Below are positions 1 through 64,000 of a stretch of DNA of 64,000 nucleotides, piece by piece. Numbering within the stretch: the stretch's first letter is position 1; every line of letters begins with the position of its first letter. Below the pieces are notes generated by a model. It saw only the letters and a program-made list of their open reading frames with translations. It made no database searches and was not told where the DNA came from. This DNA is from Enterobacteria phage Ac3. The stretch lies in the sequence record OK040907. The stretch is one strand, 5' to 3'. A program made the position numbers and the translations under genes.

Positions 1-674
1 CCAAATCCCGTAAACTGGACTGTTACACCGAGTCTCATCACATTATCCCGCGCTGCCTGAATGGCTCCGATGACGCGAGCAACCTGGTAGACCTGACCCC
101 TGAGGAACATTACGTTGCACACCAGCTCCTGGTTAAAATTTATCCGTCCGAGCCAAAACTGATTTACGCTGCCAACATGATGACTGTATCCACTAAATAT
201 GCTAAACGCAATAACAAAACGTTCGGTTGGATCCGTCGCAAACTGTGGGAAATCGAAAAAAACAAAGAATTCTCTCAGGAAACCCGTAAGAAAATGTCCG
301 ATGCGGTTGCCAACAAGGCGCGCCTGACCTGCCCGCACTGTGGTAAATCTGGCCTGTCTGGTAACATGAATCGTTGGCACTTCGATAATTGCCCGAACCA
401 CCCGAATCCGAAAGTGCGTCCTCCGATGTCTAAAGAACACCGTAATAACATCAGCAACGGTCTGAAAGCAATTATCCTGGAGGAAACCTCTTGCGAATTC
501 TGCGGTATGATCGGCAAGAAATGCGTGATTGCAGCTCACCGTAACTTCTGTAAGAAAAACCCGAACGGCCGTAAGAAAACCGAGAAAACCGGTACTTGCG
601 TGCACTGCGGTAAAGTTACGACCTTTGGCAACCTGAGCCGTTGGCACAACGACAACTGCAAGCACAAACACTAA
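1..674 (+). CDS. HNH homing endonuclease, C-terminal part (5' end outside window)
   Basis: Frame starting at nt 3 reads SHHIIPRCLNGSDDASNLVDLTPEEHYVAHQLL (HNH motif) then three CxxC...W-x-D/N-NC zinc-finger-like repeats; no in-frame stop upstream; E. coli-type codons. Confidence 0.75.
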   Translation, partial: KSRKLDCYTESHHIIPRCLNGSDDASNLVDLTPEEHYVAHQLLVKIYPSEPKLIYAANMMTVSTKYAKRNNKTFGWIRRKLWEIEKNKEFSQETRKKMSDAVANKARLTCPHCGKSGLSGNMNRWHFDNCPNHPNPKVRPPMSKEHRNNISNGLKAIILEETSCEFCGMIGKKCVIAAHRNFCKKNPNGRKKTEKTGTCVHCGKVTTFGNLSRWHNDNCKHKH

Positions 675-2359
675 TTGATCGTAGCAACGGAGAAACGACC
701 CACTTTCTCCATTTTGATGTGCTGACCGTAGTCCTGTGGGTCGTGGTCTTTGTGGCTGATAATGAAAAAGTTAGTATCTTTCAGGCCATCGAGAATTTTA
801 GCGACGTTTTTGATACCTTCGGCGTCGAACGCGCCATCGTACACTTCATCCAGGAACAGGCAAGAGATTTTTACACCAGAGACTTTTTCGGCGATGTCAC
901 GCCAGGTGAACAGGAGGGCGATATCGATACGTGCCTTTTCGCCTTGGGAGAAGGATGCATAAGAGAAATCTTCGCGGCCGCGGGATTTGATAGTTTCGTT
1001 GAATTCCTCGTCCAGGGTGAAAACATAGTCCGCCTCCATAATTTTCAGATAATGGTTGATCTGTTTGTTGAACAGCGGGATGTATTTCTTAATGATCGCG
1101 CCCTTGATGCCGCTGTCTTTCAGCATGTCGGTCAGGATGCCACGGTGGTATTTTTCCATCACCAGGTTGGTTTTAGTCTTCACGATCTTATCCAGCTCTT
1201 CCTGCAGGAGGGCAATTTCGTCCGCGTGGTCAATGAATTCAGAGGAAGCTTTTTCAATGGCAGCTTTAACTTTCTTAGCTTTGTCAACCGTGGTAATCAG
1301 GGACTGTTTCTTGTTACGAATATCGTTCGCCAGAGACTGTTGGGTCTTAATGTTATCACGATATTCGTCCACCAGGACTTTCAGGTTATCGCGGTGGGTG
1401 GACAGTTGTTCAAAAGAGTGGGTGCATTCGCTCACCTTATCTTTAATTTTGCTCACAACTTTATCACCGCTGGACAGTTGAGACAGGCAGGTCGGACACA
1501 GACCGCCCTCGTGGTACATGTTGATAACTTTGTTGTAGCTATCGATTTTGGATTTAATCAGCACGGCCTCCTGGCCAATTTTGTTAAAAGCATCAGTAGG
1601 GTCTTCGTCCAGCACGATGTTGACCAGACGTTCATTCGCTTCCTCGATTTCGCTTTTCAGGGTACGAGCTTCTTTAGCCAGATCGTCGTACATGTTCTGC
1701 AGGCGCGTCAGGTTGTCACCGGTCAGTTTCTTCTGACGTTCTACGTTGTCGTTGTAGATCTTGATCTGTTGGATAATAGAGTCTTTCTTCACATCCAGTA
1801 CCTGGTTCTGAGAGTTCAGTTCACGGATCAGTGCTTTGTTCAGTTTGTCCATCTCCGCCAGGGTGCCAACCTCCAGGAGGTCTTCGACCAGCTTACGGCG
1901 TGCTGGAGTGCTCAGGCCCATGAACGGAGTGTAACCCGCAGTGCCGAGCACAACAATCTGCTTGAAGCTAGCGTAAGACATACCGATCAGCTGTTCGAAC
2001 TCGGCCTGAAAATCTTTGGAAGAGGCAGATTCGTTCAGACGGGTGCCGTTCACAGTGATTTCAAAGACGTTTGGTTTTTGACCGCGTTTGATGTAATATT
2101 TCTTTTCGTCATATTCCATCCACAGTTCTACCAGGAGTTCTTTCTTATTGGTGCTGTTGATCAGCTGGCCTTTCTTAACGTCGCGGAACGGTTTACCGAA
2201 GAGGCCGAAGGTAATAGCCTCCAGCATGGTAGATTTACCGCCACCGTTACGACCAGTGATCAGGGTTTTCTGAACTTTGTCCAGCTGGATATCAACGCCG
2301 TTCTGGCCTACGCTCATAATGTTCTTGTATTTAACACGGTTCAGTTTAAAGGATTTCAT
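671..2359 (-). CDS. 46: gp46 recombination endonuclease subunit (Rad50/SbcC-like ATPase)
   Basis: 562 aa; N-terminal Walker A GRNGGGKST, central coiled coil with CPTC zinc hook, signature FSQGE, Walker B LFLDEV; partner gene 47 nearby; written in E. coli-optimal codons. Confidence 0.9.
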   Translation of the reverse strand: MKSFKLNRVKYKNIMSVGQNGVDIQLDKVQKTLITGRNGGGKSTMLEAITFGLFGKPFRDVKKGQLINSTNKKELLVELWMEYDEKKYYIKRGQKPNVFEITVNGTRLNESASSKDFQAEFEQLIGMSYASFKQIVVLGTAGYTPFMGLSTPARRKLVEDLLEVGTLAEMDKLNKALIRELNSQNQVLDVKKDSIIQQIKIYNDNVERQKKLTGDNLTRLQNMYDDLAKEARTLKSEIEEANERLVNIVLDEDPTDAFNKIGQEAVLIKSKIDSYNKVINMYHEGGLCPTCLSQLSSGDKVVSKIKDKVSECTHSFEQLSTHRDNLKVLVDEYRDNIKTQQSLANDIRNKKQSLITTVDKAKKVKAAIEKASSEFIDHADEIALLQEELDKIVKTKTNLVMEKYHRGILTDMLKDSGIKGAIIKKYIPLFNKQINHYLKIMEADYVFTLDEEFNETIKSRGREDFSYASFSQGEKARIDIALLFTWRDIAEKVSGVKISCLFLDEVYDGAFDAEGIKNVAKILDGLKDTNFFIISHKDHDPQDYGQHIKMEKVGRFSVATIN

Positions 2360-2374
2360 TTTGTATCCAATTGT

Positions 2375-3240
2375 TTAGAGGCTAGAGAATTCTTTTACCA
2401 GGGCTTGCAGGCTAGCTTCGATCGGATAACCATTTTTCACCAGCATTTTACGGAACATCACGTGTTTAGGACGGTTATAGCTGATCCACAGTTCGTACAG
2501 TTTGTCTTTGTTGTCCCAGTGGTAACCTTTGCGACGGCTGGCAATGTGAGCCTTACGAATCTCCGGATTTTTCCAGCTTGCAGCGACAGAGTTGGAAATC
2601 GGCTTTTGATATTTTGAGACGGGCACAGCGGAGCGAAAGGCTTACGAGTGTTGAGTTTGGTGCGTTTCATGGTCAGACCGTTTGCCAGATGCCACTGGAA
2701 TTTCTGTTTAGTTTTGAAGTTATTCAGACGTTCTTTGTTATCCTTACGGTTTTTCGCTACGGAGAAGTATTTCAGTGCGCGTTCACGAGCTGCATTACGG
2801 TTCTGTGGGTTGGAGTAATACTGTTGCAGGCGTTTAGAAATGGTATCGGAAACATCCTGTTTGATAAAAGAGTATTCTGCCGCAATCAGATCAACTTCTG
2901 CCAGGCTGAGGTTTTTATAGGTTTTGCCAGACATCATACGATTCAGCGCGTTCAGCATTTTACCGTTTTTACCTTTTGCCAGGAGGAAGTGTGCTTTAAA
3001 GTGGTTAAAGTGGCTGAGGTTCACCAGGTTCCAGGTAGATTTGAGATATTCCGGGAAGATAGATTTCGGCAGCACGTGATGTGCTTCGGTCTTGCCCGGA
3101 GTCTTAACGGTGCTGTTAACGCTAATGAAGTTGATATAGGACTTAGCGTCTTCCTCAGACAGCGCCAGTTTTTCCACCAGTTCTTTGATCAGGAATTCAT
3201 CGTTGATGTCCAGTTTGAAGTTTTTAACAAAAGATTCCTT
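2375..3240 (-). pseudogene. HNH (Mob-like) homing endonuclease, frameshifted and without a clear start
   Basis: Upstream frame has AHHVLPKS...NLVNLSHFNHFKAH; coding continues in another frame (SWKNPEIRKAHIASRRKGYHWD...) after an apparent 1-nt deletion near 2600; in-frame stop at 3241-3243 with no ATG before GTG 3177. Confidence 0.6.
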
Positions 3241-3488
3241 TTAATGTATCTTTTAGACCATTCTATCATATCATCATAATCTAAAAAGTATTCATCAAAT
3301 TCAGCCATGCAAACAACGCCTTGTGCTGTTTTTGATGTAATATAAATTATTCCAACATATCTAGAATCTTCTTCGGTATAATCAATATTTGCTATAAATT
3401 CATCATTAATGTCAAATGTCGAAAACTTCACAGTATGCATCCTTAATACAAGATACAGCCATATCTCGTAATGATTTAGGTGTGTCAT
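3189..3488 (-). CDS. hypothetical protein (3' end runs into recoded block; boundaries uncertain)
   Basis: 99-aa ORF, AT-rich; contains FDINDEF...EED motif also present in the adjacent HNH remnant; overlaps 3412..3675 in another frame. Confidence 0.35.
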   Translation of the reverse strand: MTHLNHYEIWLYLVLRMHTVKFSTFDINDEFIANIDYTEEDSRYVGIIYITSKTAQGVVCMAEFDEYFLDYDDMIEWSKRYIKRNLLLKTSNWTSTMNS

Positions 3489-3675
3489 TATCTAAAATGT
3501 TGAAGTTAAAAGATACAGCCCAGTCAGTGCAGACCGTAACCTTTTTAATACAATTATCTTCAACCTCTAACGGTTCAAACCAATATTCAATAATTTCTTT
3601 ATGCCCAATATCATCTTTTACTTCGCATTCAAAATGCTGACTCATCATAACATTTTTAAATTCATCAAAAGTCAT
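3412..3675 (-). CDS. hypothetical early protein
   Basis: 87-aa ORF immediately downstream of gene 47, start overlapping its stop. Confidence 0.5.
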   Translation of the reverse strand: MTFDEFKNVMMSQHFECEVKDDIGHKEIIEYWFEPLEVEDNCIKKVTVCTDWAVSFNFNILDNDTPKSLRDMAVSCIKDAYCEVFDI

Positions 3676-4691
3676 TGTGTTGCCTCTACATATAACTGAT
3701 TTGCATATTGAATAAGTGCTTCGCGGTCAGAATCAGTGATGTCTGGAATTGCATTAATGTATTCTTCCATCAACGTCTGAAGAGATTGAACTTCAACTTC
3801 TTCGCTTTCATCTGACTCGACAGAGTTATCAATTTTTGACACAACTCGTAATGAATGCACAACTTTTTCTAGTTCAGATTCGAACTTCGTCAGATTTTTG
3901 TCTACCTCAGTTACTATAACACGTACTGATAGATTTGTAAAATCTTTATAGTCAATTTTTCCTTTAAATGGATAATGAATTCTACGATGCCAGGTAGTAT
4001 TGTTTGGAATAAATTCCATTCGTTCTGTTTCTGTATCAAACATCCAGAACCCGCGAGGGTCATTCTCGTCACCTGCAGTTAGTGTCCATGGTGTCCCAAT
4101 ATATCTGACGTTTGCAGCCTCAGAAATAGTATGGAAGTGACCAGACCACACTTCTTTATAAGTCTTAAGGAAATCAGGTTCAAGACCGTGAGATTTCATT
4201 CCTTTATAAAAATAAAATCCATTCAGTTCCCAGTGACCAACACAAAAAGAAGCAGATGAAGTTTTTATGTGCTCGAGAATTTCACCAGTATTTTCTTCAC
4301 ACATCCAAGGAATTAAATCAATTAAACATCCGTCAAAATCTACTGTAGTAGGCTTATCATATACTTTAACATTAGGATATTTAGCCAAAAGCTCAGTAGA
4401 GGCATTTGGAGTTAAAGTATTTTTAAAGTGCATATCATGGTTTCCTACAACAGTATGTAGGGTAATACCAGCATCATCAAGCATTTGAACTATTTCACGA
4501 GCGAACTCCATAGTTTTATGCGTGATTGCTTTTCGCACATCAAAAATATCGCCATATTGAATCCAGGTAGTAATTCCATTTTTCTTAGAATATTCTATTG
4601 CTTGTTTAATTCCATCCAACTGAATGGATTGAACCCACTCGTCATCGGCTTTAACGCCTAAATGCCAATCACCTAAATTTAAAATTTTCAT
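3672..4691 (-). CDS. 47: gp47 recombination endonuclease subunit (Mre11-like phosphoesterase)
   Basis: 339 aa; metallophosphoesterase motifs GDWHLG, GDIFD, GNHD; adjacent to gene 46. Confidence 0.92.
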   Translation of the reverse strand: MKILNLGDWHLGVKADDEWVQSIQLDGIKQAIEYSKKNGITTWIQYGDIFDVRKAITHKTMEFAREIVQMLDDAGITLHTVVGNHDMHFKNTLTPNASTELLAKYPNVKVYDKPTTVDFDGCLIDLIPWMCEENTGEILEHIKTSSASFCVGHWELNGFYFYKGMKSHGLEPDFLKTYKEVWSGHFHTISEAANVRYIGTPWTLTAGDENDPRGFWMFDTETERMEFIPNNTTWHRRIHYPFKGKIDYKDFTNLSVRVIVTEVDKNLTKFESELEKVVHSLRVVSKIDNSVESDESEEVEVQSLQTLMEEYINAIPDITDSDREALIQYANQLYVEATQ

Positions 4692-4852
4692 ATATCAAGA
4701 ACCGTCATTGAAATGCAAAATAAAATTATTGAAATAAACCCATCTGGTGTGCTAAAGAACCCAATCCAACATGCTCTAGTGAATAGATAAAATGCAAGAA
4801 AAAGTATCACATATCCAAGAAATATCATTATATCAAACTCCGTATAAAGCTA

Positions 4853-4866
4853 AAGGGCCGAAGCCC
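4853..4866 (-). terminator. stem-loop terminator after a-gt
   Basis: GC hairpin AGGGCCGAAGCCCT with flanking T-rich run. Confidence 0.45.
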
Positions 4867-4867
4867 T

Positions 4868-6070
4868 TTATTTTGTAATAATGTCAAACTGTTCTTTAAA
4901 GCAGAAGCTTGAATCTTGATGCTGATACAAAAATTCATAAGCTTTTTCGCGTTCGCGGTCATAAAGAGTTCGGTCAGATGACAGTTCTTTAATACGTTCA
5001 AATGTTGATTCCATGTCATTTTCATCAAACCAAATGATACCGCTATCATGCGAGGTCAAAGGAGTATTATCAACACGGAATTTTAAATTTTCGCCAGTAG
5101 ATTTCCAAAATACCGGAATTGTTCCACATGCACCAAGCTCGAGATGAGTATATTCTAAAGAACGTTGTAGATATTTTTTATCCAACTTACTCAACTGATA
5201 ACCAAAACCGGATTTACTCATACGTTCAAGCATTTCGCTATTTACATAACGGTCAAGAATTTGCGTTGGCAAATTAGGAGCAATTTTAATTTGGTCTACT
5301 TGATGAAGACGATAATACTCGTATGGAATTCCTTTTTCTTTAATAGGAATGAACGCTGGAGAACGTTCCAGACCTTCCATAATAGTACTTAGTCCTGCAG
5401 GTTTAAGATGTTTTTCGTGAAAATCAAACATCTGATAAAAACCTTTCCATGTAGTCGTACGACCAATCCAACGGTTGATATTCATGTTAATTTCAGAAAC
5501 ATCTTTCCAGTAAGTTGACCGAACCTTCGCAATATCCATAGGAGGCTGAAAGTTATATACGGTCGGTGCTTCTTCAATATCATCAAACAGAGAAACAGTT
5601 TCTGGATACCACTCTTTCATCAGAACTTTATTAAAATCACCATTATCAGAATGGCTAAAAATAACATCAGCTCGACGAACAGTTTCTTCTAATCCCAAAT
5701 TTCGACGCAAAGAAAGAGAAGAATGGTCATGCTGATAAACTACAACACGAACAGAAGGTTTAATATTATCAATAATTTTTTTATAGTTATTAATAGTGTC
5801 TTCTTCAACCGAAGTAGCAGGAACTGAATTGATAATTAGAATATCACAATCATTTACCAGCTTAAGTGTTTTATCGTATTCTTTTGCCAATAAAACCGGA
5901 ATTGAAAATGATTTATAATCATGCGCGCAATTACGAGTAAATGATTTATCTTTAGCATAAACCAAAGTCACTTCATGACCATTTTTAATAAACCAATCAC
6001 GTTGCTCGAGTGAGAATTTTGTTACACCACAACCTTCAAGACCTCGAGCCATAAAAATACATACTTTCAT
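4868..6070 (-). CDS. a-gt: DNA alpha-glucosyltransferase
   Basis: 400 aa, length and sequence match T4 AGT (MRxCIFMARGLEGCGVTKFSLEQRDWFIKNGHEVTLVYAKD...). Confidence 0.9.
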   Translation of the reverse strand: MKVCIFMARGLEGCGVTKFSLEQRDWFIKNGHEVTLVYAKDKSFTRNCAHDYKSFSIPVLLAKEYDKTLKLVNDCDILIINSVPATSVEEDTINNYKKIIDNIKPSVRVVVYQHDHSSLSLRRNLGLEETVRRADVIFSHSDNGDFNKVLMKEWYPETVSLFDDIEEAPTVYNFQPPMDIAKVRSTYWKDVSEINMNINRWIGRTTTWKGFYQMFDFHEKHLKPAGLSTIMEGLERSPAFIPIKEKGIPYEYYRLHQVDQIKIAPNLPTQILDRYVNSEMLERMSKSGFGYQLSKLDKKYLQRSLEYTHLELGACGTIPVFWKSTGENLKFRVDNTPLTSHDSGIIWFDENDMESTFERIKELSSDRTLYDREREKAYEFLYQHQDSSFCFKEQFDIITK

Positions 6071-6123
6071 TTAATATCCTCTTTGTTTTGGTTTATTTTA
6101 CCAAAAATTTATAAAGCAATATA

Positions 6124-6137
6124 GGAGCCGAAGCTCC
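6124..6137 (-). terminator. stem-loop (terminator-like)
   Basis: hairpin GGAGCCGAAGCTCC in intergenic region upstream of a-gt. Confidence 0.4.
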
Positions 6138-6313
6138 TATCCACATAATACGCCATACAGAGGCTCATTAGAACTTTTAAATTTTATACGCTTATATGTT
6201 ATAGTTCCTTCTGCTTTAGCTTTATCATGAGACTCTTTAAAGCGTCTCATCATTTCCTCTTTAGAGGAACGAATTTTATTATAATCTATTTCAGAAGTCT
6301 GGATGTTCATCTT

Positions 6314-6520
6314 TCATAACTGCCACCATTTTTTGACTTGATAAGAATCAACCCACACTTTCATATTAGGGTCTGCTCTTACAATAGGAGGATTAACTTC
6401 TTTAATTGAACTATCATGGTATTCTTTTTCAGAAATTTTCACACAAAGATGACCATTCAAAGATTCAGTAAATCCTGCATTAATTTTAAGACGCTTGAAT
6501 TTTACGTGTGTAAGCATCAA
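6314..6520 (-). CDS. hypothetical protein
   Basis: 68-aa ORF in minus-strand early gene run. Confidence 0.5.
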   Translation of the reverse strand: MMLTHVKFKRLKINAGFTESLNGHLCVKISEKEYHDSSIKEVNPPIVRADPNMKVWVDSYQVKKWWQL

Positions 6521-6803
6521 TCATATCCTCAATCTGCGATCTAGTAGTCTTCCAAAGAATACTGATAAGTTCATCGTTATATGGCTGTTTTAGAATATCC
6601 CGACTTTTCTTGATAGCATATTCGTATTGAGCAAAATTATTATTTTCAGCCGCAATCTGAGCATGCTTATAAAGACGATTCAGTTCGCGTTTGTTTTTAG
6701 ACAATAACTTATTTGCTTTTCTTTCTGCTTCAAGACGGTTCTTTTCTTCAATAGAAGAAATAAGCTTTTCCACTTCATCATTAATTTCGGGTTTATCAGT
6801 CAT
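6486..6803 (-). CDS. hypothetical protein
   Basis: 105-aa ORF, coiled-coil rich. Confidence 0.55.
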   Translation of the reverse strand: MTDKPEINDEVEKLISSIEEKNRLEAERKANKLLSKNKRELNRLYKHAQIAAENNNFAQYEYAIKKSRDILKQPYNDELISILWKTTRSQIEDMIDAYTRKIQAS

Positions 6804-6804
6804 A

Positions 6805-7023
6805 TTATTTCTCTAATATAAAATAAAAATCATCATCTGTTAAATGATACCGATAGTTTAATTCTACACCATTAGATTTAAAAGCGGTATCATACGGATT
6901 TTCTGGATCAATATCAATGTCAAGAGCTAAAACTTCCCTGAGATACATTTTAAGTAAATAGGGAATAGCTTCAACTTCAGGTATTTCTTCCAAGAATCCG
7001 GAGAGGTTAATCGTTAGCCTCAT
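6805..7023 (-). CDS. hypothetical protein
   Basis: 72-aa ORF, start overlaps gene 55 stop. Confidence 0.5.
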
Positions 7024-7570
7024 ATAAAAAATCCAAACTAGGAGAATCGTCTACAACACTTTTCTTTTCAGCCCCCGGTGTTCTATAGGTTGATTCTTCG
7101 TAATGCGTCATTTTATCATAGATGTCTTGAATAAAAGTTTCATCTACTAACGCAACCATATCGTCGTCACGACTGTCATAGACATTGTGAACGAAGTAAC
7201 TATATTTCTTTGCAACTTCCTTACGTTCTTTTTTAATACGTTGGACGAATGCATTAAAACAAGCTTGAGTTATATACGCATGTGGGTTTTTATATTTCGT
7301 TTCATCAAAATTGTGAAGCCCCTTAATAGAAGCTTCTATACCATCTGCAATCATTTCTTGTTTCCAAGACTGGGTGTATCCTGAAAAGTTGAAACGTTTA
7401 GATAAGCCTTCTGCAATAAGCATAATGGCTAATCCGATAGTATCATTCTGACGAACTACTTTATTTGGGTCTTTATTATTTGCTAATTCTGTTTTCCAAT
7501 CAATAATAGCTTGTAAAAGCTCTTTATTGTTTACGTAATTATATTTAGGCTTAGTTTCTGACATTTTCAC
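7007..7570 (-). CDS. 55: gp55 late-transcription sigma factor
   Basis: 187 aa, sequence and size match T4 gp55. Confidence 0.9.
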
Positions 7571-7642
7571 CTCTTAGCTCAATTCATAGATCTATTATAT
7601 CATAATATTTGAAGATCTATCTTAAAGCATAGAGGATATCAG

Positions 7643-7912
7643 TTATCTAAGTAAACAGTATGCTTGGAACACTTTCTCCATCATCTTTTTAAATTCATGA
7701 ATATCTATGTAATGACTAGTTAGTTCAGCATGATATAAAAAGTCTAAAAACTTTTCATGTGTACTAACATATTCACTTTCATTTAATTCAGAAACATGGC
7801 TTTCCCAGTATCCAACACCAGTCTTATTTGGGAAAAATGAAATTTTCATGTATTGGTCAACATAGAAAATGCCATAATTTTCAATAGTAATAGAAATATT
7901 AATAAATTTCAT
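7643..7912 (-). CDS. hypothetical protein
   Basis: 89-aa ORF. Confidence 0.5.
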   Translation of the reverse strand: MKFINISITIENYGIFYVDQYMKISFFPNKTGVGYWESHVSELNESEYVSTHEKFLDFLYHAELTSHYIDIHEFKKMMEKVFQAYCLLR

Positions 7913-8124
7913 ACATTCATCAACTTAGCCGCTTCAAGAGCTGCATCTAGTGAATCAAATTGGTCAACGTATTCAATCAATTCGCCGTAATTGGCATATA
8001 ACCACCATTGGCTAAATTCATACTCAAGGATGAATCCATTTCCTTCAATTTGAGTTAAACCATTGCCGTTTGTATTTACTTCATATCCGGCAAGACGCAA
8101 ATCGTTAATAAGAGCTTCGTTCAT
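7909..8124 (-). CDS. hypothetical protein
   Basis: 71-aa ORF with overlapping stop/start. Confidence 0.5.
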   Translation of the reverse strand: MNEALINDLRLAGYEVNTNGNGLTQIEGNGFILEYEFSQWWLYANYGELIEYVDQFDSLDAALEAAKLMNV

Positions 8125-8126
8125 AA

Positions 8127-8453
8127 TTATACCTTAGTAATTTTCAGGTCTGCAAATTTTTTCTTGCGTTGATTTTTCATGCGACGAATAGTTTTATCGG
8201 AAATTTCATGCTTTTGATAAGCTTTAGATTCTACACCAAAAGCTTTAACATCAAATTCTGACAAGATATATTGAACCAACAATTCACGGACAGTATTGCG
8301 TCCAATTTTCTGATCATTCTGTTTCATCGTCTGATGAAGTTCTTTTTCCCATTTATCCAAAATTTGAGGAGTTACAATATCGCCTTTTTCTAGCAAAGAA
8401 ACTACTTTATCATATGCATAAGAATTAATGACGTTTTTAATCTGAATAGTCAT
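8127..8453 (-). CDS. hypothetical protein
   Basis: 108-aa ORF. Confidence 0.55.
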   Translation of the reverse strand: MTIQIKNVINSYAYDKVVSLLEKGDIVTPQILDKWEKELHQTMKQNDQKIGRNTVRELLVQYILSEFDVKAFGVESKAYQKHEISDKTIRRMKNQRKKKFADLKITKV

Positions 8454-8492
8454 ACATTATCCTCAATTACGTTAAAATTTTATTATCCAAAA

Positions 8493-8506
8493 AGGGCCGA
8501 AGCCCT
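8493..8506 (-). terminator. rho-independent terminator
   Basis: hairpin GGGCTTCGGCCC followed by TTTTT on minus strand. Confidence 0.5.
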
Positions 8507-8706
8507 TAGCTAAACTTTTTGGCACCCTTCCAGCCTTCATACATCATTGCGGCTGATATTAATATTGCTCCTGAGCAACTTGAATATTTGTGATTCCAAA
8601 ACCAGTTTAGAAAAACTTCGTCATCAATACCTTGGGCTATCATATTTTCAAAGAACTGACGACGAGCTTCGGCAATTCGCTGCGATAATTTAGATTCAGG
8701 ATTCAT
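8506..8706 (-). CDS. hypothetical protein
   Basis: 66-aa ORF. Confidence 0.5.
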   Translation of the reverse strand: MNPESKLSQRIAEARRQFFENMIAQGIDDEVFLNWFWNHKYSSCSGAILISAAMMYEGWKGAKKFS

Positions 8707-8922
8707 TTAAATTTCCCAATTGCCATTTTCATCAATAAATTTAATCCAGTCATTTACTGACCACTTAGTTGTATCGCCTTTTGGAGTAACATTTAAAGTG
8801 TATAACCCCTGCTTAAAAAGCATTCGTTTAATATTCATATTTTCCTCAGCTGTAACGATAACATTCGTTTGATTTGCGCTTAGCAACTCGTTGAGATGTA
8901 TTATAATCAAAATCATCGTCAA
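8707..8922 (-). CDS. hypothetical protein (start may be internal)
   Basis: 71-aa ORF; 5' part overlaps 8846..9184 in another frame. Confidence 0.4.
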   Translation of the reverse strand: MTMILIIIHLNELLSANQTNVIVTAEENMNIKRMLFKQGLYTLNVTPKGDTTKWSVNDWIKFIDENGNWEI

Positions 8923-9184
8923 TGTAAACTGATTTTTTCAACTTTCTTACTTCACCACGCAGTTGACGATTCAATTCATTCTTAACCTCTGAATCAACAC
9001 CTCGCATACGTCGCCATTTATCTGAACGAAAAATGTTTTCAACCATATCTTTATGACTTACCCCATCAGGAGCTTTACGCTTTCCGAAATAGTCATAATC
9101 ACGAACTTTCAAGTCTTTACGACGATACGTTTTACCCATGGAGTTTAATTTCCTTAGCAACTGAACTAAATACAGCACGATCAC
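8846..9184 (-). CDS. hypothetical basic protein (start may be internal)
   Basis: 112-aa ORF, Lys/Arg rich. Confidence 0.45.
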   Translation of the reverse strand: MIVLYLVQLLRKLNSMGKTYRRKDLKVRDYDYFGKRKAPDGVSHKDMVENIFRSDKWRRMRGVDSEVKNELNRQLRGEVRKLKKSVYIDDDFDYNTSQRVAKRKSNECYRYS

Positions 9185-9314
9185 AAATCATGTGTTTATG
9201 TAACTTAAGTATAAGATAATAAACATCATAACCATTTACGTAAGTAACACGAACAACATTACCATTAATAAAATAATATTGTCCCTTTTTAATTTCTTTA
9301 TCAATCATAACCAT
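9132..9314 (-). CDS. hypothetical protein
   Basis: 60-aa ORF downstream of an early-promoter motif. Confidence 0.45.
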   Translation of the reverse strand: MVMIDKEIKKGQYYFINGNVVRVTYVNGYDVYYLILKLHKHMICDRAVFSSVAKEIKLHG

Positions 9315-9339
9315 ATCAATTCCTCAAAGGCAATTCATG

Positions 9340-9375
9340 TGTTAATAATACCACAGTTTGAGCTTGTTGTAAACA
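9340..9375 (-). promoter_or_regulatory. T4-type early promoter
   Basis: minus-strand TTTCACAAAGTTGTTTACA (-35 GTTTAC) with A/T-rich -10 downstream; motif recurs through the early region. Confidence 0.4.
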
Positions 9376-9455
9376 ACTTTGTGAAAATTATTTTAGGGAA
9401 TGATAAGAAGGGAACGATAGCTTAGAATGGTAATATACAGAATGTGAGAAAGAAA

Positions 9456-9469
9456 GGCCCAGAGGGCCC
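9456..9469 (-). terminator. rho-independent terminator
   Basis: hairpin GGGCCCTCTGGGCC followed by TTTCTTTCT on minus strand. Confidence 0.5.
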
Positions 9470-9472
9470 GTC

Positions 9473-9796
9473 TTAGTCTTCTATGATATCTCTATCATAT
9501 CCAAGTGAAATGAGAGTTTCTTTGAAGTGTTTAATGTTCTTTTGTCTAGAATCATTAATGAAAATGACTGGATAACGAATGTTAAGAGATGTGAATCCAG
9601 CGCGTTTAGCAAGAGATACAATCAGTGGGCGATCATACTCAATCTTACCATTATTTGTAAGAACTTTATAGAAAGTAAAAGGAGCATTAAGCTCCTTTAG
9701 AAGTTTTGTAACTGATTGACATCCAGGACAACGACCTACTTCATCTGGAATTCCATAGACTTCAATCTTATTCTTTAAGTTCGAGTTTTGTTCCAC
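9473..9796 (-). CDS. nrdH: glutaredoxin-like protein NrdH (start uncertain, probably GTG near 9796)
   Basis: CPGC redox motif; ORF extends to 9925 but overlaps upstream gene; SD-like AAGGA before GTG. Confidence 0.6.
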   Translation of the reverse strand: MEQNSNLKNKIEVYGIPDEVGRCPGCQSVTKLLKELNAPFTFYKVLTNNGKIEYDRPLIVSLAKRAGFTSLNIRYPVIFINDSRQKNIKHFKETLISLGYDRDIIED

Positions 9797-10079
9797 GAGA
9801 AATAATTCCTTGGTAAGCCCAATAAGGAGGATTAACAGAATCCTCACCAGAGTTTTCTTCAGGAAAATAAACCTGGATAACGAAGCCGGATTCATCAAAG
9901 GTGAAATAAGTAGTAGGCAGTTCACCTAACAAATCGGCACGAGCGTTGATTTCTTCGAGGTCTTGTTCACGTCCAGCCCAGAAGCTTGGGTTCAGACTAC
10001 ATTCATAGAAATAATAGTCATTACCGAACATATCAAAACCATTCCAACTCTCTACTACATACCGCTCAAAACTAATCAT
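9768..10079 (-). CDS. hypothetical protein
   Basis: 103-aa ORF. Confidence 0.5.
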   Translation of the reverse strand: MISFERYVVESWNGFDMFGNDYYFYECSLNPSFWAGREQDLEEINARADLLGELPTTYFTFDESGFVIQVYFPEENSGEDSVNPPYWAYQGIISRGTKLELKE

Positions 10080-10081
10080 AA

Positions 10082-10297
10082 TTAAGCCTTTTTATCAAGA
10101 ACAGCATTCAGCTTGTTAGTAATTTTATCCAGACGCTTATTGAACTCACTAGAAGATAAGCCCTTTTCTGGAGAAATTAAACTAATCACGAAAAATATAG
10201 CAATAAAAGGAATAAGGAAAATAGCTCCAACTGCCATAAACAGAAAGAATGTTACAGTTGTAAGAAAATCAGCTAAACCTTTACGAAATTTATACAT
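10082..10297 (-). CDS. small membrane protein
   Basis: 71 aa with one long hydrophobic segment. Confidence 0.5.
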   Translation of the reverse strand: MYKFRKGLADFLTTVTFFLFMAVGAIFLIPFIAIFFVISLISPEKGLSSSEFNKRLDKITNKLNAVLDKKA

Positions 10298-10412
10298 ATT
10301 TTACCCTTAATTGATTAACCAAGCATTGATAAGCACTAAACTATATTGCGAATAAAATTCTGGACCAAAATGAAAAATCATATCATTTATAGTATCCATA
10401 ATGTAATTCAAT

Positions 10413-10883
10413 TTAATCATGTGTCCACACCCCATCGGTATTTGACCAAAGTCGCTGATTATCTGATCCTCGCCACAGCTTTTTGGTCGGAAGATTTTTC
10501 TCATACTTCCCATCAATAATAACATCAACATATTTAAGCATTTCTAGTTGTTTAATATCTTCAAACTTATATCCTGTCCACAACCAAATGCTTTTATTGG
10601 GATAAAGATTTTTAATAGTTTGAACCACAGAGTGAATCACGTCTCTGTTATCAGGATAAAGAGGGTCACCTCCGGTTATAGTTAATCCTTCTATATAATC
10701 ATTATTCAAACATTCAATCAATTGTTCTAGTGTTTCACCAGTGAATGGAATACCATTTCTAGCATTCCATGTTGATTTATTATAACACCCTTCGCATTTA
10801 TGCAAACAACCTGTAACGAAAAGAACGACCCTGCATCCAGGGCCATTCACAAAATCACAGGGATAAAATCTATCGTAATTCAT
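10413..10883 (-). CDS. nrdG: anaerobic ribonucleotide reductase activating protein NrdG
   Basis: 156 aa, Cys-rich radical-SAM-type N terminus, directly downstream of nrdD. Confidence 0.85.
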   Translation of the reverse strand: MNYDRFYPCDFVNGPGCRVVLFVTGCLHKCEGCYNKSTWNARNGIPFTGETLEQLIECLNNDYIEGLTITGGDPLYPDNRDVIHSVVQTIKNLYPNKSIWLWTGYKFEDIKQLEMLKYVDVIIDGKYEKNLPTKKLWRGSDNQRLWSNTDGVWTHD

Positions 10884-12697
10884 TGGTGTTTAACCCTATG
10901 CATGATTTCTTTATTTTTACCGAGATTAAATCCGCGCTCGTTCGGATTTCCCAAATAACCACATGTTCTTCTTATTGTGTTCATCTTTTTAGGATCAGTT
11001 TCTCCACAAATAGAACAAACAAATCCGTTTTCAGTAGGAGTCATTTCATGGGTACTTCCACATGTAAAACATTTATCTACTGGCATATTAACACCAAAAT
11101 AATCTAAATGTTGTGCGGCATAATCCCATACAGCCTCAAGACCTTTTAAGTTATTTTTCATATCAGGAAGTTCAACATAAGAAATGTGACCACCTGTCGC
11201 AATGAAATGATATGGCGCTTCACGAGAAATCTTTTCAAACGGAGTAACATTTTCTTCTACTGAAACGTGGAAACTGTTAGTGTACCAGCCTTTATCAGTA
11301 ACATCCTTTACACTTCCATATTTTTCTGTATCAAGTTTACAGAAGCGATAGCAAAGGTTTTCAGCAGGAGTAGAATACAAACTAAAAGCAAACCCAGTTC
11401 TTTCAGTCCACTGTTTAAGATGAGCATTCATTTTAGTTAAAATTTCTTGTCCAATATCACGACCGATAAGAATATTCAATTCGTGAATACCAATGTATCC
11501 TAAAGACACTGAACTTCTACCGTTTTTAAATAACTCAATTATATCGTCATCGGGTTTAAGACGAACCCCGAATGCACCTTCTTGGTAAAGAATAGGAGCA
11601 ACAGTAGCTTTAACTCCTTTTAAGGAACTAATTCTACACATCAAAGCTTCAAAACATAAATCCATTCGTTCATTGAACAATTCGATAAATTTCTGTTCAT
11701 TGAGCTGTGTTCCAATATAAGAATCTAATGCGATACGAGGAAGATTCAGTGTTACAACACCGAGATTATTACGTCCATCAAGAATTTCATTGCCAGTCGA
11801 ATCTTTCCATACGCTCAAGAAACTACGACAACCCATTGGAGAAACAGGAACAGATGAACCAGTGATAGCTTTATTGTTCTTAGCTGAAATAATATCAGGA
11901 TACATCCTTTTGCTTGCACACTCTAAAGCAAGCTGCTTAATATCATAGTTCGGATCGTCTTTATAAAGATTAACACCTTCTTCAACAAACATAACAAGCT
12001 TAGGGAAAATAGGAGTTATCCCATCACGACCAAGACCTTTAATACGATTTTTCAGAATTGCTTTCTGAATCATTCGTTCAGTCCAGTCAGTTCCTGTACC
12101 AAATGTAATTGTTACAAAAGGTGTTTGTCCGTTTGAACTAAAGAGAGTATTTACTTCATATTCATAAGCTTGGAATGCATCGTATACATCTTTTTCTGTT
12201 TTAGATTGAGCATAATTTAACGCATCAGCGATTTGCCATTTTTCTGCATCCTCAATATGTTTTGCATAGGTGCGTTTAACATAAGGAGAAAGTACTTTAT
12301 CTACATTAGCAAAAGTCGTTCCGCCGTATTGATGGGAAGCAACCTGTGCAGTAATTTGTGCCATAATTGCAGTAGCAACACCGATTGATTTAGGAGTTTC
12401 AATCTGTGCATTACCAAGCTTAAATCCGTTCTCAAGCATTCCTTTTAAATCTACTAAACAACAATTAGTAAATGGAAGAGCAGGGGAATAATCAATATCA
12501 TGGAAATGAATAATTCCGCTTTCATGCGCTTTCATAATAAAAGACGGGACCATATTTTTGGCAATGTGTTTAGACACAATACCAGCCATAAGGTCCCGTT
12601 GAGTTGGAAAAACACGAGAATCTTTATTAGCATTCTCGTTTAAAAGGTCTTTATTAGTTTTATGAATCAATCCTTCAATTTCTTTTTCAATTGTCAT
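10880..12697 (-). CDS. nrdD: anaerobic ribonucleoside-triphosphate reductase NrdD
   Basis: 605 aa; C-terminal glycyl-radical motif RTCGYLG and Zn-ribbon cysteines; ORF is continuous (no intron). Confidence 0.92.
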   Translation of the reverse strand: MTIEKEIEGLIHKTNKDLLNENANKDSRVFPTQRDLMAGIVSKHIAKNMVPSFIMKAHESGIIHFHDIDYSPALPFTNCCLVDLKGMLENGFKLGNAQIETPKSIGVATAIMAQITAQVASHQYGGTTFANVDKVLSPYVKRTYAKHIEDAEKWQIADALNYAQSKTEKDVYDAFQAYEYEVNTLFSSNGQTPFVTITFGTGTDWTERMIQKAILKNRIKGLGRDGITPIFPKLVMFVEEGVNLYKDDPNYDIKQLALECASKRMYPDIISAKNNKAITGSSVPVSPMGCRSFLSVWKDSTGNEILDGRNNLGVVTLNLPRIALDSYIGTQLNEQKFIELFNERMDLCFEALMCRISSLKGVKATVAPILYQEGAFGVRLKPDDDIIELFKNGRSSVSLGYIGIHELNILIGRDIGQEILTKMNAHLKQWTERTGFAFSLYSTPAENLCYRFCKLDTEKYGSVKDVTDKGWYTNSFHVSVEENVTPFEKISREAPYHFIATGGHISYVELPDMKNNLKGLEAVWDYAAQHLDYFGVNMPVDKCFTCGSTHEMTPTENGFVCSICGETDPKKMNTIRRTCGYLGNPNERGFNLGKNKEIMHRVKHQ

Positions 12698-13167
12698 TTT
12701 AAACTCTTTCTAAGCTGCTTCTTAAATGAAGCTATTAATTGTGTTTTAGTGTCAGATTCATTATATTCAAATCCTCTTTGAAGCATCTCAGCCATCATTT
12801 CCTCTTTTCCTAAACGAGAAAATTCCTTTGATTTATCTCCAACAAAGTTAGGGTGAATATTATTTTGGGTGTAATCGGATTTTAAATAAGTAAGTAAATT
12901 TTCTAACCATTCAAGATAATCAACACCCTGTCCCTTTAAGCCAGAACGATTAAATTTATGCTTCATTTGACCTTCTGCGGCATTGCAGAGATTACAAAGC
13001 AATCCACGTACCTTTCCTGCTTTTGGTCCATTTAATTCATGGTCATGATCAAGATGATTAGCTTGAACATCAGGATTTAGTTCTCGTTGGCAAATTAAAC
13101 ATTTACCATTTTGTGCATCATAAAATTTCTGTTTTTCTTCTTTATATAATTTGCCAGTCAATAACAT
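12694..13167 (-). CDS. 49: endonuclease VII (Holliday junction resolvase)
   Basis: 157 aa, Cys/His zinc motif; matches T4 gp49 size and sequence. Confidence 0.9.
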   Translation of the reverse strand: MLLTGKLYKEEKQKFYDAQNGKCLICQRELNPDVQANHLDHDHELNGPKAGKVRGLLCNLCNAAEGQMKHKFNRSGLKGQGVDYLEWLENLLTYLKSDYTQNNIHPNFVGDKSKEFSRLGKEEMMAEMLQRGFEYNESDTKTQLIASFKKQLRKSLK

Positions 13168-13208
13168 AATAAACCCTTACCTTAAATAGATAAGGGTATT
13201 TATTATTT

Positions 13209-13694
13209 TCAAGTATTGTAAAACATTTGATTCAATCGCTTATATTGCCGAATCTTTTGGTCAGAAAAAGAAATTTGGGTTTCAAGCCATTCAATATATT
13301 CTGCCGCAGCTTGCATCAAATTTCCTTCATAGCCATCGTTATTTTCTTGTGCAGCTAATTTAGCTAATGCGTATGAAATACGTTCACCTTGAAAATCAGC
13401 TTTAGGCTTCTGAACAACTTGATTAGTTCTCTCTACAACTTCTTCAATTTCGCCATTTTCTACTGATTCAGTATTCCACAAGCACCAATACGTAATTGGC
13501 TTATCGTAGATGTTAATAATCTTTCCATCAGAAAGTTCAATTTCAATAATTCCAGTATCAGGCTCTATATCATCTTCACATTCTTTTGCAAGTTCACGAA
13601 CTTTAAAGACAGTACCTGCACTAAGTTCCGGCCAGTAATTACACAGCCCTATATCAGCACGATTAATTCTAAACCACTTATCTACTGTAATCAT
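13209..13694 (-). CDS. pin: Pin-like protein (Lon protease inhibitor)
   Basis: 161 aa from ATG 13694 with GGAGA SD; position after gene 49 as in T4. Confidence 0.6.
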   Translation of the reverse strand: MITVDKWFRINRADIGLCNYWPELSAGTVFKVRELAKECEDDIEPDTGIIEIELSDGKIINIYDKPITYWCLWNTESVENGEIEEVVERTNQVVQKPKADFQGERISYALAKLAAQENNDGYEGNLMQAAAEYIEWLETQISFSDQKIRQYKRLNQMFYNT

Positions 13695-13817
13695 GTCCCA
13701 TCTCCATATCAATTAAGTCATTTATCGTCGGTTCATTATATATTGTTTCTTCATCAGTGTAAACCGGTTCTTCCGGCTCTGGCTCTACAGTTTCCCATCT
13801 AGCCGCCCACCAAGGTT

Positions 13818-14138
13818 TTATAGCGTAATCCATTCTCGTACTGTCTGAGTTACTACACGTTCATGGGGCTCGACTAGTTCAACAGTCGGAACTGCATAAT
13901 ACCAGTCAGAATGATAAGAACCTGACCGAGATTCATTTACCGCTACATGTACATTATGTTTTGGACTAAAGTAAACACACTGACGATATTGACATTTACC
14001 ATCTTGCACCCAGTCTTCTATTTCGACAGGTTTAAGATAATCGGAAAAATCGAAATCATAGTTTTCCGAAAATGCATCATGGTCTTCAATGATTTCGCTC
14101 AGAACTGCATCAACATCTAATTTATTTTCAATAGTCAT
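13818..14138 (-). CDS. hypothetical protein
   Basis: 106-aa ORF. Confidence 0.5.
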   Translation of the reverse strand: MTIENKLDVDAVLSEIIEDHDAFSENYDFDFSDYLKPVEIEDWVQDGKCQYRQCVYFSPKHNVHVAVNESRSGSYHSDWYYAVPTVELVEPHERVVTQTVREWITL

Positions 14139-14148
14139 TTTTCACCAA

Positions 14149-14319
14149 TTAGTTGCGCAGCTTATTCAGTTCCTCGTCATCGATCCAAGACTCCAGACCG
14201 GACGGCAGAGCACATTCGATCTCCCACAGGAGTTCCTCAATTTTCTGCAGGCGATCCAGTTCCTCAGCCGGGATGGTCACCATGGACGGTGCACGGCTTA
14301 CGTTAATGTCATAGATCAT
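14149..14319 (-). CDS. small acidic hypothetical protein (E. coli-optimal codons)
   Basis: 56 aa MIYDINVSRAPSMVTIPAEELDRLQKIEELLWEIECALPSGLESWIDDEELNKLRN; below the 60-aa ORF-track cutoff; island bounded exactly by its start and stop codons. Confidence 0.5.
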   Translation of the reverse strand: MIYDINVSRAPSMVTIPAEELDRLQKIEELLWEIECALPSGLESWIDDEELNKLRN

Positions 14320-14321
14320 AT

Positions 14322-14537
14322 TTACCCCAATTTAACCATACAATCGCCGTATTTCCACTTAGAAATAGACTTTTCACCATTAGAATAATAAACTTCGAGT
14401 TTAGCACGATTATTTTTAATTTGAATAACCTTGGCTGTCATCAAAGTTCCATACCCATAATAAACTGCAACTTCATCACCTACATATACCGCGCTTCCGC
14501 GGTAATCATGAATATAGTCAGTTCCTTCGAGCATCAT
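14322..14537 (-). CDS. hypothetical protein
   Basis: 71-aa ORF. Confidence 0.5.
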   Translation of the reverse strand: MMLEGTDYIHDYRGSAVYVGDEVAVYYGYGTLMTAKVIQIKNNRAKLEVYYSNGEKSISKWKYGDCMVKLG

Positions 14538-14797
14538 TTAAAATATTCTCGCAGTTGGTCAAATCCACCAATATGACTTCCATCAGGAGCAAATACCTGG
14601 GGCATTGTCAAGCCGATTTGAGTATCACGACCTAGTTTAGTCAGAAGCTCAGCGATTTTCTCATCATCAAAAACACCTTTTTCCGGCATAATGTTGATAA
14701 ATTCAAACGGCTGTTTCTTCACGGTCAAAAGACGTTTTGCATTATCGCAATACACACATTTATGAATGTTGCTATCATAACCATATACTTTAAACAT
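14534..14797 (-). CDS. nrdC: glutaredoxin/thioredoxin NrdC
   Basis: 87 aa, CVYC active site, matches T4 NrdC. Confidence 0.85.
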   Translation of the reverse strand: MFKVYGYDSNIHKCVYCDNAKRLLTVKKQPFEFINIMPEKGVFDDEKIAELLTKLGRDTQIGLTMPQVFAPDGSHIGGFDQLREYFK

Positions 14798-14798
14798 A

Positions 14799-15041
14799 TT
14801 ATTCCTTAATTCCTAGTACTTGTTTAAAAGTCTCGTCGTAATCAAGACTTTGGCCTGTTTGTTCTTTATGTTTGTATATAATATCACTTACTTCTGATAG
14901 CATATTTTTATATGAACGAGTTAAAGCAGATTTAAGTACGCTGTACCTATCAGGAAATTTACCATGTTCATTATAATAAGCTATTGCTAATTCACGGACT
15001 GCCTTTTCAGCAGCCTCCATATATTCTTTACGCTTGGTCAT
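14799..15041 (-). CDS. hypothetical protein
   Basis: 80-aa ORF. Confidence 0.5.
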
Positions 15042-15043
15042 TT

Positions 15044-15433
15044 TTAATCCAAAATATTATTAGGCATTGGTTGAACACTCACAAGTTCTTTAAAGAACTC
15101 AGTAGAGTCAGGCAATTTAACCATTTCCGGAGCATGCTTACTGAATTTATGTTTACATTGACGGCATTTATATTCAAGCTCTGGTTTACGCCAGTTAATC
15201 AATTGAACTTGTTCAGTACCGCATTCAGGGCAATTAGGAACGTTTTTAGAAGCTCTTTCACGTCGTTCAACCATAGCCATAATAGCATCCCATGCTGGAG
15301 GTTTAAAATCTAAATCGTCGCAGCCGTGAATCTTTCCACGCATTTCCAAATCGTCTTCTTCACCAGCCATAATAATTTTAATTAGACTAGAATTACTTGA
15401 AGCTGCAATGTCTTCTAATAAACGCTTTTTCAT
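15044..15433 (-). CDS. zinc-ribbon protein
   Basis: 129 aa with CPECG...CRQC motif. Confidence 0.5.
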
Positions 15434-16356
15434 TTCAATACCTCAATAGCATTACGTAAACCATTTGCTTTGGCGGTTAAAGCCTTAAGAACTTTAGTAT
15501 GCTCTTCAATCTGTTTTTCAACTTCAATCAAACGGGCACTGAGATATTCGCGTTCTTCTTTCATAGTATCATTTCCATGATTGGATTTTGGTGTAGGTTT
15601 AAATTCACTAGGGTCCTTTAATTTAATAACAAATTTAGTTTCAAACAGTGAAAGACCATAATTCGTATTATCATCAAAGGATTTGACTACATCCATATCA
15701 GATAATAACACGCGCAAATTATAAGCCAAAGAACTAATAGTTTCATTGTGTTTATTAGCTTCGCGTGGTTTCATATACGGAAGATTTTTATATATCTCAT
15801 GCGGAGCGCAAACGATAATTGACAATTCAAATTGTCCATTCTGGGACGATGGAGTGAATTTAGCCGTAACCCAGTCTTTTACATTCACATTAATAGTACG
15901 GTTATCACCATGACAAAACAGTCTACGAGAATGCTTAAAAAGCATATTCACGTTATTATTGAATTCGTGTGAAAATTCACTAGCAAATTTTTCTTTACTA
16001 TCTTTAGAAAACCATTCTTCTAAATAAGTTCTTTTCACGTCGTTAATAATATTAAATGTAACAACACTAGCATTTGATACATTAGTCTCAATGTAGCTTG
16101 GATACATAAATTTTTTAATATTATTAACAGCTATCACAGAAGATAGTAATCGGGAACGTTTGAACCACTCGAGCAAAGAACCAAGAGAATGTGAATACGC
16201 ATTTTGTGTATCTTTACAAATATGGTTTTCCCATCCAATATAGTCTAAAAAATCACGAAGAATATTATTGATTACTTCTCTATGTCCTTTCTGATAATCA
16301 CGATGTTTAGTAATAAGACTGTCAAAATAATCAATATAATGTTTACGAGTTTTCAT
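15430..16356 (-). CDS. hypothetical protein with C-terminal coiled coil
   Basis: 308 aa; first of four consecutive 300-343 aa ORFs ending in heptad-like helices. Confidence 0.55.
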   Translation of the reverse strand: MKTRKHYIDYFDSLITKHRDYQKGHREVINNILRDFLDYIGWENHICKDTQNAYSHSLGSLLEWFKRSRLLSSVIAVNNIKKFMYPSYIETNVSNASVVTFNIINDVKRTYLEEWFSKDSKEKFASEFSHEFNNNVNMLFKHSRRLFCHGDNRTINVNVKDWVTAKFTPSSQNGQFELSIIVCAPHEIYKNLPYMKPREANKHNETISSLAYNLRVLLSDMDVVKSFDDNTNYGLSLFETKFVIKLKDPSEFKPTPKSNHGNDTMKEEREYLSARLIEVEKQIEEHTKVLKALTAKANGLRNAIEVLK

Positions 16357-16410
16357 GTTCTTCTCACTTGGTTAATGATTTATACTCCGAGCCATCCTTG
16401 GCTTTAAATT

Positions 16411-17442
16411 TTACTTAATTAACTGTAAAGCTTGTTCCAGACGATCAAGACGATTAACAGATTCTTCCCAAATCCTTTTAGCCTGCTCATATTCTTTCTG
16501 TGCTTTATTAGAAATTTCTAGAACTTCTTTATAAGCTTTTTCTAGTGCAATAACTTCTGGACGAATTTCTATCGGTTCAGGTGAATCATCAAGATTATCC
16601 ATTAGTTCCTCAAGGGTAGTTTCTTCTTTAGGAGTATTCACAATTTCATCACATTTTTGTTGATAAATTTCTTTATCAGTAGGTGAGTACGCGCACTTTA
16701 CTTCACGAAGACTAATTACAATTTTATATCCTTCCCAACCACCCATATTTTTGAAAGGATATGTATGAATACTTTTTACAGTTTCCATACAATCCAAAGC
16801 CGTCTCTAATTGATGAGTTATAGTGCTAGCAATTGAGAAAAATTTATTAATATTCTTTTGGTTAGCTTCTGGTGTAAAAAATTCGTAATTCACAAAAATA
16901 GCTACTTTATTTTTATCAAGCTCATATTCTTTTACGATAATCATATCAGAAGCCAAAGGATGAATTTGACGATAATCGCCATAACATAATTTAGAAGCTG
17001 ATTTTAGAATTTGTCCTTTAAAAAGTCTGAAATTGCTAATCCAACGACGAGTAAAAATATTCTTAGGGTCTTCTTTGATATTAAGATGATAAGAATTAAC
17101 ATCACCGAACCAATTGTATCCTATTACACCTTTAGTTCGTTTAATTTCTTTCCCAAAATTACCAAGAATATCCCGATTAACCAAATATGAAAGAAGACGA
17201 GACCCTTTAAAGATTATCTTAATATCATCTTTATCTACACGGCTAGAAATTTCACGAACTTCATGAATAAATTTACTGGAAGAAACAATACTTGCATCAA
17301 TACTGCTGAGCCATTGATTGATAATAGAAAGAACAGCGTTCTGACTAGACATGGGTTTAACTTTATCATCAATAACACTATTGAATGATTTGATATATTC
17401 GTTACGAGTCATAATAATCTCCTCAGTAGAAAGTAAGAACAT
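16411..17442 (-). CDS. hypothetical protein with C-terminal coiled coil
   Basis: 343-aa ORF (start may be the internal M at residue 11). Confidence 0.55.
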   Translation of the reverse strand: MFLLSTEEIIMTRNEYIKSFNSVIDDKVKPMSSQNAVLSIINQWLSSIDASIVSSSKFIHEVREISSRVDKDDIKIIFKGSRLLSYLVNRDILGNFGKEIKRTKGVIGYNWFGDVNSYHLNIKEDPKNIFTRRWISNFRLFKGQILKSASKLCYGDYRQIHPLASDMIIVKEYELDKNKVAIFVNYEFFTPEANQKNINKFFSIASTITHQLETALDCMETVKSIHTYPFKNMGGWEGYKIVISLREVKCAYSPTDKEIYQQKCDEIVNTPKEETTLEELMDNLDDSPEPIEIRPEVIALEKAYKEVLEISNKAQKEYEQAKRIWEESVNRLDRLEQALQLIK

Positions 17443-17471
17443 TATACCACATCCTTGTGGTAAAGTAAACT
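17440..17471 (-). promoter_or_regulatory. T4-type early promoter
   Basis: minus-strand GTTTAC -35 and TATAAT -10. Confidence 0.4.
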
Positions 17472-18495
17472 AGTTCAGTGCATTTAATGCATTGTTCAGT
17501 TTAGAACGTTGCTTCGTGAGATTTTTGACTTTTTCTTGTGCTTTTTCTAGCATCTTTTCAGCTTCTAACACTTCATTGGTCGCTTTAACGAGTTCATCAT
17601 CTACTGCCTTGATAGACTTCTCAATCGCATCCGCGTGCCATTTTTCAACAGGTTTAAGACTCGGATTTTCAATAGGAAGAAAATTCACTTTATTGAATTT
17701 CCATGCATCCTTATTACCTGAACTATACATCCAAAATTTAGGATCGTTTGATGAGTAATTGGATAAATTTAAATTTAAGTTATCTTGCACTTCCTGCTTC
17801 TTCTCTTGCGTGACTTCGTCCTTTCTCAAAAAATCATATTTAAATGAAACAATCATATCAAGTTCATATGTTGTTGTGTCTAATTTAAATCGTTCGAAAT
17901 GCTGTGAAATCTTAGACCGAACAGCGGCAACAACATCCATATACTTAAATGCTTCTGTCAACTGTGATTTAAGGCATTCACAAATTGAAAGAGAATTTTT
18001 TGTATTAGGTTTAAAGCTAATTCGTGCAGTTCTATTATTTTCTTTTAATGGTCTTACTTCCATCTGAAGAGTATAACCATCAAATTTCAAGTTCTTTAAG
18101 TTAATATCAGAACCTTTTAATCGACTAGCAGTTGATAAAATTTGCTTTAATTGTCTACGGAACAGAGCAATAAATCTCCATTCAATACGATAATGATTTG
18201 GATTGAAAAATCCAGATGATAAATCGACCTTACTCTGACCAACACCTTGAACAAATAGAGGATTTTTATAATCAATAGTTTTACAGAAATCGGTGAGCTG
18301 CTCACGAGCAGTCATTTGTGTAATATATCCCGCTTTACTAAAATGACGTAACCATTCACTGCTATTCATATACTTAAAGTGAATGGAACTATTAACTCTA
18401 TCAGGGTCTAAATTATTTTGGCACAAAAATGTCATAACATCACGAGTATAGCTGGCATTACGAACCATATCTTCAATTTGAGAACGAGTTTTCAT
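17470..18495 (-). CDS. hypothetical protein with C-terminal coiled coil
   Basis: 341-aa ORF. Confidence 0.55.
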   Translation of the reverse strand: MKTRSQIEDMVRNASYTRDVMTFLCQNNLDPDRVNSSIHFKYMNSSEWLRHFSKAGYITQMTAREQLTDFCKTIDYKNPLFVQGVGQSKVDLSSGFFNPNHYRIEWRFIALFRRQLKQILSTASRLKGSDINLKNLKFDGYTLQMEVRPLKENNRTARISFKPNTKNSLSICECLKSQLTEAFKYMDVVAAVRSKISQHFERFKLDTTTYELDMIVSFKYDFLRKDEVTQEKKQEVQDNLNLNLSNYSSNDPKFWMYSSGNKDAWKFNKVNFLPIENPSLKPVEKWHADAIEKSIKAVDDELVKATNEVLEAEKMLEKAQEKVKNLTKQRSKLNNALNALN

Positions 18496-18503
18496 AGTGT
18501 TCC

Positions 18504-19409
18504 TTAAGATTTAAGTAAATCAACAATTTTAATTAATTTTTCACGCTCAGATTTAGCTTTATTACTCAATCCAGATAGTCTGAAAATTTCATCGTCATAC
18601 TGTTGAATAGAAATATTCAGCTCTTCAATTTGCTTATTAAAATAATCAATTTGCTCAGAATGTTTTTCGTTACTACGAACTGGTACAGGGTTTGTAGGCA
18701 ATTTAGTTAAACTGGATTCATCCGGGCGATAAATTAAAATGCAATTTGAACCAATCGGGCATTTAGCACCAGATGAATATTCTAACGTTCCAGCTTCTTT
18801 TAAAACTTCAAAAGCTAAACAGAGATGATGCCCCATATTAACATAATCTGTAGAGTGAGCTCTGACGTAATAATCATCTCCACGAGTACTAAATTTAAAG
18901 CATTTAAGGTCTTCTGTATTATTAGTTTTAAAAATCATTTGTTTATCTAGACCTTTAGCCAATCGAGCACCTAATGCTAATAATCGTCGTTGATTTTCCC
19001 ACAAATCCGCAATCATTTGATCGAATGACAATTTCGGCATTAGTCGACCATAAAGGTCATATCCTTTATTATAATTGCGAAGAATTTCACTCGCGTTAAT
19101 GCGAGACAATGCTCCAATTTTATTAAGGGCTTTCATGATGCGATTAGATAAACTCATTCCAGACCCATTTGTTCGCTGTAAATGTTTTTCTAATCCAAAC
19201 CCAATATCAACTTTAAATTTATCTAAAATTTCAGCATGAACATCTCTGTCAATAACATTCAAATCCAAAGTTGGGTTAAATCTATGAAAAAATTTATCTG
19301 GCTCTCCACGACGAAATACAGTCCATTCATTCATCATTTTTTTATTAACTAAAGATTTAATTACTGCATTGACATTATTAATTACTACTGACATATTTTT
19401 CTCACTCAA
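18504..19409 (-). CDS. hypothetical protein with C-terminal coiled coil
   Basis: 301-aa ORF. Confidence 0.55.
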   Translation of the reverse strand: MSEKNMSVVINNVNAVIKSLVNKKMMNEWTVFRRGEPDKFFHRFNPTLDLNVIDRDVHAEILDKFKVDIGFGLEKHLQRTNGSGMSLSNRIMKALNKIGALSRINASEILRNYNKGYDLYGRLMPKLSFDQMIADLWENQRRLLALGARLAKGLDKQMIFKTNNTEDLKCFKFSTRGDDYYVRAHSTDYVNMGHHLCLAFEVLKEAGTLEYSSGAKCPIGSNCILIYRPDESSLTKLPTNPVPVRSNEKHSEQIDYFNKQIEELNISIQQYDDEIFRLSGLSNKAKSEREKLIKIVDLLKS

Positions 19410-19810
19410 TTTTCAATTTTACTAAATACACAGAATATGATGGAAAAGACTATATAAGCACCGCACACAGATTGAACTAATACCATTCCAAAGAACCAAA
19501 TAATATTATCAAACAGTGTCTGTTTTACGTCGAAAGGACGTAAACTTACAGTAATATTATCACCTTTTTCTATTGAAGAATACATCTCTGGTGAAATATA
19601 TTCACTAAATCTATAACCGTCTTTGAGTTCATATACAGCAATAAACGATAAACTAGACCCCTTTCCTTGAGTTCCTGTAAGGGTATTAACTACAGTAACA
19701 TCATAATCTTTATAATGCATATAATCATTAATTGCGTAATAACCATATGCAACTACTACACATAAACAACATATCAATAAATTCAATCTTTTAATTATCA
19801 ACTGTTTCAT
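19406..19810 (-). CDS. membrane protein
   Basis: 134 aa with N- and C-terminal hydrophobic segments. Confidence 0.5.
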   Translation of the reverse strand: MKQLIIKRLNLLICCLCVVVAYGYYAINDYMHYKDYDVTVVNTLTGTQGKGSSLSFIAVYELKDGYRFSEYISPEMYSSIEKGDNITVSLRPFDVKQTLFDNIIWFFGMVLVQSVCGAYIVFSIIFCVFSKIEN

Positions 19811-19865
19811 AATAATCTCAATTAAAAGGGCTTAGAACCATTATACCATCCTTGGTATAAAGCGG

Positions 19866-20393
19866 TTATGCGAGTACCGTCTTTAACCGTTCTTCAAACT
19901 TCCGAAGAGTATTCTGGCGTTCAGCTCTTTGCTTTTTGTAAGTTTCAATACGCTCTGAAATGAGATTGTATCGTTCATTTACTGTTTCTTTCATAAAATC
20001 AGGAATTTCACGAGAAGCTTTAATCTCGTCAAATTTATCAATAACAGCTTGCTCTTCAGCAATTAAGTTATCATACATCAAAATATCTTTCTTGATGAAC
20101 TCAATATCTTCTTGAGTTACACGAGATAACTTAGATGCTTTATCCTTTTTGTACTGTTCGTTAGTATCACGAGACCAGTGTAATGTACGATTTTTATTCG
20201 TATTCTTGTAAATTTCTACAATACCAATCTCATCGATAATAACGATCCAATTCCAACGGGATTTGTAAATTTGTCCTCCATCAACAGTGATTTCACCACC
20301 GATTGAGACATCATTAAAGAACTTGCTTTGAGCTTCAGATTTAAATTTACCATCATTGTAGTTTACCAAGTTGAAAATATCTTTAGCATTCAT
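19866..20393 (-). CDS. hypothetical protein
   Basis: 175-aa ORF downstream of an early promoter. Confidence 0.5.
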   Translation of the reverse strand: MNAKDIFNLVNYNDGKFKSEAQSKFFNDVSIGGEITVDGGQIYKSRWNWIVIIDEIGIVEIYKNTNKNRTLHWSRDTNEQYKKDKASKLSRVTQEDIEFIKKDILMYDNLIAEEQAVIDKFDEIKASREIPDFMKETVNERYNLISERIETYKKQRAERQNTLRKFEERLKTVLA

Positions 20394-20419
20394 TTTCTGT
20401 TCCTCCGTAGTTGATAGTT

Positions 20420-20452
20420 GTATAGTATCACAGAGGAACAGTCTTGTAAACC
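20420..20452 (-). promoter_or_regulatory. T4-type early promoter
   Basis: minus-strand GTTTACA, spacer, TGTGATACTATACAACTATCAACTA module. Confidence 0.45.
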
Positions 20453-20453
20453 A

Positions 20454-20768
20454 CTAAAAGAAACTTCTTTCACAATTTTTTCCACTGAACCACGCGCTCA
20501 CTGCTTTCTTAGTCTCAGGAGCAGTGTTATCCATAAACCATTCAAAGGCAGCCTTTTTATGATTCTGGAGGGCTTCTCGGGCTTTAATCTGCTCACGGTC
20601 TATTAACACTAACATATGAGCCTTTCTTGTCACCAGGGGCTTCTTATGATTTTTTGAATATTCCCAATCATTTGTCCATCGCATTGTTGTTGCGAACTGA
20701 AATACTGCTTCTTTAATTTTAGTTTCATAAATTTCACGAGCCTTTGAGTATAACATCATTACCTCCAT
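20454..20768 (-). CDS. hypothetical protein
   Basis: 104-aa ORF. Confidence 0.5.
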   Translation of the reverse strand: MEVMMLYSKAREIYETKIKEAVFQFATTMRWTNDWEYSKNHKKPLVTRKAHMLVLIDREQIKAREALQNHKKAAFEWFMDNTAPETKKAVSAWFSGKNCERSFF

Positions 20769-20838
20769 TTACCAGTTTAATTCTAGTCATCTTTTTGATG
20801 GCAGTCCATATAATCTATTTCTGAACTGCCTTTTTGTC

Positions 20839-21558
20839 TTAGGATTCTTCTAAATGTCTTTTCTGAAAAGTTGATACCATACTACGATACGGTTCATTTG
20901 GATATCCGTGTTTTATAGCTTCCTTTGTAAATTTTCTCCATCCATATTTAGTTTCTTTCCAAAGCTCGAATAATTCATCTTCATATTGCCATATAGTTAA
21001 ATGAGAACGCTTTGCAGCTTTAATTCCATTAATATGCTTTTCTTTTACTACAGGATTGCTTAGTTTCTTTTTAATAATATTACTAACTTTTCTAACAAAA
21101 ACTGGGTCCTTATATCGTTGCGAAGTTTTTATTGAAGTGTTTAATTTAGCTTCCGGCGTGGATGTGACCTCTTTCATCTTTTTCTTCATATGCTGTATAT
21201 GATTAGGATTTTTCCATAAATTTATAGAATGCTTTTTGCATTTTATCCTAGTTTCATCTGCAACCTTTCCTCCTTCACCCCCGTATGACAGGTTAACACA
21301 GTTTTTTCCATATTTCAATTTACCTGCCATGATATATAATATTTCAGCTTGTACCATTTTATCATAATTATCAAAAACTTCTAAAACCGTTTTTGATAAT
21401 ATGTGGTCATTTGACACTTTTACACGTTCTATATAATTTCCACTACCAACATACGAATCATTGATGTTATTAGTTATATGTCGACCATAATAGTATTTCT
21501 TAATACCTGTCTTTAAATTTAATATTTCAGTTTTATAGATAGTAAAATATTTTTTCAT
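20839..21558 (-). CDS. GIY-YIG family homing endonuclease (Seg-like)
   Basis: N-terminal IYKTEILNLKTGIKKYYYG GIY-YIG-like motif with downstream R and E; basic C-terminal half. Confidence 0.5.
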   Translation of the reverse strand: MKKYFTIYKTEILNLKTGIKKYYYGRHITNNINDSYVGSGNYIERVKVSNDHILSKTVLEVFDNYDKMVQAEILYIMAGKLKYGKNCVNLSYGGEGGKVADETRIKCKKHSINLWKNPNHIQHMKKKMKEVTSTPEAKLNTSIKTSQRYKDPVFVRKVSNIIKKKLSNPVVKEKHINGIKAAKRSHLTIWQYEDELFELWKETKYGWRKFTKEAIKHGYPNEPYRSMVSTFQKRHLEES

Positions 21559-22523
21559 TTTAATAATACCGTTTCAGCGATTTCTTCCCAACCGTTTTTG
21601 TCGGTCATAATAAAGTCAGCAAGATAAAGTGCAGTACGCAGTGAAACATTACGTAAACGATTAACATTGACTTTCATCCATGATAATGCTTTATAAGTTT
21701 CTTCATCAGAAAGACCGCGCTTTTGCATCATGTCGGTTGAAAGAATAACATCTTCAACCCTGACCATAATTTCTTCATTAGTGTGAACACCCAAATCCAA
21801 ATAAACTGAGCGGGACACTAATGCTTGTAAATGTGGAGCAAGTTTAGTACCACGGTCTAATTCGCGGTCAATGTCAACGTTTGTGATAAAAACAATCGTT
21901 CCTTTAAATTCAAACTCACGCTCAATGCCTTTTTCTTCTAAGTAAGAAGATGCGGTGCTCCAGCAGACTTTACGGGTCTCTCCAGTGTCCAGAGCAGCTT
22001 TCAGAAGATTAAGAATGTCCATATCAGAGAAAACATCCACATCATCAATCAAAAGGACAGAATTCTCTTCACGATTATTCCAAAGCTGTTCATAAAGACC
22101 AATACCAGAGATTTTACCATTAATGCTTTTATACTCAATGTATCCAATATCATTTGCTTTATTTAAAGCTTTATCTAAAGAATACGTTTTACCAATACCT
22201 GCTGCTCCCGAGATAATTAATGAACGAATGTTTCCGTTAATAATACCATTCGTCATCATTCCCATAACATTAAATCTTTTATTAATGCGGGTTTTCATAT
22301 CTTCATACGATTCTTTAACTTCTTCAACTTTTACACCATCATATGAAATGTCTGATTTGTAAACCCAAACACCGCGACGCTTACCGTCAATTTCAACAAA
22401 AACTTTACCATCTCCTTGTGCATCTACCGGAGCATTATCTGGGAACCATTCGCCTAAGAGCTCAAAAGTTCCAGAGATTTCTTTACCGAAGTAGATACCC
22501 TTATTGATAGTTACAGTTTTCAT
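21555..22523 (-). CDS. P-loop NTPase (AAA-like ATPase)
   Basis: Walker A GAAGIGKT, Walker B LLIDDVD; ATG 22523 preceded by GGAGAA SD and lying downstream of the promoter; ORF track extends to 22589. Confidence 0.6.
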   Translation of the reverse strand: MKTVTINKGIYFGKEISGTFELLGEWFPDNAPVDAQGDGKVFVEIDGKRRGVWVYKSDISYDGVKVEEVKESYEDMKTRINKRFNVMGMMTNGIINGNIRSLIISGAAGIGKTYSLDKALNKANDIGYIEYKSINGKISGIGLYEQLWNNREENSVLLIDDVDVFSDMDILNLLKAALDTGETRKVCWSTASSYLEEKGIEREFEFKGTIVFITNVDIDRELDRGTKLAPHLQALVSRSVYLDLGVHTNEEIMVRVEDVILSTDMMQKRGLSDEETYKALSWMKVNVNRLRNVSLRTALYLADFIMTDKNGWEEIAETVLLK

Positions 22524-22555
22524 TTTATTCTCCAAATCTGTATCAGTTGATAGTT

Positions 22556-22588
22556 GTATAGTACCATAAAGCTTTATGCTTGTAAACA
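22556..22588 (-). promoter_or_regulatory. T4-type early promoter
   Basis: minus-strand TTTCACAAAGTTGTTTACA (-35) and TACTATACAACTATCAACTGA (-10 region). Confidence 0.5.
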
Positions 22589-22616
22589 ACTTTGTGAAAA
22601 ATTTTTGAAATAAAAA

Positions 22617-22634
22617 AGGGAGCCCGAAGGCTCC
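22617..22634 (-). terminator. rho-independent terminator
   Basis: hairpin GGGAGCCTTCGGGCTCCC followed by TTTTT on minus strand, just after the NTase stop. Confidence 0.55.
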
Positions 22635-22637
22635 CTA

Positions 22638-23648
22638 TTACTTATAGTAGGAGCGGTGGTTCTCCAGGTAAACTTTTTCCAGAAAGTCATCCCAGAAACC
22701 CATGTCAACCTTTTGCTGCATGCCATTCTTGGATGCTTCCGTGCTCGCAGCCTCCACCTGATCAACTACGTCCTCGAGGAATTCCTGCACGGTTTTGAAC
22801 GGGTGCTTGCCCAGTTTGACATCCAGGATAAACGGCGCATCCTGCAGTGGGTAGATCAGGTCGCCGGTTTTGTAAATTTCCAGGAGCTGCAGGCCACCGC
22901 GGCATGCATGGGACAGAGCTTTCCAGTCGATGCCTTCGTTTGCCTCTGCTTTGCGGGCGCGTTCGCCGTATTCAGCATCCAGTTTATTCAGGGATTGTTT
23001 CAGTTCGATCAGGCTCAGGGTAGTCTGATATTTACGACCCAGCACCGTATAGAAAGTTTGCGGGCCGGTTTTTTCGTGGTTGTGAAACACCCATTCACAG
23101 AATTCGTTTTCCGGCAGGCGGTGTTTGATATCTTCGATTTTGGTACGGCGTTGACCCTGAGTGCCGTCTTCGCGATAAACGTTGCGCTGGTCCGGGATCT
23201 GATTCACGACTTTCAGGACGTCGCGCAGAGCGGCCAGACGGGAGCCCTTAACACCATATTTAGAGGCTTGTTTGCGTACATAGCCCAGGTAAGATTTCAT
23301 ATTGGTAGTGTAGAAGCGGCTGCGGTTGTCCTGAATGAATTTCCAAACGTCAGGCAGATCGCTCTTAACCACCAGTTCTGGCGGCGTATGCAGCATGTCG
23401 AGTGCCACGGTCTCACCGTCCGCAGCCAGTTTGAAAAAATACTTGAGGCTATACAGTTCGTGGTCGATGTCATCTTTGGTATTCTTGCTAGAGGTATTGT
23501 TGGTGTTTTTAGACATGTGTTCTTTCACGTTGCCGATCAGAATGTCACGTGCCGGTGGCACGAAGATCTCTTTGAAGTCGACATCGCTTTCCGGGGTGGA
23601 AGTGCCGTACAGGTGGCTGCCAAAGTAGGATTTCATCACAGTCTTCAT
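22638..23648 (-). CDS. Pol-beta-superfamily nucleotidyltransferase
   Basis: 336 aa; N-terminal GSHLYGTSTPESDVDF (GS...DxD NTase motif) with later acidic residues and helical C-terminal region; E. coli-optimal codons; start overlaps upstream stop (TAATG). Confidence 0.65.
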   Translation of the reverse strand: MKTVMKSYFGSHLYGTSTPESDVDFKEIFVPPARDILIGNVKEHMSKNTNNTSSKNTKDDIDHELYSLKYFFKLAADGETVALDMLHTPPELVVKSDLPDVWKFIQDNRSRFYTTNMKSYLGYVRKQASKYGVKGSRLAALRDVLKVVNQIPDQRNVYREDGTQGQRRTKIEDIKHRLPENEFCEWVFHNHEKTGPQTFYTVLGRKYQTTLSLIELKQSLNKLDAEYGERARKAEANEGIDWKALSHACRGGLQLLEIYKTGDLIYPLQDAPFILDVKLGKHPFKTVQEFLEDVVDQVEAASTEASKNGMQQKVDMGFWDDFLEKVYLENHRSYYK

Positions 23649-24109
23649 TATTCAGCTTTGTATTCGATCACCGGACACACTTTCGCTTTGCGCGCTTTCA
23701 GGAACTCAACAATGATAGATTTCTTCGGTTGGATTGGCGGCAGGCCTTTGTAAGCGCGATCGATGTTTTCAACGTGCAGCGCGTAATCTTTCTTCCATTT
23801 GTAGTCTTTGTATTTCTCACGCAGGTGCGCCGGAATCACGAAGGAGCCGATAATCAGGAGAACCACCAGGAGTGCCAGAATGAACGCGGATGGCAGGAGG
23901 GTCCACAGGCTACCGAAGATCAGCCAGCGCTGCAGGGATTCAGCACAGATAATAGTCAGACCAACCAGGATGGCACAACCGAAGATGGAAACGAAAAACG
24001 TCGGGATGGCGATAGACCAGAAGTACGCGCACAGGGTTTTAGGGCGCTGCCACTCGTCGTTAAACAGTTTGAACAGCTTATAGTGCCAAGAGTTTTCATT
24101 AATGATCAT
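23648..24109 (-). CDS. small membrane protein coupled to the NTase
   Basis: 153 aa, 2-3 hydrophobic helices then basic tail; AAGGA SD; E. coli-optimal codons. Confidence 0.6.
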   Translation of the reverse strand: MIINENSWHYKLFKLFNDEWQRPKTLCAYFWSIAIPTFFVSIFGCAILVGLTIICAESLQRWLIFGSLWTLLPSAFILALLVVLLIIGSFVIPAHLREKYKDYKWKKDYALHVENIDRAYKGLPPIQPKKSIIVEFLKARKAKVCPVIEYKAE

Positions 24110-24111
24110 AA

Positions 24112-24633
24112 TTATCCTTTCATTGAAGGCGTAACGGTTGTTAAATACTTAATCATAGCTTCAGCTTCTGATTTTGATAATGAAATTTCTCCATTGCTTT
24201 GACGAATAGAAATAAAATCCGGATGACGGTCACCACCAGCTTTTAAAACACACATATAAGTATCAACTTCGCCTTCAATATTTGAAATGATTGAAGCAGT
24301 TCCACATGAATGCGGTTTTTGATAAATCAATACAGCTTTTCTTCCACCATTTGACTGTTCATAGGCTTTTAATACATCAAACAAATCAGTTCTTTTATCA
24401 ATAGCTAAAATGTTATTTTCATCTTCAATGTTAAATCCTTCGGATACTTCATAAAGCGTTACCCATAAATCACCGATGTCAATAACAGCATTTACTTTTC
24501 CACAGCTTTCAAGAGTATGACAAATTTTCTTGATTTCGTCATAACTCATTTTAATAATATCATCTCCTTGGCTAAGAAAGATGTCATTTTTAAATTCAAC
24601 ACGAATTAAACCACTTCCACTTGAAATAAACAT
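24112..24633 (-). CDS. hypothetical protein (paralog of 24640..25185)
   Basis: 173 aa; shares GFNIE...and C-terminal ...EA.A(M/L)K.YL..V.P(S/T)M tail with neighbour. Confidence 0.55.
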   Translation of the reverse strand: MFISSGSGLIRVEFKNDIFLSQGDDIIKMSYDEIKKICHTLESCGKVNAVIDIGDLWVTLYEVSEGFNIEDENNILAIDKRTDLFDVLKAYEQSNGGRKAVLIYQKPHSCGTASIISNIEGEVDTYMCVLKAGGDRHPDFISIRQSNGEISLSKSEAEAMIKYLTTVTPSMKG

Positions 24634-24639
24634 ATTTCC

Positions 24640-25185
24640 TCACTTTGAAATCATAGTTGGAATAACAGAATCAAGATAAGTCTTTAGTGCAATAGCTTCG
24701 TCTTTGGTAAATGTAATGATATGTGATCGAAAATCGTCAATTTGACGAATAGATACTACATCTCCCTCTTCATAGCATTTTGACACATTTAAAATAGTTT
24801 CATCATTCTGATTGCAAGCGTTAGTAATAATAGCATTGCAATTTTTAAACCATTTTAAACTATGTTTTCTTTCATTAGAATAATAAAAATATTTAATCTT
24901 ATCTATAAAACTATCCCAATGGATAACTGATAAGCATATTGACTCGCTTTCAATATTAAATCCTGGGCATGAAGAATAAAAATGAATTTTATGCTCATCA
25001 TTAATGCTTACAATTTTATCAGTATAAGGATTTTCAATTTTGGTTAAATGAATGATTTCACTAGGCGTAAAATACAGCATATCGTCTTCTTGTGTCAAAC
25101 GATACATATTATTTACTTTTTCTATAGCCAATTCACCAAAAAGTGAACTAACTTCTAATACTAATCGTTTCGCCTCGCTCATCAT
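24640..25185 (-). CDS. hypothetical protein (paralog of 24112..24633)
   Basis: 181 aa. Confidence 0.55.
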   Translation of the reverse strand: MMSEAKRLVLEVSSLFGELAIEKVNNMYRLTQEDDMLYFTPSEIIHLTKIENPYTDKIVSINDEHKIHFYSSCPGFNIESESICLSVIHWDSFIDKIKYFYYSNERKHSLKWFKNCNAIITNACNQNDETILNVSKCYEEGDVVSIRQIDDFRSHIITFTKDEAIALKTYLDSVIPTMISK

Positions 25186-25512
25186 TACATACTCCTTTGA
25201 ACCATATCAATAATGTTATTCACCAGATTATAAGTAAACATTGGGTAATTATATTGAATCATCACATACACAACAAACAAAACTTTCATTCTCTTCTCCT
25301 TGGCAGTTGACAAGATTACTATACCATAACCTTGCCAACTTGTAAACCATTAAATGGCGTTTTCAATAAAATTCTGAAGCTTTGTGTGAGCATCAACCAT
25401 GATTTTCATTTCTTCTTTGGCGAAAGCTGTACCTCTTTCCCGAGAAGAACATTCATAGTCAGAAACTGCATTAGCATATTCTTCGATTAGTTTCATTAAA
25501 AACATCTGTTTT

Positions 25513-25707
25513 TCAGTTTTCATTATTCCACCTAATCATTTCAAGATATTGAACTAACTTAGCTTTAGATTTATCCAAATCCTTTTTAGCTGCTTCTATA
25601 CCGTCGTATGAATATCCTTCACAATGCTCAACTGCTAATTGATATGAATCTATTTCAATATCACGTGCTAATTTAATGATTTTTTCAAACTGTTCGCGTG
25701 TTAGCAT
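25513..25707 (-). CDS. hypothetical protein
   Basis: 64-aa ORF. Confidence 0.45.
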   Translation of the reverse strand: MLTREQFEKIIKLARDIEIDSYQLAVEHCEGYSYDGIEAAKKDLDKSKAKLVQYLEMIRWNNEN

Positions 25708-25709
25708 AC

Positions 25710-25949
25710 TTACACTCTCGTATTATGATCGATAATTTCATCAAGAAACATATCTAACGCTTCTATAGCATTATCCACTTTAGTTTCAAAGTCTTTAATG
25801 CCTTTATTCGAAATACCCGATGAATACCAAGCAAAGTCAATCAGCTCTTCATCTGCTTTACGAATTGAAGCCACTAATTCCTTGATTTTATCTGCTTGCT
25901 CTATACTAATCATTATTCCACCACATATGACAGAGAGAATATTGCACAC
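25710..25949 (-). CDS. hypothetical protein
   Basis: 79-aa ORF. Confidence 0.45.
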
Positions 25950-26146
25950 GCCATGTGAGTTGCAACTTCATCACACATATTATAACGTTTCTTAAGAAGT
26001 TCTACAAGTTCTTCACTAGTAACTTCATCCATGTCGACGAAAAAATCACCATTAATGATGACGTAGATATTTCCTTCTTGATTGAGTGCTTCAATTTTCA
26101 TGATGTTCTCCTCTTTATCTGATAGTTGTATAGTATCACAGCTCAA
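25913..26146 (-). CDS. hypothetical protein
   Basis: 77-aa ORF downstream of an early promoter. Confidence 0.45.
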
Positions 26147-26160
26147 ACGGAAAGTAAACC
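26128..26160 (-). promoter_or_regulatory. T4-type early promoter
   Basis: minus-strand GTTTAC -35 and TGTGATACTATACAACTATCAGA -10 module. Confidence 0.45.
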
Positions 26161-26168
26161 GGTAAAAT

Positions 26169-26192
26169 GAAAAAAGTCTCCCGAAGGAGACT
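26169..26192 (-). terminator. rho-independent terminator
   Basis: hairpin AGTCTCCTTCGGGAGACT followed by TTTTTT on minus strand. Confidence 0.5.
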
Positions 26193-26196
26193 AATG

Positions 26197-26583
26197 TTAT
26201 TCGAGGGAAAGAAGATACTTACTCTGGTAAAACATTCCAGTAATATCATCTATCGTGCTTTGAATGGCTGGAGGCATTTCTTTATAAATGCTGTTAGATT
26301 GGTCTAGTATGCGATCAATCATTTTAATTGTGTCGGTAGGAAGTTTACTGGCATCTGGAATTGAAGGTGTGTATTTTCTACCAGAATACCCCAAATATTG
26401 CTCACCAAATTTATCAATCAAATCTGGCAACTCGGAGAAAATAAAATCGTATGCTTTGTGTCTAGCATAACTTTTAGTTTCAAAATGTGCAGAATGAAAA
26501 TAAGCTTGTGCAGCCATTAATAAACCTAAGTATTCATCTGCCTTTGAAGGTTTTCCACTTTGTGAAAAGTCGCTGAATTTCAT
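26197..26583 (-). CDS. hypothetical protein
   Basis: 128-aa ORF. Confidence 0.5.
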
Positions 26584-26873
26584 TCAGTCTCCAATTTAAT
26601 GTTCATAATTCTAGCGTATGATTGTGCCATCTCCGCGCCTCGTTCTATACATTCAAAATCAGAAGAGCACGGGTCATTTTTATAGGTCGTTCTCATAAAA
26701 CTATAGAACTGTTCAGATGATTCTACGCTTTTATTTTCAAAAAGCATATAAACATGTCTAATACCAGATTCCATAAATTTATCAAAATGAGGATCGACAT
26801 TCGCTTCAATTGGTGGAGATAAAGCAAATGACAATCCTAGCATGGCAAAAAGTGCCGTTGCTTTTAAGGCCAT
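26580..26873 (-). CDS. rI: lysis-inhibition protein RI
   Basis: 97 aa with N-terminal signal/anchor MALKATALFAMLGLSFALSPPIEA; size, sequence and position upstream of tk match T4 RI. Confidence 0.75.
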   Translation of the reverse strand: MALKATALFAMLGLSFALSPPIEANVDPHFDKFMESGIRHVYMLFENKSVESSEQFYSFMRTTYKNDPCSSDFECIERGAEMAQSYARIMNIKLETE

Positions 26874-26885
26874 AAAGGCCTCCTA

Positions 26886-27098
26886 TCATTTTTGTCCTGT
26901 ATTTACTTTATGCCGATGCACGGCCTTAACTTTATCAAGGTATTTTTCAAAATTTCGCAATCTAGTATAGTCTGCCGGAGATTGGTTGAGTGATACTTCT
27001 CGACGCAAAGCTGAAATGATATTTCCAACTTCCCTACGAATTTCATCTAATTGAAGCACAGTAAGATTGCGAAGTTGCTTTTCAGTTAATTGTAGCAT
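26886..27098 (-). CDS. hypothetical protein
   Basis: 70-aa ORF. Confidence 0.5.
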
Positions 27099-27140
27099 AT
27101 ATACCCCTTTAGTTAGATAAACCTATTTATAACTTTTGCA

Positions 27141-27722
27141 CTAACCGAGCTTTTTAGTTAATTCATTCCAATGTTTTCTACACAAAGAAACATAAATTTC
27201 ATCACCAATACAGATTTGATTACCTTCTTTAACTGGTGTTCCATCTTCCATTAATCGAGCTGTCATAATCGCTTTTTTGCCGCAATGACAAACTGCCTTT
27301 AGTTCAATAAGTTTATCTGCAATCGCTAAAAGTTCTTTAGAACCTTCAAACAATTTTCCAGCGAAATCAGTCCTTAATCCATAAGCCATAACAGGAACAT
27401 TATATGTATCAACAATTCGGCTCAATTGATGCACTTGTTCAGTTTTTAAAAACTGAGCTTCATCTACAAATACACAATGAATATCTTTTTGTGCTTCAGC
27501 CCATTTATAGAACTCGAAAATATCCATATCATCTGTAATAATATTCGCTTCCTGTTTAATTCCAATGCGAGAAACAACTTCACAGACAGAATCGCGAGTA
27601 TCAATAGCAGGCTTAAGAACTAATACACTCATTCCACGTTCTTTATAATTATGTGCAGCAGTCAAAAGAGAAGCAGATTTTCCAGCATTCATTGCTGCAT
27701 AAGTAAAAATTAAACTCGCCAT
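27141..27722 (-). CDS. tk: thymidine kinase
   Basis: 193 aa, P-loop AMNAGKS, C-terminal Zn cysteines; matches T4 Tk. Confidence 0.92.
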   Translation of the reverse strand: MASLIFTYAAMNAGKSASLLTAAHNYKERGMSVLVLKPAIDTRDSVCEVVSRIGIKQEANIITDDMDIFEFYKWAEAQKDIHCVFVDEAQFLKTEQVHQLSRIVDTYNVPVMAYGLRTDFAGKLFEGSKELLAIADKLIELKAVCHCGKKAIMTARLMEDGTPVKEGNQICIGDEIYVSLCRKHWNELTKKLG

Positions 27723-27731
27723 ATCACCTTC

Positions 27732-27917
27732 TTAAAGCGTATTCACATAAGCTATTAATTCATTTTCTTTCTTATCAAACCGATCAGCAAATTCTTCCTG
27801 CTGTTCAGGAGATAGCGGGCCGTATTCATCATAAAAGGTGTTTGCTTCTGTATGCTCATCTAGAAGTTCATGGATAAGCTCAAACAATTTATCTTTTTGT
27901 TCTTTACTCAGACTCAT
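27732..27917 (-). CDS. hypothetical acidic protein
   Basis: 61-aa ORF. Confidence 0.5.
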   Translation of the reverse strand: MSLSKEQKDKLFELIHELLDEHTEANTFYDEYGPLSPEQQEEFADRFDKKENELIAYVNTL

Positions 27918-28083
27918 ATATTAATTTCCAGGAGTTTTAAAATAATTCGCTTTTGCTTAAATATTTCCATAGTTAAATGACTAGTATCTTTTTGACCGAT
28001 TCCAATGGCAAAACCTTTATTAACAGCGAGTTCAATTAAATTATCAAGCTCACGTAACACTTCGTATTGTAACTCAAAACTAT

Positions 28084-28514
28084 TTATTTCGGTTTACCTT
28101 CCTTCACGAAGTCTGGGTACGGATAAAAGCCAGAGTAGAAACCTTCGCCTTTGTGGTTGATACAACCTTTGTTGGAACAATAGCACCAGTAATCGAAATC
28201 GCAAGCCATTTCGTCGTTGCACAGGGCGAAAACGACCGGCCATTTACATTTTTCACAGTGCGCGTTTTTCAGGATGGAAGTCTGGGATACCGCCAGGTGA
28301 CTTTCAGGCAGTATTCCTCCACATGCTGTTTGCGACCTTTCTTGTCGATGAAGGTGTATTCAACGAAGGTACCGATGTAATCTTTATCCACGTCGTGCGG
28401 AGAGTTGATCGGGCACTTAGTACGGCAGATGCGTTCCCACTGACGAATGATTACAGCCTTGTTTTTCGGGTCGAACGGGTGTGGATAATGTACTTTTACA
28501 GCAGCGGCTCCCAA
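28084..28514 (-). pseudogene. Cys/His-rich putative zinc-binding domain, disrupted by frameshifts (probably once fused to the upstream macro domain)
   Basis: Coding in E. coli-optimal codons switches frame near 28292-28297 (..KVTW / AVSQTSILKNAHCEKCKW..); its start has no ATG and overlaps the macro gene stop, where re-inserting one G would fuse the frames. Confidence 0.5.
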
Positions 28515-28963
28515 TCAACGATTACGATTTCCAGTTTGGAAGAATAGGTGTCCAGGATACCTTCAATGATGTCCCAGTTGCCTTTACCGATGCCGGCGCC
28601 GATGCGCGGCATGTAGATGGTTGGTTTGATCAGTTTGTTTTCACCGAATTCGTTCAGCTCCAGCATACAATTCATCAGCGCAGAATATTCAAAGTTTGGG
28701 CCCGGCTGGAACTGAGTGTACAGGTTAAAACAGTACGCTTTGTGGGTGCGAAAGTACTTTTCATACACGGAGTAGCTACCCAGTTTAGTCACGTCGCCCC
28801 ATTCGGTCTGCAGCTTGTCAGCTTCCAGGATTTTCGGAAACGCTTTGGTCAGCTGACCGGCTACACCCGCTTTCATGGTATGGAAGCAGTTACAGCCGTG
28901 AGCGATGTTTTTACCTTCGGCAAACAGCGCTACGATATCGCCTTTGATGTATTTGACAATCAT
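28496..28963 (-). CDS. macro domain protein, TARG1/OARD1/DarG-like (putative ADP-ribose hydrolase)
   Basis: 155 aa; KGDIVALF...HGCNCFHTMKAGVAGQL...MPRIGAGIGKGNWD matches TARG1-family macro motifs; E. coli-optimal codons; ATGA overlap with upstream gene. Confidence 0.7.
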   Translation of the reverse strand: MIVKYIKGDIVALFAEGKNIAHGCNCFHTMKAGVAGQLTKAFPKILEADKLQTEWGDVTKLGSYSVYEKYFRTHKAYCFNLYTQFQPGPNFEYSALMNCMLELNEFGENKLIKPTIYMPRIGAGIGKGNWDIIEGILDTYSSKLEIVIVDWEPLL

Positions 28964-29301
28964 CTAGTACTCAATCCTCGATTATAAGAATCTACCAAAC
29001 GGTCAACCATTGAATGACAAGCGGCTTTATCTTTCTCCTCCGCAACTGAACATTCTAAAGTATTCCACTTTTTAGCATATCGTTTTAATAATGTATCGTT
29101 TTTGTATCTGCTTGATTTATCTCTTTCTCCGTCTTTGTATGCATATATTAATTTCTGTGCAAATTCAGCTTGGCATGCTTTATTTTTCCCACAATAATCT
29201 GCCGCAGTGCGGTTTACATACTCTCTAATTTCAGTATATGATGTATCTGCTAACGCAGAAAATGAAATTAATCCTATACATAAAACCAAAATTTTAGTCA
29301 T
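28960..29301 (-). CDS. secreted/periplasmic hypothetical protein
   Basis: 113 aa with signal peptide MTKILVLCIGLISFSALA. Confidence 0.55.
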   Translation of the reverse strand: MTKILVLCIGLISFSALADTSYTEIREYVNRTAADYCGKNKACQAEFAQKLIYAYKDGERDKSSRYKNDTLLKRYAKKWNTLECSVAEEKDKAACHSMVDRLVDSYNRGLSTR

Positions 29302-29839
29302 TTACTATTTCCAAAAGTTTATTATTTTTAAGGTAATTAGCCTTTTCTAGGACTTCAGAAGCATATTTAGAACCTGCTTTAACATTCCATCCCGAATTAT
29401 AAGAGGATATTGCTTTTCTTATATCGCCCTTATGTATATTTAACCAATAAGAAAGTTCAATGTACGCCCAGGAAGCTGAATTGGACCGTTTATTCAACAT
29501 TCTTTTTATTTCAGCATCGGTCATATTATAACCAAGTTCCTTAACTCTTGCTCGCATAGTAGGCAAATAATTTTGGAACATTCCATAAGCGTGATGCTTT
29601 GGTTTAGATTTTAAATTAACTCCGCCAGAGCTTTCTTGCCATAAAATAGCAGCCATTATATGACCTAATCCACTCTTGTGGATGTTTTTGTGTGTTTTAT
29701 ATTTTCCATCCTTAGAAAATTGTTCCCCGAATTGATACGCGTAACGCATGTTATCGAGTTGGACATTACTGAAAGTATGCTCGGAGCTATGTGCCATCAT
29801 TGAAATGGCCAATAGACCAGCGAGTAGTGCTTTTCTCAT
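29294..29839 (-). CDS. lytic transglycosylase-like secreted protein
   Basis: 181 aa, signal peptide, QESSGG...YGMFQ resembling SLT-domain catalytic region. Confidence 0.5.
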   Translation of the reverse strand: MRKALLAGLLAISMMAHSSEHTFSNVQLDNMRYAYQFGEQFSKDGKYKTHKNIHKSGLGHIMAAILWQESSGGVNLKSKPKHHAYGMFQNYLPTMRARVKELGYNMTDAEIKRMLNKRSNSASWAYIELSYWLNIHKGDIRKAISSYNSGWNVKAGSKYASEVLEKANYLKNNKLLEIVND

Positions 29840-29846
29840 GCTTACC

Positions 29847-30308
29847 TCATTGAGTTTTAATTACTGCTTTAGAAGCCTTTCCTGGTAAACGACGACTGTT
29901 AATAATTGCCATCCTACATTGGAGTGACGGGTCTTTGAACTTCTCATTAGGTTTACAAACCGTAAATCCAAGCCAAAGATTTCCATCTGTGATTTCTAAA
30001 CGTCCAGGACGATATTCAACCCCATCAATAAAATCCTCGTCAATGTCAGGACGCGGAGGCATACTCAGAAATTCATTAACTTCTAAAACATGGTCTTTTA
30101 TTTTATGGAATAATTCAAAAACGTATGTCTCATCAATCTCCCGTTGAATTGCGCGATCAAGAAGATGCTGAGAATATTTTAGATGAAACGATGAGACCCC
30201 TGCTGCTTTTGATGCCTCACGAATCTCATTGTTAATTTGACGAAACTCCGACTCAAAGTGACGACGAAGCTTATTTCGACGGATAAAAACTTCTGTATTG
30301 ATAGTCAT
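29847..30308 (-). CDS. regB: RegB endoribonuclease
   Basis: 153 aa, size/sequence/position match T4 RegB. Confidence 0.7.
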   Translation of the reverse strand: MTINTEVFIRRNKLRRHFESEFRQINNEIREASKAAGVSSFHLKYSQHLLDRAIQREIDETYVFELFHKIKDHVLEVNEFLSMPPRPDIDEDFIDGVEYRPGRLEITDGNLWLGFTVCKPNEKFKDPSLQCRMAIINSRRLPGKASKAVIKTQ

Positions 30309-30333
30309 GTTATTCTCCTCTTAACTGATAGAA

Positions 30334-30365
30334 AAATTATACCACAGTCAAGAGGAAAAGTAAAC
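30334..30365 (-). promoter_or_regulatory. T4-type early promoter
   Basis: minus-strand GTTTAC -35 and TATAAT -10 upstream of regB. Confidence 0.45.
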
Positions 30366-30367
30366 AG

Positions 30368-30688
30368 TTATTCTTTAAATCTAATCAATTTATTCATAGA
30401 CTTTGAAACTTCTGCACGAACCTCATGTAAGTTTTTAAGCTGTTCAAGACGCTGCGTATAGTAAGCAATTTCATCTTCTTCGAGACAGTCCTGTGAATCT
30501 TCTTTAAGATAACGCGCATAGTCCTGGAAAGCTTTACGGACTACTTCCTGGAAGTCATCAAGACTTTGAATTTTCTTAGGAGCGGCAGATACACGACGAG
30601 GTGCAGTATAATACTCATAACCAAACCCTGCGCTTAATTGAGCCATTAGTATTTTTCCTCTGGTTGGAACACTGCGCGACAAGCCCAC
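30368..30688 (-). CDS. hypothetical protein
   Basis: 106-aa ORF. Confidence 0.5.
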
Positions 30689-30963
30689 ATACTAGCTTCT
30701 TTGAGTTTAGACTTGGCCTTTTGAATGCAGTCAATAGAATTCATAGCTTCATCTAACTTAGAGTCTGACACTTCTTCATTTCCACCTAATGTGCTGTAGA
30801 TTTCAATATACTCGTCTTCTAAAGCCTTTAAAATAAGTCCTAAACGAACTTCAGCGTCTTTGATAGCATTCACTTTACCGATTTTCTCTTCAGTATGCGG
30901 CTTATAACCTTTAATGTCTTCAATCATATTTGACTTCCTCACCAGTACATAAATCATATTCAA
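30646..30963 (-). CDS. hypothetical protein
   Basis: 105-aa ORF. Confidence 0.5.
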
Positions 30964-31141
30964 CTAAACGAATAGGTTCATGAATGCCATATCCTTGAAC
31001 AGAAATTTCTGTCGTAGGATAAATTCCATCAATATCACCCATATTCCAGGCTTCATTAAATTGCTGTTCGCCTGAATTACTAAACCACTCGGCGAAAGCA
31101 TTTAGCACATCTTTAGAACCTTCAATAATTATCTTTGCCAT
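30920..31141 (-). CDS. hypothetical protein
   Basis: 73-aa ORF. Confidence 0.45.
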   Translation of the reverse strand: MAKIIIEGSKDVLNAFAEWFSNSGEQQFNEAWNMGDIDGIYPTTEISVQGYGIHEPIRLVEYDLCTGEEVKYD

Positions 31142-31503
31142 TACAAACTCTCAGTAAAGGTACGAGCGATAACGTCGCGCTGCTGTTCCGGAGTCAGAGA
31201 GTTAAAGCGAACTGCATAACCGGATACACGGATGGTCAGCTGCGGATATTTTTCCGGATGCTTAACTGCATCTTCCAGAGTTTCACGACGCAGAACGTTA
31301 ACGTTCAGGTGTTGACCACCTTCAATTTTAACTGTAGGTTGTGTTTCAATTTCAATTTCACGGGCATGCAAACCGTAGAAAATTTCTGGGTCTACAAAAG
31401 AGTCCTCTTTAAAGGTTTTAGAGACAATAATTCGTGCTTGAATACCATCTTCAAAATAAATAGTACCTTTATGTGTGCCTTCAAGAATTTGATATGCTTT
31501 CAT
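31141..31503 (-). CDS. autonomous glycyl-radical cofactor (GrcA/YfiD-like)
   Basis: C-terminal ~60 aa [61 protein letters not shown] matches E. coli GrcA including the RVSGY glycyl-radical motif; 3' half has E. coli-like composition, 5' half is phage-like. Confidence 0.8.
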
Positions 31504-31510
31504 ATAAACC

Positions 31511-31840
31511 TCAATTAGAAAATAAATTTATCCAAGATTGTTCTTTAATTAAAAATGGCTCAGAATCATATGCCATTAAACTTTGGGTGATTAGTCCTTT
31601 AAAAGGTCCATCAATAAATTCCATGGTAAAATATGGAATTTTATTCATTAACTGCGCGTTAGGAGCAGTGCACAAAACTCTGCATCCTTTGAATACGCCT
31701 TTTTGTAATTTGTATTGCTTGGGATAAAATTCGCTCAAAATGTTATTATTTGCCAAAATTTCAAAATGATTCACCAATTTATTTTTAATAGTTTTTGGCG
31801 AAAAATAAAGATATTCGAAAAGCTGTGTGTCTGTCATCAT
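31511..31840 (-). CDS. hypothetical protein
   Basis: 109-aa ORF. Confidence 0.5.
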
Positions 31841-32427
31841 TGCATTCCAATCACAAAAAATTGAGGACGAACTGTTTCACCTGTTTCAGCATTATAGCTT
31901 CGACAACAGTGTTGTACCGTTTTAATATGGATATTGTAAATCTTATCCATATCAGGAGCTTTAATAGGTTCGTCAATTATGTACAAGATACGAGAAAGCG
32001 ATAACCCACGGAATTTATGACCTTCATTACCGATAAAACTACGGACAGAATCAGTAAATAAACGGAATCGAATATCATCGCTAGAATAACGAGAAAATTC
32101 TTTTTCAATGTTGCCAGCAGAAATTTTAGCGTAAGCTGAAGTATTAGAAAGAACAATAACTGTTCCGCCATCATACAGCCAATTAGCAGCAAAGTTAGTC
32201 ACAGCAATTGATTTACCGGATTGACGTCCACCATCTATACGAAGTGTGCAGTACTGTTTGAGCACATCTTCCATTGGTGGAAGATAATCATTCTTACAAA
32301 TTTCTTCTACTCTAGCATCAGAATGGTGTGTAAAAGCATTCATCAGGGATAGATAAGGACCAGTTAAAAATGTTCTCATTTTATTCTCTCTAAGTTTGGG
32401 CCATTCCGTGGCGCATGAATTGTCCAT
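31837..32427 (-). CDS. P-loop NTPase-like protein (start may be internal)
   Basis: GGRQSGKS Walker A-like and IIDE Walker B-like motifs. Confidence 0.5.
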   Translation of the reverse strand: MDNSCATEWPKLRENKMRTFLTGPYLSLMNAFTHHSDARVEEICKNDYLPPMEDVLKQYCTLRIDGGRQSGKSIAVTNFAANWLYDGGTVIVLSNTSAYAKISAGNIEKEFSRYSSDDIRFRLFTDSVRSFIGNEGHKFRGLSLSRILYIIDEPIKAPDMDKIYNIHIKTVQHCCRSYNAETGETVRPQFFVIGMQ

Positions 32428-32520
32428 TTCTGTATTTACCCATTACCGCACTTGGGCTCGACCTTATCACAGGTTGGCGGGAATCCCTCATAGAATCATG
32501 AGGTCCAGGTTGTTCCCATA

Positions 32521-32994
32521 TTATTTGAACGATTTAACGTACTGAATAGAACCCTTACTATTCACAAAGGCAATTTTACCATTTTTATTATACATGGTAG
32601 CAGTACGCTGATAACCATAGGTTTGTTTACCAGATTGATAACCAACTAATGCAAAATTATCTTCACCCATTTTATTCTGTTTAGCGCGAATGCGTTCATG
32701 ACCATGTGCCATAAGAACCTTAGCATCACCAGTTGCAATGGATCGACGAGTTTTTTCATCTTCAACTGCATTAACAAAGTCGTCAAATGAATCAAATTTA
32801 GCATGAGATTTATTATACAATTTTCCATCTACTGCATAATTATATCCCTGTACATCCATCTCAACTTCTGTACCATCATCCAATACAGCAGTAATTTTTT
32901 GACCTTTTTTAAATTTCAAAAGATCAGTAAAAGATTCAGCAATAATTTGAGAATTAATAGCTGCTTCAGTGATAAATTCTTGATATGTTTTCAT
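32521..32994 (-). CDS. internal head protein with capsid targeting sequence
   Basis: 157 aa starting MKTYQEFITEA, the conserved N-terminal targeting sequence of T4 internal proteins; adjacent to denV as T4 ipII/ipIII. Confidence 0.65.
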   Translation of the reverse strand: MKTYQEFITEAAINSQIIAESFTDLLKFKKGQKITAVLDDGTEVEMDVQGYNYAVDGKLYNKSHAKFDSFDDFVNAVEDEKTRRSIATGDAKVLMAHGHERIRAKQNKMGEDNFALVGYQSGKQTYGYQRTATMYNKNGKIAFVNSKGSIQYVKSFK

Positions 32995-33003
32995 GGGTTT
33001 CCT

Positions 33004-33420
33004 TTAAATGTAAATATTTTTACCGTAATACTTATACCAATGTGGTTTCATTAAAATTTTTTCATCAAGTCGTTGTTGACTCAATTTAATAGCTGATTTG
33101 CATGGATTATAATCATTTTTCCATTCTATTGGAATATCGCTGATGTCAGGAACTTCAGTATCTTTTATACTGAACCCGCGTTTTAAGCATTCCGTTATAA
33201 TGTCTAATTGACGCTTTCGCAAAAATTCTAACTTATCGTAAAAGAACGTAACATGACCAGAACCTAAAATAAACTCGGAAGATATTTTAAAATCTTTAAC
33301 GCGCTTACCGTTTGCCACATGCTTACGAACTATACCAAAAACACGCGGCAATTCACGGTATTCTGCGATTAAATGTTGATCAGCAAGTTCAGATACTAAA
33401 GTCAAATTAATACGAGTCAT
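33004..33420 (-). CDS. denV: endonuclease V (pyrimidine dimer DNA glycosylase)
   Basis: 138 aa [29 protein letters not shown]... matches T4 DenV. Confidence 0.9.
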
Positions 33421-33443
33421 TTTATCCCTCCAAGTAACTGTGA

Positions 33444-33476
33444 ATATACTATCACAATTCTAGGAGAAAGTAAACA
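33444..33476 (-). promoter_or_regulatory. T4-type early promoter
   Basis: minus-strand GTTTAC -35 and TAGTAT -10 upstream of denV. Confidence 0.45.
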
Positions 33477-33479
33477 ACT

Positions 33480-34448
<969 letters not shown>

Positions 34449-34467
<19 letters not shown>

Positions 34468-34937
34468 TCAGTGATAAAGTTATTTAAATTTTGAGTATAT
34501 TTCTTTTCATCAAAAATCTTTTGTTGTCTGCGTAGCCGCCATGGCATTTCAATGAACGTGTACCATATCCCAGATAATATTGCTGCAGTAAAAATATTAA
34601 CAAGTATGGTTAAAAGAATCCAATCTCCTATTCTGTCCATTGGATTTTTTATAAAAAAGTAAAATACGAATGATGTCACAGGAAGACTAATAATATACCA
34701 CAGAATCATAATTTTATCTGTGAACCAATCAGCGTTCGTTAACTTAGCGCGACCATTATGAATACACACGAATTTATCATCTGTTATAATAGATGGCTTA
34801 GCTGCTTGATATCCCATTCTAAACTCCCTAATCAACAAATTTTTCATATCTTCGGAACAACCATTCCAGTCAACTCTATCAACTGAAATGCCATCATCCC
34901 CATCATCTAAATCATACCAGCGAGTTTTTAAAATCAT
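34449..34937 (-). CDS. membrane protein (C-terminal ..ECRKLK tail family)
   Basis: 162 aa, hydrophobic helices. Confidence 0.5.
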
Positions 34938-35239
34938 TTAATTTTCCTACAATCACTCACAAACTCTTCCATTGATTCTTTTTCAATATAAGACATGTAG
35001 CTATTATATTCCTTTAATTGTATTTTGTAATCTTTTTTTCTTTGCCAATTTATTTTAAAATTATCATAATGAAAATATAACATGGTACCAAAGAATGAAA
35101 ATAATGAAATCGCTATAGTATAATGAAGTTCACTCCAAACTTCTATTATATCTATTATACCGCTGACGTTACTACGGATGTTTAAAATAAGACAGTCAAT
35201 TAACAATCCAAAAAGACTACCCGCAAGAGCTGCAGCCAA
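34934..35239 (-). CDS. membrane protein (C-terminal ..DCRKIK tail family)
   Basis: 101 aa, hydrophobic N terminus. Confidence 0.5.
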   Translation of the reverse strand: MAAALAGSLFGLLIDCLILNIRSNVSGIIDIIEVWSELHYTIAISLFSFFGTMLYFHYDNFKINWQRKKDYKIQLKEYNSYMSYIEKESMEEFVSDCRKIK

Positions 35240-35289
35240 CGCTACAGCAAAAATTAAAAATGACTCAGGAAGAGAATATTTGACTTTAT

Positions 35290-35683
35290 TCAGTTCTGGC
35301 TTTTGCAGCGGCTCTCTTTTACGAATTTCATGATTTCATCAAATTCGTGAGCCGCCAGCTTCAGCTGGTGTTCTTTCTTGATTTTCTTGCACTGCGCTTT
35401 CCAGTCACGAACACGTTTGCGATAATGACGACCCTGGTACCAGTAACCGATCCAGTTGATCGGCACGAGCAGGAGCGGAACCACCAGCGGCAGGATCAGG
35501 GTAGCGCCGAAGATTGCGCCGGATTCGATATCAGTCATAACGTCGATAACCATACCGGCAATAACCAGAATAACAAAAGAGACCACAACCACCGGACCGA
35601 TCAGCACGTCAGTGGAGATAATTTGGCGCTTCAGTTCGTATTTCAGTGGTTTGCTCGGCAGGTACAGAGACGGTTTGGACATA
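35290..35683 (-). CDS. membrane protein (same family, E. coli-optimal codons)
   Basis: 130 aa from ATG 35683 (MSKPSLYLPSK...), two hydrophobic helices, basic tail ending ..ESRCKSQN; ORF track extends to 35703 through native sequence. Confidence 0.55.
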
Positions 35684-36259
35684 TTCTCTACATTCCTTAA
35701 CAAATTTTTCTAATAATAAATCGCTTTCAAAATTGGGATTTTCTACGAATTTATCAAAAAGATCATCGACAATAGTTAAGATATTCTTTTTACTAAGAAT
35801 ACGTTTATTTTCATATTTTGTTTCAGAGTCAACTATAAGAGTAAAGAAATATTTCTTGCCCTGAAATTTTACAGTAGTATCAATATAGAATAAATTTGAC
35901 TTTTGTAAATTACGTTTAAACCATGCATCACTTAAACTATAAACGCCAAGATAATCATAATCGTCGTTTAAATAACAGACCGTCCATTCAGGAGAAACAA
36001 AATCAGTAAATTCAACGTCAAAATCGCATGTTAATAAATGAATTGATTCAATACTGTTAATAAGTATTCCAGGACGTATTAAAGACTTTTTACCTCTAAA
36101 AAATCTTCCAGAAAGACTTTCAACAGTTTCATATGAAGAACCCCAATAATAATTACGTCCTTCTGCCATACGTTTAAGAGCATTTAATAATTGGTCTGGA
36201 ACATCAACCTGTCTTTGGAACTCTTCAAACATTGAATTGAAATCACTTTGCATTTTCAT
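35609..36259 (-). CDS. hypothetical protein (true 3' end probably near 35690)
   Basis: 216-aa ORF; last ~25 codons read through the recoded gene in another frame, so the native stop appears lost; ..KFVKECREY resembles the family tail. Confidence 0.5.
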   Translation of the reverse strand: MKMQSDFNSMFEEFQRQVDVPDQLLNALKRMAEGRNYYWGSSYETVESLSGRFFRGKKSLIRPGILINSIESIHLLTCDFDVEFTDFVSPEWTVCYLNDDYDYLGVYSLSDAWFKRNLQKSNLFYIDTTVKFQGKKYFFTLIVDSETKYENKRILSKKNILTIVDDLFDKFVENPNFESDLLLEKFVKECREYVQTVSVPAEQTTEIRTEAPNYLH

Positions 36260-36280
36260 TCCTACTTACTCCAAGTAATA

Positions 36281-36294
36281 GGGGCCGAAGCCCC
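36281..36294. terminator. GC hairpin (terminator-like)
   Basis: GGGGCCGAAGCCCC palindrome between genes; no clear T-run on the minus side. Confidence 0.35.
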
Positions 36295-36300
36295 TTATCA

Positions 36301-36894
36301 TTATTTCAGAGAATTAATATATTCCTGAACATCGGCAGAGGTAGTTTCAACCCCAGAAATATTACCATTAAAGGTTTCAACTCGAGCAAGAGTATCTTCA
36401 ATATCAACCTTAGTCAGTGCTGCAATTTCAACTACATCATCAGCAGTACTAATTCCAAGGGCATTCGCGGCGCGAGTTTCACGGATATATTCCAATTTAA
36501 CTGCAAGTTCTTGGCGAGCATCATCTAACTCAACTACTTTCTTGGCAATTTCAATTCGCATTTCAGCATAACCATCAGCTTTAGTAGTCAACTGCTCAGC
36601 TGTTCGACGATATAGTAAACCAAGTTTAGCATGCATTGTTACATCTTGACCTTCCGAAAGGAGCTTGCGAATTTCACGCTCTTTTGATTCGGCCTGCTTA
36701 TTCTTTTCGACAATAAGTTCACGAATACGCTTTTCTTCATTAATAGATTTAACAGAAGCAGTTTTTAGATCTTTAATTTTATCAAGCAATTTTGCTGCTG
36801 CGGCAGTATACTGCTCTTCAACAGATAGATTTTTAGCCATAGCAGAACCAAGTTTAGTGCGAATAAACTCAACAATTTTCTTCAGTGTGTTCAT
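36301..36894 (-). CDS. coiled-coil hypothetical protein
   Basis: 197 aa, helical, heptad-rich. Confidence 0.5.
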
Positions 36895-36937
36895 AGTATT
36901 TCCTTAGGTTGATTAGAAATTAAAATCTGCAGAAGAA

Positions 36938-37471
36938 TTATATCATGCTACTTAAGAGATGTAAACTATTTTTAATTTTACAAATTCGTTCAGCTTCTTC
37001 AACAGCGGCAGTGATAATGCTTTTAGCTATAGGAGTACTAATATTAGTAGCTTTTACACTTAACACGATTTCTTTATCTTTACCAGGCCAACCCCACGAT
37101 TTTTCACCATGAGTGCCTTTAATTACAGCAGACACCTCAAGTGAGCATCCATTATCGCATGTTTTTACATTAACAACCCAAGTGTCACTTTTCTCAACCG
37201 GTTTATCCCAGTAAATATTAAGAATACGTGGGACATCAAATTTAGCAGGGCAAATCTTAACCGTAAGACCTTCGCTTTCTAGCCAATTAATAAGAGGGCG
37301 TTCATACATGCGGCGATGTGGGCTTTGAACTCGACAAGCTTTGTACCCATTGCTTGCGGCTTCACTAAGCTCTTCTAATACATGCTTTTGCATTATTGAT
37401 AAGATACCATCAAAAGATTTTTCGGAAGTTTCATTCAGTTCGGTATAAAGAGACATAACAGTTTTCCTCAA
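36938..37471 (-). CDS. hypothetical protein
   Basis: 177-aa ORF. Confidence 0.5.
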   Translation of the reverse strand: MRKTVMSLYTELNETSEKSFDGILSIMQKHVLEELSEAASNGYKACRVQSPHRRMYERPLINWLESEGLTVKICPAKFDVPRILNIYWDKPVEKSDTWVVNVKTCDNGCSLEVSAVIKGTHGEKSWGWPGKDKEIVLSVKATNISTPIAKSIITAAVEEAERICKIKNSLHLLSSMI

Positions 37472-37512
37472 ATTATAGGCTCATAATATCTCAATCATGA
37501 GCCTATGTAAAC

Positions 37513-37776
37513 TTATTTCATATTATTGAAATATTCTTCTGCGATTTCGTCGTTATCATGGTAAACTTTAGAAGACAGTTTAACATAACCTTCAGCAGTG
37601 AACATGTTAATCACAACCTTTACAGTATACCACTGACCATCTTCATTACCCATTACTGCGTAAGTTTCAAACATCGGATGATCAGGACCGATAACTTTAA
37701 TATCATTCACTGTACGACCAAAATCTTCTGAAACACATTTCATAAAGAAGTTGAACAGTTCACCGTAATTATCCAT
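37513..37776 (-). CDS. hypothetical protein
   Basis: ATG 37776 with GGAGAA SD; ORF track starts at a TTG at 37788. Confidence 0.5.
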   Translation of the reverse strand: MDNYGELFNFFMKCVSEDFGRTVNDIKVIGPDHPMFETYAVMGNEDGQWYTVKVVINMFTAEGYVKLSSKVYHDNDEIAEEYFNNMK

Positions 37777-37817
37777 TTCATTCTCCAAGTTGTTTTCTGT
37801 ATCAGTAGTTGATAGTT

Positions 37818-37851
37818 GTATAGTACCATAGAAGAACAGGGATGTAAACAG
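37818..37851 (-). promoter_or_regulatory. T4-type early promoter
   Basis: minus-strand TTTCACAAAACTGTTTACA (-35) and TACTATACAACTATCAACTA (-10 region). Confidence 0.5.
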
Positions 37852-37982
37852 TTTTGTGAAAAAATTTTTAAAAAGTTTTGGGGAATTCTAGGGCAGGGAG
37901 GGGAAATCAAAGGATAGGATAATATATTATAAAGGGTAGAAACTAAATGATGTCTAGAGAGGCCTGGAAAGGCCTAGATACC

Positions 37983-38010
37983 AAAAAGCCCCAACCTTTC
38001 GGCTAGGGCT
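37983..38010 (-). terminator. rho-independent terminator
   Basis: hairpin AGCCCTAGCCGAAAGGTTGGGGCT then TTTTT on minus strand; near-duplicate of element at 38551. Confidence 0.5.
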
Positions 38011-38017
38011 AAGAATG

Positions 38018-38491
38018 TTATTTGATTTGTTTAGCAGACCAAATGCGGTCTTTAATAATTTTTTGAATGTCTTCAACATACTCAAGAGAGTGAGCATGTG
38101 GGTTATCTTTGAAACTATAAGCACGAGCTAGTTTTTGGCCTTCAGTTTTGATTACTAAAAGCTCTTTAAGGATAGCTTCATATTTGGAGATAATTCCTTT
38201 AACAATATTTTTCTCTTGTGCGACTTTAGGATCTGCTTTAGGAGCAGGTTTACCCGAAGCCTTTGCAAAAGCAGCGCCAGTAGCAACTAAACTTTTCCAG
38301 GCCATACTAACTGCATTTCCCGTAAATCCTTCCGCTTTCATGTCGCGTGCGAACTGGAATCGCGATTCATCAGAAGCATCTTTGTAAGAATATTTACCCG
38401 CTGCAATGGCTGCTTTTGCGACAGCTTGAATTTCGGTGCTAGATGCTTCATTTAACACCGCTTCATTTAAAAATTGAGTATATGATTTCAT
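38018..38491 (-). CDS. internal head protein-like (capsid targeting sequence)
   Basis: 157 aa starting MKSYTQFLNEA; late-promoter TATAAATA upstream. Confidence 0.6.
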   Translation of the reverse strand: MKSYTQFLNEAVLNEASSTEIQAVAKAAIAAGKYSYKDASDESRFQFARDMKAEGFTGNAVSMAWKSLVATGAAFAKASGKPAPKADPKVAQEKNIVKGIISKYEAILKELLVIKTEGQKLARAYSFKDNPHAHSLEYVEDIQKIIKDRIWSAKQIK

Positions 38492-38542
38492 CTTATTTCC
38501 TGTTTTAATTCGTGGATTTAATATACTACTATATTTATACCA

Positions 38543-38550
38543 AAAAGCCC
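38543..38550 (-). promoter_or_regulatory. late promoter TATAAATA
   Basis: minus-strand TATAAATA about 50 nt upstream of 38491. Confidence 0.45.
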
Positions 38551-38579
38551 CAACCTTTCGGTCGGGGCTAAGCCTTGCG
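38551..38579 (-). terminator. rho-independent terminator
   Basis: hairpin AGCCCCGACCGAAAGGTTGGGGCT then TTTTT on minus strand, at the distal end of the tRNA/RNA cluster. Confidence 0.5.
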
Positions 38580-38599
38580 GCAACCTTGTCGGGGTTCCA

Positions 38600-38880
38600 C
38601 CTGCTAAGGCAAGTGTTTGTACGAAACGCCGGGATTCGAACCCGGTTATCAAGCAGTTGACGCTACTCAATATTTTTAAAAGGCCATATCTCGACCATAT
38701 CCGAACGTTCCGTCAAAAACGCTACTCGGCTTACGGCAAAGATATTTCCTCGAATCGATAATTCGGTGCGCCGTTTCTGCTGTGATATAAGGGGCATTAA
38801 CAAAACATAAAGATTTATTAATGCCAGTCCTTAAACAGGGAACATCAGTCCGACGACTTACCGGTAGCGACCCGGTTTCT
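38600..38880 (-). ncRNA. candidate small stable RNA(s), tRNA-like (compare T4 species 1/2 RNAs)
   Basis: No coding frame; minus strand has a perfect tRNA T-arm CCGGGTTCGAATCCCGG (38622-38642) and other hairpins but no complete cloverleaf. Confidence 0.3.
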
Positions 38881-39230
38881 TAATATTCTTTTAAAGCATC
38901 AATTTGTTCACGGCGTTTACGCCATAAATCAATTGCTTCATAAGCAGATTCAGCATTTCGAATTAGCCGACATTTATGTAAAGACTTATGATTTTGATAT
39001 TGTGTAGATAACGGAATTTTATCTAAAAGGTCTTTACGTTCAAAATATTCGTAACCATCTAAACCAAATGAACGATTTTTGAGAAATTGCCAATGACCAA
39101 ATTCGTTTTCGACATAAACATAATCTGCATGCTGATAAAGCAAATTAATTACACGTTCAGAAATAACAGTATCATTATGATTAAAATAGAATGTTAAATC
39201 ATGAACTACTAAATAAACATTGCCTTTCAT
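38880..39230 (-). CDS. hypothetical protein
   Basis: ATG 39230 with GAGGA SD; the longer ORF-track start at 39278 would lie inside tRNA-Arg. Confidence 0.45.
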   Translation of the reverse strand: MKGNVYLVVHDLTFYFNHNDTVISERVINLLYQHADYVYVENEFGHWQFLKNRSFGLDGYEYFERKDLLDKIPLSTQYQNHKSLHKCRLIRNAESAYEAIDLWRKRREQIDALKEY

Positions 39231-39248
39231 ATTTTCCTCACTTATAAT

Positions 39249-39325
<77 letters not shown>

Positions 39326-39329
39326 TATT

Positions 39330-39404
39330 TGGCGGACATGCATGGATTCGAACCATGGACCAATTGATTAACAGTCAACTGCTCTACCACTGAGCTACAC
39401 ATCC
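39330..39404 (-). tRNA. tRNA-Asn (anticodon GUU)
   Basis: Manual cloverleaf: D-arm TAGCTCAGTGGTAGAGC, anticodon loop CTGTTAA, T-loop TTCGAAT, CCA encoded. Confidence 0.8.
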
Positions 39405-39408
39405 AAAT

Positions 39409-39495
39409 TGGTGGGGAGTGATGGAGTCGAACCACCCGAGTCGCAATGACAATGAATTTACAGTCCACACCGCTACCTCTACGGGATAACTCCCC
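39409..39495 (-). tRNA. tRNA-Tyr (anticodon GUA), type II with long variable arm
   Basis: Acceptor GGGGAGT/ACTCCCC, anticodon loop CTGTAAA, T-loop TTCGACT, CCA encoded; D-arm register slightly irregular. Confidence 0.65.
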
Positions 39496-39507
39496 TAATT
39501 CATAATT

Positions 39508-39582
39508 TGGTGGCCCTGGGTGGAATTGAACCACCATCTGGCGATTATGAGTCGCTTGCTTGAACCTTCCAGCTACAGGGCC
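39508..39582 (-). tRNA. tRNA with CAU anticodon (Ile2/Met)
   Basis: Acceptor GGCCCTG/CAGGGCC, anticodon loop CTCATAA, T-loop TTCAATT, CCA encoded. Confidence 0.8.
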
Positions 39583-39583
39583 T

Positions 39584-39659
39584 TGGTGCTGATTGACGGA
39601 ATCGAACCGCCGACCTTCTCATTACAAGTGAGTTGCTCTACCTACTGAGCTAAATCAGC
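39584..39659 (-). tRNA. tRNA-Thr (anticodon UGU)
   Basis: D-arm TAGCTCAGTAGGTAGAGC, anticodon loop CTTGTAA, T-loop TTCGATT, CCA encoded. Confidence 0.85.
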
Positions 39660-39664
39660 AAAAC

Positions 39665-39754
39665 TGGCGGAGGTGATAGGATTCGAACCTATGAATCGCC
39701 GGAGCGACTGCCGGTTTTCAAGACCGGTGCATTCAACCACTCTGCCACACCTCC
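39665..39754 (-). tRNA. tRNA-Ser (anticodon UGA), type II
   Basis: Acceptor GGAGGTG/CACCTCC, anticodon loop CTTGAAA, long variable arm, T-loop TTCGAAT, CCA encoded. Confidence 0.85.
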
Positions 39755-39760
39755 AAATAT

Positions 39761-40411
39761 TTATATATTGTTAATTTGATTTAGAATTCTTTTTGCTTGA
39801 GTATGACTTACGCCAATATGCTTAGCATATTTAGATAATTCACCACGCTTAGAAAAATCATATAATTTAGAAATTTCTATTCTTCTTTTTCTTTCATCCG
39901 CAGAAACTTTTGCTTCGTTTGCTTTTGCTATTTTACGTTTAGCTTCTTGAGAATGAGTTTTACCAGCAAAGCCATTCTTCATTAATCCATTTGAAGACCA
40001 TCCTTTTAATTTTCCGTTAGAATGTGCCTTTTTAACACCCAATGAAATTAATTCGCGCTGCTGATCTGTCATAGGATAATTATTTATATGATCCCATCCA
40101 CCTTCACCGCCAAGTTTTAAATTATACACATCTGGTCTATTTAAAAACTCTTCTGTAACAATATTTTTCTCGGCTTCAAGCATAGATTCTTTATCATCAA
40201 AATACTCTAATATTTCTTTAGAAAAATTTTCTATACCATATTTATCTTGGGCTCTTTTTAATAATTTACCAGAACCCATATATCCATCATCTAAATTTTC
40301 GGTAGAATGCACACCAATATAAATTTTATTATTAATTTTATTTGTTATTTTATAAAGATAAAAATGCATATCAGTCCCTAATAAAGAACTGAGCGTCTCA
40401 CGACGAGTCAT
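39761..40411 (-). CDS. segB: GIY-YIG homing endonuclease SegB-like
   Basis: 216 aa; FYLYKITNKINNKIYIGVH GIY-YIG motif; embedded inside the tRNA cluster. Confidence 0.8.
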   Translation of the reverse strand: MTRRETLSSLLGTDMHFYLYKITNKINNKIYIGVHSTENLDDGYMGSGKLLKRAQDKYGIENFSKEILEYFDDKESMLEAEKNIVTEEFLNRPDVYNLKLGGEGGWDHINNYPMTDQQRELISLGVKKAHSNGKLKGWSSNGLMKNGFAGKTHSQEAKRKIAKANEAKVSADERKRRIEISKLYDFSKRGELSKYAKHIGVSHTQAKRILNQINNI

Positions 40412-40414
40412 AAA

Positions 40415-40489
<75 letters not shown>

Positions 40490-40493
40490 AAAT

Positions 40494-40580
40494 TTGGTGC
40501 GAGAAGTGGGACTCGAACCCACAAGGAAATCATTCCGCAGCATTTTAAGTGCTGTGCCTTTACCAATTTGACCATTCTCG
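40494..40580 (-). tRNA. tRNA-Leu (anticodon UAA), type II
   Basis: Acceptor GCGAGAA/TTCTCGC, anticodon loop CTTAAAA, long variable arm, T-loop TTCGAGT, CCA encoded. Confidence 0.85.
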
Positions 40581-40581
40581 C

Positions 40582-40654
40582 GCTGGGAATAAAGGACTCG
40601 AACCTTTGCATCCTGGAATCAAAATCCAGTGCCTTACCAACTTGGCTAATTCCC
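40582..40654 (-). tRNA. tRNA-Gln (anticodon UUG)
   Basis: Acceptor TGGGAAT/ATTCCCA, anticodon loop TTTTGAT, T-loop TTCGAGT; 1 nt from tRNA-Leu. Confidence 0.85.
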
Positions 40655-40752
40655 AATTATTAACAAAGGCTCTCAAGCAAGAACCCTTGATGATAGAGGG
40701 TATTAATCAGTGCGGTATGAGTTAATAATAACAAATAATTCTTAAAGCATAT

Positions 40753-41040
40753 TTACCATTTATGATAATACATATTTACGATGCACTCAAGACCCAAAGG
40801 ATTCTTGAAAATATCATATTCAAGAGGACCTTTTTCTGTTTCAATAAAGAAATCAAAATTTACTGTATTAAATTTATGGTCTTCCTTCACTAATTTAACT
40901 TGAGAAGATGAACGGTCAATGTAAACTTTTTCAACTTCAAAACATGTTAAAATACCATAATCATCAATCAAGGCTTTAGCTGCTTCTTGATCATATTTAT
41001 ATCCATTTTCAATGGATGATACTTTTGCATAAAGAATCAT
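40753..41040 (-). CDS. hypothetical protein
   Basis: 95-aa ORF. Confidence 0.5.
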   Translation of the reverse strand: MILYAKVSSIENGYKYDQEAAKALIDDYGILTCFEVEKVYIDRSSSQVKLVKEDHKFNTVNFDFFIETEKGPLEYDIFKNPLGLECIVNMYYHKW

Positions 41041-41043
41041 TAT

Positions 41044-41463
41044 TTACCCTTCATCAACAATAGTATGAGTGTGGGCATTTACAATTTGCCACCAATCAAA
41101 GCGATTAGAACCATACATTGGTTTGTTCTCATTTTCTTTGATAATGTCACGGAGTTCATCTTCGGTAGCGGCTTTCGCGATTAAATCAGCATATCCACCG
41201 CGAGGATAATAATTATCACCTGCAAAAAGTAAAAAGTTTGGTTTAATGTTATTGAACTCTTCAAGAGTAATAACTGTTCCACCAGGTTGAACAATATCTA
41301 CATAACTATATCCTAATTTTTGAGCAGCATCTACTGCTTCAAGCAGGGTATCATGAGCCCATCCAATTTGGCAATCTGGCTTTTCAGATGGATTAGCCTG
41401 ATAATCTGCATATACTTTATACATTCTACTCACCTTTAGAAATTTTATCCATAACGATAGCAA
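41044..41463 (-). CDS. hypothetical protein
   Basis: 139-aa ORF. Confidence 0.5.
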   Translation of the reverse strand: MLSLWIKFLKVSRMYKVYADYQANPSEKPDCQIGWAHDTLLEAVDAAQKLGYSYVDIVQPGGTVITLEEFNNIKPNFLLFAGDNYYPRGGYADLIAKAATEDELRDIIKENENKPMYGSNRFDWWQIVNAHTHTIVDEG

Positions 41464-41611
41464 TTAAACCAATTAAAAATGCTACTACAAGTGAAAATAC
41501 ATTTTCTGCTGTAGTTAATAATCCGCATATAAATCCAACAAACATTGAAAAACTAAAAGCGGAAGCAGAAATTGCAATAGCAACATTTCGAATTAATTCA
41601 CAACGTTTCAT
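41426..41611 (-). CDS. small membrane protein
   Basis: 61 aa, mostly hydrophobic. Confidence 0.45.
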   Translation of the reverse strand: MKRCELIRNVAIAISASAFSFSMFVGFICGLLTTAENVFSLVVAFLIGLIAIVMDKISKGE

Positions 41612-41637
41612 TTTATTCTCCTCAGTAGTTGATAGGG

Positions 41638-41670
41638 TAATAGTATCACAACTAAAACCCTATGTAAACA
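41638..41670 (-). promoter_or_regulatory. T4-type early promoter
   Basis: minus-strand TTTCACAAAGTTGTTTACA (-35) and TGTGATACTATTACCCTATCAACTA (-10 region). Confidence 0.5.
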
Positions 41671-41681
41671 ACTTTGTGAAA

Positions 41682-41939
41682 TTATTTTAAATCTTCTAAT
41701 CGTTTCTTCATCTTAGAACCATTTTTAGCGATTTCTCCTGCGTCAGAGCATAATGCTAAAAGTGCTTTAACTTTAGTTTGGTCTCCTTTAAAAGACGAAG
41801 GATCGACTGCAGCAGCAAGTTCTTTAATACGAGAGAAAAGACGCTCAGCTTCAGCTAAAGCCATTCCAAGCTTTACTTCCATACCATGAGAAGATTCAGT
41901 GATAATAGTTTCTGTAGCAAACTCTTTATAAGTTTTCAT
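41682..41939 (-). CDS. internal protein I-like (capsid targeting sequence)
   Basis: 85 aa starting MKTYKEFATE; position next to 57B as T4 ipI. Confidence 0.6.
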   Translation of the reverse strand: MKTYKEFATETIITESSHGMEVKLGMALAEAERLFSRIKELAAAVDPSSFKGDQTKVKALLALCSDAGEIAKNGSKMKKRLEDLK

Positions 41940-41969
41940 TTTATTTTTCCTAATTAATTTTGATGAGGT

Positions 41970-42001
41970 AATAGTATCACTACCTCATCATCGTGTAAAC
42001 A
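41970..42001 (-). promoter_or_regulatory. T4-type early promoter
   Basis: minus-strand GTTTACA -35 and GTGATACTATTACC -10 within an inverted repeat. Confidence 0.45.
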
Positions 42002-42012
42002 ACTTTGTGAAA

Positions 42013-42709
<697 letters not shown>

Positions 42710-42710
<1 letters not shown>

Positions 42711-43435
42711 TATAGTACCTTTAGTGTATTTTTAATTTTAGAAAAAAGTTCTTCAAGAGAACCATCGTTTGTAATTACTAAATCACCATCACGAATTGGC
42801 AATCCAGCTTCTGTAATATGTGTATCATTGGATTTTTGACCAGGACGAACTACATGAATTACTGTAGCACCCATCGCCCTAGCCGCATCCATTTCATGAT
42901 CTTGACGAGTATCAGAAACGATATAATAATCATAACCTGAGTTAAATTTATCAAGATAATCTAAAGCAAATAATTTTACCCAGTACATGCGGTCGAAGTT
43001 ATTAACAATCAAATCCGTACCTAGGGCTTGCATCAGACGACGGACTGACCATTGATCTTCAATATTATTTATAACGTCAATAATCTTGTTAAATGCTACG
43101 GAATTAACTGATTCTTTTCCTTCGTCATCAAAAACAAACACACCTTTAATTGGGCTTTTACCATTAAGATAGCAAAATGCTTGTTCCATAATCGTGATTA
43201 CTTCTAATTTAGTCAGATTTAAATTAGTCTCACGATCATAGTCAATTCCTTCAAACTCTTTACGGGTTAAGCAAGGATAGTCAGTGTTTGCCGCAAATAC
43301 TCCCCATGCATAAGCCAATGCATCCTTAATAGGACCAGCAAGTTGGTATTTAACTGCAGAATAATTGCTCATGATAAAATCAGCAGTAGTATCTTTTCCA
43401 CTACGCTTTACACCGCTTAAAAAGATTAGTTTCAT
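42710..43435 (-). CDS. 1: deoxynucleoside monophosphate kinase
   Basis: 241 aa from ATG 43435 (MKLIFLSGVKRSGKDT P-loop) with GGAGA SD; ORF track starts at an upstream M. Confidence 0.9.
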
Positions 43436-43484
43436 GTGTTTCTCCTCAAATTTAATTAAGATTATAACACACAAAACTGAAGCA

Positions 43485-44015
43485 TTAAACTTCCGCTATA
43501 ATTTTTCCATCTTTTTCTACTTGAAAATAGGTGTAAGGAATCGTTGCAGTACATACTAAAGCCGGGTCTGAATCTTCTGTGTAGCTAAATTCTACTTCAG
43601 ATAGGTCAGAAACCCAAGGCTTATAAAAATTTATTGACATCACTATTTCAGTTTTGCTATTATCTAAGATGTAAAGCGTAATGTACTCAGGACCTGTTTT
43701 TTGGGCAGTATTTTCACCTGTAAGATAGTTGCTAGTTCCTAGCATCCATTCATACATTCCTATCCACGACTTAAGTTCTTCATCAACTATAAATCTCACA
43801 ATGAGTGGATCATACTCAAATGTAACACCTGGACGTTGTGCTCGGCCCAGTCCAAACGGCCCAGTCACGGTATCAGTAACAGGTATTCTAATTCCTGGAA
43901 TAGGAACTGACTGAGCATTTAAAGTAAAAGCAGATGTAGTATTACTATGTGGTATTGATACTACAAAGTTAGTTGTATTTGCTTGGTTAAAAATTTGTTG
44001 CAGAGCTTGCGACAT
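43485..44015 (-). CDS. 3: gp3 tail tube terminator / sheath stabiliser
   Basis: 176 aa from ATG 44015 with GAGGA SD; gene order 3-2-4 as in T4. Confidence 0.85.
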   Translation of the reverse strand: MSQALQQIFNQANTTNFVVSIPHSNTTSAFTLNAQSVPIPGIRIPVTDTVTGPFGLGRAQRPGVTFEYDPLIVRFIVDEELKSWIGMYEWMLGTSNYLTGENTAQKTGPEYITLYILDNSKTEIVMSINFYKPWVSDLSEVEFSYTEDSDPALVCTATIPYTYFQVEKDGKIIAEV

Positions 44016-44121
44016 ATATTCCTCATAATGCTTTATAACTGTTGGTGGTATAATGGGTCTAAGTCCCTTCCATTCAATTTCATTTAGAACAAACAACAGA
44101 AAAGAATGGAAGATAATAGAA

Positions 44122-44946
44122 TTAGATATTTGACCAGACTTTGTTTGCAGAGAAACGTTTTCCTTTTGAAACGAACTGCTGAAGTGGCATTAACACAACG
44201 TTCGCCCAGTCTTTCGGGGCGATTTCAACAAGGCTACCCATAATATTACCGGGTATATATGCCTTAATCATTTGATCTGCACCCCTAAATCCTTTCACTT
44301 GACTCCAATCAATTTTTAATTTCGTTTTATTAGTAATAGTAGGTGTATTTGCATATTGCTTTAAAAGCTCTTCTAGGAATTGCTGACGAGCTTTAGGTGG
44401 AATATAGTGCAAGTTTAATCCGTACATTAAATTATGCTTACCTAAACCAAGGTAAATTATCAAAGGAAATTTATCCCAGTAAGGAAGAGTTTCCTTGTGT
44501 TTAGCATCATAAGCAAAAGCATATATTCGCCCCGGCTGCGGGCGAACAACTTTATGTCCTTTTACTTGCTTAATAGTTTCGGCAAACCATTTTCTGGTTT
44601 TATTATTAATTGCTGCACCTTCATTACGAATTTTATCGCGCAATGTTTGTCTGAATGAATTTATCATAAGCAGTTGTCTTTCTTGCTTATTGAGCTTATT
44701 CATTGGTTTTGATTCAAGCTTTTGAATCTTTTCAGCCGTTTTAATTCCTGAAGCATATTTTGACATTGCTGAAGTAAACGTAGAGTATTTGATTCCTCTT
44801 TCTTCAGCAAATTGCTTTCCTGTCATTCCTTTTGCTTTGGCCTTTTTATATTCAAGACCTATCTGAATCCATTTCTTTTCGTTTAATGATTGCTTAACCT
44901 TTGGAACTTGGGGTGTGCTTTCATTAATTATTTGAAAAATAGCCAT
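44122..44946 (-). CDS. 2: gp2 DNA end protector
   Basis: 274 aa, size and position match T4 gp2. Confidence 0.85.
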
Positions 44947-45398
44947 TATGCCCCCTTAAAGCCAAGAGCTCGTAATCCATCTTCTGTTAGAATTCTAAAT
45001 TTTATTCCACGCTTTTCAGCTAAAGATTGTGCTGCTTTCCATTTGTCAGTGTTCACAGACCAGGTATAAATTTCATTCATAAATCTTTTCTTCGCTGCAG
45101 TTGTTAGATGTGCTGGTTTAACTGGTGGTTGTGTTTCTTTTTTAGGTTTTATTTCAATAAAAAATTCTTGTCCAGAAGAATCTTTCATCCAAATATCCAT
45201 GAAGTATCTACGTTTTTTCCCTTCGGCATTACAAAAATAAGGAATTACTGCTGTTTCACTACCCCATGCAATAATTTCTGGATTTTTATCTAACCATTCA
45301 AAAAAGAATTTTTCCCAATTTGATCTATACGTAATTTTTTTAGGGTCACCTCTATATTTTGATATATTTTTAGGAACCCATTTTCCAGAATATGCCAT
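44946..45398 (-). CDS. 4: gp4 head completion protein
   Basis: 150 aa, size and position match T4 gp4. Confidence 0.85.
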
Positions 45399-45409
45399 TG
45401 GATTCTCCT

Positions 45410-45417
45410 TATAAATA
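45410..45417 (+). promoter_or_regulatory. late promoter TATAAATA (gene 53 and baseplate operon)
   Basis: plus-strand TATAAATA 29 nt upstream of gene 53 ATG; AGGAGG SD at 45436. Confidence 0.55.
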
Positions 45418-45424
45418 GATAATA

Positions 45425-45432
45425 TATTTATA
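45425..45432 (-). promoter_or_regulatory. late promoter TATAAATA (gene 4, divergent)
   Basis: minus-strand TATAAATA about 27 nt upstream of gene 4 start. Confidence 0.5.
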
Positions 45433-45445
45433 AACAGGAGGGCCC

Positions 45446-46036
45446 ATGCTCTTTACATTTTTTGATCCGATTGAATATGCGGCCAAAACGGTGAATAAAA
45501 ACGCGCCGACTATTCCTATGACAGATATTTTTAGAAACTATAAAGACTATTTCAAACGTGCTCTTGCGGGATACCGCTTACGTACTTATTATATTAAAGG
45601 TTCACCACGCCCGGAAGAATTAGCAAATACTATATATGGAAATCCGCAGTTGTATTGGGTTTTATTGATGTGTAATGATAATTATGACCCGTATTATGGA
45701 TGGATTACTTCACAAGAAGCTGCTTATCAAGCATCTATACAAAAATACAAAAACGTAGGTGGAGACCAAATAGTATATCATGTGAATGAAAACGGTGAAA
45801 AATTTTATAATTTAGTATCATACGATGATAATCCATATGTTTGGTATGATAAAGGCGATAAAGCTAAAAAATATCCTCAATATGAAGGAGCGCTTGCTGC
45901 GGTCGATACGTATGAAGCTGCTGTTCTTGAAAATGAAAAACTTCGTCAAATAAAAATAATAGCAAAATCAGACATCAATTCATTTATGAACGACCTTATA
46001 CGTATAATGGAGAAATCTTATGGAAATGATAAGTAA
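45446..46036 (+). CDS. 53: gp53 baseplate wedge protein
   Basis: 196 aa, matches T4 gp53. Confidence 0.9.
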   Translation: MLFTFFDPIEYAAKTVNKNAPTIPMTDIFRNYKDYFKRALAGYRLRTYYIKGSPRPEELANTIYGNPQLYWVLLMCNDNYDPYYGWITSQEAAYQASIQKYKNVGGDQIVYHVNENGEKFYNLVSYDDNPYVWYDKGDKAKKYPQYEGALAAVDTYEAAVLENEKLRQIKIIAKSDINSFMNDLIRIMEKSYGNDK

Positions 46037-47747
46037 TAACCTTAATTGGTTTGTTGGTGTTGTTGAAGATAGAATGGACCCATTAAAATTAGGTCGTGTT
46101 CGTGTTCGTGTGGTTGGTCTGCATCCACCTCAAAGAGCACAAGGTGATGTAATGGGTATTCCAACTGAAAAATTACCATGGATGTCAGTTATTCAACCTA
46201 TAACTTCTGCAGCAATGTCTGGAATTGGAGGCTCCGTTACTGGACCGGTAGAAGGAACTAGAGTTTATGGTCATTTTTTAGACAAATGGAAAACCAACGG
46301 AATTGTCCTTGGCACGTATGGTGGAATAGTTCGCGAAAAACCGAATAGACTTGAAGGATTTTCTGATCCAACTGGACAATATCCTAGACGTTTAGGAAAT
46401 GATACTAACGTACTAAACCAAGGCGGTGATGTAGGATATGATTCCTCTTCTAATGTTATTCAAGATAGTAACTTAGACACTGCAATAAATCCTGATGATA
46501 GACCACTATCAGAGATTCCAACTGATGATAATCCAAACATGTCAATGGCTGAAATGCTTCGCCGTGATGAAGGATTAAGACTAAAAGTTTATTGGGATAC
46601 TGAAGGATATCCGACAATTGGTATTGGTCATCTTATCATGAAGCAGCCAGTTCGTGATATGGCTCAAATTAATAAAGTTTTATCAAAACAAGTTGGTCGT
46701 GAAATTACAGGAAATCCAGGTTCTATTACAATGGAAGAAGCGACGACTTTATTTGAGCGTGATTTGGCTGATATGCAACGTGACATTAAATCACATTCTA
46801 AAGTAGGACCAGTCTGGCAAGCTGTCAACCGTTCTCGTCAAATGGCATTAGAAAATATGGCATTTCAGATGGGTGTTGGCGGTGTAGCTAAATTTAACAC
46901 AATGTTAACTGCTATGTTAGCAGGAGATTGGGAAAAAGCATATAAAGCCGGTCGTGATTCATTGTGGTATCAACAAACAAAAGGCCGTGCATCCCGTGTT
47001 ACCATGATTATTCTTACGGGGAATTTGGAATCATATGGTGTTGAAGTGAAAACTCCAGCTAGGTCTTTATCGGCAATGGCTGCGACTGTAGCTAAATCTT
47101 CTGACCCTGCTGACCCTCCTATTCCAAATGACTCGAGAATTTTATTCAAAGAACCAGTTTCTTCATATAAAGGCGAATATCCGTATGTTCACACAATGGA
47201 AACTGAAAGCGGTCATATTCAGGAATTTGATGATACCCCTGGGCAAGAACGATACAGATTAGTTCATCCAACTGGAACTTATGAAGAAGTATCACCGTCA
47301 GGAAGAAGAACAAGAAAAACTGTTGATAATTTGTATGATATAACAAATGCTGATGGTAATTTTTTGGTAGCCGGCGATAAAAAGACTAACGTCGGTGGAT
47401 CAGAAATTTATTACAACATGGATAATCGTCTTCACCAAATAGATGGAAGCAATACGATATTTGTGCGTGGAGATGAAACTAAGACAGTTGAAGGTAATGG
47501 AACTATCCTAGTTAAAGGTAATGTTACTATTGTAGTTGAAGGTAATGCTGACATTACAGTTAAAGGAGATGCTACCACTTTAGTTGAAGGAAATCAAACT
47601 AATACAGTAAATGGAAATCTTTCTTGGAAAGTTGCTGGGACAGTTGATTGGGACGTTGGTGGTGATTGGACAGAAAAAATGGCATCTATGAGTTCTATTT
47701 CATCTGGTCAATACACAATTGATGGATCGAGGATTGACATTGGCTAA
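46020..47747 (+). CDS. 5: gp5 baseplate hub / tail-associated lysozyme
   Basis: 575 aa; internal lysozyme domain MAEMLRRDEGLRLKVYWDTEGYPTIGIGHLI; C-terminal beta-helix repeats (VEGN..., VKGN...). Confidence 0.95.
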   Translation: MEMISNNLNWFVGVVEDRMDPLKLGRVRVRVVGLHPPQRAQGDVMGIPTEKLPWMSVIQPITSAAMSGIGGSVTGPVEGTRVYGHFLDKWKTNGIVLGTYGGIVREKPNRLEGFSDPTGQYPRRLGNDTNVLNQGGDVGYDSSSNVIQDSNLDTAINPDDRPLSEIPTDDNPNMSMAEMLRRDEGLRLKVYWDTEGYPTIGIGHLIMKQPVRDMAQINKVLSKQVGREITGNPGSITMEEATTLFERDLADMQRDIKSHSKVGPVWQAVNRSRQMALENMAFQMGVGGVAKFNTMLTAMLAGDWEKAYKAGRDSLWYQQTKGRASRVTMIILTGNLESYGVEVKTPARSLSAMAATVAKSSDPADPPIPNDSRILFKEPVSSYKGEYPYVHTMETESGHIQEFDDTPGQERYRLVHPTGTYEEVSPSGRRTRKTVDNLYDITNADGNFLVAGDKKTNVGGSEIYYNMDNRLHQIDGSNTIFVRGDETKTVEGNGTILVKGNVTIVVEGNADITVKGDATTLVEGNQTNTVNGNLSWKVAGTVDWDVGGDWTEKMASMSSISSGQYTIDGSRIDIG

Positions 47748-48276
47748 TATACTTCCAATGAGCGCTGATTTAGGAGAATCCATGGAAGGTTCTTCTATCG
47801 ACGTCACCTTTACCGCTCAATTAGAAACGGGTGAAACGTTAGTATCTATAAATATAACTAGTTACGAAGAAACTCCTGGGGTTTTAGTAGAAGAAAATCG
47901 CTTATATGGAACATATGAATCTGTATTTGGTTTCGGAAATGACGCGTTGAAATATCGTTTAGGCGATGAATTTAAAACTGCTGCTTCATGGGAAGAACTT
48001 CCTACTGATTCTGATACTCAGTTGTATTTGTGGAAAGCTCCTCAAAATCTCCAGAAGACATTCACTTACGAAGTAACATTAATATATGACTACCAAGAAC
48101 AAAGTGAATCTGGAGGTTCTGGCAGTAATTCTAGGTCATCTTCTGATGCTACTGAACCAACCGATCCTCCAGCTCCAATAAGAAAAACTCTTGTTAAAAA
48201 TTACACAAAAACTATAGTTGGAAATTGGAGCCGTTGGGCTAATAAATTGAGAAGCTACGTATATGAGAGGCAATAA
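47719..48276 (+). CDS. 5.1: gp5.1-like hypothetical protein
   Basis: 185-aa ORF between genes 5 and 5.4. Confidence 0.55.
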
Positions 48277-48569
48277 TGTCAGGATTAAGTTATGATAAAT
48301 GTGTTACTGCTGGTCATGAAGCGTGGCCTCCAACAGTTGTGAATGCTACACAAAGTAAAGTATTCACTGGAGGAATTGCTGTTCTAGTAGCAGGCGATCC
48401 AATTACAGAACATACAGAAATTAAAAAGCCATATGAAACACATGGCGGAGTGACACAACCCAGAACTTCTAAGGTATATGTCACTGGAAAGAAAGCTGTT
48501 CAAATGGCTGATCCAATATCATGCGGTGATACTGTGGCTCAGGCATCATCTAAAGTATTCATTAAATAG
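48276..48569 (+). CDS. 5.4: PAAR-repeat spike tip protein
   Basis: 97 aa, size and sequence match T4 gp5.4. Confidence 0.75.
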
Positions 48570-48577
48570 GATTTAAA

Positions 48578-50560
48578 ATGGCAAATACCCCTGTAAATTA
48601 TCAATTAACAAGAACAGCAAATGCTATTCCCGAGATATTCGTCGGGGGTACGTTTGCTGAAATAAAACAAAACCTCATTGAATGGCTTAATGGCCAAAAT
48701 GAATTTTTGGATTATGATTTTGAAGGCTCAAGATTAAACGTTCTGTGTGACCTTTTAGCTTATAATACATTATACATTCAGCAGTTTGGTAATGCTGCTG
48801 TGTATGAAAGCTTTATGCGTACTGCTAACTTACGAAGTTCAGTTGTTCAAGCTGCACAAGATAACGGATATTTACCTACTTCAAAATCCGCTGCGCAGAC
48901 CGAAATTATGTTAACATGCACCGACGCATTGAATAGGAATTACATTACAATTCCTCGCGGAACTCGCTTTTTAGCATATGCAAAAGATACTTCTGTTAAT
49001 CCATACAACTTCGTTTCTACCGAAGACGTTATTGCTATTCGTGATAAAAATAACCAATATTTTCCGCGTTTAAAATTGGCCCAGGGACGTATAGTAAGAA
49101 CTGAAATCATTTATGATAAATTAACACCTATTATCATTTATGATAAAAATATTGATAGAAACCAGGTTAAATTATATGTTGATGGAGCGGAATGGATTAA
49201 CTGGACGAGAAAGTCAATGGTTCATGCTGGTTCAACATCAACGATTTACTATATGCGTGAAACTATTGATGGAAACACTGAATTCTATTTTGGCGAAGGT
49301 GAAATTTCTGTTAATGCTTCTGAAGGAGCTTTGACCGCTAATTATATCGGAGGTCTTAAACCTACCCAGAACTCTACGATTGTTATTGAGTACATCAGTA
49401 CTAACGGTGCAGATGCGAATGGCGCAGTCGGATTTTCATATGCAGATACATTAACAAATATAACTGTCATCAATATTAATGAAAATCCAAACGACGACCC
49501 AGATTTTGTCGGAGCAGATGGCGGCGGTGATCCAGAAGATATTGAACGTATTCGTGAATTGGGTACTATTAAGCGTGAAACTCAGCAGCGATGTGTAACT
49601 GCGACAGATTATGATACATTTGTCTCAGAAAGATTTGGTTCTATTATTCAAGCCGTTCAGACTTTCACTGATTCTACTAAACCTGGTTATGCATTTATTG
49701 CTGCTAAACCTAAATCAGGATTGTATTTAACTACTGTGCAGCGTGAAGATATTAAAAATTATCTCAAAGATTATAATTTAGCACCTATTACACCATCAAT
49801 TATTTCTCCTAATTATCTTTTTATTAAGACTAATTTAAAAGTCACATATGCTTTAAATAAGCTGCAAGAATCTGAACAGTGGCTTGAAGGTCAAATAATT
49901 GATAAAATTGACCGCTATTATACTGAAGATGTAGAAATTTTTAACTCATCTTTCGCTAAGTCTAAGATGTTAACTTATGTAGATGATGCAGATCATTCTA
50001 TCATTGGTTCATCAGCGACAATTCAAATTGTTCGTGAAGTACAAAACTTCTATAAAACGCCTGAAGCAGGTATTAAATACAATAATCAAATAAAAGATCG
50101 TTCTATGGAATCTAATACGTTTTCATTTAATTCTGGACGAAAGGTTGTAAATCCTGATACTGGTTTAGAAGAAGATGTATTATACGATGTTCGTATAGTA
50201 TCAACTGACAGAGATTCTAAAGGAATTGGTAAAGTTATTATCGGTCCATTTGCTCCTGGCGATGTTACAGAAAATGAAAACATTCAGCCGTATACAGGCA
50301 ACGATTTTAACAAATTAATAAACTCCACCGGACGCGACAAATACTATGTTATCGGTGAAATAAACTATCCAGCCGATACAATTTATTGGAATATCGCTAA
50401 AATTAATTTAACATCTGAAAAATTTGAAGTTCAGACTATTGAATTATATTCTGACCCAACCGATGATGTTATCTTTACTCGCGATGGTTCACTGATTGTA
50501 TTTGAAAATGACTTACGTCCACAATACTTAACTATCGATTTGGAGCCTATATCACAATGA
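48578..50560 (+). CDS. 6: gp6 baseplate wedge protein
   Basis: 660 aa, matches T4 gp6. Confidence 0.9.
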   Translation: MANTPVNYQLTRTANAIPEIFVGGTFAEIKQNLIEWLNGQNEFLDYDFEGSRLNVLCDLLAYNTLYIQQFGNAAVYESFMRTANLRSSVVQAAQDNGYLPTSKSAAQTEIMLTCTDALNRNYITIPRGTRFLAYAKDTSVNPYNFVSTEDVIAIRDKNNQYFPRLKLAQGRIVRTEIIYDKLTPIIIYDKNIDRNQVKLYVDGAEWINWTRKSMVHAGSTSTIYYMRETIDGNTEFYFGEGEISVNASEGALTANYIGGLKPTQNSTIVIEYISTNGADANGAVGFSYADTLTNITVININENPNDDPDFVGADGGGDPEDIERIRELGTIKRETQQRCVTATDYDTFVSERFGSIIQAVQTFTDSTKPGYAFIAAKPKSGLYLTTVQREDIKNYLKDYNLAPITPSIISPNYLFIKTNLKVTYALNKLQESEQWLEGQIIDKIDRYYTEDVEIFNSSFAKSKMLTYVDDADHSIIGSSATIQIVREVQNFYKTPEAGIKYNNQIKDRSMESNTFSFNSGRKVVNPDTGLEEDVLYDVRIVSTDRDSKGIGKVIIGPFAPGDVTENENIQPYTGNDFNKLINSTGRDKYYVIGEINYPADTIYWNIAKINLTSEKFEVQTIELYSDPTDDVIFTRDGSLIVFENDLRPQYLTIDLEPISQ

Positions 50561-53500
50561 CAGTAAAAGCACCTTCAGTCACTAGTCTCAGAATTTCCAA
50601 GTTATCCGCAAATCAGGTGCAAGTACGCTGGGATGACGTTGGTGCTAATTTCTACTACTTTGTAGAAATCGCTGAGACAAAATCAAACTCGGGAGAAAAT
50701 CTCCCGAGTAATCAATATCGTTGGATTAATTTAGGATATACAGCAAATAATAGTTTCTTTTTTGATGATGCTGATCCATTGACATCATACATTATCAGAG
50801 TAGCTACAGCTGCGCAAGATTTTGAGCAGTCTGATTGGATTTATACAGAAGAGTTTGAAACTTTTGCTACAAATGCTTATACATTTCAAAACATGATTGA
50901 AATGCAATTAGCTAATAAATTCATTCAGGAAAAGTTCACTCTTAATAATTCTAATTATGTCAATTTCAATAATGACACAATAATGGCTGCGTTGATGAAT
51001 GAATCATTTCAGTTTAGCCCATCGTATGCTGATGTCTCATCAATCAGTAATTTTATTATTGGTGAAAACGAGTATCATGAAATACAAGGTTCTATTCAGC
51101 AAGTATGTAAGGATATTAACCGAGTTTATTTGATGGAATTAGAAGGGATTCTATATCTTTTTGAGCGTTATCAACCCGTAGTTAAAGTATCAAATGATAA
51201 AGGACAAACTTGGAAAGCTGTAAAGCTCTTCAATGACCGTGTAGGATATCCTTTATCTAAGACTGTATATTACCAATCTGCAAACACAACATACGTTCTA
51301 GGATACGACAAGATTTTCTATGGTCGCAAATCTACTGATGTTAGATGGTCAGCAGATGATGTCAGATTCAGTTCGCAGGATATAACATTTGCTAAATTAG
51401 GAGACCAACTTCATTTAGGATTCGATGTTGAAATCTTCGCTACTTATGCGACTTTACCAGCGAATGTATATCGTATAGCTGAAGCCATTACTTGTACGGA
51501 TGATTATATCTATGTTGTTGCCAGAGATAAAGTTAGATATATAAAAACGAGTAATGCACCTATAGATTCTGACCCATTATCACCAACATACTCGGAAAGA
51601 CTTTTTGAACCTGATACAATGACTATAACTGGAAATCCTAAAGCTGTATGCTATAAAATGGATTCTATTGGTGATAAAGTTTTTGCTCTTATTATTGGTG
51701 AAGTTGAAACATTAAATGCTAATCCTAGAACATCAAAAATAATTGATTCCGCTGATAAAGGAATATATGTTTTAAATCAAGACACAAAAACATGGAAAAG
51801 AGTTTTCGGTAATACCGAAGAAGAAAGAAGACGTATTCAACCTGGATACGCAAACATGTCAACTGATGGTAAATTAGTTTCTCTGTCTTCGAGTAATTTT
51901 AAATTTTTAAGTGATAACGTTGTTAATGACCCTGAAACTGCTGTAAAATACCAGTTAATCGGTGCTGTTAAATATGAATTTCCTCGCGAATGGTTAGCTG
52001 ATAAACATTATCATATGATGGCGTTTATAGCGGATGAAAAATCTGATTGGGAGACTTTTACTCCTCAACCGATGAAATACTACGCAGAACCGTTCTTTAA
52101 TTGGTCTAAAAAATCTAACACTCGTTGTTGGATAAACAACTCTGATAAAGCTGTTGTAGTTTATGCAGATTTGAAATACACCAAAGTTATTGAAAATATT
52201 CCAGAAACGTCACCAGATAGATTAGTGCATGAATACTGGGATGATGGCGATTGCACTATAGTAATGCCAAATGTTAAATTCACCGGATTTAAAAAATACG
52301 CATCAGGAATGCTTTTCTACAAATCTTCTGGCGAAATAATTTCTTATTATGATTTTAACTATCGTGTGAGAGATACAGTAGAAATTATTTGGAAACCAAC
52401 TGAAGTATTTTTAAAAGCATTTTTACAAAACCAAGAGCGCGAAACTCCTTGGTCACCAGAAGAAGAACGTGGATTAGCTGACCCTGATTTAAGACCATTA
52501 ATTGGCACAATGATGCCTGATTCTTATTTGTTACAAGATTCTAATTTTGAGGCATTTTGTGAAGCATATATTCAATATCTTTCTGACGGATATGGAACTC
52601 AGTATAACAATTTACGAAATTTAATTCGTAACCAATATCCGCGAGAAGAGCATGCGTGGGAATATTTATGGTCAGAAATATATAAAAGAAACATTTATTT
52701 AAATGCTGACAAACGCGATGCTGTTGCAAGATTTTTTGAATCACGTAGCTATGATTTTTATTCTACTAAAGGAATTGAAGCATCATATAAATTTCTTTTT
52801 AAAGTTCTTTATAATGAAGAAGTTGAAATTGAAATTGAATCGGGAGCAGGTACTGAATATGATGTAATCATTCAATCTGATTCTCTTACAGAAGATTTAG
52901 TAGGACAAACGATTTATACAGCTACAGGAAGATGTAATGTTACTTATATAGAAAGAAGCTATTCTAATGGTAAATTGCAATGGACCGTGACTATTCATAA
53001 TCTTTTGGGGCGGTTAATAGCAGGACAAGAAGTTAAAGCAGAAAGACTTCCAGGTTTTGAAGGCGAAATTATTCGCGGGGTTAAAGGAAAGGATTTGCTT
53101 CAAAATAATATAGACTATATTAATAGAAGTCGATCATATTATGTAATGAAAATTAAATCCAATTTACCTTCTTCTCGTTGGAAATCTGACGTTATTCGTT
53201 TTGTTCATCCAGTAGGATTTGGATTTATAGCAATTACACTTTTAACGATGTTTATTAATGTTGGTTTAACTCTTAAACACACAGAGACTATAATTAATAA
53301 ATACAAAAACTATAAATGGGATTCTGGATTGCCTACTGAATATGCTGATAGAGTAGCTAAATTGACTCCAACTGGTGAAATTGAGCATGATTCGGTAACA
53401 GGCGAAGCAATTTATGAGCCTGGCCCAATGGCTGGTGTAGAATATCCTCTTCCTGATGACTATAATGCTGAAAATAACAATTCAATATTTCAAGGTCAAT

Positions 53501-53655
53501 TGCCATCTGAACGACGTAAATTAATGAGTCCTTTATTTGATGCATCTGGAACAACATTTGCGCAATTTAGAGATTTAGTTAATAAACGTCTAAAAGACAA
53601 TATAGGAAATCCAAGAGACCCTGAAAATCCAACACAGGTTAAAATAGATGAATGA
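50557..53655 (+). CDS. 7: gp7 baseplate wedge initiator
   Basis: 1032 aa, matches T4 gp7. Confidence 0.9.
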   Translation: MTVKAPSVTSLRISKLSANQVQVRWDDVGANFYYFVEIAETKSNSGENLPSNQYRWINLGYTANNSFFFDDADPLTSYIIRVATAAQDFEQSDWIYTEEFETFATNAYTFQNMIEMQLANKFIQEKFTLNNSNYVNFNNDTIMAALMNESFQFSPSYADVSSISNFIIGENEYHEIQGSIQQVCKDINRVYLMELEGILYLFERYQPVVKVSNDKGQTWKAVKLFNDRVGYPLSKTVYYQSANTTYVLGYDKIFYGRKSTDVRWSADDVRFSSQDITFAKLGDQLHLGFDVEIFATYATLPANVYRIAEAITCTDDYIYVVARDKVRYIKTSNAPIDSDPLSPTYSERLFEPDTMTITGNPKAVCYKMDSIGDKVFALIIGEVETLNANPRTSKIIDSADKGIYVLNQDTKTWKRVFGNTEEERRRIQPGYANMSTDGKLVSLSSSNFKFLSDNVVNDPETAVKYQLIGAVKYEFPREWLADKHYHMMAFIADEKSDWETFTPQPMKYYAEPFFNWSKKSNTRCWINNSDKAVVVYADLKYTKVIENIPETSPDRLVHEYWDDGDCTIVMPNVKFTGFKKYASGMLFYKSSGEIISYYDFNYRVRDTVEIIWKPTEVFLKAFLQNQERETPWSPEEERGLADPDLRPLIGTMMPDSYLLQDSNFEAFCEAYIQYLSDGYGTQYNNLRNLIRNQYPREEHAWEYLWSEIYKRNIYLNADKRDAVARFFESRSYDFYSTKGIEASYKFLFKVLYNEEVEIEIESGAGTEYDVIIQSDSLTEDLVGQTIYTATGRCNVTYIERSYSNGKLQWTVTIHNLLGRLIAGQEVKAERLPGFEGEIIRGVKGKDLLQNNIDYINRSRSYYVMKIKSNLPSSRWKSDVIRFVHPVGFGFIAITLLTMFINVGLTLKHTETIINKYKNYKWDSGLPTEYADRVAKLTPTGEIEHDSVTGEAIYEPGPMAGVEYPLPDDYNAENNNSIFQGQLPSERRKLMSPLFDASGTTFAQFRDLVNKRLKDNIGNPRDPENPTQVKIDE

Positions 53656-54652
53656 TTCAAGTGTTATCTATCGTGCGATAGTTACTTCAAAATTTAGAAC
53701 AGAAAAAATGTTGAATTTTTATAATTCAATTGGAAGTGGTCCGGATAAAAACACTATCTTTATCACATTTGGAAGATCAGAACCGTGGTCATCAAATGAA
53801 AATGAGGTGGGCTTTGCCCCACCTTATCCTACCGATTCTGTATTAGGTGTAACTGACATGTGGACTCATATGATGGGAACAGTAAAAGTTCTTCCATCTA
53901 TGCTTGATGCAGTTATTCCTCGTCGAGATTGGGGAGATACTAGATATCCGGATCCATACACATTTAGAATTAACGATATTGTAGTGTGCAACTCAGCTCC
54001 TTACAACGCTACTGAATCAGGCGCGGGATGGTTAGTGTATCGCTGTTTAGATGTTCCTGATACTGGAATGTGCTCAATAGCATCTTTAACTAATAAGGAT
54101 GAATGCCTTAAATTAGGTGGAAAATGGACTCCTTCTGCTAGGTCAATGACTCCTCCTGAAGGCCGAGGAGATGCTGAAGGAACAATTGAACCCGGCGATG
54201 GATATGTATGGGAATATCTTTTTGAGATTCCGCCTGATGTATCTATAAATAGATGCACGAATGAGTATATTGTAGTTCCTTGGCCTGAGGAATTAAAAGA
54301 AGACCCGACTAGATGGGGGTATGAAGATAATCTCACTTGGCAGCAAGATGATTTTGGGTTAATTTATCGTGTTAAAGCTAATACAATTCGTTTTAAAGCA
54401 TATTTAGATTCAGTTTATTTTCCTGAAGCTGCATTGCCGGGAAATAAAGGATTTAGACAAATATCGATAATTACAAATCCTCTTGAAGCTAAAGTTCATC
54501 CAAATGATCCAAACGTTAAAGCTGAAAAGGATTATTATGATCCTGAAGATTTAATGAGGCATTCGGGTGAAATGATTTATATGGAAAATAGGCCACCTAT
54601 TATTATGGCAATGGATCAGACAGAAGAAATCAATATTCTGTTTACATTTTAA
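53648..54652 (+). CDS. 8: gp8 baseplate wedge protein
   Basis: 334 aa, matches T4 gp8. Confidence 0.9.
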   Translation: MNDSSVIYRAIVTSKFRTEKMLNFYNSIGSGPDKNTIFITFGRSEPWSSNENEVGFAPPYPTDSVLGVTDMWTHMMGTVKVLPSMLDAVIPRRDWGDTRYPDPYTFRINDIVVCNSAPYNATESGAGWLVYRCLDVPDTGMCSIASLTNKDECLKLGGKWTPSARSMTPPEGRGDAEGTIEPGDGYVWEYLFEIPPDVSINRCTNEYIVVPWPEELKEDPTRWGYEDNLTWQQDDFGLIYRVKANTIRFKAYLDSVYFPEAALPGNKGFRQISIITNPLEAKVHPNDPNVKAEKDYYDPEDLMRHSGEMIYMENRPPIIMAMDQTEEINILFTF

Positions 54653-54657
54653 ATTAA

Positions 54658-54680
54658 GGGAGCCCATGGGCTCCCTTTTT
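54658..54680 (+). terminator. rho-independent terminator
   Basis: hairpin GGGAGCCCATGGGCTCCC followed by TTTTTC after gene 8. Confidence 0.6.
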
Positions 54681-54683
54681 CTT

Positions 54684-54691
54684 TATAAATA
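54684..54691 (+). promoter_or_regulatory. late promoter TATAAATA (gene 9)
   Basis: plus-strand TATAAATA 25 nt upstream of gene 9 ATG. Confidence 0.55.
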
Positions 54692-54715
54692 CTATAAACT
54701 CATAAGGAAACCGCT

Positions 54716-55582
54716 ATGTTCATTCAAGAACCAAAGAAATTGATTGATACCGGCGAAATTGGTAACGCTTCTACTGGTGATATCTTATTCGACGGTGGTA
54801 ATAAAATTAATAGTGATTTTAACGCAATTTATAACGCGTTTGGCGATCAACGTAAAATGGCAGTAGCAAATGGCACTGGAGCTGATGGTCAAATTATCCA
54901 TGCTACTGGATATTATCAAAAACACTCTATCGCGGAGTACGCAACTCCAGTAAAAGTTGGCACTAGACATGATATTGATACTTCTACCGTAGGTGTTAAA
55001 GTTATCATTGAAAGAGGCGAACTTGGCGACTGCGTTGAATTTATTAACTCGAATGGATCAATATCAGTTACTAATCCTTTAACGATTCAAGCTATTGATT
55101 CAATTAAAGGCGTTTCAGGTAATTTAGTAGTAACTAGTCCATATAGTAAAGTTACTTTACGTTGTATTTCATCTGATAATTCTACGTCAGTTTGGAATTA
55201 TTCTATTGAAAGTATGTTTGGGCAAAAGGAATCACCAGCTGAAGGTACATGGAATATTTCTACATCTGGATCAGTTGACATTCCACTATTTCATCGCACT
55301 GAATACAATATGGCTAAATTGCTAGTTACGTGCCAATCAGTAGATGGAAGAAAAATTAAAACAGCAGAAATAAATATTCTTGTGGATACTGTTAATTCAG
55401 AGGTCATTTCTTCTGAATATGCTGTCATGCGAGTTGGGAATGAAACCGAAGAAGACGAAATCGCTAATATTGCATTTAGTATTAAAGAAAATTACGTAAC
55501 GGCGACTATAAGTTCTTCAACTGTCGGTATGAGAGCAGCAGTTAAAGTTATCGCTACGCAGAAAATCGGGGTGGCTCAATAA
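54716..55582 (+). CDS. 9: gp9 baseplate wedge / long tail-fibre socket
   Basis: 288 aa, matches T4 gp9. Confidence 0.9.
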   Translation: MFIQEPKKLIDTGEIGNASTGDILFDGGNKINSDFNAIYNAFGDQRKMAVANGTGADGQIIHATGYYQKHSIAEYATPVKVGTRHDIDTSTVGVKVIIERGELGDCVEFINSNGSISVTNPLTIQAIDSIKGVSGNLVVTSPYSKVTLRCISSDNSTSVWNYSIESMFGQKESPAEGTWNISTSGSVDIPLFHRTEYNMAKLLVTCQSVDGRKIKTAEINILVDTVNSEVISSEYAVMRVGNETEEDEIANIAFSIKENYVTATISSSTVGMRAAVKVIATQKIGVAQ

Positions 55583-57387
55583 TGAAACAAAATATTAATA
55601 TCGGTAATGTTGTAGATGATGGTACAGGTGACTACCTGCGTAAAGGTGGTATAAAAATAAATGAAAACTTTGATGAGCTTTATTATGAACTCGGTGATGG
55701 TAATGTTCCATATTCAGCCGGTGCTTGGAAAACTTATAATGCTTCATCTGGGCAAACATTAAAAGCTGAATGGGGAAAATCATACACTATTAATACTTCG
55801 TCTGGAAGAGTAACACTGCAACTTCCTAAAGGAACTGTTAATGATTATAATAAAGTAATTAGAGCTAGGGATGTATTTGCAACATGGAATGTTAATCCAG
55901 TTACTTTAGTAGCCGCTTCTGGTGATACTATCAAAGGATCATCGTCATCGGTTGAAATTAACGTTCAATTTAGTGATTTAGAGCTAGTTTATTGCGCTCC
56001 GGGCCGTTGGGAATATGTCAAAAATAAACAAATTGACAAAATTATTAGTTCAGACATTAGCAATGTAGCTCGTAAAGAATTTTTAGTCGAAGTTCAAGGA
56101 CAAACAGACTTTTTAGATATTTTCCGTGGAACTAGTTATAATGTTAATAACATCAGAGTAAAACACCGCGGTAATGAATTGTATTACGGCGATGTTTTTA
56201 GCGAAAACAGTGACTTTGGCTCTCCAGGGGAAAATGAAGGAGAATTGGTTCCTCTTGATGGATTTAATATTAGATTAAGACAGCCTTGTAATGTTGGTGA
56301 CACTGTTCAAATTGAAACATTTATGGATGGTGTATCGCAGTGGAGAAGTTCATACACAAGACGTCAAATAAAAATATTAGATTCAAAATTAACATCAAAA
56401 ACTTCTTTGGAAGGAAGTATTTACGTTACTGATTTATCGGCAATGAAATCAATTCCATTCTCCGCATTTGGATTAATTCCAGGAGAACCTATTAATCCTA
56501 ATTCTCTTGAAGTTCGTTTTAATGGAATTTTACAACAACAAGCTGGAACAGCCGGATATCCTCTGTTTTTATGTGAAGGTGCTAATTCAGATACGCAAGA
56601 AGGATGTATATCTCTTGGCGGTGAATGGAAAGAATCAAACACAGATTATTCTATAGAATATGAAGATGGAAAACCGATCAGTCTTTTATTTGATAGAAAA
56701 TTTGAATCAGGCGATATAATCGTTATAACGTGGTTCAATAATGATTTAGGAACTCTTTTGGAAAAAGATGACATTATTGAATTAACTGATGAACGCTATG
56801 TTAGCAAAGGATCATCTACTGAAGTTACTGGTGATGTAGCCTTAACTGATTTTGATAAAATCGGTTGGCCAAATGTTGAAAAAGTTGATTCTTATACTAG
56901 AACGTATAATTCAATATCATCTATTTTCGATAGCATTTATCCCATTGGTTCAATTTATGAAAATGCTATAAACCCAAATAATCCAGTAACTTATATGGGA
57001 TTTGGTTCATGGAAATTATTTGGTAAAGGGCAGGTTTTAGTAGGATGGAATGATGATGTCACAGATCCAAACTTTGCATTAAACAATAATGATTTAGATT
57101 CTAGCGGAAATCCTTCACATACCGCCGGTGGAACAGTTGGTACAACATCAGTAACGCTTGAAAACGCAAATCTTCCTGCGACTAAAACTGATGAAAGAGT
57201 TTTAATTGAAGACGAAAATGGATCAGTTATTATTGGAGGATGTCAATATGACCCAGACGAAACTGGTCCTATATATACAAAATATCGTGAAGACTACGCA
57301 ACAACAAACTCTTCACATACTCCTCCTGCTAATATTAGTAATATTCAACCGTCTATTACTGTATACCGTTGGATAAGGATTGCATAA
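55582..57387 (+). CDS. 10: gp10 baseplate wedge protein
   Basis: 601 aa, matches T4 gp10. Confidence 0.9.
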
Positions 57388-58046
57388 TGAGTTTACTTAA
57401 TAATAAAGCGGGAGTTATTTCCCGCTTAGCAGATTTTCTTGGTTTTAGAACTAAGAAAAATGATATTTCGGTTATGAATAATCAGCCAGTAGGTGCTGTA
57501 ACAATTTCACAAATAGCAAAAGGTTTTTATGACCCAAATGTAGAATCTGCTATCAATGATGTTAGAAATATGGCAGAGCAACAGGTTGGAGCTGTATTAG
57601 TTAATATAAGTGGCGTATCTCCTACTGGCGTGCAGCAAACAGACTATTGGTCATTTGAAGGAACTGTTACTGATACTTCAGCCAAACCAGGTGACCCAGT
57701 TATTGTTAATATGTTTGGCATTCCTGTTAAAGCTACTAATGGAATGACTTCAATCGAATTTACCAGTGCCGTTAGAACAGCTCTGCAGGAAATGGTTGCA
57801 AAATTTATTGCAATTGATTCATTTGAAGACCATCCTACCATAGGAAATAAAATACAAGTTAAGTATTTAGATAACCAAGAACATATCTTAGAACAATACT
57901 CTGATAAAGGAATTACTTTCAAACAAGAAATAATTTCTCCTTCTAAACCTGGATACGGAACTTGGCAATTATTAGGTGCGCAAACTGTCACGCTAGATAG
58001 TCACACACAACCTACGGTATTTTATTATTTTGAGAGAATAGCATGA
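57387..58046 (+). CDS. 11: gp11 baseplate wedge / short tail-fibre attachment
   Basis: 219 aa from ATG 57387 (MSLLNNKAG...), overlapping the gene 10 stop; ORF track starts 18 nt upstream. Confidence 0.9.
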
Positions 58047-59599
58047 GTAACAATACATATCAGCACGTATCAAATGAATCAAAATATGTTAAATTCGATC
58101 CAGTAGGATCGAATTTTCCTGACACTGTCACGACAGTGCAGTCTGCATTATCAAAAATAAGTAATATCGGCGTAAATGGTATTCCTGATGCAACTATGGA
58201 AGTTAAAGGAATAGCAATGATTGCGTCAGAGCAAGAGGTTTTAGATGGAACTAATAATTCTAAAATCGTTACACCAGCTACATTAGCAACAAGATTATTG
58301 TATCCAAATGCTACTGAAACTAAGTATGGTTTAACGCGCTATTCAACAAATGAAGAAACATTAGAAGGCTCAGATAATAATTCATCAATAACGCCGCAAA
58401 AACTGAAATACCATACTGACGATGTGTTCCAAAATAGATATTCGTCTGAGTCATCAAACGGGGTTATTAAAATATCATCTACACCTGCAGCTTTAGCTGG
58501 AGTTGATGATACTACGGCAATGACTCCATTAAAAACGCAAAAACTTGCAATAAAATTAATTTCACAAATAGCTCCTTCCGAAGATACTGCATCAGAATCT
58601 GTGAGAGGTGTAGTTCAATTATCTACTGTTGCGCAAACTCGTCAAGGAACTCTCCGCGAAGGATATGCAATTTCTCCGTATACCTTTATGAATTCTGTTG
58701 CAACACAAGAATATAAGGGTGTTATACGTTTAGGAACACAATCGGAAATTAACAGTAATTTGGGAGATGTTGCAGTAACGGGTGAAACGCTAAATGGTCG
58801 AGGAGCTACTGGTTCTATGCGTGGAGTAGTTAAATTAACGACGCAAGCCGGTATTGCCCCTGAAGGTGATAGCTCTGGTGCATTAGCATGGAACGCAGAT
58901 GTAATTAATACTCGTGGTGGACAAACTATTAATGGTTCTTTAAATTTAGACCATCTTACAGCAAACGGAATTTGGTCGCGCGGCGGAATGTGGAAAAATG
59001 GCGATCAACCTGTTGCCACTGAAAGATACGCGTCCGAAAGGGTTCCAGTTGGAACTATTATGATGTTTGCTGGAGATTCAGCACCTCCGGGTTGGATTAT
59101 GTGCCACGGCGGAACCGTGTCAGGAGATCAATATCCTGATTATAGAAACACAGTTGGAACGAGATTTGGTGGCGATTGGAATAATCCTGGCATTCCTGAT
59201 ATGCGAGGTCTTTTTGTTAGAGGAGCGGGCACCGGCGGTCATATTTTAAATCAACGAGGACAAGATGGTTATGGGAAGGATAGACTTGGTGTAGGATGTG
59301 ATGGAATGCATGTTGGTGGTGTTCAAGCACAACAAATATCATACCATAAACATGCTGGTGCCTGGGGGGAAAATGGAAATAACAGAGGTTATGCACCGTT
59401 TGGCGCATCTAATGGCAATGGATATTTGGGCAATGGTAAAAGCGCCGACTGGGACAACCATTTGTTCTTTACTAATGACGGATTTGAAATGGGTGGTCCT
59501 CGTGACTCGTTCGGCACGTTAAATCGCGAAGGATTAATTGGTTATGAAACTAGACCATGGAATATATCATTAAACTATATTATTAAAATTCATTACTAA
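58043..59599 (+). CDS. 12: gp12 short tail fibre
   Basis: 518 aa, matches T4 gp12. Confidence 0.9.
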
Positions 59600-59608
59600 G
59601 GATTACAA

Positions 59609-61066
59609 ATGATTGAATTAAAAGAGTTACCTTTTGTTGATAGCGTTCCTGGCGAAGGTCAGGAACGTATTTCATGGATTAAAAATGGTGAAGAAATACT
59701 AGGAGCTAGTACTAAGTATGGAAACGATGGATCAATGAATAGACCAACTGTTTCCGTGTTTAAAAACGTCGAAGTTCTTGATGAAAATGTGGGAATTCTT
59801 AAAACTGCTGTTGAAACATCACAGGAAGATATTAAAACAATTCAAGGCATTTTAGATGTATCAGGAGATATAGAAGCGCTATCACAAATCAGCGTTAATA
59901 AAAATGACATATCAAATTTAAAAACGCTTACGAGTGAACATACTGATATATTAAATGGTACAAATACTACGGTTGATAATATTCTTTCTGATATTGGTCC
60001 ATTTAATTCGCAAGCAAATTCAGTTTATAGAACGATTAGAAATGATTTGTTATGGATTAAAAGGGAATTAGGACAATATGCTGGGCAAGATATTAATGGT
60101 CTTCCTGTTGTAGGAAATAGCAGCACGGGGATGAAGCACCGTATCATTAATAATACAGATGCTATAACTTCCCAAGGAATACGTCTAAGTGATTTGGAAG
60201 AAAAATTTATTGAATCTGATGTAGGTTCACTGACAATTGAAGTTGGAAATCTTAGACAAGAACTTGGACAAAGACCATCTTCATTTAGTGAAAGCATATA
60301 TTCACGTATGCATAATTTAGATCAATCGCAGATTAATCTTAGTTCCGAAATTAAATCTATCAAAACTTCTATTGGATATCCAGGAAATACTTCAATAATC
60401 ACAGATGTCAATGTCAATAGTCAAGAAATTTCAGCTTTAAATGATGAACTAAATAAAAGTGGCGGCGTTAAACAGCGATTAACTGTTATTGAAACATCGA
60501 TTGGTTCAGATGATATTCCTTCTAGTATTAAAGGTCAAATTAAAGATAATACCACTTCTATTGAATCTTTAAATGGAATTGTAGGTGAAAACACCTCGTC
60601 CGGTTTAAGAGCTAACGTTTCATGGCTAAATCAGATAGTTGGAACTGATTCTAGCGGAGGTCAGCCTTCTCCTCCTGGGTCTCTTTTAAATAGGGTTTCA
60701 ACTGTTGAAACCTCTGTTAATAGACTTAACAATGATGTTCAAAACTTACAGGTTGAAATTGGTAATAACAATTCCGGAATTAAAGGGCAAGTTGTAACAC
60801 TAAATAAATTAGTAAATGGAACAAATCCGAATGGTTCAACTGTCGAAGAACGCGGATTGACTAATTCAATAAAAGCTAATGAGACTAACATTTCTTCAAT
60901 TAATCAAGAGATTCGTAGTATTAAAGGTAATGTGTCCTCATTACAGAGGGATGTCCAGACTTTACAAGAAGCTGGTTATATTCCTGAAGCTCCAAAAGAT
61001 GGTCAAGCTTACGTTCGTAAAGACGGCGAATGGGTATTGCTTTCTACCTTTTTATCACCAGCATAA
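59609..61066 (+). CDS. wac: fibritin (whisker antigen control)
   Basis: 485 aa coiled coil ending in foldon [27 protein letters not shown]. Confidence 0.95.
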
Positions 61067-61097
61067 CATGGGGCCGCAAGGCCCTAAAGGATTTTAA

Positions 61098-62799
<1,702 letters not shown>

Positions 62800-62840
62800 T
62801 AAATATTATAAACTAATTAAAGCCCAGATTAGGAGAAATC

Positions 62841-64000
<1,160 letters not shown>

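Follow-up and report, generated by a model that had tools for sequence, protein, structure and literature searches.

Three genes with a T4-type capsid-targeting leader in a T4-like phage: two known internal proteins and a credible new member of the class

Three small genes of a T4-like phage start with a similar short leader and continue with bodies that share no significant similarity: are all three products internal proteins of the head, and if so, what might they do on reaching a host? The question arises from a 64-kb stretch of DNA (the window), in which the first-pass annotation placed open reading frames (ORFs) at 32521..32994, 38018..38491 (the middle ORF), and 41682..41939, with the respective starts MKTYQEFITEA, MKSYTQFLNEA, and MKTYKEFATE. 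All three are present exactly as described and all lie on the minus strand, a point on which that annotation was silent; reading the same coordinates on the plus strand is ruled out by translations full of stops. In the six-frame translation of the window, the pattern MK[ST]Y..F..E has exactly three matches, each of them the start of one of these ORFs, and a looser version of the pattern recovers the same three places only, compared with mean match numbers of 0.0 (strict) and 0.04 (loose) in 100 shuffled windows. Over their first 33 nt, the three genes diverge at numerous bases, synonymous codon positions included; the leader, therefore, is kept at the protein level and does not stem from a recent copying of DNA.

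The leader has the properties of the capsid-targeting sequence (CTS) of the T4 internal proteins. Mutagenesis of IPIII assigned targeting to residues 4 and 7 of the CTS and processing to residues 8 and 10, and the gp21 protease cleaves at an L/I-X-E motif, with propeptides of 10-19 residues (PMC9026906). Y4 and F7 are found in all three window proteins and are kept in the homologs of the first protein and of the middle one; these two proteins have all four determinants, whereas the third has Y4, F7, and E10 but A instead of L/I at position 8. An L/I-x-E site 10-19 residues from the N terminus is found in each leader. The earlier assignment of a T4-type CTS to all three holds. The proteins are basic and lysine-rich (pI 8.8-9.5). 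Their bodies, as had also been claimed, are mutually unrelated: with the leaders removed, an all-versus-all comparison that included T4 IPI, IPII, and IPIII gave no significant similarity (cross-matches at E>=0.09), and BLASTP of the body of the first protein against that of the middle one gave E=3.3.

Across the 12.5 kb compared (31000-43500), the window and phages RB51 and RB68 (Tequatrovirus) are ~99.3% identical. We consider it likely that the source of the window is a phage of this type, in which three internal head proteins are encoded at as many separate, cassette-like loci. On the minus strand, the genes run gp3, gp1, 57A, 57B, the third leader-bearing gene, and tRNA.4 to tRNA.2; there follow a cluster of nine tRNA genes, with a SegB-like ORF inside it, rnaD, rnaC, and the middle ORF; and then e.8 to e.2, nudE, e, denV, the first gene, and vs.8 to vs.5. 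The three loci, thus, adjoin denV, lie between rnaC and e.8, and lie between 57B and tRNA.4. Packaging of the T4 kind requires gp21 and a gp22/67/68 core in the same genome, and RB51, 99.3% identical in the region compared, encodes the gp21 protease, the gp22 scaffold, gp67, gp68, and the portal, all outside the window. Several other features of the neighborhood were recorded. The nine tRNA genes (39249-40655) are those for Arg, Asn, Tyr, Met/Ile-CAU, Thr, Ser, Gly, Leu, and Gln, interrupted by the SegB-like GIY-YIG ORF (39761-40411); compared with T4, the cluster includes Asn and Tyr, is without Pro, and has SegB at a different position. A 132-aa ORF between tRNA-Arg and rnaD (38880-39278, minus strand) is RB51ORF141 ('similar to RB69ORF150c'), for which RB51 gives a length of 117 aa; in RB68, its annotated 3' end abuts the annotation of rnaD, and T4 is without an ORF at this position. 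The product of vs.6 (31141-31503, minus strand) is a GrcA-like autonomous glycyl-radical cofactor with the C terminus ...RVSGYAVRF..., and is so annotated in RB68 and T4.

Two of the three genes already have names. The ORF at 32521..32994 (minus strand, 157 aa) is annotated in the RB51 and RB68 records as Ip4 or internal virion protein, its 90%-identity cluster carries the UniRef name 'IpIV internal head protein' (T2), and it matches Pfam DUF7412 and phrog_3155, which PHROG labels as internal protein. Its leader, MKTYQEFITE/A (a slash in a leader sequence marks a potential cut), has two gp21-type sites, I-T-E10 and I-A-E20; E10 and E20 are invariant in 14 Ip4 homologs, with I, L, M, or V two residues before each, and cleavage is predicted after E10 and, possibly, after E20. 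The homologs are 61-99% identical and share many invariant residues. The Ip4 ortholog of Yersinia phage fD1, g129, was flagged as particle-associated by LC-MS/MS, in a list of 113 of 277 proteins that includes non-structural ones and is without N-terminal peptides. The ORF at 41682..41939 (minus strand, 85 aa) is likewise annotated in both records, as Ip5 or internal head protein, matches phrog_3499 (labelled internal protein), and belongs to a UniRef cluster named 'Ip5' (T6). Its leader, MKTYKEFATETIITE/S, includes an atypical A-T-E10 and a regular I-T-E15. Given the A at position 8, the K at position 10 of the Bas37 ortholog (bas37_0261), which keeps I-T-E15, and the analogous I-T-E at residues 17-19 of T4 IPI, in keeping with a propeptide length of 10-19 residues, E15 is the better predicted cut, and Ip5 is probably cleaved there.

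Neither Ip4 nor Ip5 has a perfect late-promoter box within 80 nt, and the same is true of T4 ipI, ipII, and ipIII; Ip4 has a box with one mismatch 34 nt before it, and for both genes the perfect boxes are found only ~1 kb upstream. Ip5 forms a 331-bp unit flanked by a 69-nt direct repeat on the minus strand, with the upstream copy at 41960..42028 (the end of 57B and a promoter) and the downstream one, 83% identical, at 41629..41697 (the ...DLK* codons and an early-type promoter). The repeat includes the last '...DLK*' codons of the preceding gene, 57B upstream and Ip5 downstream, and the early-type promoter GTTTACA...TACTAT. A unit of this build seems well suited to being exchanged as a cassette through homologous recombination.

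Among the three, only the middle ORF (38018..38491, minus strand, 157 aa) was previously unrecognised as an internal protein. It belongs to the RB51ORF140/RB32ORF132c family and to phrog_2280, labelled 'unknown function', and neither Pfam nor NCBIfam has a family for it; every named protein in its cluster is called hypothetical or uncharacterised. A tblastn search found homologs in 511 phage records, and in 40 of these, sampled across the ranking, the homolog was a 'hypothetical protein' or unannotated in 40 of 40. Y4, F7, L8, and E10 are all there, and the leader, MKSYTQFLNE/AVLNE/ASS, has the sites L-N-E10 and L-N-E15, so that cleavage is predicted after E10, E15, or both. Residues 1-15 of the leader (38447-38491, minus strand) contain an internal duplication, FLNEAVLNEA, from which the two L-N-E sites derive. 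In an eight-sequence alignment of homologs, E15 is invariant and the L-x-E site is kept; the leaders of close relatives read MKSYAQFLNE, MKTYNEFLNE, and MKSYAEFLTE/QSS, the last representing short-leader relatives, in which the leader has the canonical 10 residues and one site only. Distant relatives, the most remote of them with an N-domain ~30% identical, also keep a leader (MKFKEFLAE, MLEYSEFLKE, MLKFNEFLAE, MINFSDFLNE, MKSFSSFLNE, MISFNEFVDGNLITE), always with Y/F at position 4, F at 7, and L/V at 8, followed by x-E. The mature protein has a pI of 9.5 and 20 Lys residues. Its homolog g140 of phage fD1, 99% identical, was listed as particle-associated after LC-MS/MS of purified virions (PMC8309999). 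Because that proteome is permissive, taking in 113 of 277 proteins, among them DenV, lysozyme, and NudE, and giving no N-terminal peptides (PMC8309999), we count the detection as weak support for packaging. Yersinia phage phiR1-RT was considered as a source of a second virion proteome and set aside, as a homolog in that phage was not established.

The middle ORF sits in a self-contained unit. A perfect T4-type late-promoter box, TATAAATA (38532..38539, minus strand), lies 40 nt upstream of its ATG and is followed by an AGGA ribosome-binding site, and the arrangement recurs around a homolog in a Klebsiella phage, with a stable-RNA cluster, a terminator, TATAAATA, and the ORF. Compared with T4, the window has a 559-bp insertion directly after the terminator hairpin that follows rnaC, made up of the late promoter and ribosome-binding site, the ORF, and another copy of the hairpin. 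The two copies form a 36-nt direct repeat, both of them terminator-like in a terminator scan: the upstream one (38537..38572, minus strand), the hairpin after rnaC, is the only copy in T4, and the downstream one (37978..38013, minus strand), 92% identical, closes the cassette. At the same place, the depositors of RB51 had noted a '34 bp imperfect direct repeat'. In Bas37 (phage KarlGJung, MZ501089), two such units are stacked, and after the last one the backbone resumes at the same CTTTTTGGTAT/CTAGG junction. With the gap empty in T4, occupied by one cassette here, and by two in Bas37, the interval between rnaC and e.8 emerges as a third variable ip locus. Variability of these loci, which had been part of the initial claim, is borne out by contents that differ among T4, RB51, fD1, Bas37, Bas39, and Bas42, and in T4, fD1, Bas37, Bas39, Bas42, and the present phage the three loci are filled in varying combinations. 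In Bas39 (FriedrichMiescher), a further CTS ORF of 105 aa, bas39_0245 (L008 11991-12308, MKTYKEFIAESAAGQRVEGG), annotated as hypothetical, lies between gene e and Ip4, where the window has denV.

The second unit of Bas37 extends the family. Directly downstream of the ortholog of the middle ORF lies bas37_0243, a CTS protein of 187 aa that starts with MKTYAEFLTE/AAKL (L009 8029-8592; MKTYAEFLTEAAKL). It is ~28% identical to the middle protein over 104 residues, and an hhalign comparison of the alignment of the middle ORF with bas37_0243 aligned only the 10-residue leader; kinship follows from the full-length match of both to the PHROG 2280 profile. The two Bas37 genes are diverged paralogs placed in tandem, each in a terminator-bounded cassette of the stack. 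Throughout PHROG 2280, whose phages infect Escherichia, Shigella, Klebsiella, Yersinia, Serratia, Enterobacter, and Erwinia, a common N-domain with an invariant AWKS motif is followed by a Pro/Lys/Ala-rich linker and by one of two unrelated types of C-terminal domain, ending in ...DRIWSxKxIK or in ...VGDVGRHYKKL (the relatives compared being P0009, P0010, P0031, and P0032 versus the window protein, P0029, and P0033). This variation suggests domain shuffling. A broader and more tentative reading, to which we give somewhat less than an even chance, is that PHROG 2280 is a large, so far unrecognised family of injected internal proteins of T4-like phages, in which each member would combine the conserved AWKS-bearing N-domain with one of at least two C-terminal domains, the interchangeable C-domains would set the specificity for a defence target, and the rnaC-e.8 interval, with its stackable cassettes between terminators, would be a third locus of the arms race of T-even phages.

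How would such proteins act? By analogy with T4, we infer that all three are packaged, cleaved, and injected. The CTS would bind the assembling scaffold core of the prohead, with residues 4 and 7 carrying the targeting; the gp21 prohead protease would then cut after L/I-x-E, at E10 and/or E20 in Ip4, at E10 and/or E15 in the middle protein, and at E15 in Ip5; and the basic, lysine-rich mature proteins would stay in the head with the DNA, to be ejected into the host at infection, where they would most likely disarm a first-response defence against modified T-even DNA. As to precedent, T4 Ip1, Ip2, and Ip3 act on type IV restriction enzymes of the GmrSD kind, of which each inhibits a different one (PMC12373910), and Bas37_0260, encoded at the ipI locus, is needed against McrBC, such that its knockout renders Bas37 McrBC-sensitive (bioRxiv 10.1101/2025.11.20.689424). 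Each of the four small CTS proteins of known function, therefore, acts against type IV restriction. The deletion mutant of IPIII has a host-specific plating defect that is rescued by the leaderless protein expressed in the host. For the window proteins, searches gave few leads: structure predictions produced no match to a characterised protein and no functional clue, neither sequence nor fold comparison pointed to homology with a characterised type IV restriction inhibitor, PDB sequence searches returned nothing meaningful, NCBIfam had no match near the cutoffs, and Pfam had DUF7412 for Ip4 only. Function is accordingly assigned by analogy. The proposal of anti-restriction cargo at these loci is plausible, and a putative role against type IV restriction appears to be the most likely one for all three proteins. 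The earlier description of the three as candidates for uncharacterised effectors stands in part: the middle ORF is indeed unlabelled, but the other two are the named Ip4 and Ip5 of RB51/RB68 and UniProt, and ip4-10 have already been screened against GmrSD.

Could the middle ORF merely resemble an internal protein? Its 5' end would then have come from recombination with an ip gene or arisen by convergence, and the product would be a cytoplasmic late protein, neither packaged nor cleaved. The fact that every sampled database record labels it hypothetical would sit well with this, as would the departures of the leader from the canonical form at positions 3, 5, and 6 (MKSYTQF versus MKTYQEF) and the permissive fD1 proteome as the sole source of virion evidence. 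A borrowed 5' end, however, is at odds with the differences in the first 33 nt, which speak for upkeep of the leader as protein, and with the leader being kept in relatives whose N-domains are only ~30% identical; the dedicated late promoter and the second CTS gene next to the ortholog in Bas37 also tell against mere resemblance. We regard it as quite improbable, and the middle ORF as a credible new member of the internal-protein class.

The principal rival to an anti-restriction role concerns what packaged proteins are for: all three might act mainly inside the head, as counter-ions of the DNA or as aids to core assembly, in the way reported for T4 IPIII, and their diversity would then reflect weak constraint and not an arms race. 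Their basic, lysine-rich composition, the contacts of T4 internal-protein lysines with DNA phosphates (PMC3012670), and the slower head assembly of IPIII mutants (PMC9026906) all agree with such a structural or charge-neutralising role. Weak constraint, however, fits poorly with bodies that are well conserved within families (the 61-99% identity among Ip4 homologs, the invariant AWKS in PHROG 2280), which argues for specific folds and partners; the T4 IP genes are dispensable on laboratory strains (PMC9026906), and Ip1, Ip2, Ip3, and Bas37_0260 each have a specific defence target. On balance, we hold a mainly head-internal role to be unlikely. The finding of Silas et al. 2025 that ip4-10 of T4-like phages showed no reproducible inhibition of GmrSD systems (PMC12373910) speaks for it as well, and also for injected effectors directed at something other than type IV restriction, that is, another immediate-early defence or a host process, and the swappable C-terminal domains of PHROG 2280 suggest varied partners. 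That screen, however, covered part of GmrSD diversity, and four of the four small CTS proteins of known function counter type IV restriction, so a different target seems to us somewhat unlikely. An injected protein active against type IV restriction, thus, continues to be our preferred reading for all three.

Taken together, these results are mostly known biology. What they add is one further, credible internal protein, the unlabelled family to which it belongs, PHROG 2280, and a third locus for cassettes, a result useful for annotation and not a new kind of system. The gain is incremental: both the concept and the motif had been published, as had two of the three genes. Should the PHROG 2280 reading be confirmed, ~500 deposited phage genomes would gain an annotation, and T4-like phages would gain a third variable ip locus along with a new candidate to screen against orphan defences. 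Because the known internal proteins are narrowly specific disarmers of type IV systems, the set carried by a phage should have a part in determining its range of wild hosts, and this makes the set relevant to the choice of therapeutic T4-like phages.

Set beside known systems, the window proteins fall at different distances. Ip4 and Ip5 are the same genes, with no difference of substance, as the Ip4 and Ip5 of T2, T6, RB15, and RB70, reportedly described by Repoila et al. in 1994; notes in the RB51 record equate the window-type pair with the T2/T6-type one. Bas37_0260 has the same leader, is encoded at the ipI locus, and adjoins the Bas37 ortholog of Ip5, but it is a distinct 77-aa protein (phrog_8111), and its gene is absent from the window, where the scan finds three CTS ORFs only. 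Its identity with Ip5 was considered and rejected, as Bas37 has bas37_0260 and bas37_0261 (Ip5) side by side, unrelated to each other; these being different proteins, the McrBC-inhibitor function is not transferable to Ip5. The unit of the middle ORF is like the 'moron'-type cassettes of phages in being self-contained, with its late promoter, ribosome-binding site, ORF, and terminator, and in being inserted after an existing terminator with a direct repeat at its bounds. It differs in that a classic moron is expressed from a prophage, to the benefit of the lysogen, whereas this cassette belongs to a virulent phage and has a late promoter. The closest comparison for the trio as a whole is with T4 IPI-III, which likewise are small, basic, and dispensable, start with the leader MKT[YF].EF and an L/I-x-E gp21 site, and share two of the three loci (denV/e and 57B-tRNA.4); they differ in that their mature bodies have no detectable sequence similarity to those of the window proteins and in that the rnaC-e.8 gap, which holds the middle ORF here, is empty in T4. 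It is to the inhibition of a specific GmrSD enzyme by each of T4 Ip1, Ip2, and Ip3 that the putative activity of the window proteins is, by analogy, likened.

Follow-up and report, generated by a model that had tools for sequence, protein, structure and literature searches.

Four small genes follow one another on the minus strand between positions 34449 and 36259 of the 64,000-nucleotide stretch of phage DNA that we analyzed, here called the window. A first-pass annotation, made from the letters of the sequence, had described them as a tandem family of hydrophobic proteins with a shared C-terminal tail, the third of which is written in Escherichia coli-optimal codons, and had suggested a function in superinfection exclusion or membrane targeting. 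The locus therefore raises the questions of what these genes are, where the unusual coding of the third gene came from and what it did to the genes on either side, and whether the shared tail reflects common descent, a common function, or neither. The best explanation of the locus as a whole, to which we assign a probability of roughly 0.85, is a native e.5-to-nudE block that carries an artificial rewrite of e.4 and a natural tail selected at the level of the peptide.

The locus is the native e.5-to-nudE block of an RB51-type phage

The window is identical to positions 32001 to 96000 of phage RB51 (NC_012635.1), with the exception of five patches and three single-nucleotide polymorphisms. Its minus-strand genes at 34449 to 36259 are RB51 e.2, e.3, e.4, and e.5, and the nudE, e.2, e.6, and e.4 proteins are 100% identical to those in the RB51 record. 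RB51, T4, T2, and Mosigvirus have a common gene order in which the e.2-to-e.5 families lie between nudE and e.6. We identify the region as the native e.5-e.4-e.3-e.2(-nudE) accessory block of an RB51/RB68-type T-even phage; its genes are already known as T4/RB51 open reading frames (ORFs). They are carried by only two phage genera, and independent comparisons are accordingly few. In a limited literature search, we found no relevant report on the e.2-to-e.5 ORFs, and comparison of the proteins with Pfam, NCBIfam, PADLOC, and PDB sequences returned only subthreshold noise. Precomputed Pfam assignments place PF26873 on all 98 e.4 homologs and PF26896 on e.2 homologs.

All four minus-strand ORFs had been annotated with their tails, and all four are present. 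The e.2 coding sequence (CDS; 34449 to 34937; 162 amino acids [aa]) is identical to that of RB51 and matches PHROG 2203 (E = 4.7e-79); its product has an acidic N-terminal domain, transmembrane (TM)-like segments at residues 76 to 96 and 103 to 129, and a basic C-terminal region. As encoded in RB51, e.3 (34934 to 35308; 124 aa; PHROG 2330, E = 7.5e-63) specifies a protein with two TM segments and the tail EEFVSDCRKIK*. The AlphaFold2 model of this protein is a helical hairpin whose second TM segment belongs to an uninterrupted helix that reaches residue 123 (pLDDT, 76). The e.4 protein (35290 to 35682; 130 aa) matches PHROG 2604 over residues 1 to 130 of 130 (E = 1.8e-69), has two TM segments, and ends in MKFVKESRCKSQN* (also KFVKESRCKSQN); its gene had been placed one nucleotide too far, ending at 35683. 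As read in the window, e.5 is an ORF of 216 aa (35609 to 36259; PHROG 2607, E = 2e-108). The native gene (35651 to 36259) encodes a soluble protein of 202 aa with the tail KFVKECREY. The description of the four proteins as hydrophobic holds for e.2, e.3, and e.4 and fails for e.5, which has a maximum 19-residue hydropathy of 1.12 and no TM segment. A single-sequence AlphaFold2 model of e.5 was unusable (pLDDT, 41.5).

The coding regions across e.5-e.4-e.3-e.2-nudE overlap by 32, 19, 4, and 4 nucleotides (nt), respectively, so the junctions have no intergenic space. Both of the shortest overlaps are ATGA sequences, one joining the e.3 stop to the e.2 start (34934 to 34937) and the other joining the e.2 stop to the nudE start (34449 to 34452). 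Judging from these overlaps, translation of the five cistrons may be coupled on a single mRNA. A minus-strand stem-loop (AGGGGC-TTCG-GCCCCT, with a C(UUCG)G tetraloop; 36280 to 36295) lies in the 41-nt spacer between e.6 and e.5 and marks the upstream edge of the tightly overlapping block.

e.4 has been rewritten artificially

The e.4 gene differs from its RB51 counterpart by 91 nucleotides and by no amino acids, in agreement with the initial description of a gene in E. coli-optimal codons. The differences fall mostly at the third codon position (81, versus 8 at the first and 2 at the second), extend from 35291 to 35677, and alter 84 of 131 codons. Relative to RB51, the GC content of the gene rises from 0.354 to 0.499, and that of third positions rises from 0.25 to 0.63. 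The recoded gene has no ATA, AGA, CGA, CTA, GGA, or TTA codons, and its stop codon has changed from TAA to TGA. Leucine is encoded by CTG in 12 of 14 cases and isoleucine by ATC in 10 of 13, while arginine is encoded only by CGT or CGC and glycine only by GGT or GGC. The codons favored here are those preferred by E. coli.

A GC content of 0.50 and E. coli-like codon usage are what might be expected of a natural island, whether acquired horizontally from the host or adapted to host codon usage. The protein, however, remains identical to that of RB51 despite the 91 nucleotide changes, whereas natural e.4 relatives at half this DNA distance (45 to 48 nucleotide changes) already differ by 20 to 22 amino acids. 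The altered stretch ends exactly at the limits of the CDS, stop codon included, and the nearest other differences from RB51, at 28955 and 51140, are 6.3 and 15.5 kb away. Nine other, unrelated CDSs in the window have been recoded in this way, with comparable collateral damage, making about ten recoded genes in all. Nor was a donor found. The recoded e.4 did not occur in any of 50,697 phage records, among which the best DNA match is 78.9% identical, and there was no exact or near match among IMG/VR viral contigs, GTDB genomes, 5,426 E. coli genomes, or PLSDB plasmids. Since no public sequence has this version of e.4, and since, in addition, the overlapping neighbors e.5 and e.3 are broken (see below), we regard a natural island as effectively refuted. 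We conclude that e.4 is an artificial synonymous rewrite toward E. coli-preferred codons.

Phage genomes that have been engineered by codon optimization or refactoring exist, such as the refactored T7.1 and the decompressed phiX174. The e.4 gene resembles engineered codon-optimized phage genes in that the whole CDS is rewritten synonymously, in host codons, with sharp edges and with no natural counterpart. Refactoring projects, however, first separate overlapping genes in order to avoid side effects, whereas in the window the overlaps were ignored and starts or stops were broken in e.5, e.3, 46.1, RB32ORF110c, and tk.3. A mechanical, in silico edit of individual CDSs therefore fits better than a phage designed to be viable.

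Rewriting of e.4 altered both overlapping neighbors

The stop codon of native e.5, TAA in RB51, lies within e.4 and reads CAA in the window (35651 to 35653, minus strand). Translation of e.5 in the window continues to a new stop at 35609 to 35611 and thus enters e.4 by 24 codons plus the stop, in another frame. Given that the native genes already overlap by 32 nt, the net extension is 14 codons (from 202 to 216 aa). Seven of the eight residues from 195 to 202 are altered before the 14 codons are added; the native C terminus is ECREYVKTITIPSK*. The first-pass annotation was thus correct that recoding had removed the e.5 stop and that e.5 is read through e.4 in another frame. Its figure of about 25 extra codons describes the part of e.5 that lies inside e.4 rather than the net gain, and the stop it had placed near 35690 is at 35651 to 35653. 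It had also anticipated an ATGA or TAATG junction at 35683 to 35690 in related genomes; there is none, and T4, T2, and Mosigvirus all retain the 32-nt overlap of e.5 with e.4.

At the other end of e.4, the start codon of e.3 (35306 to 35308) is CTG in the window and ATG in RB51. Recoding also changed residue 5 of e.3 from lysine to glutamate (K5E) and erased the upstream Shine-Dalgarno sequence, AAGGAA. These three changes were absent from the earlier account of the recoding. Comparison with RB51 shows directly that the recoding of e.4 caused the loss of the stop in e.5 and the loss of the start and Shine-Dalgarno sequence in e.3: e.4 was rewritten as a unit, with its two overlaps ignored, and the e.5 stop and e.3 start were lost as a result. 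A phage constructed with this sequence would probably fail to translate e.3.

The recoded e.4 and the e.5 read-through therefore reflect artificial editing of a phage genome that is already known, not biology. As an edit with predictable side effects, the e.4 region is not worth pursuing as a natural island. It does illustrate what naive, gene-by-gene codon optimization does in a compact phage genome, where rewriting a single gene changes two more without any outward sign; whoever constructed a phage of this kind would inactivate or alter genes that were meant to be left alone.

The C-terminal tail is a native, nonrandom feature

The e.2, e.3, and e.5 proteins end in a common motif, [LM]-x-x-F-[IV]-x-[ED]-C-R. 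Its core is F-I-T-E-C-R in e.2 (34461 to 34478; TTT ATC ACT GAA TGC AGG, identical to RB51), F-V-S-D-C-R in e.3 (34946 to 34963; TTT GTG AGT GAT TGT AGG), and F-V-K-E-C-R in e.5 (35687 to 35704; TTT GTT AAG GAA TGT AGA), where the recoding of e.4 left the codons untouched; all are on the minus strand. The e.4 protein carries a variant with a 2-codon insertion, F-V-K-E-S-R-C (35305 to 35325, minus strand), which is now in recoded codons and is natively TTT GTT AAG GAA TCG CGA TGC. The F-x-x-x-C-R-K tail that had been proposed for all four proteins does not fit e.4, which reads F-V-K-E-S-R-C-K and carries only the variant F-V-K-E-[SI]-R-C.

The strict pattern [FYW][IVL]x[DE]CR occurs 3 times in the 349 ORFs of the native 64 kb, far more often than chance would give, with 0.016 occurrences expected from shuffles and a maximum of 1 in 2,000 of them. 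Among the 2,348 six-frame ORFs of the whole 168-kb RB51 genome there are again 3 occurrences, all of them at the C termini of e.2, e.3, and e.5. The F, C, and R residues are invariant in 46, 46, and 11 distinct e.2, e.3, and e.5 sequences, respectively, although only 17 to 44% of positions are invariant in the four family alignments overall. The motif is also kept in the Mosigvirus orthologs, at overall identities of 46% for e.5, 50% for e.4, 38% for e.3, and 28% for an e.2-like protein, and in P0194. A Mosigvirus protein with two TM segments, M101, is a fifth carrier of the tail (NFIKECR). Two other candidates were set aside: Mosigvirus M83 ends in EYNIACREI but has no profile similarity to the tails and is unproven, and L011 (IMG/VR), considered as a distant relative of e.4, is a TatC-like protein with a shared word that is due to chance.

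Within the motif codons, positions 1 and 2 are invariant and position 3 varies (TGT and TGC, 7:7; AGG, AGA, and CGA; GAA and GAT; TTT and TTC). That third positions are free indicates selection at the level of the peptide, and we infer that such selection maintains the tail. We conclude that, apart from the recoding in e.4, the tail motif is a native and nonrandom feature.

The tail codons also carry translation signals and putative recombination junctions

Every tail contains AGGA 6 to 11 nt before the ATG of the next gene. In the e.2 tail, AGGA begins in the arginine codon and forms a Shine-Dalgarno sequence 7 nt before the nudE ATG; in e.3 it precedes the e.2 ATG by 7 nt. The e.5 tail contains AAGGAA as a Shine-Dalgarno sequence 11 nt before the e.4 ATG (35680 to 35682), and the AAGGAA of the native e.4 tail serves e.3 in the same way, with the e.3 start contained in CG-ATG-C. 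The motif codons are therefore also constrained as nucleotides, by the Shine-Dalgarno sequence, by the downstream start, and by dual coding with the N termini of e.4 and e.3, and part of their conservation could have a cause other than the peptide. Between the two genera, the e.5 tail DNA is identical at 21 of 21 positions. RNA structures at the four junctions were no more stable than shuffled controls (z = -0.09 to +1.8), and we rejected coupling hairpins at the e.5-to-nudE junctions on these grounds. We likewise rejected GAWTGYAGR as a general T4 initiation cassette, with 6 sites against 4 expected and sites upstream of starts only at these junctions.

The same DNA coincides with sites of gene gain and loss. 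Phage T2 and genome L007 lack e.2, and the presence/absence junction lies inside the TGYAGGAAA of the tail, while UFV05 encodes an e.4::e.2 hybrid protein. The repeated tail DNA may thus also act as a site at which recombination adds or removes genes.

Origin of the tail-bearing genes

We compared the e.2-to-e.5 families by profile-profile alignment with hhalign, and the tails alone aligned. With tails removed, interfamily scores dropped to control level (P <= 0.5%), the exception being the N termini of e.3 and e.4 (P = 10%). An exhaustive HMMER search of 1.84 billion proteins with the e.3 profile gave 7 matches at E <= 0.001, comprising e.3 relatives and two marginal proteins, and none was e.2, e.4, or M101. 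Each of the four proteins matches a different PHROG along its full length (2203, 2330, 2604, and 2607). What stands of the proposed tandem family is accordingly the C-terminal motif of about 10 residues and the two-TM layout of e.2, e.3, and e.4, which M101 also has and e.5 does not; by these sequence comparisons, similarity outside the motif is not significant, and e.2 to e.5 would not qualify as a single paralogous family.

True paralogy on a smaller scale is possible but doubtful. In such a history, e.2, e.3, e.4, and M101 would have arisen by tandem duplication of a small two-TM gene and diverged in all but the tail, and e.5 would have acquired its tail by recombination. The genes are adjacent, and their products have a common layout, with the N terminus inside, two TM segments, a basic juxtamembrane stretch, and a helix of 30 to 50 residues that ends in the motif. 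With tails included, hhalign gave P = 65% for M101 against both e.2 (63 columns) and e.3 (47 columns) and P = 44% for e.3 against e.4 (33 columns); the weak N-terminal match of e.3 and e.4 (M[QS]KP...) and the natural hybrids, which demonstrate exchange between these genes, are also consistent with duplication. Against it stand the loss of signal in tail-less profiles, the failure of the e.3 profile to recover e.2, e.4, or M101, and the separate PHROGs. A different account, which we consider unlikely, is that the tail is a by-product of constraint on nucleotides: a junction cassette of Shine-Dalgarno sequence, spacer, and overlapping start would have spread between gene ends by recombination, as promoter-early stem-loop (PeSL) cassettes do (PMC2839356, PMC4122927). 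Besides the uniform placement of AGGA and the e.2 junction within the tail, this account draws on the 16 identical nucleotides of the e.4 and e.5 tails (AAATTTGTTAAGGAAT), on the near identity of the Mosigvirus junction after e.3 and the RB51 e.5-to-e.4 junction, which are not orthologous, and on arginine codons that are AGR in 13 of 14 distinct tails. Yet the Shine-Dalgarno sequence coincides with codons for K-E in the e.4 and e.5 tails and for R-K in the e.2 and e.3 tails, and F-[IV]-x-[ED]-C-R is kept either way. Conservation has a 3-nt periodicity; M101 uses TTC, AAA, and CGA where Mosigvirus e.3 has TTT, AAG, and AGA; the F and [IV] codons lie 12 to 18 nt upstream of any Shine-Dalgarno sequence; GAWTGYAGR does not recur at the starts of other T4 genes; and the junctions lack RNA structure.

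PeSLs mediate modular shuffling in T4-type phages and are intergenic elements that combine a promoter with a hairpin (PMC2839356, PMC4122927). The e-gene tails resemble them in being short repeated sequences that border accessory genes of hyperplastic regions and that contain the junctions of gene presence and absence (seen in T2 and L007 for the e.2 indel and in UFV05 for the e.4::e.2 hybrid). Unlike PeSLs, the e-gene repeats are coding (the last 6 to 11 codons), have no intergenic space, and carry a Shine-Dalgarno sequence instead of a promoter, and their conservation is codon periodic and at the level of the peptide. We did not detect an intergenic promoter and stem-loop of the PeSL type at the e.5/e.4/e.3/e.2/nudE junctions; the only stem-loop is that between e.6 and e.5.

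Possible function of the tail

Superinfection exclusion or membrane targeting, the role originally suggested for these genes, now appears very unlikely. Three of the four products are small inner membrane proteins from an early-gene accessory region, the kind of setting where T4 Imm and Sp are found too, and they share with Imm and Sp a small size, early expression, and a location in the cell envelope. They have no sequence or profile similarity to these proteins, however, and no match to any Pfam, NCBIfam, or PADLOC family, and Imm and Sp score no better than background when compared with the profiles of e.2 and e.3 (P <= 0.7%). The imm and sp genes are located elsewhere in RB51, and the tail motif occurs nowhere else in the genome. 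In addition, T2-type phages lack e.2, and T4 has a frameshift in it. The e.2-to-e.5 genes of the window are the same genes as those of T4 and RB51, from which they differ by the rewrite of e.4, the altered and extended C terminus of e.5, and the lost start of e.3.

The tail is predicted to sit at the end of a long C-terminal helix, and the positive-inside rule would place this end on the cytoplasmic side. Most likely, the tail would be a short docking motif by which these proteins contact one another or a shared partner. More specifically, and as speculation, [LM]-x-x-F-[IV]-x-[ED]-C-R may be a previously undescribed docking signal that brings together T-even accessory proteins with no other relationship (three or four small inner membrane proteins and the soluble e.5), either with each other or with one host or phage partner. 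The invariant cysteine might bridge a metal or form a disulfide, and the codons would double as signals for translational coupling and recombination. Whatever its partner may be, a strictly conserved tail that is common to several T-even accessory proteins provides a modest but real and concrete handle on the role of e.2 to e.5.

Recoding of e.4 in an RB51-type genome

A megablast search with window positions 34000-36900 matched 635 T-even phage records, best among them Enterobacteria phages RB51 and RB68, in whose records window position 34000 aligns with position 66000. In an ungapped comparison, the window corresponded to RB51 (NC_012635.1, positions 32001-96000) save for five dense patches and three single substitutions, giving 1,513 differences in total. 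These three isolated changes, at 17918, 51140, and 60975, are nonsynonymous (nrdC.5 Q193R, gp7 S195L, and wac D456G, respectively). The wac allele is that of RB68, and the nrdC.5 and gp7 alleles match neither record; hence, the backbone belongs to the RB51/RB68 type but is identical to neither.

The region under study holds four annotated RB51 genes, e.2 (34449-34937), e.3 (34934-35308), e.4 (35290-35682), and e.5 (natively 35651-36259), flanked by nudE and e.6, all on the minus strand. In RB51, T4, T2, and Mosigvirus, e.5 ends within e.4 (32-nt overlap) and e.3 starts within e.4 (19- to 22-nt overlap). The e.6/e.5 spacer contains a hairpin, AGGGGC-TTCG-GCCCCT, with a C(UUCG)G tetraloop (36280-36295, minus strand); very stable hairpins of this type are classic in T4 intercistronic regions. 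Directly upstream of e.6 is a promoter-like site close to the sigma-70 consensus (TTTACA, 17 nt, TG-TATAAT; 11/12 matches; 36937-36965, minus strand), which could plausibly serve the e.6-nudE block as an early promoter.

All 91 differences from RB51 in the e.4 region are confined to positions 35291-35677, within the e.4 coding sequence (CDS); the nearest differences on either side are at 28955 and 51140. None of the substitutions (81 at codon position 3, 8 at position 1, and 2 at position 2) alters an amino acid, so the protein is identical to RB51 e.4, and the stop codon is changed from TAA to TGA. The first-pass annotation had described this gene as written in E. coli-optimal codons, and the comparison bears this out: 84 of 131 codons are changed, with GC content rising from 0.354 to 0.499 and GC3 from 0.25 to 0.63. 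ATA, AGA, CGA, CTA, GGA, and TTA have been lost in favor of CTG, ATC, CGT/CGC, GGT/GGC, CCG, and TAC, the codons favored by E. coli genes with high expression. Natural e.4 relatives (T4, T2, and two IMG/VR phages) are separated from RB51 e.4 by 22 to 48 nt and 10 to 22 amino acids, with changes distributed across all codon positions, unlike those in the window. The best match to recoded e.4 among 50,697 phage records was only 78.9% identical, its 48-nt words were not found in IMG/VR or 185,579 GTDB genomes, and megablast found no match in 5,426 complete E. coli genomes or PLSDB.

Nine more CDSs are recoded in the same style, in patches at 1-3240, 14149-14319, 22638-24109, and 28084-28963. They are the homing endonuclease RB32ORF054w, gene 46, RB32ORF081c, nrdC.11, RB32ORF096c, RB32ORF111c, tk.3, tk.4, and a split endonuclease-like open reading frame (ORF) pair at 2375-3240. 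The proteins of the annotated targets are unchanged, except where the rewriting of a neighbor strikes a start or stop codon, and GC content is raised by 0.11 to 0.16. Damage to overlapping neighbors comprises loss of the 46.1 and tk.3 stops, conversion of the RB32ORF110c start to ATA, and conversion of the RB32ORF111c and tk.3 starts to GTG. We considered whether GC-rich e.4 is a natural island and rejected this reading because the protein is unchanged, the sequence has no public counterpart, and natural relatives vary differently. We conclude that recoded e.4 and the other patches are artificial synonymous recoding. A new GC-rich terminator-like hairpin opposite e.4 (CGCCAGC-TTCA-GCTGGTG, followed by a T-run; 35353-35370, plus strand) was created by the recoding and is an artifact of the rewritten sequence.

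Damage to the overlapping genes e.5 and e.3

The e.4 rewrite took no account of either overlap, and both e.5 and e.3 were consequently damaged. The e.5/e.4 overlap contains seven substitutions. The native e.5 stop was indeed removed, as had been proposed, but it lay at 35651-35653 (now CAA) rather than near 35690. The e.5 C terminus changes from ECREYVKTITIPSK to ECREYVQTVSVPAEQTTEIRTEAPNYLH, and the ORF now ends at 35609, lengthening the protein from 202 to 216 amino acids, a net extension of 14 codons rather than the approximately 25 previously estimated. Three substitutions in the e.4/e.3 overlap, overlooked in the first-pass annotation, alter e.3: the start codon (35306-35308) changes from ATG to CTG, Lys5 becomes Glu, and the upstream sequence changes from AAATTTGTTAAGGAATCGCG to AAATTCGTAAAAGAGAGCCG, eliminating the AAGGAA Shine-Dalgarno sequence. 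The 101-amino-acid TTG ORF called here by a mechanical ORF finder would start within the first transmembrane (TM) helix.

A native C-terminal tail shared by four adjoining genes

The native proteins end in an 11-residue tail (letters not shown; e.2), EEFVSDCRKIK (e.3), MKFVKESRCKSQN (e.4), and EKFVKECREYVKTITIPSK (e.5). The pattern [FYW][IVL]x[DE]CR occurs three times among 349 ORFs of 50 or more amino acids in the native 64 kb, and three times among 2,348 six-frame ORFs of 30 or more amino acids in the complete 168,394-bp genome; in both cases, all occurrences are the e.2, e.3, and e.5 tails. Residue shuffling predicts 0.016 tail matches (maximum of 1 in 2,000 trials). When Ser is permitted for Cys, only the four adjoining genes match within the 64 kb. 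The tail that the first reading had noticed in four consecutive genes is real and native.

The tail persists in Mosigvirus orthologs of e.5 (46% identical; EQFIMECREYVK), e.4 (50%; MEFVKEIRCK), and e.3 (38%; ENFIKECRK), and in an e.2-like protein (28%; ERFITECRNLR) located 3.5 kb away in locus L010. An exhaustive search found an additional e.3 clade ending in ENFVRDCRKTK. An unrelated 101-amino-acid, two-TM Mosigvirus protein, here called M101, ends in LENFIKECRGK and is a fifth bearer of the tail, encoded outside the e.2-e.5 block (L010, 6644-6949; L014, 5007-5312). A Cys-rich protein of 83 amino acids close to M101 ends in EYNIACREI, a doubtful match. F, C, and R are invariant in 46 (e.2), 46 (e.3), and 11 (e.5) distinct sequences; over the four family alignments, only 17 to 44% of positions are invariant.

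Each tail holds an AGGA 6 to 11 nt upstream of the ATG of the next gene, and all junctions overlap; the tails therefore also serve as translation-initiation regions, and it is a reasonable inference that e.5-e.4-e.3-e.2-nudE are translationally coupled. Several results argue for selection of the motif as a peptide. In e.4 and e.5, the Shine-Dalgarno sequence coincides with the K-E codons, and in e.2 and e.3 with the R-K codons, the peptide motif being preserved either way. Across 14 distinct tails, the first two codon positions of F, [ED], and C never vary and R begins with AG in 13 (CG in one), with position 3 being variable (TGT/TGC, 7:7; AGG/AGA, 9:5, plus one CGA; GAA/GAT, 9:5; TTT/TTC, 13:1). 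The codons for NFIKECR in M101 and those in Mosigvirus e.3 differ by three synonymous changes. GAWTGYAGR does not behave as a start-site element across T4 (6 sites versus 4 expected), and the junctions showed no RNA structure beyond shuffled controls. This comparison covers two genera, and peptide-level selection carries the caveat that some tail segments also encode, in a second frame, the conserved N termini of e.4 and e.3.

The canonical E-C codons, GA-ATG-Y, contain an out-of-frame ATG (34464-34469 and 35303-35308, minus strand). For e.2, this tail ATG shares the nudE reading frame, the reading from it opening with 10 residues (letters not shown), and the T4 record annotates NudE from it. 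In e.4, the e.3 start lies at the equivalent site after an apparent 2-codon insertion (E-[SR]-C) that provides the spacer between Shine-Dalgarno sequence and ATG; in e.5 and Mosigvirus e.3, the tail ATG forms ATG-TAG.

Extent of the relationship between e.2, e.3, e.4, and e.5

The genes had been described as a tandem family of small membrane proteins. Hydropathy indicated two TM segments each in e.2, e.4, and M101, a single broad hydrophobic segment in e.3, and none in e.5. An AlphaFold2 model of e.3 (pLDDT, 76) is a two-helix hairpin whose second helix continues unbroken into the tail. By the positive-inside rule, the termini of e.2, e.3, e.4, and M101 are predicted to be cytoplasmic.

The four proteins belong to four separate PHROGs. 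Local profile-profile alignment paired only the tails of e.2/e.3 (12 columns; P = 53%), e.2/e.5 and e.3/e.5 (11 to 14 columns), and e.3/e.4 (33 columns; P = 44%); the e.6 control had no match. M101 aligned with e.2 and e.3 over 47 to 63 columns (P = 65%). With the last 10 to 17 residues removed, all scores between families fell to those seen with unrelated membrane proteins of RB51 (Imm, Sp, rI, Ac, and others; P of at most 0.5 to 2%), except for a weak match between the e.3 and e.4 N termini (P = 10%). A search of 1.84 billion representative proteins with the e.3 profile gave seven matches at an E value of ≤0.001, namely, e.3 relatives and two marginal matches; e.2, e.4, and M101 were not among them. 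Since scores without the tails are at control level, the shared feature is the short C-terminal motif. The proposed family thus stands for the tail and for the TM segments of e.2, e.3, and e.4, but not for e.5 as a membrane protein or for similarity beyond the tail. We conclude that these proteins are a family only in the limited sense of a short C-terminal motif on similarly designed proteins; whole-protein paralogy of e.2-e.5 cannot be demonstrated.

Gene gain and loss and possible function

The suggestion that these genes form a superinfection-exclusion set is unsupported: the four have no Pfam, NCBIfam, PADLOC, or PDB relative. Literature searches for these ORFs found nothing relevant. Database names of some e.2, e.3, and e.4 homologs ("sulfurtransferase," "DNA primase," and "serine decarboxylase") are backed by no family search and look like propagated misannotations.

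In natural phages, the genes are to some extent dispensable. Gene e.2 is missing from T2-type phages (L013 [T2], 2816-2876; L007, 4690-4750), with the deletion junction within a TGYAGGAAA common to the e.3 and e.2 tails. T4 e.2 is frameshifted into a 102-amino-acid ORF and a tail-bearing remainder in another frame (L012, 2860-3347). In Escherichia phage vB_EcoM-UFV05, a 106-amino-acid protein (P0143) is an in-frame hybrid, e.4(1-31)::e.2(88-162), joined at a shared P-V, with the remainder of e.4, the whole of e.3, and the N-terminal domain of e.2 deleted. With low confidence, our best guess for the tail is a cytoplasmic docking motif common to coexpressed accessory proteins; the repeated tail may also offer recombination points for gene gain and loss. 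Such recombination would be reminiscent of, yet distinct from, PeSL-mediated shuffling (PMC2839356, PMC4122927).

The overall observation made at 34449-36259 was accurate. Its conspicuous part, the recoded e.4 and its read-through neighbor, is an artificial edit of a known phage with predictable side effects. As for the native tail motif, it is a minor curiosity of known genes that has apparently not been described before.
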